Source: a virus. Taken from it: a stretch of 11,639 nt of DNA. Numbering within the stretch: position 1 is the first letter of the stretch; every line of letters starts with the position of its first letter. The notes below the pieces were generated by a model. The model was not told where the DNA came from. It did no database searches and saw nothing but the letters and a program-made list of their open reading frames with translations. The DNA lies in UHGV virus genome UHGV-0070899, one strand, 5' to 3'. This document shows positions 1 through 11,639 of this stretch, one piece after another. Made by a program: the position numbers and the translations under genes.

Positions 1-69
1 AGTATTTTTAGTCATCCTGTTTACCTCTTTCTCAGGAAGTTTAGTCTCCAGGATTCCCGGGGCGGTTCA
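1..69 (-). mobile_element. Partial IS3-family insertion sequence (IS629/IS1203-like): terminal inverted repeat plus first 5 codons of orfA; element body lies left of the window
   Basis: Reverse complement of 1-69 reads TGAACCGCCCCGGGAATCCTGGAGACTAAACTTCCTGAGAAAGAGGTAAACAGG-ATGACTAAAAATACT, which I recognise from memory as the IS629 left end and the MTKNT start of its OrfA. Nearly identical inverted copy at 11571-11639. Confidence 0.75.
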
Positions 70-70
70 G

Positions 71-160
71 TCTGGTAAGTGCCGTATTGCTGTGTGGTAT
101 TCAGCATGTGCTGTACGACCAGAGGCAATTGGTGTTGGTCTGCCTAACCAGACTGCGTGA
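71..160 (+). pseudogene. 3-prime fragment of the P22-type major coat protein gene (last 29 codons), truncated upstream by the IS
   Basis: Frame open from the IS boundary to TGA at 158-160 translates [29 protein letters not shown], closely matching the recalled P22 gp5 C-terminus (...[27 protein letters not shown]). A terminator follows. Confidence 0.75.
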
Positions 161-167
161 TAACCAG

Positions 168-192
168 AGGGAGCTTCGGCTCCCTTTTTTAT
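168..192 (+). terminator. Rho-independent terminator after the coat gene
   Basis: Stem GGGAGC (169-174), loop TTCG, stem GCTCCC (179-184), then a run of six T (185-190). Confidence 0.6.
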
Positions 193-204
193 CTGGAGAC
201 AAGC

Positions 205-441
205 ATGACACACATGATCTTTCGTCATGGCGACATGAAGAAGTGGAAAGGCGTTGGCTACGACTTTGAAATCGTGAAAGCCGAAGAGCTTCAGGAATAT
301 CTGGATGCTGGTTGGTTTTCACATCCTGATGACCTTTTGAAGGATGTTGCAGAGCCAGAGCCAGAGCCAGAAGAAAAACAGCGTAAAAAGCCTGGTCGAA
401 AACCTAAGGCGGCAGCAGATGAACCTGACAACGAAGGGTGA
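205..441 (+). CDS. Small hypothetical protein (78 aa), acidic PEPEPE stretch and basic KKPGRKPK tail; occupies the slot between coat and gene 4
   Basis: ATG at 205 preceded by GGAG (195-198) with a 6-nt spacer. The longer GTG-157 version in the ORF track would run through the terminator, so it was trimmed. Overlaps the next gene's start by 23 nt. Confidence 0.5.
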
Positions 442-919
442 TTTAGTCCTTGCAGCATTACGTAAGCTCGGTGTTGCATCAAATGCCACGTTAACCGATG
501 TCGAACCGCAGTCTATGGAAGACGGGGTCAACGACCTTGAAATGATGATGGCTGAATGGCTTGGCGGTGATGTGTCACCTGGTATCAACGTTGGCTACAT
601 TTTTGCTGATGCAGATGTCGCTCCGGATCCGGGCGATGAGCACGGCTTATCAAATAACGCTATCAATGCCGTCATTTTCAACCTTGCCTGCCGCATTGCT
701 CCAGATTATGCGCTGGAAGCGTCAGCAAAACTTATAACCACTGCCAGATACGGGAAAGAGCGACTCGTCAAACTGTCTGCAATGGACAGAGCAAAAGCCG
801 CTAAATGTAAGTCCGGTTATCCAAACCGTATGCCTGTTGGTAGCGGTAATCAGTTGGCGAAGTGGAACGGTTGGAATTACTTCCACCGGAAGGAACCTTG
901 CGATAACGGGAGCGAATAA
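419..919 (+). CDS. P22 gp4-like tail accessory / head-completion protein (166 aa)
   Basis: From ATG 419 the protein reads [47 protein letters not shown]... and later [27 protein letters not shown], matching recalled P22 gp4 ([33 protein letters not shown]...[14 protein letters not shown]). Same length as P22 gp4. The ORF-track start at 344 is an upstream extension. Confidence 0.85.
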
Positions 920-2338
920 ATGCCGATTCAGCAACTTCCGCTTATGAAAGGTGTCGGCAAAGACTTTCGAAACGCCGACTATATCGACTATCTGCCAGTG
1001 AATATGTTGGCTACACCCAAAGAAATCCTGAACAGCAGCGGATATCTTCGCTCATTCCCGGGCATTGCCAAACGTTCTGATGTGAACGGCGTATCGCGAG
1101 GCGTCGAGTACAACATGGCACAGAATGCTGTTTATCGCGTGTGTGGTGGCAAACTGTATAAGGGCGAAAGTGAGGTCGGTGATGTTGCCGGAAGTGGTCG
1201 CGTATCAATGGCGCATGGTCGAACATCACAGGCGGTAGGCGTTAACGGGCAACTGGTCGAATACCGCTATGATGGCACGGTTAAAACCGTCTCAAACTGG
1301 CCTGCAGACAGCGGGTTTATGCAGTATGAGTTAGGTTCTGTTCGCGACATTACGCGTTTACGTGGGCGTTATGCGTGGTCAAAAGACGGCACTGATTCAT
1401 GGTTTATCACTGACCCTGAAGACGAATCGCATCCTGACCGCTACAGCGCACAATATCGAGCCGAGTCTCAGCCTGACGGCATCATCGGCATCGGAACATG
1501 GCGAGACTTCATCGTCTGCTTTGGTTCATCGACGATTGAATATTTCTCCCTGACGGGGGCAACCACCGTTGGTGCCGCTTTGTATGTCGCACAGCCATCG
1601 CTGATGGTGCAGAAAGGCATTGCCGGGACTTACTGCAAAACGCCGTTCGCCGATTCGTATGCGTTCATCAGCAATCCGGCAACAGGTGCGCCGTCTGTGT
1701 ATATCATCGGCTCCGGTCAGGTATCACCAATCGCCAGCGCGAGCATTGAGAAAATTCTTCGCTCCTACACTGCTGATGAACTGGCTGATGGTGTGATGGA
1801 ATCGCTGCGATTTGATGCGCATGAACTGCTGATTATCCACCTTCCGCGCCACGTCCTCGTGTACGACGCATCTTCAAGCGCCAATGGTCCGCAATGGTGT
1901 GTGTTGAAAACAGGCCTGTATGACGATGTGTACCGCGCTATCGACTTCATTTACGAAGGAAATCAGATAACGTGCGGCGATAAGCTGGAATCGGTTACCG
2001 GGAAATTGCAGTTCGATATCAGCAGCCAGTATGGGCTACAGCAAGAACACCTGCTGTTTACTCCGTTGTTCAAAGCGGATAACGCCAGATGCTTTGATCT
2101 GGAGGTGGAATCATCGACGGGTGTTGCTCAGTACGCTGACCGCCTGTTCCTCTCTGCAACCACTGACGGCATAAATTACGGGCGTGAGCAGATGATTGAG
2201 CAGAATGAACCGTTCGTTTACGACAAACGCGTTTTGTGGAAGCGAGTAGGGCGCATCAGGAAAAATGTTGGCTTCAAACTGCGCGTTATCACTAAGTCGC
2301 CTGTCACTCTGTCTGGCGCTCAGATAAGGATTGAGTAA
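920..2338 (+). CDS. P22 gp10-like tail accessory protein (472 aa)
   Basis: Same length as P22 gp10 and in the expected position after gp4. Stop of the upstream gene abuts the ATG (TAA-ATG); GGAG at about 909-912. Confidence 0.8.
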
Positions 2339-3186
2339 TGGCGGATTCGAATCTCAATGTGCCGGTAATCATTCAGGCTACACGGCTCGACACATCAGTC
2401 CTTCCACGCAATATCTTCTCGCAGTCGTATCTGCTTTACGTTATCGCACAGGGTACTGATGTTGGTAATGTGGCTAACAAGGCCAACGAGGCCGGACAGG
2501 GCGCTTATGACGCACAAGTCAGGAACGATGAGCAGGATGTGATTCTCGCTGACCATGAGCAGCGAATTTCTGCTGCGGAAGCAACGCTTGTTAATCATGA
2601 GGAGCGAATCAGCCAGGCAGAATCAACTCTTCAGGAACATGAAACACGAATAGCTCAGAATGAAAGCGATATTGCGTCGCTTGATACCAGAGTTCAGTCG
2701 CTGGAATCGCAGGTTTCAGACCATGAAACGCGCATCGATGCTCTGGAGTATGCCACTACTCGCAAGAAGTCAGAGGTTGTTTACTCTGGCGTATCTGTAA
2801 CCATCCCGACAGCGCCGACCAGCCTTGTTAGCCTGCTGAAAACGCTCACGCCATCATCCGGCACGTTGGCACCATTCTTCGACACCGTTAACAACAAGAT
2901 GGTTGTGTTCAACGAGAACAAAACCTTGTTCTTCAAGCTGTCGATCGTCGGGACGTGGCCCAGCGGAACCGCAAACAGGTCAATGCAGCTAACCTTTTCC
3001 GGATCTGTTCCTGACACACTGGTTAGCAGTCGTAATGCGGCGACAACAACCGACAACATCCTGTTAGCTACGTTCTTCAGCGTGGATAAAGACGGCTTTC
3101 TTGCCACAAATGGCAGTACGTTAACCATTCAGTCAAATGGGGCGGCGTTTACTGCCACAACCATCAAAATCATTGCGGAGCAGTGA
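2338..3186 (+). CDS. Tail needle (P22 gp26 family) with heptad coiled-coil core and extra C-terminal knob-type domain (282 aa)
   Basis: N-terminus [43 protein letters not shown] resembles the gp26 N-terminal domain. Residues 72-138 are regular heptads ([21 protein letters not shown] ...). The C-terminal ~140 aa is absent from P22 gp26 (233 aa), and the 282-aa length matches what I recall for the Sf6 needle. Start overlaps the gp10 stop (TAATG). Confidence 0.85.
2551..2751 (+). repeat. Degenerate in-frame tandem repeat (about 42-nt unit, 14 codons; HE-RI---E-TL-- x about 4.5) encoding the needle coiled coil
   Basis: Periodic protein motif [15 protein letters not shown] / [14 protein letters not shown] / [14 protein letters not shown] / [14 protein letters not shown] / [10 protein letters not shown] read from the translation. 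Confidence 0.5.
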
Positions 3187-3653
3187 TGGAAATAAAGCTC
3201 ATCGATAATCCGGTGAAGCTTGCAGAATTCCTCAACAACCCGGCAAACACGGGAAATATCGTAGACAGTGGAGATAGATACTACATCAAGCCTGATGCGG
3301 TATATCTCGGCATCTACGAAGGATTAGTGTTGGCTGGCGTTCATGAAGTGCGTAACTTCTGGCATAGCGTTGTTGAATGCCATGCGGTGTACGCCCCCGG
3401 ATTCCGTGGCGAATATGCACTGCAAGGGCATCGATTATTCTGCAAATGGCTTCTCGAAAACTCACCATTCCTTAACAGCATTACCATGGTTCCTGACACC
3501 ACGAAATACGGACGGTCAATTATCCGTTTGCTTGGCGCTACCCGTGTTGGTCACCTTGATGATGCGTACATGAGTAACGGAAAACCGGTTGGAATCACCC
3601 TCTATCAATTACCTCGTTCGAAATATGAGGAGCTAATAAATGTTAGTACTTAG
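3186..3653 (+). CDS. Virion protein in the P22 gene 14 position (about 155 aa); function inferred from synteny only
   Basis: ATG at 3186 overlaps the needle gene stop (TGATGG). Lies between needle and ejection-protein genes as in P22. I do not recognise the sequence itself. Confidence 0.55.
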   Translation: MEIKLIDNPVKLAEFLNNPANTGNIVDSGDRYYIKPDAVYLGIYEGLVLAGVHEVRNFWHSVVECHAVYAPGFRGEYALQGHRLFCKWLLENSPFLNSITMVPDTTKYGRSIIRLLGATRVGHLDDAYMSNGKPVGITLYQLPRSKYEELINVST

Positions 3654-4299
3654 CGAAAGCTTCAAGAATAAATTGCTTCCCATGAATGGGTATATGAAAG
3701 GCGGCAGCGACTCCGGCTCTAAAGCCCAGGCACGCGCAACTGAAAAGGGTATCGAATTGCAGCGCGAAATGTGGCAGACGAACATGCAGAACCTTGCACC
3801 GTTCACGCCACTCGCTCAGCAGTATGTATCAGAGTTGCAGAATCTTTCCTCTCTTCAGGGGCAAGGTCAGGCGCTTAACCAGTATTACAACTCCCAGCAG
3901 TATAAAGACCTTGCAGGGCAGGCGCGTTACCAGAGTCTGGCAGCAGCAGAGGCAACGGGTGGATTAGGCTCTACAGCAACAGGAAACCAGTTAGCAGCAA
4001 TCGCACCTACACTCGGTCAAAACTGGCTGTCAGGTCAGATGAACAACTACAACAATCTGGCAAACATTGGCCTTGGTGCTCTTACAGGTCAGGCAAACGC
4101 CGGGCAGAACTACGCTAACAACGTCAGCCAGTTGTATCAACAGCAGGCGGCGGCAGCGGCAGCAAATGCCAATAAACCGTCTGGTTTTCAGAGTGCTCTC
4201 GGTGGAGCTGCTGCAGGTGCTGCGATGGGTGCTGCAATCATGCCTGGTTGGGGTACAGCAATTGGTGCTGGCGTCGGTCTTCTTGGTTCACTTTTTTAA
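3640..4299 (+). CDS. Ejection (DNA-transfer) protein, P22 gp7-like (219 aa)
   Basis: Strong SD GAGGAG 7 nt upstream of ATG 3640. Size and position match P22 gp7. Gln/Asn-rich middle and Gly/Ala-rich hydrophobic C-terminus. Confidence 0.7.
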   Translation: MLVLSESFKNKLLPMNGYMKGGSDSGSKAQARATEKGIELQREMWQTNMQNLAPFTPLAQQYVSELQNLSSLQGQGQALNQYYNSQQYKDLAGQARYQSLAAAEATGGLGSTATGNQLAAIAPTLGQNWLSGQMNNYNNLANIGLGALTGQANAGQNYANNVSQLYQQQAAAAAANANKPSGFQSALGGAAAGAAMGAAIMPGWGTAIGAGVGLLGSLF

Positions 4300-4311
4300 T
4301 GGAGGTGTCTC

Positions 4312-5724
4312 TTGGCTACATGGCAACAGGCTGGTAATTCAGGCGCGCTTCTTGCCGGGTTGGGCGGCATGAACTCCAACGCTCCAAGAGCAAGTGATGC
4401 AGACGCCACACTTGCATACATTCGACAGAACAACGAAATGGAACGATCAGGTCGCAATAACATCGGCCTTCAGGCGTTACAGGGACTTGGTAGTGTCGCT
4501 CAAATATATCAAGCCGCAAAGCAACAGGAAGAGAATGCTGAATTCCAAAAAGAATATGCGGCAGCCATCCAGTCAGGTGATCGACAGCAGGTGCGAGATC
4601 TGATGACCAAATATCCTGGTCAATTAGAGAAGATTCAGTCTGGTATGAAGTGGGCAGACGAAGACCAGCGTGATGAAATTGGCAATCTAGCGGCAGGCGC
4701 TCGTCTTGCGGCATCGTCTCCAGAAGCAATGCAATCATGGCTGCAAAACAACGCCAAGGAACTGACTCGCGTCGGTGTTGACCCTAATAACGTTGCTCAG
4801 ATGTATCAGCAGAATCCTTCAGGGTTTGGTGAGTTTGTTGATCACCTTGGAATGGCTGCTCTTGGCCCAATTGATTACTTCAATGTTCAGGACAAGATGG
4901 CTGGTCGTGAGATTGACCGAGGTAGGCTGGCAGAGACAATTCGCAGCAATCAGGCTGGCGAAGCACTTCAGGCGAGAGGGCAAAACCTTTCCTATCAGTC
5001 AGCAATGACTGGGCACAATATCGCAGCACAACGCTTGGCTCTGGATCAGCAAGAGTTCGGGTTTAAGATGCAGCAAGCACAGGAAAAGGCTCAGCAGTTG
5101 ATTAGCGAAGCACCTAAGCTGTCAGTAAACATGGAAAAAGGCATTGAGACGGCTGTAAACAATGCCACAGCATCATCAAATTCAGCCAATTCTATGAGTG
5201 CGCTAGCTCAACAGTTCAGAGCAGAAAAACCAACGACAGGTTTGTTCGGTAACGCACAGAACATGTTCGCAAAACTTACCGGAAGCGATACGACATTGCG
5301 TGATTTGCGCATTCGCCAAAATGCCCTTGTTAACAGTCAGGTTCTTAAATTCCTACCTCCCGGCCCCGCAACGGATAAAGACGTTGAGATCGTTCGTCAG
5401 GGTGCACCAACTGACATGGATAACCCTGAGACGGTCGCAAGATGGCTTGATGCTATGGCAAACCTTGAGCGACGAAACGCGCAGTTTAATGAGTTTAAAG
5501 CCGAGTGGATGAGCGCGAATGGCAACCCTGGACAATCGCGTAATGGCGGTCAGATATTGGGGTTGGATGTTAAAAAAGGTGAATCATTGGGAAGTGCCGT
5601 TAAACGGTATATGTCAATGAATACTGACGCAGCGCCAGCGCAAGATTCGCCACCTTCAGGAGAACCACGGAATCAGGTTGGGTCATATACCTCAAAATCA
5701 GGCATTCAATTTACGGTGGAATGA
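4312..5724 (+). CDS. Ejection (DNA-transfer) protein, P22 gp20-like (470 aa), apparent TTG start
   Basis: Size matches P22 gp20 (about 471 aa) and order is conserved. GGAGG at 4301-4305 lies 6 nt before TTG 4312; there is no in-frame ATG until codon 20. Confidence 0.7.
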
Positions 5725-7664
5725 TGAAAGTAACTGCAAACGGTAAGACATTTACCTTCCCTGATGGTACGAGCACGGAAGATATTGGATCTGCAATTGA
5801 TGAGTATTTTGCTGGTCAGGCTGTTCAGCAGCAAACAGTTAATCAACCAACTCAAAACCAAGAGCAGCCTGTAGAACAGCAAGATGGATTTATGTCTGAC
5901 CTTGGCGAAGCAGTAAAAGAGACTGGTCGCGGACTGGTTCAGGCTGGCGTAAACGTGGCAAACATACCAGCATCAGTTGCCGATGCTGTAACAAGCGCGG
6001 CGGCATGGGCTGGCGGCAAACTCGGCATTGGCGATGGTACATATCAACCAGCGCCACGAGCAACAACGCAGGGATTAGAGCAGGTATTTGGACTTCAGCA
6101 AGGTGCTCTGACTCCACAAACGACAGAAGGTAGGGTGTTTGCGGAGGCATTGCCTTACCTGGCTACCGTTGGAGTTGGCGGCGCTTCAACGCAGGCTCCA
6201 ACACTTGCTGGTAGAATTACTCAAGGTGCAGCCCGTCTTCTGGCAGAAAACGCAGTCGGATCACTTGCCGCAAACAGTGAGAAAAATGATGCGGGAAAAC
6301 TGGCAACAGATATAGGTATTGGCATGCTAACAGGTGGTGCTGTTAATACTGTTGCAAAAGGGATTGGGCGTGGAATAACAGCCTTTAAAGGTGATATTGC
6401 GCCAGAAGTGGCGAAAAAAATTGCCACATCAGAATCGATGGGCGTGACACCAATGACATCTGATGTTATCACGCCGAAAAATGCTTTCACTCGCGGCCTT
6501 ACTCAGGATGCCGAGGGGGCTTTGCTCGGGACAGGCTCAAAGCGAGCGGAGCAATATGCAACGCGTAGTAAGTTGGTAAGTAATTATTTTGACCGTTTTG
6601 GTGAGTACAACCCGGATGATGTGGTGAAATCTCTGACCACCACGTTAAGGGGACGGAAGGATGCCGCTGGCGCTGTTATCAATGACGTCACCAATAAAAT
6701 GGGTAATGCCGCAGTTGATACCACAAATACCATGAATGCTCTGAATACAGCGATCGCAAGACAGGAACGGCTTGGGACGTCTGCCAATCAAAGCCTGCTT
6801 ACATCATTGCGTAACCTACGTGAAGAATTAGCAAACCCTGCAACTGATTTGGATGTTACGTTTGATCTCTTGCGTCAGCACAGAACAGCATTTAGATCCA
6901 ATGTTCAGGGAGATGCTATGGTCTTCCCCAACCAGGCAAAAGCAGCTACCAATATGGTAGAGAATGCAATGTCAAAAGATCTTCGTAACGCAGTTGCAAA
7001 AAACCTCGGTGCATCAGACGCAGCAAAATACCTTAAAGCAAACTCCGATTATGCAAACGTTTATAATAAGGTGCTTAATAAAAACATTGCTAACAAGCTC
7101 AACAAGGCAAGCAGTGAAGCCAGTCCTGAACTTATAAATACCGTTGTATTAAGCAGAAAACCATCTGACGTGAAACGAATCTGGAGCGCATTGGATGATA
7201 AAGGGAAAGATGCTATGCGTGCAGCTTACGTCAGCAAAATGGCGGAAAAGGCCGGTGACTCTCCAGCCAAGTTCATCACTGAAGTTAATAAGCTTAAATC
7301 TCAGTCAGGCGGTGAAATTTACAACACTATTTTTTCTGGAAAGCACATGAAAGAGCTTGATGCTCTTCATGAAGTTCTACAGCAAACAGCAAGGTCAGAC
7401 ACCGCAAATGTAGTAACTCAGACGGGGCAATCGCAAGCCAACAGGATAAGGACGATTGGCGCAACTGCGACTCTTGGCGTATCAATGGGGCTTGAGGCTG
7501 GTTTCGGTGCAATGATGCGCTTGTATGAGTCCAAAGCAGCAAGGAATGCTCTCTTACGTCTGGCAAACACCAAAGCAGGAACACCAGCCTATGAAAGAGC
7601 GCTAAATAATGCTGCAAATGCTATACGCCCTATACTTGCACCCCAAATTACAGCAGAACAATAG
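5721..7664 (+). CDS. Ejection (DNA-transfer) protein, P22 gp16-like (647 aa)
   Basis: N-terminus [33 protein letters not shown] matches my recollection of P22 gp16. Start overlaps the gp20 stop (ATGA). Last gene before the tailspike. Confidence 0.75.
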
Positions 7665-7715
7665 AATAAATAATTAACTAAGCACATAACTACTGACAGA
7701 TAACCAACGCAACGA

Positions 7716-7738
7716 CCCAGCTTCGGCTGGGGTTTTTT
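7716..7738 (+). terminator. Rho-independent terminator between gp16 and the tailspike gene
   Basis: Stem CCCAGC (7716-7721), loop TTCG, stem GCTGGG (7726-7731), then G plus six T (7733-7738). Confidence 0.6.
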
Positions 7739-7797
7739 ATGCCCAAAATTCACCGTGGCCATGCTGCGGCGATTCCTTGTATCTGGAGCAAATTAAA

Positions 7798-9759
7798 ATG
7801 ACAGATTCAATAAATGCCAATGTTGTAGTGAGCATGCCTTCTCAACTCTTCACTATGGCGCGTTCTTTTAAAGCCGTAGCCAATGGAAAAATTTATATCG
7901 GTAAAATTGACACTGACCCGGTAAATCCTGAAAACCAGATTCAGGTTTATGTGGAGAACGAAGACGGCTCTCACGTTCCTGTTTCGCAACCAATCATCAT
8001 TAACGCCGCTGGTTACCCTGTATATAACGGACAGATTGCCAAGTTCGTTACTGTGCAGGGTCATTCTATGGCTGTTTATGATGCATATAGTGCACAGCAG
8101 TTCTATTTTCCAAACGTGCTGAAGTATGACCCTGATCAGTTGCGACAAGAACTTGCTGGTCCTGATGGATATACTTTAATTCCGTCTATGCCAATACATA
8201 TTCAAATGCAAAAATGGCGTGACGATGGTGATATTAGGGGATGGGGATGTGTTTGCGATGGCGTTGCTGATGATTCAGACAACTTTCAGGCTGCAATTGT
8301 TTATTCAGAAGCGCACGATCGGCAATTATTTATTCCTGGGCCGATAAGAATCACGAAGAAAATCACGTTTACAAAGCCCCCTCAGTTACGTGGTTTCATG
8401 TACTCGCCGCCAGTAATTGGTAATTTTCAGGGCACCCCATACGCACACAAGGGATGCATAATCTATTCAGAGGTTGCATCTGGGTACTGCATAGAAATAA
8501 ACCCGCCAAGTAATAATCAGTACATACGCGGTCTGAACATTATTGACGTTCACGTACTGGCAAGTGGACCAGGTGTTTCAGGAGCTGGAGTATTAATAGC
8601 AAACTGCGGATGGGGTGGTTATGTTCGTGGACTTGTTGTTGAAGGATTCCATGGTGGTGGGCTGACTCTAAGTCAGTTGCAAGATACACTTTTTGACCAA
8701 TTGGAAATTCTAGATTGCGGAACAGATGGTGATGTATCTGGTGCCGGTAGATATGCTTTAACAATCAATAATGGCTCCAACATCCTGGCATTCAACAGAT
8801 GCAGGATGGAAGCTAACAACGCGCAAATGCATATTATTAATGGGGGCCATTTCGAGTTTAACAATTGCCATTTTGAGCAAGGTGATTATCCGAATTGTTC
8901 TCTTGGTCAAGAGTTTCAGAGAATAAATAGATATCCATCTATTGTATTGCAGCGGTGCAGCAATGTGAAATTTATAGGTGGTATGATTTTTGGTGCGACA
9001 CTTCAGCAACAGATGTCTGTTCATTCGGTAACTCCATCTCAGGCAGCATACAACTTTTCTATTGGAGGTGACTGCACGAACGTAATATTTGAAGGGACAA
9101 CCTTAGGATTTGGGTATGGGTCAGGAAAAATTATAGAGCACCATGGAAGTGGAAGTTTCAGTAATTGTAACTTTGAAAATATGTGCACAGAAGTAGCCCC
9201 AATTATACTCGACGGTAGTATTCTGTTTACAGGAAATAATGTTAGTTATACCGATAATTTAAGCAGCAATGTCTTTATAGGAATGGAAGCATACCTTGCA
9301 ACTATCAAAGGTAATTTCTTCGGTTGCATAAATAGTTCATCTGTAAATAAAACATCTGGAGCTTTGTTTACTGGCAGCAAATTAAGAAAGGCAAGGCTTG
9401 GTATCAATCAATATGTCATAAGCAAGATGAGCATGTTTACAGACGGAGGTTTGATATCCATAGACCAAAGCACTGAGGGATTCAGTCCCTTGTCAACAGG
9501 AACTCCAGCCATCAATGCATCAAGTCCTAATACGATTTACTTTTTTAGCTCTCCAGGAACCGTCACTGATTTTACAGGAATCATTGATAATCAGAGGCCT
9601 ACATTCTTAAATGCCAGCTCTGGAAACGTCACATTTCAAAATGGCCCCGCCCTTCATTGCAAGGGAGGAGTTAATGCGGTTGTCCCTCCTGGCGAGATGA
9701 TCACATTTATGTACAGTGGATTTTCTGGAGTCAAGCTAGAGATTAGCAGGACATTTTGA
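7798..9759 (+). CDS. Tailspike: P22-family head-binding domain (residues 1 to about 114) fused to a distinct beta-helix-like receptor-binding domain (653 aa)
   Basis: From ATG 7798: [60 protein letters not shown]...NVLKYDPDQ, matching the conserved P22 gp9 / Sf6 / HK620 N-terminal domain. The remainder is Gly/Asn/Ser-rich with repeated rung-like motifs ([18 protein letters not shown]). GGAG 9 nt upstream. The ORF-track start at 7777 is a TTG extension. Confidence 0.9.
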
Positions 9760-9767
9760 AATTATAT

Positions 9768-9784
9768 GCCCCTTGGATAGGGGC
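9768..9784. terminator. Hairpin between the convergent tailspike and GNAT genes, possibly a bidirectional terminator
   Basis: GCCCCT-TGGAT-AGGGGC, followed by AT-rich sequence on both sides. Sits between the tailspike stop (9757-9759) and the GNAT stop (9801-9803). Confidence 0.4.
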
Positions 9785-9800
9785 GATTTCATAGTATTTA

Positions 9801-10559
9801 CTAGATCTCTATCTCAATGCTATCAGGTAAATATTTTTTATATTTAAGCAGAGATAATTCGATTTCTTTCTTTGATATCTCAAATAAAATATCAAGTTCA
9901 GTTTCACCTGTTTTTTTTGCTCCAAACCTTTCATGGAATTTTATTACCGATGTATTACCCTTTCTTACATCAAAATGAGATTTTGCGAATCCAAGCTTAA
10001 GTGCATATGTATACAAAAGAAGTGCAGATTCTATTGCATAATGTGCAGGGGCGTTATCTACTATTACCCATGATCCCCAGCAAAAAGAATCTCCCACTTG
10101 GTCATACATCCTGATGGTGCCTAATCTTTCCCCTGAGTAGTTCTCAATAATAAAATATGCTTGACCTTTACTGCTTTCGTAATATTTCAACCAGTCACGT
10201 TGCTGCTCAACATCTGTTGAGGTTGAGCTGATAAATCTACCTTTCTTCTGATCGGTTCTTACTCTAACTATAAATTCAGCATCATCTTGGTTTGCGTTAC
10301 GCAAAACTATTGTTTTACCGACAATTTTTTTTGCTTTAGTGATTTGTGGGAATATATGGTAACCATTCATAGCTAATGCCTCCTGGACAACATCAGACTT
10401 GTCATTAAAAAGTATCTCTACGCATGAAATTGGTTTCGAGCTGTTGTGAACCACTGCAGCTCTAATAATTTCATCATGATTAAGAGATAGCAACTTAAGC
10501 TCATCTTGGCTAGTTTCTGGAGAGTTAGCCTTCCTGAAGTTATTGATAGTGTCGTTCAA
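9801..10559 (-). CDS. GNAT-family N-acetyltransferase (RimL/RimJ-like fold) with a 63-aa N-terminal extension; the alternative internal start at 10370 would give a 189-aa GNAT-only product
   Basis: C-terminal half carries GNAT hallmarks (TIVLRNANQDDAEF..., WGSWVIVDN...SHFDVRKGNTSVIKFHERFGAKKTGE). TTG at 10559 has GAGGA 6 nt upstream; in-frame ATG at 10370 has a perfect AGGAGG 8 nt upstream. Gene is strongly AT-rich compared with the phage core. Confidence 0.8.
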   Translation of the reverse strand: MNDTINNFRKANSPETSQDELKLLSLNHDEIIRAAVVHNSSKPISCVEILFNDKSDVVQEALAMNGYHIFPQITKAKKIVGKTIVLRNANQDDAEFIVRVRTDQKKGRFISSTSTDVEQQRDWLKYYESSKGQAYFIIENYSGERLGTIRMYDQVGDSFCWGSWVIVDNAPAHYAIESALLLYTYALKLGFAKSHFDVRKGNTSVIKFHERFGAKKTGETELDILFEISKKEIELSLLKYKKYLPDSIEIEI

Positions 10560-10990
10560 AATATATCCTCATGTATGTCTATGTTCTTTCTATAACTTTT
10601 CTCTAAAACACAAGTTCAGCATTGACAATAGCAGCAAGCATCTTGTTTTCCTTTCTATAAGCATAGCTACCTACATCAATGCTTCATTTATAGTATGAGA
10701 AAATAACTCACGTTCATAATCATTTTAATTATTCTCTCTCTTCAATATGCTAAGTTACCATCTCAAGCAAACCATTTTGGTTATAGGTAAACATTTTTGA
10801 ATAAAATTTGCGGAATTTCGGAGTTCAAATAGCGATTGTTTATGGTTCTGTCTTTAACGGCCTCTTTTAATTGATAAAGCATTCGCAGCCATAATGGTTC
10901 AATGTTCATAGTTACACACATAATCAAACTCACACCTAAAAGAGATATTACAGTATAATCAAAAAACCTAGATATACAAAGCTTTGCGTT
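10560..10990 (-). promoter_or_regulatory. AT-rich non-coding leader upstream of the GNAT gene, containing a 10-bp direct repeat (CTTTCTATAA at 10586-10595 and 10651-10660) and a 12-codon upstream ORF
   Basis: No convincing ORF on either strand. The direct repeat and the short SD-preceded ORF (10603-10641, minus strand) were read directly. No promoter hexamers could be assigned confidently. Confidence 0.3.
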
Positions 10991-11006
10991 CTTCGATAGT
11001 GGTTAA

Positions 11007-11030
11007 GGTGGATCACTCCACCTTTTCATC
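11007..11030 (+). terminator. Terminator-like hairpin (+ strand) of unknown cognate transcript
   Basis: GGTGGA-TCAC-TCCACC followed by TTTTCATC. The minus-strand version is not followed by a T-run. Confidence 0.3.
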
Positions 11031-11326
11031 AAGCCAGTCCGCCCACCACTGCATCATTTCTCTGCGCTTATCGTGGCAGATGCCTCACTATCACACGGTG
11101 ATGGTTCATTACTGGTTTGCATAATGGATAGAGAACTGAGGATAAAAGATATCCCAAAACCCAAAAATCTCATCTTTAGGATTTGCAGAAAGGGAGGCGT
11201 GAACAGATACCTGCGCATGAAGACGGAACTAGTCCAGATGTGATATTTGTGGTGATCACATACATCATCAACGATGCTCGTTATGGTGAGTTTGATGACT
11301 ACCCGCTGAAGTGAAAATTGTGTTGT

Positions 11327-11346
11327 GTACCAAATTGCGTACCAAA
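11327..11346. repeat. Two direct copies of GTACCAAA spaced 12 bp apart, candidate integrase arm-type or other protein-binding sites
   Basis: gtaccaaattgc-gtaccaaactaa read directly, about 55-75 bp from the proposed host/phage junction. Confidence 0.3.
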
Positions 11347-11386
11347 CTAAAATCACAAATCATGAAGCCCTTGTTCATGGCGGTTC

Positions 11387-11449
11387 TCAGGGGTGTTGCG
11401 CGTAATCGTGAAACAAAAAGGTAGATTGTTGCTTACCGTCATTCATCAT
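11387..11449 (-). pseudogene. sbcB: 5-prime fragment of exonuclease I gene: first 16 codons intact, then divergence and a stop after 4 more codons
   Basis: Minus-strand translation from 11449 is MMNDGKQQSTFLFHDY-AQHP*. The first 16 residues match the recalled E. coli SbcB N-terminus (MMNDGKQQSTFLFHDYETFGTHP...). The match ends at about 11401. Confidence 0.55.
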
Positions 11450-11570
11450 TAGGTTAAATCCGTTATTTCTGCTGTCTGCCAGAGTATCAAATATCACCGT
11501 GCTAATCAGCTTTAGCGCGACAATTTGACAGCGAGTGACAACAGATCATGTCAGATAAAAATGAGAGGGT

Positions 11571-11639
11571 TGAACCGCCCCGGAAATCCTGGAGACTAAA
11601 CTTCCTGAGAAAGAGGTAAACAGGATGACTAAAAATACT
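11571..11639 (+). mobile_element. Partial IS3-family insertion sequence (IS629/IS1203-like): terminal inverted repeat plus first 5 codons of orfA (ATG at 11625); element body lies right of the window
   Basis: TGAACCGCCCCGGAAATCCTGGAGACTAAACTTCCTGAGAAAGAGGTAAACAGG-ATGACTAAAAATACT. Differs from the left copy at one base (GGAAAT here, GGGAAT in the left copy). Confidence 0.75.

Follow-up and report, generated by a model that had tools for sequence, protein, structure and literature searches.

Does an 11.5-kb piece of prophage DNA that meets the same insertion sequence at both ends record a transposon, an inversion, a deletion or an interrupted assembly? The question was raised by the window, which here means the whole stretch of 11,639 nucleotides analysed. 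Positions 1-69 (minus strand) were the reverse complement of 11571-11639 (plus strand) with a single mismatch, as a preliminary description of this DNA had claimed, and 0.00 such matches were expected by chance in 200 dinucleotide-preserving shuffles. Both edges read TGAACCGCCCCGG[G/A]AATCCTGGAGACTAAACTTCCTGAGAAAGAGGTAAACAGGATGACTAAAAATACT, on the minus strand at 1-69 and on the plus strand at 11571-11639, with the mismatch at IS position 14 (C at window 56, A on the plus strand at 11584; the left copy thus has GGGAAT, the right copy GGAAAT). The IS tips lay at window 69 and 11571, and the orfA start (ATG ACT AAA AAT ACT, MTKNT) pointed outward at both edges, at 15-1 (minus strand) and 11625-11639 (plus strand), again as first described. 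We conclude with high confidence that the window is one short-read de Bruijn contig (k = 55) from E. coli, ending inside two IS629 copies with their IRLs inward.

IS629 identity and the contig termini

IS629 is about 1.3 kb long and carries orfA (HTH) and orfB (DDE/rve), which are fused by -1 frameshifting; in ISfinder practice, isoforms share at least 95% nucleotide identity with the reference IS629. The window contained just the first five codons of orfA, and the full structure was taken from relatives, whose copies were 1309-1310 bp long and encoded a 108-aa HTH_Tnp_1 ORF and a 295-aa rve ORF, or a fused 404-aa call. Over 1309 bp, a-type copies were 99.8% and b-type copies 99.5% identical to GenBank phage records annotated 'insertion sequence:IS629' (AJ304858, LC567824 and HQ424691), which bore out the initial naming of the element. 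The 69-base ends of the window were identical to those full copies, and the characteristic terminal inverted repeat 5'-TGAACCGCCCCGG was present at both edges; the opposite end in relatives read TGAACCGCCCCGGGTT(T)CCTGGAGAG. RefSeq annotates an 'AL1L pseudoknot' in the IS629 copy of strain Z30. The a and b subtypes differed at 53 nt, in agreement with the published 4-5% divergence between IS629 subtypes, whose target duplications are 3-4 bp (PMC3271280). Like the IS629 of O157:H7 and Shigella (IS3 family; isoforms IS1203 and IS3411), the element had the terminus TGAACCGCCCCGG and the MTKNT start, and its relatives showed 3-bp target duplications (GGT, TAA) and two coexisting subtypes about 4% apart. 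Its location in a prophage also fits the O157 pattern, in which 62% of IS629 copies lie in prophages (PMC3271280). There was no difference in kind from these elements; the host here is a generic E. coli lineage, and 69 bases of each copy lie in the window.

The outermost 55 bases of the two ends of the window were perfectly complementary. Complementary termini also occurred in two related contigs, over 77 bases (L044) and 127 bases (L049), and all three contigs ended at the last difference between the two copies plus k. Since the two related contigs obeyed the same rule, and 55, 77 and 127 are typical de Bruijn k values, the contig-break option of the preliminary description is supported: the window edges are de Bruijn-graph breaks, the value k = 55 assuming typical assembler behaviour. 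Inverted IS ends at both termini of a contig therefore call for caution, being an assembly signature from which k can be read (55, 77 and 127 in the three assemblies) and no evidence for a transposon or an inversion.

A P22-like prophage remnant at sbcB

Between the IS ends there is, very probably, what remains of a P22/Sf6/Sf101-like prophage that had integrated into the sbcB 5' end, namely its right-hand third. The IS629 left end (IRL and orfA start) at 1..69 (minus strand) was of the 'b' subtype, marked by G at IS position 14 and T at 33, and its sequence was the same as that of the IRL in the full 1309-1310-bp copies of L016, L019 and L030, the IS body lying beyond the left edge. Its tip cut a P22-type coat gene, of which the 3' remnant (70..160, plus strand) comprised the final base of codon 401, codons 402-431 and the stop, i.e. 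the last 30 codons. The remnant matched positions 398-422 of 423 in the Pfam P22_CoatProtein profile, and the junction corresponded to nt 1206 of the intact 431-codon coat gene. A 78-aa ORF (205..441, plus strand), for which neither Pfam nor NCBIfam gave a match and to which no family was assigned, occupied a position conserved in P22-like prophages and was called there in L014 and L022-L031; it contained a (CAGAGC)n repeat at about 350-367, with 3, 4 or 5 copies across relatives.

The P22/Sf6-type late set followed on the plus strand, collinear with Sf6, Sf101 and P22-like prophages of E. coli. It comprised a gp4-type tail accessory factor (419..919; Pfam P22_Tail-4, E=1.3e-58), a gp10-type packaged-DNA stabilisation protein (920..2338; Phage_stabilise, E=3e-298), a tail needle with an Sf6-type knob (2338..3186; Phage_tail_NK, E=2.9e-116), a gp14-like protein (3186..3653; DUF2824, E=7.5e-64), gp7-type (3640..4299; P22_gp7, E=1.6e-91), gp20-type (4312..5724; Inj_translocase, E=8e-71) and gp16-type (5724..7664) ejection proteins, and a tailspike (7798..9759; Head_binding, E=2e-64). 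Our own Pfam scan detected seven of these eight late genes; it returned no family for the gp16-type protein, which was assigned through a precomputed Pfam match to Phage_P22_gp16 of the identical product in L014 and L032. In the tailspike, a conserved head-binding domain preceded a divergent, lower-GC receptor-binding part (GC 37-44%), and similarity to most other prophages ended within the gene, near 8141. Between the tailspike and attR, on the minus strand, lay a gene for a 252-aa GNAT acetyltransferase (9801..10559; Acetyltransf_3, E=1.2e-10) with a GC content of 37-38%, whose product matched NCBIfam PseH weakly, below threshold.

At 11401..11413 (plus strand), the 13-bp attR core CGTAATCGTGAAA exactly matched the published attachment core of Sf101 (PMC4159516). 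The core sat inside codons 13-16 of a stranded native sbcB 5' end (11401..11449, minus strand; MMNDGKQQSTFLFHDY by translation) that reads into phage DNA past the core. Intact sbcB on the int side of relatives began MTDTDKQPTFLFHDY, which indicates that the 5' end there was supplied by the phage. Native dacD-sbcB intergenic DNA (11450..11570), collinear with empty sites in L001, L012, L015, L019 and L020, extended to the insertion point of the second IS629 left end (IRL and orfA start, 11571..11639, plus strand; A at position 14), whose body lies beyond the right edge. The inner flanks, namely the coat gene end at 70-160 and DNA native to the upstream side of sbcB at 11450-11570, were thus correctly named at the outset.

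Sf101 and phage 2851-type prophages use the same 13-bp core and integrate in the same sbcB 5' end (PMC4159516). With Sf101 the window also had in common the Sf6-like late order and an accessory acetyltransferase slot between tailspike and attR (PMC4159516), and relatives carried an Sf101-type int fragment and IS elements beside sbcB, like the IS-disrupted remnants of Shigella flexneri (PMC4159516). In contrast to Sf101, the accessory gene here was of the GNAT type (Acetyltransf_3) rather than an oacB of the Acyl_transf_3 type (PMC4159516), the receptor domain of the tailspike differed, and the host was E. coli. In all relatives, the DNA from just past int to coat codon 397-403 was absent, in line with the IS-linked prophage deletion suggested earlier. 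The interval from int (or int codon ~281) to the coat 3' end was taken up by IS elements instead, with the loss of about two thirds of the prophage, the early, lysis and head genes included. The window begins at coat codon 402 and does not contain a complete inducible genome (int, immunity, replication, lysis and head); the element is a decayed remnant, not a phage.

The preliminary description had also taken IS629 as a hint of an O157 or Shigella host. This was not upheld: IS629-like ends are present in most complete E. coli genomes, at up to 50 places per genome; the one relative with a name, E. coli TZ118, was among isolates surveyed from pigs and chickens, and another is a metagenome scaffold. 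The nameable relatives are generic E. coli, with no link to O157 or Shigella established. The overall picture is ordinary and of an already known kind, a textbook case of prophage decay in E. coli that left tail and ejection genes and an acetyltransferase gene nested among IS629, IS66-family, IS110-family and IS1 elements that recombine repeatedly.

Two IS629 copies and the arrangement around them

One IS end cannot carry two different flanks in a clonal genome, so the DNA must hold at least two inverted copies, as first proposed; the ends differed at position 14, and separate copies were present in a 149-kb contig and in the complete genome CP095446 (L016/L030). The 149-kb contig (L014/L032/L042) spanned the entire window at 99.83% identity and had a complete 1309-bp IS629 between attR and dacD. 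The right junction, GAGAGGGT/TGAACC (a slash marking the junction), was found in every related contig extending that far. At this site the empty form read GAGAGGGT/AGTCAC and the occupied form GAGAGGGT-IS-GGTAGTCAC, and the target-duplication check suggested earlier gave a 3-bp duplication, GGT (occupied L032 against empty L001, L012, L015, L019 and L020). The right copy, located at attR between the stranded sbcB 5' end and dacD, is thereby shown to be an ordinary copy-out/paste-in insertion.

The left copy interrupted the coat gene at codon 402 and had no matching target duplication, its flanks being int and coat. In CP095446 (E. coli TZ118) the order was sbcB, the int N-terminal part, IS629 (8562-9870) and the coat 3' end. 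Two relatives, TZ118 (a complete genome of class C) and the scaffold L036/L043 (class B), had the far end (IRR) of the left copy abutting int codon ~281 beside intact sbcB; in L036/L043 it was the attR-side IS629 that was joined to int, and an assembler path may account for this link. The int/IRR junction of TZ118 recurred in L036. Both window junctions recurred in at least 15 independent assemblies, including the 149-kb contig and the complete genome. Exact scans of genome_contigs, metagenome_contigs and viral_contigs for the left junction, with 0-30 bases between the IS tip and GGTAAGTGCC, found none, and the complete RefSeq E. coli genomes had neither junction, their matches ending at window 67/70 (left) and 11570 (right). 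Over the compared part of the 11.5 kb, all relatives but one differed by 0-5 substitutions, leaving aside a 4-bp junction gap in class C; the class A contig L033 had five plus hexamer indels. The left junction is probably secondary: instead of one clean insertion, IS629 would have inserted or recombined close to an older IS629 tip. In the genome of the window, two long copies most likely flank the segment, giving the order sbcB, int', IS629 (pointing left), 11.5 kb, IS629 (pointing right), dacD. Homologous recombination between the inverted copies could flip the segment, and which orientation is present would not be readable from short reads.

At attR, most class B relatives (L034, L035, L044, L045, L047 and L048) retained no more of IS629 than a 442-bp fragment, which an IS66-family element interrupts, and the window could resemble them, given one C>T change at IS position 33. 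The right element would then be a 442-bp IRL fragment interrupted by an IS66-family element carrying an IS110-family insertion; beyond it would come the int C-terminal part, in inverted orientation, and then a third IS629, a hybrid, beside dacD. We regard this as a possible but lesser alternative. Such a layout occurred in TZ118 and most class B relatives (L030, L034, L035, L037/L046, L040, L044, L045, L047 and L048; the a'/IS66 junction and the region past the int stop were read by eye and translation), and at k = 55 the C33T change makes positions 15-92 identical to the left copy, with the break exactly at base 69. The T concerned, at 11603, was unique to the window among 16 related assemblies compared. 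However, L036/L043, nearest to the window by SNPs and sharing G at 7986, and L049 had a right copy that was b-type from 93 onward. The left terminus, moreover, reaches 14 + 55 and not 55, which hints that the genome of the window holds no other G14-tip copy, such as int C-terminal/IRL.

It is somewhat unlikely that recombination between the inverted IS629 copies has turned the 11.5-kb segment of the window around with respect to sbcB and dacD, or flips it in the population, with attR then joined through IS629 to int'-sbcB and the coat end to the dacD side. The closest relative, the metagenome scaffold L036/L043 (one difference), does read attR, full IS629, int N-terminal part, sbcB and yeeD onward, and TZ118 proves that inverted IS629 copies recombine at this locus. 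The native prophage orientation was nevertheless kept in both long assemblies (L032, 149 kb; CP095446, complete), and the IS629 of L036 mixed alleles (b-type at 93-1067, a-type at 1136-1189, b-type at 1293). That mosaic may represent two copies collapsed into one consensus; its exit into int' would then be an arbitrary path through the repeat.

A compound transposon, IS629-11.5 kb-IS629, that moved the tailspike and acetyltransferase genes here as a unit is highly improbable. The geometry is that of Tn5 and Tn10, inverted IS arms around cargo genes, and IS-mediated mobilisation of oacB from this locus has been proposed for Sf101 (PMC4159516). Unlike in Tn5 and Tn10, each IS here had an independent junction history, both inner ends were IRL and no common target duplication enclosed the whole unit: the right copy had its own GGT on both of its sides, while the left copy was flanked outside by integrase, with no duplicated target. 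The cargo, furthermore, had kept the position and orientation native to the prophage and terminated in attR with the 13-bp core and the stranded sbcB 5' end, and none of the related contigs examined had such a unit at another locus. This reading was therefore rejected. A single IS629 copy or none, the inverted termini being an assembly artefact, hairpin or chimeric contig, is less probable still, for although inverted terminal k-mers are typical of de Bruijn graphs, the junctions joined different unique DNA to the same IS end, the ends differed at position 14, and the recurrence of both distinct junctions in at least 15 independent assemblies, with separate copies in the 149-kb contig and the complete genome, already contradicts it.

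Recombination and nested junctions

The IS-mediated inversion raised in the preliminary description was confirmed for a neighbouring block in TZ118; for the 11.5 kb of the window itself it is not decidable from short reads. The dacD-side IS629 of TZ118 was a hybrid, b-type at 1-793 and a-type at 830-1309, and the TAA duplication of the int insertion, derived by comparing intact int (L032) with the split halves (L030), was split and inverted, with GGGTAA/IRR at L030 8561/8562 and IRL/TAATGTTATCCG, in reverse complement, at L030 19027/19028. The hybrid element and the split, inverted duplication prove an inversion between IS629 copies next to the window-equivalent segment in TZ118, and are what inversion between inverted IS copies classically leaves behind.

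The left junction lay at three nested positions among relatives, +18, +4 and +0 bp, where the IS629 tips on the coat gene read IRL/GATATCAACACTCTGTCTGGTAAG, IRL/GTCTGGTAAG and IRL/GGTAAG. Each position was seen in at least three independent assemblies, within one near-clonal lineage. An attempt to derive TZ118 from class A by one or two inversions alone failed: it predicts an a-type left tip at +18, whereas the left copy was pure b-type at +0. A duplicative-inversion (Shapiro-type) model was rejected, since it would place IRR, not IRL, beside the coat remnant. As proof of inversion, the L036/L043 scaffold was downgraded: its IS629 is a mosaic of alleles, and just 20 IS bases are present at its coat-side end, features that an arbitrary path through a collapsed repeat could also produce. 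The shortest path found to TZ118, which is unproven, needs about five events, and would run through a segment flip, a b-type insertion beside the resident tip, tandem recombination, the int insertion and an inversion. An IS-excision enhancer (IEE), described in the literature, was considered as a possible contributor.

The +4 and +0 classes had all other rearranged junctions in common, so the 4-bp step took place at an IS-flank junction that already existed, with no independent insertion involved. One possible but less likely reading is that the nested tips record an IS3-family element stepping into its flank (by 14 and 4 bp), together with flip-flop inversion between inverted copies. The steps would have been end-adjacent micro-deletions, or would have come from repeated insertion beside the resident IS629 end followed by recombination between tandem copies. 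Nested junctions of this kind resemble the adjacent deletions of IS3-family elements ('creep', IDE model; PMC8860574), which start at the IS end, but the steps here were just 14 and 4 bp, and the +18 junction had the other IS629 subtype, which means that simple creep cannot explain the whole series. This series is the sole point of wider interest at the locus and could serve the study of how IS3-family ends erode neighbouring DNA.

IS629 ends and the position of the contig boundaries

Both edges of the window carry the left end (IRL) of one insertion sequence, in inverted orientation. The reverse complement of positions 11571-11639 matched positions 1-69 with a single mismatch (window 56 versus 11584, IS position 14; G in the left copy, A in the right copy), and a search with the 69-mer, allowing up to three mismatches, found just these two sites in the window and none in 200 dinucleotide-preserving shuffles. 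The element tip TGAACCGCCCCGG was present at both edges (window 69 and 11571), and in both ends the start ATG ACT AAA AAT ACT (MTKNT) was directed out of the window, exactly as in the preliminary description. Full-length copies holding the 69 bases were taken from related contigs. These were 1309-1310 bp long, had TGAACCGCCCCGGGTT(T)CC at the far end and coded for a 108-aa HTH_Tnp_1 and a 295-aa rve protein, or for one fused 404-aa call. Two sequence types, a and b, occurred at the locus and differed at 53 positions; over the full length they were 99.8% (a) and 99.5% (b) identical to phage records annotated by their depositors as 'insertion sequence:IS629' or 'IS3 family IS629'. On sequence similarity, the proposed assignment of the element to IS629 holds. 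Subtypes of IS629 are 4-5% apart, target duplications are 3-4 bp long and prophages are a preferred location of the element (PMC3271280).

Exactly complementary termini in the window comprised 55 bases (1-55 and 11585-11639), with the last difference between copies at IS position 14 (69 = 14 + 55). The related contig L044 had 77 complementary terminal bases and no difference between copies (77 = 0 + 77), and the related contig L049 had 127, with the last difference at IS position 33 (160 = 33 + 127). The three lengths (55, 77 and 127) are in common use as k in SPAdes. Since each of the three contigs ran k bases past the last difference between its two IS copies and then stopped, the edges are points where a de Bruijn graph broke at a repeat. 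It is the assembler's k that fixes the window boundaries, which bears out the suggestion of contig breaks inside a multicopy IS. The IS end was found in up to 50 places per E. coli genome. Assembler k was readable from the contig ends in these three assemblies. The T at 11603 (right copy, IS position 33) was private to the window, with C in all 16 related assemblies; it reflects either a private mutation or partial conversion of the right copy to b-type, and the base at this position determines the break point of a k = 55 graph.

The prophage remnant between the IS629 copies

Between the IS ends lay the last 30 codons of a P22-type coat gene (70-160), a conserved 78-aa ORF (205-441), gp4, gp10, an Sf6-type tail needle, gp14, gp7, gp20 and gp16 (419-7664), a tailspike with a conserved head-binding domain (7798-9759), a 252-aa GNAT acetyltransferase of lower GC (9801-10559, minus strand) and a 13-bp core, CGTAATCGTGAAA (11401-11413). 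Our Pfam scan of the window protein returned no family for gp16, which was named from a precomputed Phage_P22_gp16 match on the identical product in relatives. The 13-bp core has been published as an attachment core for Sf101 and phage 2851; both phages integrate at the 5' end of sbcB (PMC4159516). In the window it occupied codons 13-16 of a stranded start of sbcB, MMNDGKQQSTFLFHDY (11449-11401, minus strand), and downstream of the core the stranded frame entered phage DNA. Functional sbcB at the int side of relatives began with MTDTDKQPTFLFHDY, so its 5' end there is phage-supplied. Taken together, gene content, core and stranded sbcB start indicate that the interior is the right-hand third of an sbcB-integrated P22/Sf6/Sf101-like prophage in native orientation, with its attR end toward dacD; the prophage of strain Z30 and other intact ones are arranged toward dacD in the same way.

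Integration swaps the sbcB codons upstream of a common FLFHDY core (window 11401-11449; 6150-7574 in the TZ118 locus L030), so that the native start MMNDGKQQST is left behind at attR and phage DNA provides the start of the functional gene at attL, MTDTDKQPT. In Sf6 and Sf101, the slot between tailspike and attR holds O-antigen acetyltransferases of another family, whereas the window has the GNAT acetyltransferase there, which may be a serotype-modifying moron. This protein matched Acetyltransf_3, was encoded at 37-38% GC and resembled the sugar N-acetyltransferase PseH weakly, below threshold; the same protein was also found in P22-like prophages at another integration site (L013, L017 and L021). 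Most other P22-like prophages matched the tailspike as far as about 8141, past the head-binding domain, and no further; the receptor-binding part had lower GC and 98-99% matches in a few prophages only (L013, L017, L018 and L021). A (CAGAGC)n hexamer repeat (window ~350-367), translated as an EP-repeat, lay in the 78-aa ORF and varied among near-identical relatives, with three copies in the window and L032, four in L033 and five in L038.

Rearrangements at the locus

What the window shows is a decayed Sf101-like prophage with known IS629 copies at its edges, and nothing outside known kinds; a second look is deserved only by the series of nested junctions and by the IS629 recombination footprints, which are well documented. 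A given IS end in a clonal genome cannot have two different unique sequences as its flank, and the two ends differ at position 14, so at least two copies are needed to bracket the segment, as first proposed, and relatives supported this directly. These relatives had 0-5 substitutions over the compared part of the 11.5 kb, a 4-bp junction gap in class C aside (classes A, B and C denote left junctions that keep 18, 4 and 0 coat bases at the IS tip); the class A contig L033 had 5 substitutions and hexamer indels. A 149-kb contig (JBBBSI010000009.1, GCA_037153835.1; loci L014, L032 and L042) spanned the entire window, in the order sbcB, full int, IS66-family element with an IS110-family insertion, IS629 fragment (442-1), coat remnant through to attR, complete IS629 and dacD. 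Simple insertion, with duplication of 3 bp (GGT), accounts for the right copy, which lies ~90 bp upstream of dacD in L014; the empty site, GAGAGGGT/AGTCAC, was found in five other E. coli loci and the occupied site reads GAGAGGGT-IS629-GGTAGTCAC.

In the complete genome of E. coli TZ118 (CP095446; loci L016 and L030), sbcB was followed by the N-terminal part of int, a complete b-type IS629, the coat remnant, an IS1-bounded internal deletion, a tailspike fragment, GNAT and attR; beyond attR were IS629 fragment 1-442, the IS66/IS110 block, the inverted C-terminal part of int, IS629 and dacD. TZ118 was among pig and chicken isolates surveyed in China (PMC9430128). The suggested O157 or Shigella host background was not supported; on all structural points the preliminary description was essentially right.

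IS-mediated deletion of the prophage is real at this locus, as all relatives lacked the stretch that starts just beyond int and ends at coat codon 397-403. In the class A contig, the gap was bounded by both ends of the IS66-family element, one of which adjoined IS629 position 442; since on the other side the TnpC C-terminal coding stretch reached the int stop codon, the IS66-family element bounds the large deletion. The IS nest at L032 2029-5974 (also L045 12019-16328) had the IS66-family element (end GTAAGCGTAAAGCC) at IS629 position 442 and the IS110-family element inserted in its tnpC.

Insertion of a b copy had duplicated TAA in int, which reads ...GATGGGTAATGTTATCCG when intact. In TZ118, GGGTAA abutted IRR at L030 8561/8562, and IRL abutted TAATGTTATCCG, inverted, 10.5 kb away at L030 19027/19028. 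The dacD-side IS629 (L030 19028-20237 = L016 2931-4239) was b-type over positions 1-793 and a-type over 830-1309, the latter part with an a-specific single-base gap at position 1293. Because the duplication is split and inverted and the dacD-side copy is a b/a hybrid, an IS629 x IS629 inversion is proven in TZ118, where it left a clean footprint of recombination between inverted copies. The earlier suggestion of IS-mediated inversion is thus correct for the locus, although both long assemblies had the 11.5-kb segment itself in native orientation. TZ118 also had an IS1 (L030 10406-11102) in place of window 595-8450, from gp4 to the N-terminal part of the tailspike, which is a further, independent deletion in the same remnant.

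The window itself has a class B left junction; its closest relatives were L036/L043 (one difference), then L035, L044, L048 and L049 (two each). Its right copy combined A14 with T33, unique among the 16 assemblies compared. We consider it fairly probable that the window's genome groups with L049 and L036, in which case the IS66/IS110/int-C block would have been lost when the 442-bp fragment recombined with the hybrid copy as direct repeats, giving the order sbcB, int' (truncated integrase), IS629(<-), 11.5 kb, IS629(->), dacD. A TZ118-type arrangement with a C33T change, less probable, is consistent with most class B contigs, which ran past attR into the 442-bp IS629 fragment, the IS66/IS110 block and the inverted int C-terminal part and finished in another b-type IRL (L044, L045); against it, the right copies of L036/L043 and L049 were a-type at 14 and 33 only and b-type from position 93. 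The segment may also be inverted in the window's genome, as scaffold L043 joins attR via IS629 to int'-sbcB, but the IS of this scaffold is a mosaic of alleles and only 20 IS bases are present at the scaffold's other end, so the link may reflect an arbitrary choice of path where a repeat had collapsed.

Nested junctions between IS629 and the coat gene

Junctions between the IS629 tip and the coat gene fell at three nested points, and every one of them recurred in three or more independent assemblies: TTCA/GATATCAACACTCTGTCTGGTAAG at coat nt 1192 with an a-type tip in class A (L032, L033, L038), TTCA/GTCTGGTAAG at nt 1206 with a b-type tip in class B (the window, L034/L035, L036, L044, L047, L049), and TTCA/GGTAAG at nt 1210 with a b-type tip in class C (TZ118, L039, L040, L041). 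As the kept bases at all junctions agreed with the intact coat gene, the series represents nested losses. Every other rearranged junction was common to classes B and C, among them int/IRR (L036, L030) and int-C/IRL (L044/L045, L030), so the 4-bp loss occurred at an existing IS tip junction. IS3-family elements have been reported to delete adjacent DNA, or 'creep' (PMC8860574), and IEE-linked microhomology events have been described for IS629. Simple erosion from A to B was ruled out by the class A tip, which is of the other IS629 subtype. Both the shift and the hybrid copy could instead be explained if a b-type copy inserted 14 bp away from the resident tip and the tandem copies then recombined. 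The junctions lie at window 70-73, L032 6417-6434 and L030 9871, in relatives that are near-clonal.

Follow-up and report, generated by a model that had tools for sequence, protein, structure and literature searches.

Coat gene stub beside IS629 as a probable deletion endpoint in a decayed P22/Sf6-like prophage at the sbcB site of Escherichia coli

The 11,639-nucleotide stretch of the viral genome UHGV-0070899 analysed here (referred to below as the window) corresponds to a prophage's right arm, which runs from codon 402 of the coat gene to attR and is followed by chromosomal DNA. With a probability of roughly 0.88, we consider that it derives from a dead P22/Sf6-like prophage at an Sf101-type sbcB site, and that the coat gene stub at its left end is the endpoint of a deletion or rearrangement. 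A preliminary description, made from the window alone, had placed the IS at this end inside the coat gene, on the condition that it was a true insertion and not a rearrangement scar, and had proposed that the downstream module may be retained for something other than phage production. The case is one of ordinary prophage decay.

The features of the window are listed in Table 1. The late block gp4-gp10-gp26-gp14-gp7-gp20-gp16-tailspike was collinear, with the Pfam matches in this order, and full length compared with intact relatives. Exact copies of the 78-aa protein were present in 986 collection blocks. A (GAGCCA)n repeat encoding a Pro-Glu run lies in this ORF at approximately positions 331–360 (about 349), and the sister strains L017, L046, and L051 have gained one or two units (6 or 12 bp) in frame. 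The gp10 gene showed 99.86% DNA identity to intact copies, and its exact protein was found in 13,369 collection blocks, many of which are apparently intact Sf6-like prophages. The exact gp7 protein was found in 70 blocks, and all of those read belonged to this remnant lineage. Shorter calls in some assemblies (189 aa for the GNAT protein and 590 aa for gp16) reflect differences between gene callers and not mutations.

Table 1. Features identified in the window, from the left IS629 end to the right IS629 end
Feature	Position	Strand	Basis and remarks
IS629 (IS3 family) IRL end	1–69	-	Reverse complement of IRL; only 69 bp within the window
Coat (gp5) 3' stub	70–160	+	Last base of codon 402, codons 403–431, and stop; junction variant J2
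Terminator-like hairpin and T-run	166–195 (hairpin 166–187)	+	Directly after the coat stop; 9-bp stem, then TTTATCTGGA; -18 kcal/mol, z -2.7
78-aa ORF, function unknown	205–441	+	Between coat and gp4, conserved; 100% DNA identity to intact prophages
gp4 tail accessory / head-tail adaptor, 166 aa, full length	419–919	+	PF11650, 1.3e-58
gp10 head-closure ("packaged DNA stabilization protein"), 472 aa, full length	920–2338	+	PF11134
gp26-type tail needle, Sf6-type knob, 282 aa, full length	2338–3186	+	PF16532
gp14 homologue (DUF2824), 155 aa, full length	3186–3653	+	Pfam match; alignment with intact relatives
gp7 ejection protein, 219 aa	3640–4299	+	PF25688
gp20 ejection protein, 470 aa, full length	4312–5724	+	PF16928
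gp16 ejection protein, 647 aa, full length	5721–7664	+	Precomputed PF26808; end to end with homologues
Terminator-like hairpin, gp16-tailspike gap	7716–7741	+	Hairpin scan
Tailspike, P22-type head-binding domain, 653 aa	7798–9759	+	PF09008
GNAT acetyltransferase accessory gene (moron), 252 aa, GNAT domain residues 84–215	9801–10559	-	PF13302, 1.2e-10
IntS-type integrase gene, fossil 3' end (...HDKRREMMQWWADWLDEKVE, stop)	11013–11075	-	63 nt, read by eye
attR core CGTAATCGTGAAA, prophage right end	11401–11413	+	13-bp core
Chromosome: displaced native sbcB 5' end (start 11449, MMNDGKQQSTFLFHDY) and part of the sbcB-dacD spacer	11401–11570	-	98.2% to K-12; ORF translation
GGT, target-site duplication (3 bp) of the right-hand IS629, one copy	11568–11570	.	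Comparison with L023/L025
Second IS629 IRL end, inverted relative to the first, 157 bp outside attR in chromosomal DNA	11571–11639	+	Sequence match

The terminal inverted repeat of IS629 (TGAACCGCCCCGG...) was present at the left end, with orfA beginning approximately 55 nt inside. The orfA start codon is located at positions 15–13 and reads into MTKNT, and the transposase gene points leftward, away from the phage genes. In relatives, the full-length element is 1309–1310 bp, and the 1310-bp copy was 99.5% identical to an annotated IS629. The boundary between the IS and the coat gene was mapped between positions 69 and 70, past the second base of Leu402. Translation of positions 71–160 gave 29 codons and a stop, identical to the C-terminal 29 residues of coat (431 aa) in the intact ETEC1721 prophage. 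Intact P22-type coat genes from several E. coli prophages matched positions 70–160 at 91 of 91 nucleotides. When the 29-aa stub alone was compared with Pfam, it matched P22_CoatProtein (PF11651) at profile positions 398–422 of 423 (E 2.1e-5), with a score of 24 bits against a cut-off of 24 bits. Megablast matches to genes annotated as "P22 phage major capsid protein" began at positions 67–70. The coat C-terminus reported at the IS boundary on the plus strand in the preliminary description was thus borne out, and its 29-residue match was reproduced. Only 7% of the coat gene remains in the window. The junction itself was found in at least six independent assemblies and is therefore not an assembly artefact. 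It was absent from the RefSeq complete E. coli genomes, and an exact search for it in one-genome-per-species contigs gave no match, which by itself is not telling.

The window contains only 69 bp of each IS and has the appearance of an IS-bounded short-read contig, and the assemblies closest to it (99.98–99.99%), among them the metagenome scaffold L011, are contigs of the same kind. The far side of the left IS was accordingly read from relatives of the remnant lineage, which were located by exact-protein look-ups. A complete P22-like prophage in E. coli ETEC1721 (NZ_CP122868.1, 1,837,716–1,876,006), which occupies the same sbcB-dacD site in the same orientation, served as the intact reference. 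Its left half comprises sbcB, int, an AlpA-type regulator, early-left genes, repressor/cro, replication genes, nin genes, Q, and lysis genes; its right half comprises terminase, portal, scaffold, coat (431 aa), the 78-aa ORF, gp4 through gp16, tailspike, attR, and dacD.

Two forms of the remnant locus were contiguous from sbcB to dacD. In E. coli TZ118, a strain from food animals with a complete chromosome (CP095446), the stub-adjacent IS629 is full length and on its opposite side adjoins int at codon 268/269, beyond which lie attL and sbcB. In L045, L046, and L051, the stub is preceded by nt 442-1 of IS629, by an IS66-family element that carries one of the IS110 family, and then by int codons 375-1 and sbcB; a 149-kb contig of this form was 99.8% identical to the window. 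The side of the 11.5-kb segment that carries the block of IS66-family and IS110-family elements varies among strains. In the L045/L046/L051 form, reference coordinates 6853–31519 (numbering of L034; 24,667 bp) are missing. The missing DNA of approximately 24.7 kb comprises xis, immunity, replication, Q, lysis, terminase, portal, and scaffold genes and 93% of the coat gene. Neither TZ118 nor L045/L046/L051 has the full gene set for virions and lysogeny (terminase, portal, scaffold, whole coat, lysis, Q, repressor, and int/xis) in the interval from sbcB to dacD. The preliminary view that the element cannot make capsids holds. The far side in the source genome is presumably the same as in these relatives of 99.8–99.98% identity.

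In a rival explanation, which follows the earlier reading of a true insertion, IS629 simply inserted in the coat gene of an otherwise complete prophage, and the 5' part of the coat gene would lie just beyond the left IS. An intact IS terminus does adjoin coat sequence precisely, and a 442-bp IS629 fragment in L045 suggests that a whole IS629 was formerly in the coat gene; moreover, the window alone ends inside the IS, and the far side is beyond its reach. However, in the closest relatives the far side consisted of the integrase gene and sbcB, or of the IS66-family element and the integrase gene, and coat 5' sequence beyond the IS was found in none of the related assemblies that span it. The preliminary description had itself named this outcome as a refutation. 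All 24 of the contigs read that carry the window's exact gp16 started at an IS or at the coat stub, and none had an upstream coat gene. The sbcB-dacD region is contiguous without head, lysis, and early genes, and the IS between int and coat lacks a target-site duplication. In addition, a reciprocal junction between the coat 5' part and an IS629 end was not found in two public collections of genome and metagenome contigs, although this is not telling alone. A simple insertion can therefore hardly be credited, and the stub is better regarded as a deletion or rearrangement endpoint.

The integration site was defined from both prophage ends. E. coli K-12 matched the window only over positions 11401–11570, the homology starting exactly at the att core. 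The core CGTAATCGTGAAA occurs at both ends of the prophage within the 5' end of sbcB, attL being present in TZ118 and ETEC1721, and it is the core published for Sf101 and phage 2851 (PMC4159516). An initial assignment of positions 10977–11570 to the core chromosome was discarded, because K-12 covers only 11401–11570 and the remainder (10977–11400) is att-proximal phage DNA common to the prophages at this site. Likewise, int had been placed to the right of the GNAT gene on the basis of an integrase-like C-terminus at 11013–11075, which is only a 63-nt fossil. The Sf101-type tyrosine integrase gene adjoins attL, outside the window, and is split or truncated in this lineage. The integrase and AlpA region showed 99.0% DNA identity to Sf101, and the integrase region of the ETEC1721 prophage was 99% identical to those of Sf101, HK140, mEp234, and some Stx phages.

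On integration, the first 16 or so codons of sbcB were replaced, and the native start MMNDGKQQSTFLFHDY was stranded at attR (positions 11401–11449, minus strand). The new 5' end of sbcB supplied by the phage at attL reads, by eye, MTDTDKQPTFLFHDY (L009 7529–7574). Judging from this reading frame, sbcB probably stays functional after integration. Repeats of the motif GTACCAAA flank the att core, near attR (positions 11320–11350) and, in relatives, between attL and int (L009 7690–7750); these repeats may be candidate arm-type binding sites of the integrase.

The IS629 insertions at this locus generated target-site duplications of 3 bp, namely GGT for the right-hand copy and TAA for the insertion in int. 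The right-hand IS629 is a clean insertion in the sbcB-dacD spacer: the uninterrupted sequence is GAGAGGGTAGTCAC, as compared with ...GGT, IS629, and GGT AGTCAC in L023 and L025. In contrast, the IS that bridges int and coat has TAA next to int but GTC next to coat, without a target-site duplication, and therefore did not arise by simple insertion. The TAA pair of TZ118 is divided between two IS629 copies: one joins the N-terminal part of int to the coat stub, and the other joins the inverted C-terminal part of int to the dacD side. The latter, third IS629 copy of TZ118 is a hybrid in which one sequence variant gives way to another at a crossover within nt 808–881; the copies compared were L009 8562–9870, 14278–14719, and 19028–20237 and L025 2931–4239. 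The split TAA pair and the hybrid copy together indicate that IS629 copies at the locus have recombined.

Such recombination bears on another explanation of the junction, in which an inversion between inverted IS629 copies produced it and the 5' half of the coat gene survives elsewhere at the locus or in the genome. The two IS629 ends of the window are indeed inverted, IS-by-IS recombination is demonstrated by the split TAA duplication and the hybrid IS, and an alternative join is present in L011. Against this, all IS629 flanks could be assigned in TZ118 and L045, where the locus is fully resolved: they are intN/intC, the sbcB-dacD spacer on either side of its insertion, the stub of the coat gene, and the IS66-family element, and none was the coat 5' part. 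The string just upstream of the junction, ATCAACACTCTG, was absent from TZ118-type loci, and dacD lies beyond the third IS629. An inversion between an IS629 in int and an IS629 in coat, which predicts the coat 5' part past the third IS629, was rejected since the flank there is dacD. We regard survival of the other coat half through an inversion as extremely unlikely. The L011 join was not accepted as proof of an inversion isomer: in this metagenome scaffold (11522–12831) the right IS629 is joined to the N-terminal part of int and sbcB, and the IS is a patchwork of both variants. It is distrusted and is probably a collapsed repeat, a true inversion isomer of the inverted IS629 copies being the alternative.

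Among assemblies that differ from the window by 0.01–0.4%, the joint between IS629 and the coat gene occurred in three nested forms (compared at window 67–76, L045 6416–6440, and L009 9865–9880). In J1, ...GGTTCA is followed by GATATCAACACTCTGTCTGGTAAG and 34 coat codons are kept; in J2, the form of the window, ...GGTTCA is followed by GTCTGGTAAG and 29 coat codons are kept; and in J3, ...GGTTCA is followed by GGTAAG, 4 bp shorter than J2. All three have an intact IS terminus; at the stub side, J2 and J3 share one IS sequence variant, and J1 carries the other. The three forms look like a stepwise erosion of the DNA beside a retained IS end. The figure of 29 codons, given previously as the distance of the insertion from the coat stop, is one stage of erosion and not an original insertion site. 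Two routes could have led to the nested junctions. A new copy could have inserted beside the resident IS end, followed by recombination between the direct copies; alternatively, one IS end could have undergone strand transfer into nearby flanking DNA, as has been proposed for IS629 deletions. A substitution at position 7986 is at odds with a simple tree from J1 to J2 to J3. This position is G in the window, in L011, and in the outgroup L026, and A in all other lineage members, which include all three junction types. It is a homoplasy, possibly due to gene conversion from another P22-like head-binding domain or to a recurrent transition.

From these junctions we infer a likely course of events. 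A P22/Sf6-like prophage integrated at the Sf101-type att site at the 5' end of E. coli sbcB, and one end of an IS629 would then have come to lie at the coat 3' end. In the L045 form, 442 bp of IS629 are caught between the stub and the IS66-family element, which suggests that a whole IS629 was once located there; the IS66-family element would have truncated this coat-side copy at nt 442, together with the upstream prophage. Further IS629 insertions would have occurred in int and in the sbcB-dacD spacer, and the IS629 copies would have recombined. IS-associated events would have removed approximately 24.7 kb, including most of the coat gene and the scaffold, portal, terminase, lysis, Q, replication, immunity, and xis genes. 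The tail, ejection, and tailspike genes are still intact owing to the youth of the remnant; they lack any visible route to late-operon expression, and sister strains are losing them piecemeal.

All ten downstream ORFs (10/10) were full length and aligned end to end with homologues in apparently intact prophages, and the remnant ORFs were 97–100% identical to those of such prophages. The tail, ejection, tailspike, and GNAT ORFs are hence as intact as originally described. Their retention for a use other than phage production was without support. Lineage members differed from the window by 0.01–0.4%, that is, by a handful of substitutions and small indels at junctions and repeats over 11.6 kb, and since the divergence is only of this order, intact ORFs are the neutral expectation. 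Within the lineage, 11 nonsynonymous changes (one of them nonsense) and 7 synonymous changes were found in the tail genes, compared with a neutral fraction of 0.77 (p = 0.16), in a test that is based on 18 changes and has little power. Independent lesions were also found in sister lineages: a tailspike nonsense mutation (Q301*) in L017 and L046, an IS3 insertion in gp16 in L051, and an IS1-bounded deletion of the region corresponding to window 595–8450 in TZ118. In E. coli 14EC017 and three other assemblies, IS1 connects a truncated int with a tailspike reduced to its final 192 aa. The GNAT gene was present in all remnant forms seen, even the most reduced.

The Q gene and the late-promoter region fall in the deleted segment, and no sigma-70-like site was detected on the plus strand before position 4913 in a consensus-match scan of the window. 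The IS629 transposase gene points away from the phage genes, and the coat stop is followed by the terminator-like hairpin. On these grounds, and with the promoter part derived from the consensus scan only, we infer that the late operon (gp4 to tailspike) is unlikely to be expressed. A P22-type podovirus tail assembles on the portal vertex of a filled head.

These observations bear on the idea that the tail, ejection, and tailspike cassette together with the GNAT gene has been kept by selection for a non-virion use, for which a tailspike depolymerase, a recombination reservoir for incoming P22-like phages, and surface modification are possible candidates. All 10 ORFs are intact, the cassette occurs in dozens of assemblies (28–70 blocks), the ratio of 11 to 7 is nominally below neutral, and the GNAT gene survives in the most reduced remnants. 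On the other hand, the divergence is too low for intactness to be informative, and the ratio does not differ significantly from neutrality. Nonsense, IS, and deletion lesions affect exactly these genes in several sister lineages. Furthermore, the late-promoter region and Q are in the deleted segment, a terminator-like hairpin lies upstream, and a P22-type tail needs a portal in a filled head, for which the locus has no portal gene. Selection for such a use is accordingly very unlikely, although selection acting on the GNAT gene alone is possible. Very improbable as well is that the intact cassette and the GNAT gene, lying between inverted IS629 copies, are maintained, or flipped or mobilised as a unit, for a function at the level of the host or the phage. 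If this were true, the tailspike/GNAT pair might alter or read a surface glycan, or the cassette might act as a reservoir that re-arms incoming P22-like phages. Ordinary decay of a young remnant is the reading that we retain.

The tailspike and GNAT genes (window 7798–10559) form a pair that was 99% identical in the apparently intact argW-integrated prophages L022, L026, and L030, and the tailspike gene was 99.2% identical to that of L022 and L026. In 50,697 deposited phage records, no match was found for the receptor-binding part of the tailspike, only the first 14% of the query (the head-binding domain) being matched, and none was found for the GNAT gene. The exact GNAT protein was present in 208 collection blocks. 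Its likeness to PseH was weak (27.7 bits, the cut-off being 93), and PADLOC gave no hit; going by the PseH likeness, the enzyme may act on a nucleotide-sugar. Homology to the argW-type prophages L022 and L026 ends at position 11073, at the integrase fossil (11013–11075), which appears to mark a mosaic joint with argW-integrating relatives. Because the homology ends at the fossil, the tailspike-GNAT module seems to have been imported from an argW-integrating relative.

Among described systems, the closest counterpart of this locus is the serotype-converting, Sf6-like phage Sf101, which uses sbcB as its integration site (Jakhetia et al. 2014, PMC4159516). In S. flexneri, the region adjacent to sbcB is highly variable, with IS elements and an Sf101-like int in 8 of 10 genomes, and the authors considered IS disruption of the prophage to be the cause of this variability (PMC4159516). 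The present remnant shares with Sf101 the 13-bp att core, the site at the sbcB 5' end, an integrase and AlpA-type regulator at 99%, an Sf6-like late-gene architecture, and an acetyltransferase accessory gene between the tailspike gene and att. It differs in its host, E. coli (TZ118 and 14EC017), in its accessory protein, which is a soluble GNAT (PF13302) and not a membrane acyltransferase such as OacB of Sf101, and in its tailspike, the receptor-binding part of which lacks a match in deposited phages. The set of lesions found here, which involves IS629, IS66-family, IS110-family, and IS1 elements, was not found in the two papers that were compared.

The virion block has the same gene order and the same families as that of Sf6, HK620, and P22 (5-4-10-26-14-7-20-16-9), with a needle knob of the Sf6 type. 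Unlike in these phages, coat is reduced to its last 29 codons, the locus lacks the genes for portal, scaffold, and terminase, and no immI region (mnt/arc/ant) lies between gp16 and the tailspike gene. The remnant resembles cryptic prophages of E. coli K-12 (e.g. CP4-44, which is annotated nearby) in being non-inducible, fixed in the chromosome, and deprived of most modules, but it is much younger, as its ORFs are 97–100% identical to those of apparently intact prophages. As compared with a tailocin-like domesticated tail device, the locus has no lysis or regulatory genes, no upstream promoter-like site, and no portal gene.

In E. coli O157, IS629 is well documented to inactivate genes and to cause deletions, and the passages on IS629 in two reports (PMC9943667; bioRxiv 10.1101/2023.06.07.543989, citing Kusumoto 2011) attribute these deletions to strand transfer from one IS end to a nearby non-end target. 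The element at the present locus is the same (99.5% identical). In those passages, the deletions accompany IS excision, whereas here the IS end was kept at each step. In addition, unlike the IS629 deletions of O157, the large deletion of the L045 form is bounded by an IS66-family element and not by IS629 alone.

Truncation mediated by IS elements is a standard route to cryptic prophages. IS-disrupted Sf101-like remnants at sbcB are already known in Shigella, and the present case is of little import for biology at large. It does call for caution on two points: the presence of an IS end beside a gene fragment is no proof that the rest of the gene is found on the far side, and intact ORFs at a lineage divergence of 0.01–0.4% say nothing about selection. 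For those who study IS elements, the nested junctions between IS629 and the coat gene and the traceable hybrid IS copies provide a small and clean record of what appears to be stepwise IS-driven erosion of a prophage.

Follow-up and report, generated by a model that had tools for sequence, protein, structure and literature searches.

Salmonella phage P22 gp20 and Shigella phage Sf6 gp12 are packaged in the virion, are ejected at infection and form part of the trans-periplasmic conduit (PMC4992974, PMC8954989, PMC10461980). Of the P22 ejection proteins, gp20 is present in the highest number, approximately 30 copies per virion compared to approximately 12 copies each of gp7 and gp16 (PMC4992974). 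The gene that encodes it (471 aa, BK000583 10069-11484) specifies a PF16928 protein, lies between genes 7 and 16 in the order 7, 20, 16, and begins with ATG. Gene 12 of Sf6 (AF547987 10262-11557) encodes a homologous ejection protein of 431 aa, and also begins with ATG. E. coli has three canonical start codons, of which UUG opens approximately 3% of genes, directs the insertion of methionine, and generally is weaker than AUG, giving 10-100% of the AUG level (bioRxiv 10.1101/063800).

The gp20-like gene that is considered here lies in a window of 11,639 nt, which is the whole stretch of DNA that was analysed. The window resembles the P22 region in gene order and in the PF16928 assignment of the product, and an earlier note had proposed that this gene is initiated at a TTG codon.

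The window carries part of a P22-like late operon

The window derives from a P22-like prophage of Escherichia (Lederbergvirus, Sf6-like) and covers part of its late (virion) operon. Comparison with phage DNA revealed mosaic patches that matched the E. coli and Shigella Lederbergvirus phages Louie, 720R6, N7 and Sf6, and the order of the genes was that of a P22-like late operon, namely gp14-like, gp7-like, gp20-like, gp16-like and tailspike. All of these genes are on the plus strand. An Sf6-type tail needle gene was located by profile search at 2338-3186. Profile searches also placed the gp14-like gene (DUF2824) at 3186-3653, and the tailspike gene, which encodes a P22 head-binding domain, in an ORF of 660 aa at 7777-9759 with a probable start at 7798. 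The gp7-like ejection protein (219 aa) is encoded at 3640..4299 (PF25688 P22_gp7, E=1.6e-91; PHROG 598), and the extent of its gene is identical in the RefSeq annotation of E. coli 13KWH46. The gp20-like DNA ejection (periplasmic conduit) protein gene occupies 4312..5724, comprising 470 codons and a TGA stop codon (PF16928, PHROG 917), and is followed by the gene for a gp16-like DNA transfer protein at 5721-7664 (PHROG 770). Just past the tailspike gene, on the minus strand, is an ORF of 252 aa (9801-10559) with a GNAT acetyltransferase domain (PF13302, E=1.2e-10), which may be accessory prophage cargo.

Several of the neighbouring genes have more than one candidate start codon. For the gp14-like gene the ORF list gave GTG 3183, within the sequence GTGATG (3183-3188); the ATG at 3186 overlaps the TGA stop codon of the tail needle gene by one base, and RefSeq selects the ATG corresponding to 3186 in homologous E. 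coli prophages. At the head of the gp16-like gene, two adjacent ATG codons (ATGATG, 5721-5726) overlap the TGA stop codon of the gp20-like gene, and the RefSeq start is the first ATG in 13KWH46 and the second in 0H26. The tailspike ORF was listed from TTG 7777, but ATG 7798, which has GGAG before it, is the likelier start, and the tailspike profile matches begin at ORF residues 8-11. Since this ORF is led by a TTG that is likely not its start, it shows that a leading TTG alone does not establish initiation at TTG.

TTG 4312 is preceded by a strong Shine-Dalgarno sequence

Direct reading of the junction between the gp7-like and gp20-like genes gave TCA CTT TTT, the gp7-like stop codon TAA (4297-4299), T, GGAGG (4301-4305), TGTCTC (4306-4311), TTG (4312-4314) and then GCT ACA TGG CAA CAG. 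This reading reproduced the arrangement that the earlier note had described, in which GGAGG and a 6-nt spacer lead to TTG 4312 just past the gp7-like stop. The full Shine-Dalgarno (SD) sequence, GGAGGTG, occupies 4301..4307 on the plus strand. The TAA codon shares the frame of the gp20-like gene and lies four codons upstream of it, so no start further upstream is available, and the first ATG, GTG or TTG beyond this stop is TTG 4312, which opens the 470-codon ORF. The later in-frame candidates, TTG 4360 (codon 17) and ATG 4369 (codon 20; 4369..4371), both lack a usable SD sequence. With regard to that ATG, the earlier note was correct that it has no usable SD, but had placed it 20 codons downstream; it is codon 20, which is 19 codons downstream, a discrepancy of no consequence.

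SD strength was calculated as the duplex energy with the 3' end of 16S rRNA, using an anti-SD sequence of either 9 nt or 10 nt. For TTG 4312 the values were -10.6 kcal/mol (9-nt anti-SD) and -13.1 kcal/mol (10-nt anti-SD), and the value of -10.6 kcal/mol was the strongest when eight gene starts in the window were scored. For ATG 4369 the best pairing was weak, at -5.7 kcal/mol, with a spacer of 0 so that the paired sequence abuts the codon, compared to -2.5 kcal/mol for TTG 4360; the claim that TTG 4312 is the sole SD-supported start was upheld. When the 22 distinct types of gp7/gp20 junction among the matches listed were compared, the TTG type had the strongest SD (-13.1 kcal/mol), with the ATG types ranging from -5.0 to -10.7 kcal/mol. 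The pattern GGAGG-N6-DTG occurs once in the window compared to 0.84 occurrences expected by chance, so that the case for this start rests on its position and on homology rather than on the motif.

The gp7-like and gp20-like ORFs (3640-5724) share one frame, in which they are separated by the TAA codon and the four sense codons TGG AGG TGT CTC. Readthrough of the TAA codon would yield a gp7-gp20 fusion protein; nothing suggests that such readthrough occurs. TAA followed by T is a strong terminator.

Homologous proteins start at the codon that corresponds to TTG 4312

Sequence comparison makes the gp20-like protein a clear member of the P22 gp20/Sf6 gp12 family. The match to Pfam PF16928 (Inj_translocase) had an E value of 8.1e-71 and a score of 238.6 bits (cutoff 29.7), and aligned residues 13-227 with profile positions 2-217 of 218, thereby beginning upstream of Met20. 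The match to PHROG 917 (E=4.2e-199) extended over residues 1-470 and profile positions 1-509 of 509. No solved structure matched this protein in a sequence search. P22 gp20 was 44% identical to the window protein over residues 1-241, and the two proteins have in common the N-terminal sequence ATWQQ..NSG..LAG.G after the start codon.

In P22, N7, Louie, vB_EcoP-720R6 and E. coli Z0117EC0117, an ATG codon is both present and annotated at the position homologous to TTG 4312, and the protein after this ATG continues ATWQQGINSGGFLAGIG.QN.NAPKA. Sf6 gene 12 likewise starts at the homologous codon, its product beginning MATWQGSNGGLLAGIGGVNSNAP; it differs from the gene in the window in its ATG start, its shorter product and the presence of valine (GTC) at codon 20. 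The HK620-like sister lineage, too, has ATG at the homologous codon, and the ATG-initiated proteins open with MATWQQ or MATWQG. With TTG read as methionine, the window protein also has the M-ATWQ(Q) N-terminus at the first codon of the ORF. The alignment of gp20 homologues that had been suggested as a check therefore favours TTG 4312, since residues 2-19 are conserved and the homologues start at the homologous codon, as ATG, and not at the position of the internal ATG. In P22 the ATG is preceded by the SD sequence AAGGGG (-8.5 kcal/mol), compared to GGAGGTG (-13.1 kcal/mol) before TTG in the window, and the gap between the gp7 and gp20 genes is 10 nt with the genes in different frames, compared to 12 nt and a single frame in the window.

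To sample the family more widely, IMG/VR was scanned with a degenerate pattern encoding ATWQQxxN[ST]G and the results were pooled with loci collected earlier. At least 146 junctions were obtained among the matches listed, comprising 107 with ATG and 39 with TTG, and among these matches TTG was found solely with the upstream sequence TAATGGAGGTGTCTC. Codons 12-19, which were unconstrained by the search pattern, were chosen for a count of variation. Among the matches listed, the third position varied in all eight codons, compared to three of eight for the first position and three of eight for the second; L14, A15 and G16 were invariant and G18 was nearly so, each being encoded by several synonymous codons. 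Variation biased in this way toward the third position is characteristic of translated sequence. Codon 20 was ATG only in the window lineage and in its HK620-like sister lineage among the matches listed, with CAA, AAC or AAT elsewhere. In one TTG-type contig (L012) codon 20 was CTG, so this contig has no internal ATG at that position.

TTG is conserved at this junction in IMG/VR contigs and E. coli prophages

In a further scan of IMG/VR any base was allowed at the first position of the start codon (GGAGGTGTCTC-N-TGGCTACATGGCAACAG), and TTG was present in 40 of the 40 contigs returned. The gp20 ORFs of these contigs ranged from 433 to 490 aa in length, which indicated that the TTG junction persists across many intragenic mosaic backgrounds. 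A recombination (mosaic) boundary lies inside the gp20-like gene, at approximately 4484, and the TTG junction moves together with the gp7 module; intragenic modules have been described for gp20 (PMC10461980), in agreement with such a boundary. In megablast comparisons of the window with the TTG-type IMG/VR contigs, many alignments ended near 4484, approximately 58 codons into the gene. A diverged copy from Escherichia sp. E1V33, with the spacer GGAGGTATCTC and the protein sequence ...NSNSPRASDA, retained TTG.

The junction region (201 nt, 97.5-98% identity) was found in 39 of 5,426 complete E. coli genomes, which came from humans, dogs, cattle, chickens, frogs, a giraffe, a mouse and sediment in many countries, and TTG was present in all three of the complete genomes that were checked. 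The exact junction had no matches in a genome collection holding one genome per species; a broader pattern detected the E1V33 copy in the same collection, together with a Piscirickettsiaceae MAG and a Clostridium, and the latter two matches were judged to be due to chance. None of the isolated phages in INPHARED carried a TTG-type junction, so the viability of this type rests on its prevalence in prophages and on a circular copy of 39.4 kb in E. coli 0H24 and 0H26. In these two strains the junction was found in the chromosome and also on a circular record of 39,448 bp, which has the same P22-like genes as the chromosomal prophage and probably represents an excised or replicating phage genome that was caught in the assembly. 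These records (NZ_CP081786.1 for 0H26 and NZ_CP081778.1 for 0H24; locus L155) are labelled 'plasmid unnamed'.

Initiation at TTG compared to other explanations

The TTG codon at 4312..4314 on the plus strand has the features of a canonical bacterial UUG-initiated gene: a correctly spaced SD sequence, a conserved head to the ORF and no better alternative start. Together with homology and the RefSeq annotation, these features make it very probable that translation of the gp20-like gene starts at TTG 4312. If translation began instead at the internal ATG 4369, the 19 upstream codons would constitute an untranslated leader. ATG is the commonest type of start codon, and the window and most TTG-type contigs have it at this position, but ATG 4369 lacks a usable SD sequence. 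Furthermore, the upstream 19 codons encode a conserved peptide, with synonymous changes at third positions, across the P22, Sf6, N7 and HK620-like lineages, whereas codon 20 does not encode methionine in most lineages and even in L012 is CTG. A start at ATG 4369 also would shorten the match to the Pfam and PHROG families, and the product truncated at Met20 was absent from the collection of 15 billion sequences that was searched. A start at this codon is thus very improbable. The least credible reading is that TTG reflects a sequencing error, or a private mutation that inactivated the ATG codon in a decaying prophage, with gp20 poorly made or absent as a result. TTG is one base from the ATG of the family, and the junction occurs in no INPHARED isolated phage; against this reading, all 40 of the independent IMG/VR contigs, whose gp20 modules differ downstream, have the same TTG, as do a second Escherichia species (E1V33), despite a diverged spacer, and the three checked E. 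coli complete genomes; 39 complete genomes share the junction. The ORF is intact at 470 codons, its SD sequence is optimal, and one such prophage also exists as the circular 39,448-bp molecule.

Translational coupling raises a different issue, namely whether ribosomes that terminate at the gp7 TAA codon reinitiate 12 nt downstream, making the identity of the start codon of minor importance. The short distance from stop to start speaks for coupling, as does the spacing of the gp7 and gp20 genes, which ranges from -1 to 12 nt in every lineage among the matches listed, and the SD sequence is able to pair with the last gp7 codons as a small hairpin. When examined as a coupling device, this SD-sequestering hairpin (CACUUUU/GGAGGUG) was rejected, being no better than shuffled sequence (z = -0.87), and the perfect 7-nt SD suggests independent recruitment of the 30S subunit. 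That coupling dominates is possible but rather doubtful; coupling of gp20 to gp7 in itself is plausible and, since coupling and SD-driven initiation are not exclusive, it refines initiation at TTG 4312 rather than competing with it.

Origin of the junction

Among the matches listed, the closest N-terminus to that of the window protein, Met20 included, was found in an HK620/CUS-3-like gp20 of 449 aa (IMG/VR loci L140 and L156-L160). In this relative the gene starts with an ATG codon that overlaps the gp7 stop codon (TAATG), compared to TTG in the window, where 13 additional nucleotides (TGGAGGTGTCTCT) lie between TAA and the sequence TGGCTACATGG that is common to both. On this comparison, the extra 13 nt (TGGAGGTGTCTCT) would have supplied both the SD sequence and the TTG codon. 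The TAATG sequence remains in the window: the ATG at 4299-4301 overlaps the gp7 stop codon, is out of frame with the gp20-like gene, and opens an ORF of 12 codons (4299-4337, plus strand) that runs across the TTG start. This out-of-frame ATG could capture some of the terminating ribosomes.

A more elaborate interpretation holds that TTG and the maximal SD together are a selected module for tuning expression, in which the 13-nt insertion uncoupled gp20 from gp7 and the small ORF at 4299 could be regulatory; separately, the shared frame would allow a fusion protein to arise by rare readthrough of TAA. If it were true, the insertion, as defined by comparison with the TAATG overlap of the HK620-like lineage, would have established a new gp7:gp20 ratio, and the 12-codon ORF from ATG 4299 could divert terminating ribosomes. 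We consider this interpretation very improbable.

Predicted initiation and consequences for expression

The most likely mechanism is standard, SD-directed initiation at UUG 4312. In the mechanism envisaged, the anti-SD sequence of the 30S subunit (CACCUCC of 16S rRNA) would pair with GGAGGUG at 4301-4307, directly past the gp7-like stop codon, and the UUG, which follows the GGAGG core after six nucleotides, would receive the initiator fMet-tRNA. Because UUG would be read by the initiator tRNA, the first residue is expected to be methionine and not leucine. An alanine residue at position 2 predicts removal of the initial methionine by methionine aminopeptidase, and deformylase and methionine aminopeptidase together are expected to remove it here. 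With alanine as residue 2 and the methionine expected to be lost, the mature gp20 would be the same for a TTG or an ATG start. N-terminal sequencing of the virion protein might miss the translational start.

The ATG codon that every other gp20 lineage examined uses at this position has been replaced by TTG in this lineage specifically, and the TTG is stably inherited. It had been suggested that a non-ATG start would lower expression relative to the neighbouring genes; from the general weakness of TTG we can at most suppose such an effect, and the unusually strong SD plausibly would offset the weaker codon. Given that gp20 is the most abundant of the P22 ejection proteins, there is no obvious reason for selection toward low gp20 output. 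In one lineage, a universally conserved ATG was exchanged for TTG and the strongest SD in the family was gained, which illustrates on a small scale how start codon and SD can be traded off in nature. Because all members of the TTG lineage effectively represent one evolutionary event, the association of a strong SD with a weak codon is supported by one case. The trade-off could be used to ask how the stoichiometry of the ejection proteins is set.

Existing annotation of the gp20-like gene

The TTG codon is an ordinary start-codon variant that already is recorded in RefSeq and GenBank annotation. In all three of the E. coli genomes inspected, RefSeq/PGAP starts the coding sequence on TTG, and the corresponding RefSeq entries (WP_052923889.1, WP_001519611.1 and WP_223584416.1, 'phage DNA ejection protein') have the same SD sequence, spacer and TTG codon as the window. 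Their downstream modules differ, giving products of 458 aa in MS20659 and 470 aa in 13KWH46 and 0H26, as a result of intragenic mosaicism. All of the annotated gp20 starts are computational, and no N-terminus determined experimentally by sequencing, mass spectrometry or ribosome profiling was found in the papers searched for any gp20 homologue. For annotation, the consequence is that the start of the gene belongs at TTG 4312, with a product of 470 aa, and not at the internal ATG. The exact 470-aa protein, with TTG read as methionine, is present in NCBI from 27 contigs, for example as EEV2225555.1, 'phage DNA ejection protein [Escherichia coli]'. The UniRef cluster for gp20 is named 'Acyltransferase', which looks like a mislabel.

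Follow-up and report, generated by a model that had tools for sequence, protein, structure and literature searches.

A putative nucleotide-sugar N-acyltransferase with an LRV extension in the lysogenic-conversion slot beside a P22-type tailspike gene

O-antigen change brought about by phages lies behind serotype diversity and vaccine escape and behind the host range of phage therapy, and the textbook phage O-antigen modifiers are, to our knowledge, all membrane proteins that act on assembled glycan. Sf6 Oac, Sf101 Oac1b and the OafA/OafB-like enzymes are integral-membrane Acyl_transf_3 proteins which O-acetylate the assembled polysaccharide, and their genes lie convergently after the tailspike and before attP/attR. 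Among enzymes that act on amino sugars, FdhC is the N-(3-hydroxybutanoyl)transferase of O-antigen dTDP-Fuc3N and PseH is a UDP-4-amino-sugar N-acetyltransferase, while FdtA/QdtA-type 3,4-ketoisomerases are diagnostic of 3-amino sugars. The action of FdhC on dTDP-Fuc3N during O-antigen synthesis yields Fuc3N(R3Hb) (PMC4869667). The P22/SfII-type gtrABC cassettes encode a trio of membrane proteins, through which glucose is added in the periplasm via Und-P-Glc. In P22-like phages these cassettes lie at the moron site behind the tailspike, and their target is the O-antigen (PMC7685785).

The window analysed here, the whole 11,639-nt stretch of UHGV virus genome UHGV-0070899, carries a gene, termed LRV-GNAT below, that shares its position with the Oac and Gtr morons and its enzymatic core with FdhC. 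The features of the locus are:

9801–10559, minus strand: complete LRV-GNAT gene, stop codon included, encoding 252 aa (open reading frame list and translation)
10371–10559, minus strand: putative LRV (leucine-rich repeat variant) helical-repeat module, aa 1–63 (conservation, structural model, phmmer)
9801–10370, minus strand: GNAT catalytic core, aa 64–252, predicted FdhC/QdhC-type sugar N-acyltransferase domain (Pfam, phmmer, Foldseek)
10557–10570, minus strand: long-form start, with GAGGA at 10570–10566, a 6-nt spacer and TTG at 10559–10557 (sequence reading)
10368–10384, minus strand: internal candidate start at Met64, with AGGAGG at 10384–10379, an 8-nt spacer and ATG at 10370–10368 (sequence reading)
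7777–9759, plus strand: P22-type tailspike, 660 aa (Head_binding domain, E 1e-64)
9768–9784, minus strand: hairpin resembling an intrinsic terminator, in the gap that separates the convergent tailspike and LRV-GNAT genes (GCCCCT-ATCCA-AGGGGC, then a T-rich tail)
10560–11060, no strand assigned: AT-rich non-coding spacer upstream of the LRV-GNAT gene, 34% GC

The gene is AT-rich (GC 0.357, against 0.493 for positions 1–7664 of the window and ~0.417 for the tailspike) and converges with the tailspike gene, as a sequence-only reading of this DNA had described. It is placed singly between the tailspike and attR, outside any sugar-biosynthesis cluster, and the attachment region of the prophage is sbcB-dacD. 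That reading had also assigned the gene to a lysogenic-conversion slot, and synteny bears this out: in Sf101 the tailspike is followed by oac1b and then by the same flanking DNA and attP, and in O70 prophages whose tailspikes are related a 631-aa OafA-like membrane acyltransferase takes the corresponding position. Convergent with the tailspike, provided with its own terminator and lying between the tailspike and the att site, LRV-GNAT has the position of a moron and would be transcribed independently of the late operon. Its presumed purpose, alteration of the lysogen's O-antigen receptor, is likewise that of the Oac/OafA-type genes. However, no transmembrane segment was predicted in the LRV-GNAT protein (highest Kyte-Doolittle 19-residue mean 1.07), in keeping with the earlier expectation of a soluble protein unlike the Gtr and Oac membrane proteins, and a search of the protein with PF01757 (Acyl_transf_3) gave no match. 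Whereas the Oac/OafA-type enzymes act on the finished polymer, LRV-GNAT is predicted to N-acylate a cytoplasmic nucleotide-sugar precursor. With gtrABC it shares slot and O-antigen target, but no sequence or fold kinship.

The coding sequence itself is well defined. In E. coli 14EC017, whose copy is 99.9% identical, PGAP calls the same CDS of 759 bp, and homologues 252–253 aa long were found at 48–88% identity. Both Shine-Dalgarno motifs, spacers and start codons of the two in-frame starts proposed earlier can be read in the sequence, ATG 10370 being in frame with TTG 10559 and predicting a 189-aa product. In six close homologues the position aligned to TTG 10559 is ATG, each with a Shine-Dalgarno sequence of its own, so that among close homologues the long start is, by alignment, conserved (there ATG, here TTG). 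Seven close homologues have ATG or GTG at the Met64 codon, and distant long forms lack Met64; true short forms and nonsense-truncated alleles start at or near this position. The AGGAGG of the internal candidate start is no more than the coding sequence for conserved Q-E-A residues. A 189-aa protein of C. turicensis was considered as a natural short form and rejected, its gene being of the long form but interrupted by TAA within the extension.

Alignment and modelling together identify the 63-aa extension as real coding sequence. The pattern FRxANSPxT..L..LS..D..vRaaV.hN...P....EILfNDkS..VqeAL is kept in 21 long-form homologues, the extension has a dN/dS of 0.07–0.24, and AlphaFold2 places five helices in it with a pLDDT of 88–96. 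The substitution patterns indicate purifying selection on both domains, LRV module and GNAT core. A phmmer search with the extension retrieved 784 LRV-repeat proteins (E down to 9e-45, 30–36% identity). The Pfam LRV and LRV_2 models gave no match to the window extension alone, and aligned homologues pass them (P0037 with LRV_2 at 29.1, cutoff 27; P0029 with LRV at 27.3, cutoff 21.6). The five helices and the matches to LRV/LRV_2 proteins therefore uphold the LRV-like part of what had been noted as a HEAT/LRV-like pattern. The repeat units of LRV/LRV_2 proteins (PF01816, PF25591) align with aa 1–63, but those proteins consist of long repeat arrays whereas LRV-GNAT would join only about two of these units to an enzyme.

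The remainder of the protein is a GNAT domain, for which the PHROGs match names only a generic acetyltransferase. Pfam Acetyltransf_3 (PF13302) matches aa 84–215 at 42.7 bits (cutoff 25.4), and the AlphaFold2 model of the full protein has the GNAT alpha/beta fold that had been anticipated, at a pLDDT of 93.2. Foldseek returned 447 matches in the PDB at E <= 0.001, and all 50 of the 50 matches listed are GNAT acyltransferases. Within this superfamily one relative stands apart. By phmmer against the PDB, FdhC (5kta) matches aa 82–244 at E 7.4e-31, with the runner-up at 0.053; by Foldseek, FdhC (5ktc) aligns at E 2e-17 with a TM-score normalised to the target of 0.84, an rmsd of 1.5 Å and 35% identity, and the next family follows at E ~1e-9. 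The PDB title of the FdhC structure names a GNAT acting on a nucleotide-linked sugar. The window protein shares 36% identity with FdhC of E. coli O103 and 38% with the homologue of E. coli O91, and the motifs SFCWGSW and HF.V.K.N..V..FH..FGA are common to the LRV-GNAT family and FdhC. The sub-fold and motifs are thus shared with the FdhC/QdhC enzymes (A. nosocomialis FdhC 5KTA/5KTC, E. coli O103 and O91), which lack the 63-aa LRV module. In a neighbour-joining tree with O103 FdhC as outgroup, the clade of the window protein nests among pathway-linked enzymes. Sequence and modelled structure accordingly place the LRV-GNAT core in the FdhC/QdhC clade of nucleotide-sugar N-acyltransferases; the earlier description as RimL/RimJ-like stands at the level of the superfamily (Acetyltransf_3) and gives way to FdhC as the specific relative.

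This placement bears on the functions first suggested for the gene, which lay away from the cell surface: a GNAT toxin, MccE/RimL-type immunity to aminoacyl-nucleotide antibiotics, or an exclusion factor. The toxin was considered here as acting on aminoacyl-tRNA, and the exclusion factor as a protein acetyltransferase serving exclusion or defence. Defence functions are common among morons at the ends of prophages, the protein shares the broad Acetyltransf_3 (RimJ/RimL) family with RimJ/RimL and the MccE C-terminal domain, and RimJ, SpeG and peptide acetyltransferases occur among the fold matches. Yet these matches reach only E ~1e-8 at 11–20% identity (16% for RimJ and SpeG), far below the structural scores of FdhC, which is also the sole significant sequence match in the PDB and the one sharing family motifs such as SFCWGSW. 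The TacT/AtaT/ItaT type II toxins have an adjacent antitoxin gene, whereas neither the window nor the loci of its homologues showed an adjacent co-directional small antitoxin-like ORF, and a defence-system search with PADLOC matched no model to the protein. A non-surface function, as the sequence-only reading had proposed, consequently finds no backing here and appears very improbable; the evidence points instead to O-antigen modification via a cytoplasmic nucleotide-sugar precursor.

The genes around homologues indicate which precursor this may be. Across 80 species-representative loci, whose homologues have 43–65% identity (most 46–57%), an FdtA/QdtA-like isomerase and an FdtB/QdtB-like aminotransferase are both within 8 kb of the homologue in 42, and among loci with full flanks both are near it in 29 of 54. 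In this, the relatives at 46–57% identity resemble fdhC, which also adjoins FdtA/QdtA and FdtB/QdtB genes. One long form (L073) sits in a cluster of the order FdtC-like/FdtA/FdtB/GT2/LRV-GNAT. The LRV-GNAT gene of the window, by contrast, is alone at a prophage end, and in three host genomes the pathway is present in trans. All three family-bearing genomes in the E. coli complete-genome collection (14EC017, FT130 and MB06173) encode a 3-amino-sugar pathway, which occurs in 316 of the 5426 genomes (5.8%); against this background, both of two genomes would carry it by chance with a probability of ~0.003, the host association being based on two or three genomes only. Strains 14EC017 (O70) and FT130 (O2/O50) each have a 3,4-ketoisomerase and a DegT aminotransferase. 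MB06173, which is untyped, has a short form at ugd-wzzB together with the pathway, and its LbH acetyltransferase is present only as a fragment. Co-inheritance could add to the host association, since ~17 kb separate the O-antigen cluster from the integration site sbcB-dacD. Identities to FdtA/B and QdtA/B are ambiguous as to whether the O70 pathway makes Fuc3N or Qui3N. In FT130, fdtC is intact (a 155-aa ORF) and not the pseudogene it might be taken for, the split PGAP annotation being generic for O2 clusters.

A member of the same family might nevertheless act on another substrate, such as dTDP-Fuc4N of enterobacterial common antigen (ECA), dTDP-Qui4N or a UDP-linked 4-amino sugar, and so modify ECA or another glycan. 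PseH is the next sugar-acting structure after FdhC in the fold search and gives a weak NCBIfam match, and many homologues stand alone in unremarkable chromosomal surroundings (Cronobacter, L026, L036, L048), in hosts for which no 3-amino pathway could be shown. The PseH score of 27.7 bits is, however, far under the cutoff of 93.1, the neighbourhood linkage is specific to FdtA/QdtA-type 3,4-ketoisomerases and the three E. coli hosts all encode the 3-amino pathway, and we regard a different sugar target as distinctly unlikely.

Recurrence of the gene in other prophages, which had been raised as a check, was found. Long forms at 50–71% identity run convergently with tailspike or tail-fibre genes at the ends of at least four prophage types, and a frameshifted long form (L021) has a baseplate-J gene nearby. 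Homologues that possess the extension are nearly always orphans. In the set of 50,697 phage genomes, tblastn with the LRV-GNAT protein found no homologue, and megablast of 9600–11639 against phage genomes matched only the att-flanking DNA. A literature search on phage-borne sugar N-acyltransferases or on Cronobacter Qui3N/Fuc3N found nothing relevant.

The surroundings of the gene are in part decayed. Its promoter presumably lies within the 10560–11060 spacer, in which a consensus scan found no sigma-70 match; in homologous loci the same interval measures only ~100–250 bp, up to a divergent S24 peptidase gene. Here decay has affected the S24 gene, with an IS element close by. A 100-aa ORF at 11054–11356 (minus strand) was dismissed as a partner gene, being antisense to the frameshifted S24 peptidase remnant, and a functional partnership between the S24 peptidase and the GNAT was rejected because S24 remnants also occur at the OafA-type slot and in the Sf101 att region. 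This setting, the absence of a sigma-70 consensus, the TTG start where homologues have ATG, the nonsense allele in C. turicensis and the rarity of the gene (one of 5426 complete E. coli genomes) would suit a neutral or redundant passenger from a polysaccharide cluster, which duplicates a host activity or is poorly expressed and has no conversion phenotype. Such a passenger would not be expected to show purifying selection on both domains, nor to recur independently beside the receptor-binding genes of several phage types; the gene is moreover intact in two heavily decayed prophages, kept as its surroundings decay, and its slot is otherwise filled by proven conversion genes. We therefore hold the passenger explanation to be unlikely.

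The tailspike offers a view of the receptor that a conversion enzyme would alter. Its only matches among known phages are below 30% identity, and relatives of the region 8140–9759 were found in seven E. coli records, six of which are serogroup O70, a serogroup with only eight records among the 5426 genomes. To judge from these relatives, the receptor-binding part of the tailspike is associated almost entirely with O70 strains. In the O70 strain 14EC017, the C-terminal 192 aa of the tailspike are kept beside the GNAT gene at ~99% identity.

Collectively these findings make it fairly probable, from sequence and modelled structure, that LRV-GNAT is a cytoplasmic lysogenic-conversion enzyme that N-acylates host dTDP-Fuc3N or dTDP-Qui3N of the O-antigen pathway. 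As a soluble member of the family that N-acylates O-antigen amino sugars, it suggests that the phage probably alters a host surface sugar from inside the cell. The host O-antigen cluster (RmlA/B, FdtA/QdtA and FdtB/QdtB) would make a dTDP-3-amino-3,6-dideoxyhexose, either dTDP-Fuc3N or dTDP-Qui3N, and the phage enzyme would vie with the host LbH acetyltransferase (FdtC/QdtC) for its free amine. It would transfer an acyl group of its own; the analogy with FdhC makes 3-hydroxybutanoyl, or another group that is not acetyl, plausible. That the protein shares no more than 35–38% identity with the characterised FdhC enzymes counts against this reading. The O-unit would then contain a differently N-acylated sugar or, should the glycosyltransferase refuse the product, would go without that sugar, and either outcome would alter the receptor for the phage's own tailspike and for related phages. 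As the hosts already own an intact N-acetyltransferase, such a change requires that the phage enzyme out-compete it and that the glycosyltransferase tolerate the product. The analysis itself shows the fold, the family and its gene linkage, the slot, the recurrence beside receptor-binding genes and the pathway of the hosts; which substrate the enzyme finds in this host, which acyl group it takes, what phenotype results and what the LRV module does are inferred. Because extension-bearing homologues are nearly always orphans, the module possibly docks on a host pathway protein.

More tentatively, it is quite possible that an orphan FdhC-LRV enzyme is carried by temperate phages of several morphotypes and rewrites or removes an N-acyl O-antigen sugar at the precursor stage, giving cytoplasmic seroconversion and superinfection exclusion. 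The LRV module would then supply a physical coupling to the host pathway for which operon-encoded enzymes would have no need. Substrate hijacking of this sort would be unlike any Gtr, Oac, Wzy or Iap mechanism that we know to have been described. If true, a soluble phage enzyme acting on a nucleotide-sugar intermediate would be a new route to seroconversion and could account for N-acyl heterogeneity that O-antigen clusters alone leave unexplained, and in silico serotyping would have to cover such out-of-cluster genes. The link between the LRV extension and orphan status further suggests a rule for the coupling of horizontally acquired enzymes to resident pathways.

The LRV-GNAT gene and the elements that surround it are as follows.

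Features of the LRV-GNAT gene and its surroundings in the window
9801-10559, minus strand: LRV-GNAT open reading frame, 252 codons with a TTG start
10570-10566, minus strand: GAGGA of the long-form start, followed by a 6-base spacer and TTG 10559-10557, read base by base
10384-10379, minus strand: AGGAGG of an internal candidate start, followed by an 8-base spacer and in-frame ATG 10370-10368, predicted product 189 aa
7777-9759, convergent with the GNAT gene: tailspike, 660 aa, with a P22 head-binding domain
9768-9784: G+C-rich hairpin between the GNAT and tailspike genes

The factual elements of the sequence-only reading, namely the reading frame, two in-frame starts with Shine-Dalgarno sequences, convergence with the tailspike gene and AT-richness, are all correct; the G+C content of the GNAT gene is 35.7%, lower than in the structural genes (1-7664; 49.3%) and in the tailspike gene (about 41.7%). 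The P22 injectosome translocase is among the proteins encoded upstream, which identifies the window as a P22-like prophage. The window TTG aligns with an ATG in all six close homologues examined, each with its own Shine-Dalgarno sequence. It is thus the long form that has been conserved, with a weaker start codon in the window allele. Internal initiation from ATG 10370 is possible, and seven close relatives have ATG or GTG at this position. It is not a requirement of the family, because the internal AGGAGG supplies codons of a conserved Q-E-A in the second LRV repeat and more distant long forms replace Met64 with Asn, Lys or Leu. Genuine short forms, comprising the GNAT core alone, start within a few residues of Met64, and together with truncated alleles they suggest that the core is able to function without the extension.

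The protein had been described as a RimL/RimJ-like GNAT. This holds at the level of the superfamily (aa 84-215 are Pfam Acetyltransf_3), but its specific relative is FdhC, which in Acinetobacter nosocomialis is the sole significant match among all PDB sequences (E 7.4e-31, aa 82-244; next match E 0.05). Structure prediction confirms a GNAT fold: the closest structure to an AlphaFold2 model built with 29 homologues (mean pLDDT 93, pTM 0.80) is FdhC with CoA and its acylated dTDP-sugar product (E 2e-17, rmsd 1.5 Å, 35% identity), with PseH, RimJ, SpeG and others eight orders of magnitude weaker at 11-20% identity. FdhC is an O-antigen enzyme that converts dTDP-Fuc3N to its 3-hydroxybutanoyl derivative (PMC4869667). 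The window protein, in which no hydrophobic segment was found, has 36% identity with FdhC of E. coli O103 and 38% with its O91 counterpart; the genes of both these E. coli enzymes are flanked by a 3,4-ketoisomerase gene on one side and a DegT aminotransferase gene on the other. The toxin, microcin-immunity and exclusion-type roles suggested earlier, like a defence role, are without specific support, as no PADLOC model matches the window protein and FdhC is far closer to it than RimJ.

A scan of one genome per species gave 80 loci whose homologues share 43-65% identity with the core (46-57% in most). When E. coli O2 and O70 proteins were used as probes, an FdtA/QdtA-type 3,4-ketoisomerase and an FdtB/QdtB-type aminotransferase were found within 8 kb in 42 of the 80, usually adjacent, and in 29 of the 54 loci having at least 5 kb on both sides. 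An FdtC-like LbH acetyltransferase (50% identity or more) is also present in 12 loci, which suggests that the GNAT is something other than a plain second acetylase. One LRV-bearing member (L073) lies within an FdtC-like/FdtA/FdtB/GT2/LRV-GNAT operon. In a neighbour-joining tree of the cores, drawn without support values, the Enterobacterales clade of the window enzyme is embedded in a group of pathway-linked enzymes; O103 FdhC and the O91 enzyme branch off outside. This bracketing predicts dTDP-3-amino-3,6-dideoxyhexose as the class of substrate for the window enzyme.

Among complete E. coli genomes, the window allele occurs (99.9% identity) only in that of strain 14EC017, whose O70 cluster encodes RfbB, RfbA, a 3,4-ketoisomerase, a DegT aminotransferase and LbH acyltransferases. 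FT130, which carries another long form of the family, has fdtA, fdtC and fdtB in an O2/O50 cluster, and D-Fuc3NAc forms a side branch in O2 (PMC7685785). Blastn-detectable homologues of the O70 isomerase-aminotransferase pair occur in 316 of 5426 E. coli genomes (5.8%); the probability of finding the pathway in two of two carriers by chance is about 0.003, and lower still with MB06173 as a third. In this strain a short form lies between ugd and wzzB (L105:8874-9428; also L113), outside the galF-gnd block and beside an NAD-dependent epimerase gene. Isomerase and aminotransferase are both encoded in the MB06173 O cluster, where LbH is present only as a 56-aa fragment; the GNAT may naturally have taken over from the LbH acetylase here. 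Disruption of fdtC in FT130 was considered and rejected: PGAP splits O2/O50 fdtC into two incomplete pseudogene fragments (L106:11633-12100 in FT130, and in O2 genomes generally) while a 155-aa TTG-start frame is intact, and the split looks like a systematic artefact.

Relatives of the receptor-binding region of the window tailspike occur in seven records, six of them O70, a serotype with eight records in the collection (hypergeometric P below 1e-11). The window phage is therefore O70-associated, and O70 strains make the predicted substrate of its enzyme; identities do not separate Fuc3N from Qui3N as the O70 sugar. The enzyme could have a different amino-sugar target, for example the ECA precursor dTDP-Fuc4N, but this would agree less well with the isomerase linkage and the host data.

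Sf101, mEp234 and Stx phages have an sbcB-type attachment region that matches the final 600 bp of the window. The order in Sf101 is tailspike (+), oac1b (-), a flank common with the window, attP and int, so that the GNAT gene stands exactly where Sf101 has its O-acetyltransferase gene. At sbcB-dacD in 14EC017, a decayed prophage has been reduced to a truncated integrase, an IS1, the tailspike's last 192 aa and an intact GNAT. A 631-aa membrane acyltransferase is encoded convergently after the tailspike in P22-like prophages with related tailspikes, those of ECL27977 and of a second site in 14EC017, which thus bears two different conversion cargos (the GNAT and an OafA-like acyltransferase). 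The presence of an alternative O-antigen-modifying cargo in the same position makes this a genuine lysogenic-conversion slot, as had been proposed. Such prophages of O70 strains (L111:4662-8529 and L112:4662-8529) encode a 647-aa tailspike and then the 631-aa OafA-like protein; their receptor-binding region shares its first 885-1067 nt with that of the window tailspike, and the C-terminal third is not shared.

Beyond the GNAT gene, 11061-11308 (+) holds a frameshifted, 5'-truncated S24 (UmuD-like) peptidase remnant (aa 45-128 in two frames), with 48-59% identity to an intact 129-aa gene divergent from the GNAT gene in L006, L011 and FT130. A 100-aa frame antisense to it (11054-11356, minus strand), hypothetical in Sf101, is probably spurious. 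The window and 14EC017 sequences part at 11571. Because the last 69 bases (11571-11639) are 97-99% identical to the ends of IS3-family elements elsewhere in 14EC017, the dacD-proximal end of the prophage appears to have an IS inserted next to it.

The HEAT/LRV-like character ascribed to the 63-aa extension is borne out. In the AlphaFold2 model aa 2-64 form five confident helices, and 21 long-form homologues (48-88% overall identity) keep FRxANSPxT..L..LS..D..vRaaV.hN...P....EILfNDkS..VqeAL. The window extension alone has no Pfam match; the aligned homologues score above the curated LRV_2 and LRV cutoffs. A full-library phmmer search with a 67-aa segment retrieves 784 proteins at E <= 0.001, mostly long and with up to 20 repeats matched each, and the subset scanned are LRV/LRV_2/HEAT repeat proteins. 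With dN/dS of 0.07-0.24 (synonymous sites being saturated in most pairs), the extension is translated and under constraint. Orphans account for 16 of 17 extension-bearing members (LRV or a second, Undibacterium type) versus 22 of 63 short forms among the 80 loci (Fisher P 1e-5, ignoring the kinship of the loci). Since extension-bearing members are almost always orphans, it can be speculated that an enzyme of this kind uses its extension to dock to proteins of the resident pathway. The second type, found upstream of position 8001 in nine loci of Undibacterium and relatives (L050, L051, L062, L063, L069, L070, L071, L077, L096), is unrelated to LRV, being Ser/Pro-rich and then ...IAAQIQACAQQAGIAQRLA..., and is fused to the same GNAT core; none of the nine has the isomerase/aminotransferase within 8 kb, and all are orphans. 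In a Burkholderiales MAG (L024:6435-7640) a gene for a 402-aa HEAT-repeat protein lies immediately upstream of a long form, which may bear on what the LRV module does.

Long forms recur convergent to receptor-binding genes at the ends of unrelated prophages, as in the first four loci below.

Long forms in phage-related contexts
L006: after an 865-aa Tail_spike_N tailspike, E. coli siphovirus-like prophage, 64% identity
L009: after a 658-aa tailspike, 71% identity
L011: after tail fibre and tail-fibre assembly genes, Citrobacter freundii baseplate-J myovirus-like prophage, 57%
E. coli FT130, sbcB-dacD: after tail fibre and tail-fibre assembly genes, as in L011
L021: frameshifted long form near a baseplate-J gene, IMG/VR contig, 50% identity
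L023: long form adjoining an integrase

No homologue was found in 50,697 deposited phage genomes. Purifying selection, the recurrence beside receptor-binding genes and retention in decayed prophages speak against the GNAT gene being a neutral passenger. Chromosomal orphan long forms occur in Cronobacter dublinensis and C. muytjensii and in the Burkholderiales Sapientia, Undibacterium and Ralstonia. The 189-aa protein of C. turicensis, widely annotated and a candidate short form, is instead a long form in which TAA replaces a conserved Lys of the extension (FFND*S; L003:9812-10570), with the core intact on 16 contigs; compared with C. dublinensis, its extension is more diverged than its core. 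L028 holds a similar truncated allele. The C. dublinensis islet (L002:5536-8097) also has an MBOAT and AlgX-like pair (polysaccharide O-acetylation), missing at the equivalent C. turicensis site.

Collectively, FdhC-clade fold and motifs, a family link to the 3-amino-sugar pathway, a conversion slot, association with receptor-binding genes and substrate-making hosts frame a model for the lysogen in which host FdtA/B or QdtA/B would supply dTDP-Fuc3N or dTDP-Qui3N and the soluble phage enzyme would compete with the host LbH acetylase to capture and acylate it. The N-acyl group on the O-antigen would then be a different one, or the residue would be missing altogether should the glycosyltransferase not accept the product (compare O2 with O50); either outcome would change the tailspike receptor.

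Gtr, Oac/OafA, Wzy and Iap proteins are well-known agents of phage conversion. In Acinetobacter, phage-borne O-acetyltransferases and Wzy are known (PMC9676051). Literature searches revealed no nucleotide-sugar N-acyltransferase carried by any phage. The enzyme family and the biological purpose are already known; what is new is the predicted stage of modification, the orphan and LRV-fused architecture, and carriage by a phage.

Follow-up and report, generated by a model that had tools for sequence, protein, structure and literature searches.

The sbcB start and its breakpoint

The window, i.e. the whole 11,639-nucleotide stretch of viral DNA analysed here (UHGV-0070899), carries the start of the exonuclease I (ExoI) gene sbcB close to its right-hand end. 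On the minus strand the sequence from position 11449 (ATG) to 11387 (last base of TGA) is ATGATGAATGACGGTAAGCAACAATCTACCTTTTTGTTTCACGATTACGCGCAACACCCCTGA, which translates to MMNDGKQQSTFLFHDYAQHP and a stop and is composed of sbcB codons 1-16 followed by four phage codons and the stop. An earlier sequence-only reading had described this frame as an sbcB start running into AQHP and a stop, and this was confirmed. The sbcB gene at the empty site of E. coli OV2 (L019) begins MMNDGKQQSTFLFHDYETFGTHP, and the ExoI chains in PDB concur with this sequence from the second Met onward (MNDGKQQSTFLFHDYETFG). The sbcB match at 11387-11449 is judged to be far above chance.

The native sbcB start, consisting of codons 1-16 and the first base of codon 17, occupies 11401-11449 (minus strand) and is cut off from the remaining gene. 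It is preceded by the native upstream region at 11450-11570, a part of the dacD-sbcB intergenic region that is 98.5-99% identical to E. coli up to 11570 and presumably contains the sbcB promoter. The entire segment 11401-11570 (49 nt coding and 121 nt sbcB-dacD intergenic sequence) shows about 98.5-99% identity with the E. coli sbcB-dacD locus, and no difference from the empty site was seen in the 48 nt upstream of the 13-bp core described below. The final base common to native sbcB is 11401 and the first phage-specific base is 11400. Since the native sequence stops at 11401, the earlier estimate that unrelated sequence begins at about 11401 was exact, and the proposed comparison with E. coli genomes returned the sbcB upstream match at 11401-11570 with a breakpoint at 11400/11401.

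The phage-encoded tail of the fusion mini-ORF (A-Q-H-P-stop) lies at 11387-11400 (minus strand), with the first base of the Ala codon inside the core at 11401. Compared with full-length ExoI (NF008746; DEDDh exonuclease, SH3-like and C-terminal domains) the fragment has 16 native codons and a stop at codon 21. Asp15 and Glu17 are catalytic residues of the DEDDh ExoI active site; in the fragment Asp15 is kept, Glu17 and everything beyond it are absent, and the predicted 20-codon product is a by-product without ExoI function.

Prophage genes in the window

The left limit of the prophage is the 3' end (about 30 codons) of an IS-cut P22-type coat gene at 70-160 (plus strand), which ends in GVGLPNQTA and a stop; the PF11651 P22_CoatProtein match is weak and was called at L005 22-168. 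It is followed at 419-9759 (plus strand) by a P22/Sf6-like virion block with gp4, gp10, a tail needle with an Sf6-type knob, gp14, gp7, gp20, gp16 and a tailspike at 7798-9759 (plus strand), with matches to PF11650, PF11134, PF16532, PF11039, PF25688, PF16928, PF09008 and phrog_770. The block is 90-95% identical to the Lederbergvirus-type phages Louie, Sf6, IME10 and N7, and the collinear order gp4-gp10-gp26-gp14-gp7-gp20-gp16-tailspike is that of a P22-like podovirus. Given that the head, early and integrase (int) regions are missing from the window, this P22-like prophage is a remnant; it is a decayed P22/Sf6-like podovirus and not a Stx phage, and nothing in the data points to an EHEC host.

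Between the tailspike and the attachment site lies a cargo gene for a GNAT-family acetyltransferase at 9801-10559 (minus strand; PF13302, 1.2e-10; phrog_1249), which has the same strand as the sbcB fragment and is annotated by PGAP as GNAT family N-acetyltransferase in E. coli 14EC017. The product is 252 aa long, about 80 aa of which form an N-terminal extension, and has a weak PseH-like match. The gene sits in the slot where P22-like phages usually hold O-antigen-modifying genes (oacB in Sf101), and it is kept in a 4-kb remnant in 14EC017, where an O70-type O-antigen cluster is found nearby. The cargo gene gave no defence-system match in PADLOC, and an Rfam scan of the whole window gave zero matches.

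IS629-like ends and variants of the locus

Both ends of the window consist of the left-end 69 nt of an IS629-like element of the IS3 family. At 1-69 (minus strand) there is an inverted copy of this left end (IRL), inside which the window starts, and at 11571-11639 (plus strand) a copy lies in the dacD-sbcB intergenic region with the orfA ATG at 11625. The two segments form an inverted repeat that is 99% complementary with one mismatch. The right-hand copy is located 121 bp upstream of the sbcB ATG and, in the uninterrupted locus, 87 bp upstream of the dacD start. The remainder of the IS left of the window end is visible in contig L003. A full copy at L004 11522-12800 scored 313.9 bits against NF033516 (cut-off 160) and shares 99.5% identity with a plasmid copy that bears the annotation 'IS3-like element IS629 family transposase'. 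Judged by its TG...CA ends, its two-ORF transposase and this near-identity, the element is IS629 (IS3 family), of which 69 nt are present at each window end. The left copy interrupts the coat gene with about 30 codons to go, and what is left of the prophage is therefore a remnant of 11.3 kb.

Eight contigs with an identical tailspike were at least 99.8% identical to the window and seven of the eight also span the right-hand IS junction, beyond which they differ. In L003 (13774-15052) the right-hand IS runs into dacD. In L004 (11522-13637) it continues into a truncated 5' part of int, attL and the partner sbcB gene (sbcB'); L004 is a metagenome scaffold crossing an IS repeat and its layout may be a mis-join, the int'-attL-sbcB' piece being real either way. 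In L005 (11579-16407) and likewise in L006 and L007 the order is right-hand IS629::IS66, IS110, the 3' part of int and IS629. Taken together, the arrangements in L003-L007 indicate that IS629 inserted near codon 270 of int and that the whole early region was lost. The differing joins past the right-hand IS may reflect either a genuine inversion between the two inverted copies or ambiguous draft assembly, and the 11.5-kb segment between these copies could be invertible. The window itself looks like an entire draft-assembly contig ending in repeats, and its exact IS junction was found in no complete E. coli RefSeq genome.

L003 carries 14 additional coat nucleotides (2259-2272; gatatcaacactct) where the left IS meets the coat gene, which are absent at 69/70 of the window, and the IS-adjacent endpoint therefore varies among copies that are otherwise 99.8% identical. 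The different endpoint would reflect either an adjacent deletion or an independent event.

The att core and the four classes of attachment site

The sbcB frame passes from host to phage DNA through a 13-bp core at 11401-11413, which reads CGTAATCGTGAAA on the plus strand, where it has one copy only in the window, and TTTCACGATTACG in the sbcB sense. In this sense (11413-11401) it encodes Phe13-His14-Asp15-Tyr16 and the first base of Glu17. The 13-mer has been published as the attP core of the Shigella flexneri phage Sf101 and the Stx2c phage 2851, and Sf101 integrates at the 5' end of sbcB (PMC4159516); the core in the window is identical to the published one. The core thus lies in sbcB codons 13-17 with host sequence on one side only, in that 11401-11570 matches the empty site and the sequence from 11400 downward does not.

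Twenty-eight core contexts were tabulated from the retrieved loci and fell into four classes, between which the core was invariant. The class BOB' was represented by L019, BOP' by the window, L001, L003 to L010 and L020, POB' by L001, L004, L014, L020, L022 to L024, L026 and L028, and POP' by Sf101, HK544, HK140 and two IMG/VR contigs. In a four-way alignment the window equals the empty-site attB to the left of the core and attP to the right, whereas L004 equals attP to the left and attB to the right. The claim that this is an att junction was thereby borne out, as the four classes align as reciprocal recombinants around the invariant core, and the predicted strand exchange must be located within 11401-11413.

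The window is the integrase-distal junction (BOP'; attR in the lambda convention) of the site called type 2851, since its phage side lacks int and carries the tailspike, the cargo gene and the P' arm instead. GenBank records of HK544, mEp234 and HK140 hold the feature 'attP; prophage attachment site (type 2851)', and the int-proximal arm is common to 27 phage records, including 2851, 1717 and several Stx1a, Stx2a and Stx2c phages. The earlier statement that sbcB is a recognised integration locus for prophages agrees with the literature, in which Stx2c phages occupy it in O157:H7 (PMC3519850, PMC7175801, PMC9997748) and further phages in O145:H28 (bioRxiv 10.1101/2024.03.06.583675), in addition to Sf101 (PMC4159516); the locus is used routinely in the typing of Stx2c phages.

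Given the IS629-like ends that flank the window and the IS-mediated rearrangements and alternative contig joins in this lineage, one might suppose that sbcB was truncated in another way, by an IS629-mediated deletion or rearrangement or by an assembly chimera, and that the adjoining phage DNA is coincidental. We consider this extremely improbable. The breakpoint falls on the published 13-bp core, and the BOP' junction recurs with unrelated prophage bodies in 544 of the 5,426 complete E. coli genomes compared. No IS end lies at 11400/11401, the right-hand one being at 11571, 170 bp away, and the left-hand one at 69, at a distance of 11.3 kb. With the breakpoint at the att core instead, an IS-mediated truncation is rejected.

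The phage arms of the attachment module

The conserved P' arm of the type 2851 att module extends over 11165-11400 and is 98.5% identical to the arm in the TB06053 prophage (L001). The segment 10977-11430 is 91% identical to the attP of Sf101, both Sf101 and APC_JM3.2 match the window up to 11430, and the arm is also present in HK544, HK140 and the attP copies from IMG/VR. In every P' arm examined the frame closes four codons past the core (AQHP, AQYP, AKHP or AHPA, each ending in a stop), and free attP therefore also holds a mini-ORF of roughly 20 codons. Since the P' arm is common to prophages of very different body plans, the int-att module is a mobile cassette. The TB06053 prophage, which uses the same att site and has an unrelated body, carries a contractile-tail-type structural module and, at L001 23075-23230, genes for tRNA-Asn and tRNA-Thr downstream of the Q antiterminator.

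Two direct TTGGTACRC motifs were found at 11325-11345 (minus strand; two observed versus 0.12 expected), and the P arm of L004 has three further TGGTACRC copies between int and sbcB', in the same orientation as the P' arm pair. We infer that these repeats are putative arm-type Int binding sites.

The P' arm also includes a UmuD/S24-like C-terminal fragment at about 11180-11314 (plus strand; phrog_10470, E=0.006, a weak match), which is probably the fossil of an earlier cargo gene. Its annotations elsewhere are 'S24 family peptidase, incomplete' or 'HumD family translesion DNA polymerase' (PGAP) and 'UmuD-like protein' (RefSeq HK140), and in Sf101 a hypothetical ORF is annotated in this region on the other strand. 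A 100-aa ORF at 11054-11356 (minus strand) had no Pfam or PHROG match and overlaps this opposite-strand fragment, and it was treated as probably spurious.

The partner junction and the rebuilt sbcB gene

The window ends in IS copies, and the int-proximal partner junction was observed in L004 (with the 5' part of int) and in 14EC017; L005-L007 have the 3' part of int. The earlier reading had left two outcomes, a 5' end supplied by the phage at the other prophage end or a host that is an ExoI mutant, and the comparisons with related genomes favour the first, as judged from a surrogate start in all P arms examined and a 474-codon sbcB at the partner junctions.

Just upstream of the core, the attP of Sf101 and every P arm examined read ATG ACA G(A/G)C ACA GAT AA(A/G) CAA CCT ACC TTC CTC, which in frame with the core encodes MT(D/G)TDKQPTFLFHDY; the surrogate start ATG-ACA-GAC-ACA-GAT-AAA-CAA-CCT-ACC-TTC-CTC together with the core gives MTDTDKQPTFLFHDY. 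The POB' junction sequence is TTCCTCTTTCACGATTACGAAACC, and its frame runs on into the body of sbcB as an ORF of 474 codons, compared with 475 in the native gene. In TB06053, where int (L001 5246-6424, plus strand) is divergent from sbcB' (3640-5064, minus strand), this ORF is annotated by PGAP as sbcB, exodeoxyribonuclease I. The int gene of the att module is opposite in direction to the early-left operon, unlike in lambda.

A 474-codon sbcB was also found in 14EC017, which has the same GNAT cargo as the window, a junction of 99.2% identity and a 4-kb remnant in the order sbcB', partial int, IS1, tailspike 3' end, GNAT, junction and dacD. L004 has a 474-codon sbcB as well; it differs from the window by one mismatch over 11,590 nt (99.99% identity), and its int 5' part, attL and sbcB' are 98% identical to those of L001. 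Among the 5,426 complete E. coli genomes, 582 contained the POB' junction (matches covering at least 80% of a 361-nt int-proximal junction query), and among the matches listed the sbcB gene under the match had no pseudogene flag.

The rebuilt protein of L004 scored 814 bits against the NCBIfam ExoI equivalog NF008746 (cut-off 260) and has the domains PF00929, PF08411 and PF26016. It aligned end to end with the ExoI chains in PDB, with changes in the first nine residues and a few polymorphisms, and the rebuilt gene retains both Asp15 and Glu17. A degenerate-pattern scan of species-representative genomes found KQPTFLFHDYE to be native in Mixta, Buttiauxella, Winslowiella and others, and in these three genera KQPTFLFHDYETFG after variable residues is the native N-terminus. 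As KQPTFLFHDYETFG is native in other Enterobacterales, the surrogate start is within natural variation. No donor genus of the surrogate 5' end was identified among the species-representative genomes, because the DNA upstream of KQPTFLFHDYE there is unrelated to the P arm.

These observations agree with an integrase-mediated insertion into the type 2851 site in sbcB with replacement of the 5' end, a reading that we hold with high confidence. By site-specific recombination, with the crossover in the 13-bp core, a tyrosine integrase put the phage into the sbcB 5' end. Integration leaves the native sbcB promoter region and the first 16 codons fused to the P' arm, and this arm ends the fused frame after four codons and gives the 20-codon by-product. 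The P arm, beside the divergent int, supplies the surrogate start (ATG and MTDTDKQPTFLFHDY) in frame with the core, and because of this frame the partner junction rebuilds the 474-codon sbcB, which is one codon shorter than the native gene and differs only before residue 10. The rebuilt gene would be transcribed from the P arm and be active; the promoters of int and of rebuilt sbcB must both come from this 181-bp arm, which also bears the arm-type repeats. In the present lineage a fixed remnant of the prophage is left, from the coat 3' end to attR, with int disrupted by IS and inverted IS629-like copies on either side.

If instead the junction is real and the lysogen is effectively an ExoI (sbcB) mutant, either because no working promoter or ribosome-binding site is present or because the altered N-terminus is inactive, then the surrogate 5' end would be a fossil of the origin of the att module. 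A consensus scan of the 181 bp of P arm that separate int from the surrogate ATG found no sigma-70 promoter or terminator, the Shine-Dalgarno-like sequence ahead of this ATG is weak, and the sbcB-integration literature examined gives no report on sbcB expression in lysogens. However, the same scan did not locate a promoter in the native sbcB upstream region either, and the null result for the P arm is therefore uninformative; the native ribosome-binding site is similarly weak. All P arms examined, from podo-, sipho- and myovirus-type bodies alike, keep an unbroken surrogate ORF in the right frame, the residues ahead of KQ vary naturally in other genera, and the rebuilt protein scores as a full ExoI equivalog. 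The 474-codon ORF is intact even in the decayed 14EC017 remnant and the IS-riddled L004 lineage, and its survival in heavily decayed remnants is indirect evidence that sbcB' is still under selection. An intact ORF speaks only indirectly for function. An ExoI-mutant lysogen nevertheless seems quite unlikely, and we retain the replacement of the 5' end by a probably functional one as the preferred reading.

It is also conceivable, though rather doubtful, that integration rewires two transcription units, such that ExoI comes under control of the P arm and the displaced sbcB promoter drives the cargo gene. If this were true, ExoI dosage in roughly 10% of the E. coli set would be determined by a prophage and perhaps modulated on induction, and the native sbcB promoter, which points into a cargo gene on the same strand (GNAT; oacB in Sf101), might drive lysogenic-conversion expression. 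A simple scan found no intrinsic terminator between the native sbcB promoter region and the cargo gene, and neither ExoI rewiring nor promoter read-through is addressed in the sbcB-integration literature examined.

Discussion

The window belongs to an att type that has already been described (2851, Sf101, HK544, mEp234, HK140). The 2851 att site was reportedly first described by Strauch et al. 2008. A phage-supplied sbcB 5' end was not described in the sbcB-integration reports examined, and in PGAP annotations the chimeric gene already appears as an intact sbcB.

For the window, the junction fixes the right-hand boundary of the prophage remnant to the base and gives the att type, and hence the integrase family and the partner junction to be expected. 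It also calls for caution in annotation, since the 20-codon 'sbcB' fragment is a by-product and the real sbcB, headed by phage sequence, should be sought beside the integrase. The replacement of a 5' end is a tidy and comparatively unusual case of a phage preserving its target gene, and the chimeric sbcB is found in about one in ten complete E. coli genomes. Given the role of ExoI in recombination and recombineering efficiency, the ExoI level in such strains is a small testable question.

The closest known systems include Sf101 (KJ832078; Jakhetia et al. 2014, PMC4159516), which shares with the window an Sf6-like (P22-like) genome organisation and a same-strand cargo gene between tailspike and att. 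The P arm of Sf101 carries the surrogate sbcB start. The cargo differs, being the membrane O-acetyltransferase oacB in Sf101 and a GNAT of cytoplasmic type in the window, and the receptor-binding part of the tailspike and much of the virion block have diverged (79-89%, or no match). Moreover, Sf101 is an inducible phage whereas the window is an IS-bracketed remnant. Phage 2851 and the Stx phages of O157:H7 and O145:H28 share the core, the host locus and the P arm/int module (97.9% over 240 nt, int to core), but the 2851-type Stx phages are long-tailed, Stx-converting lambdoid phages of 57-65 kb, and the window has no stx or lambdoid tail genes. HK544, HK140 and mEp234, which have the annotated type 2851 attP and a POP' that is 93.9% identical to that of Sf101, have siphovirus bodies, and their sequences come from free phage genomes (attP) and not from junctions; HK544 and HK140 carry the surrogate mini-ORF MTDTDKQPTFLFHDYA(Q/K)(H/Y)P with a stop.

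Phage 21 and e14, which integrate in icd, have in their attP a sequence closely resembling the gene end that they displace, and integration makes the ORF whole again (see Campbell's review of insertion sites). In these classical gene-end replacements the 3' end is swapped, and the host promoter and start are kept. The type 2851 site follows the same restoring principle, but here it is the 5' end that is replaced, and the promoter, the ribosome-binding site and the start codon must therefore all come from the phage arm.
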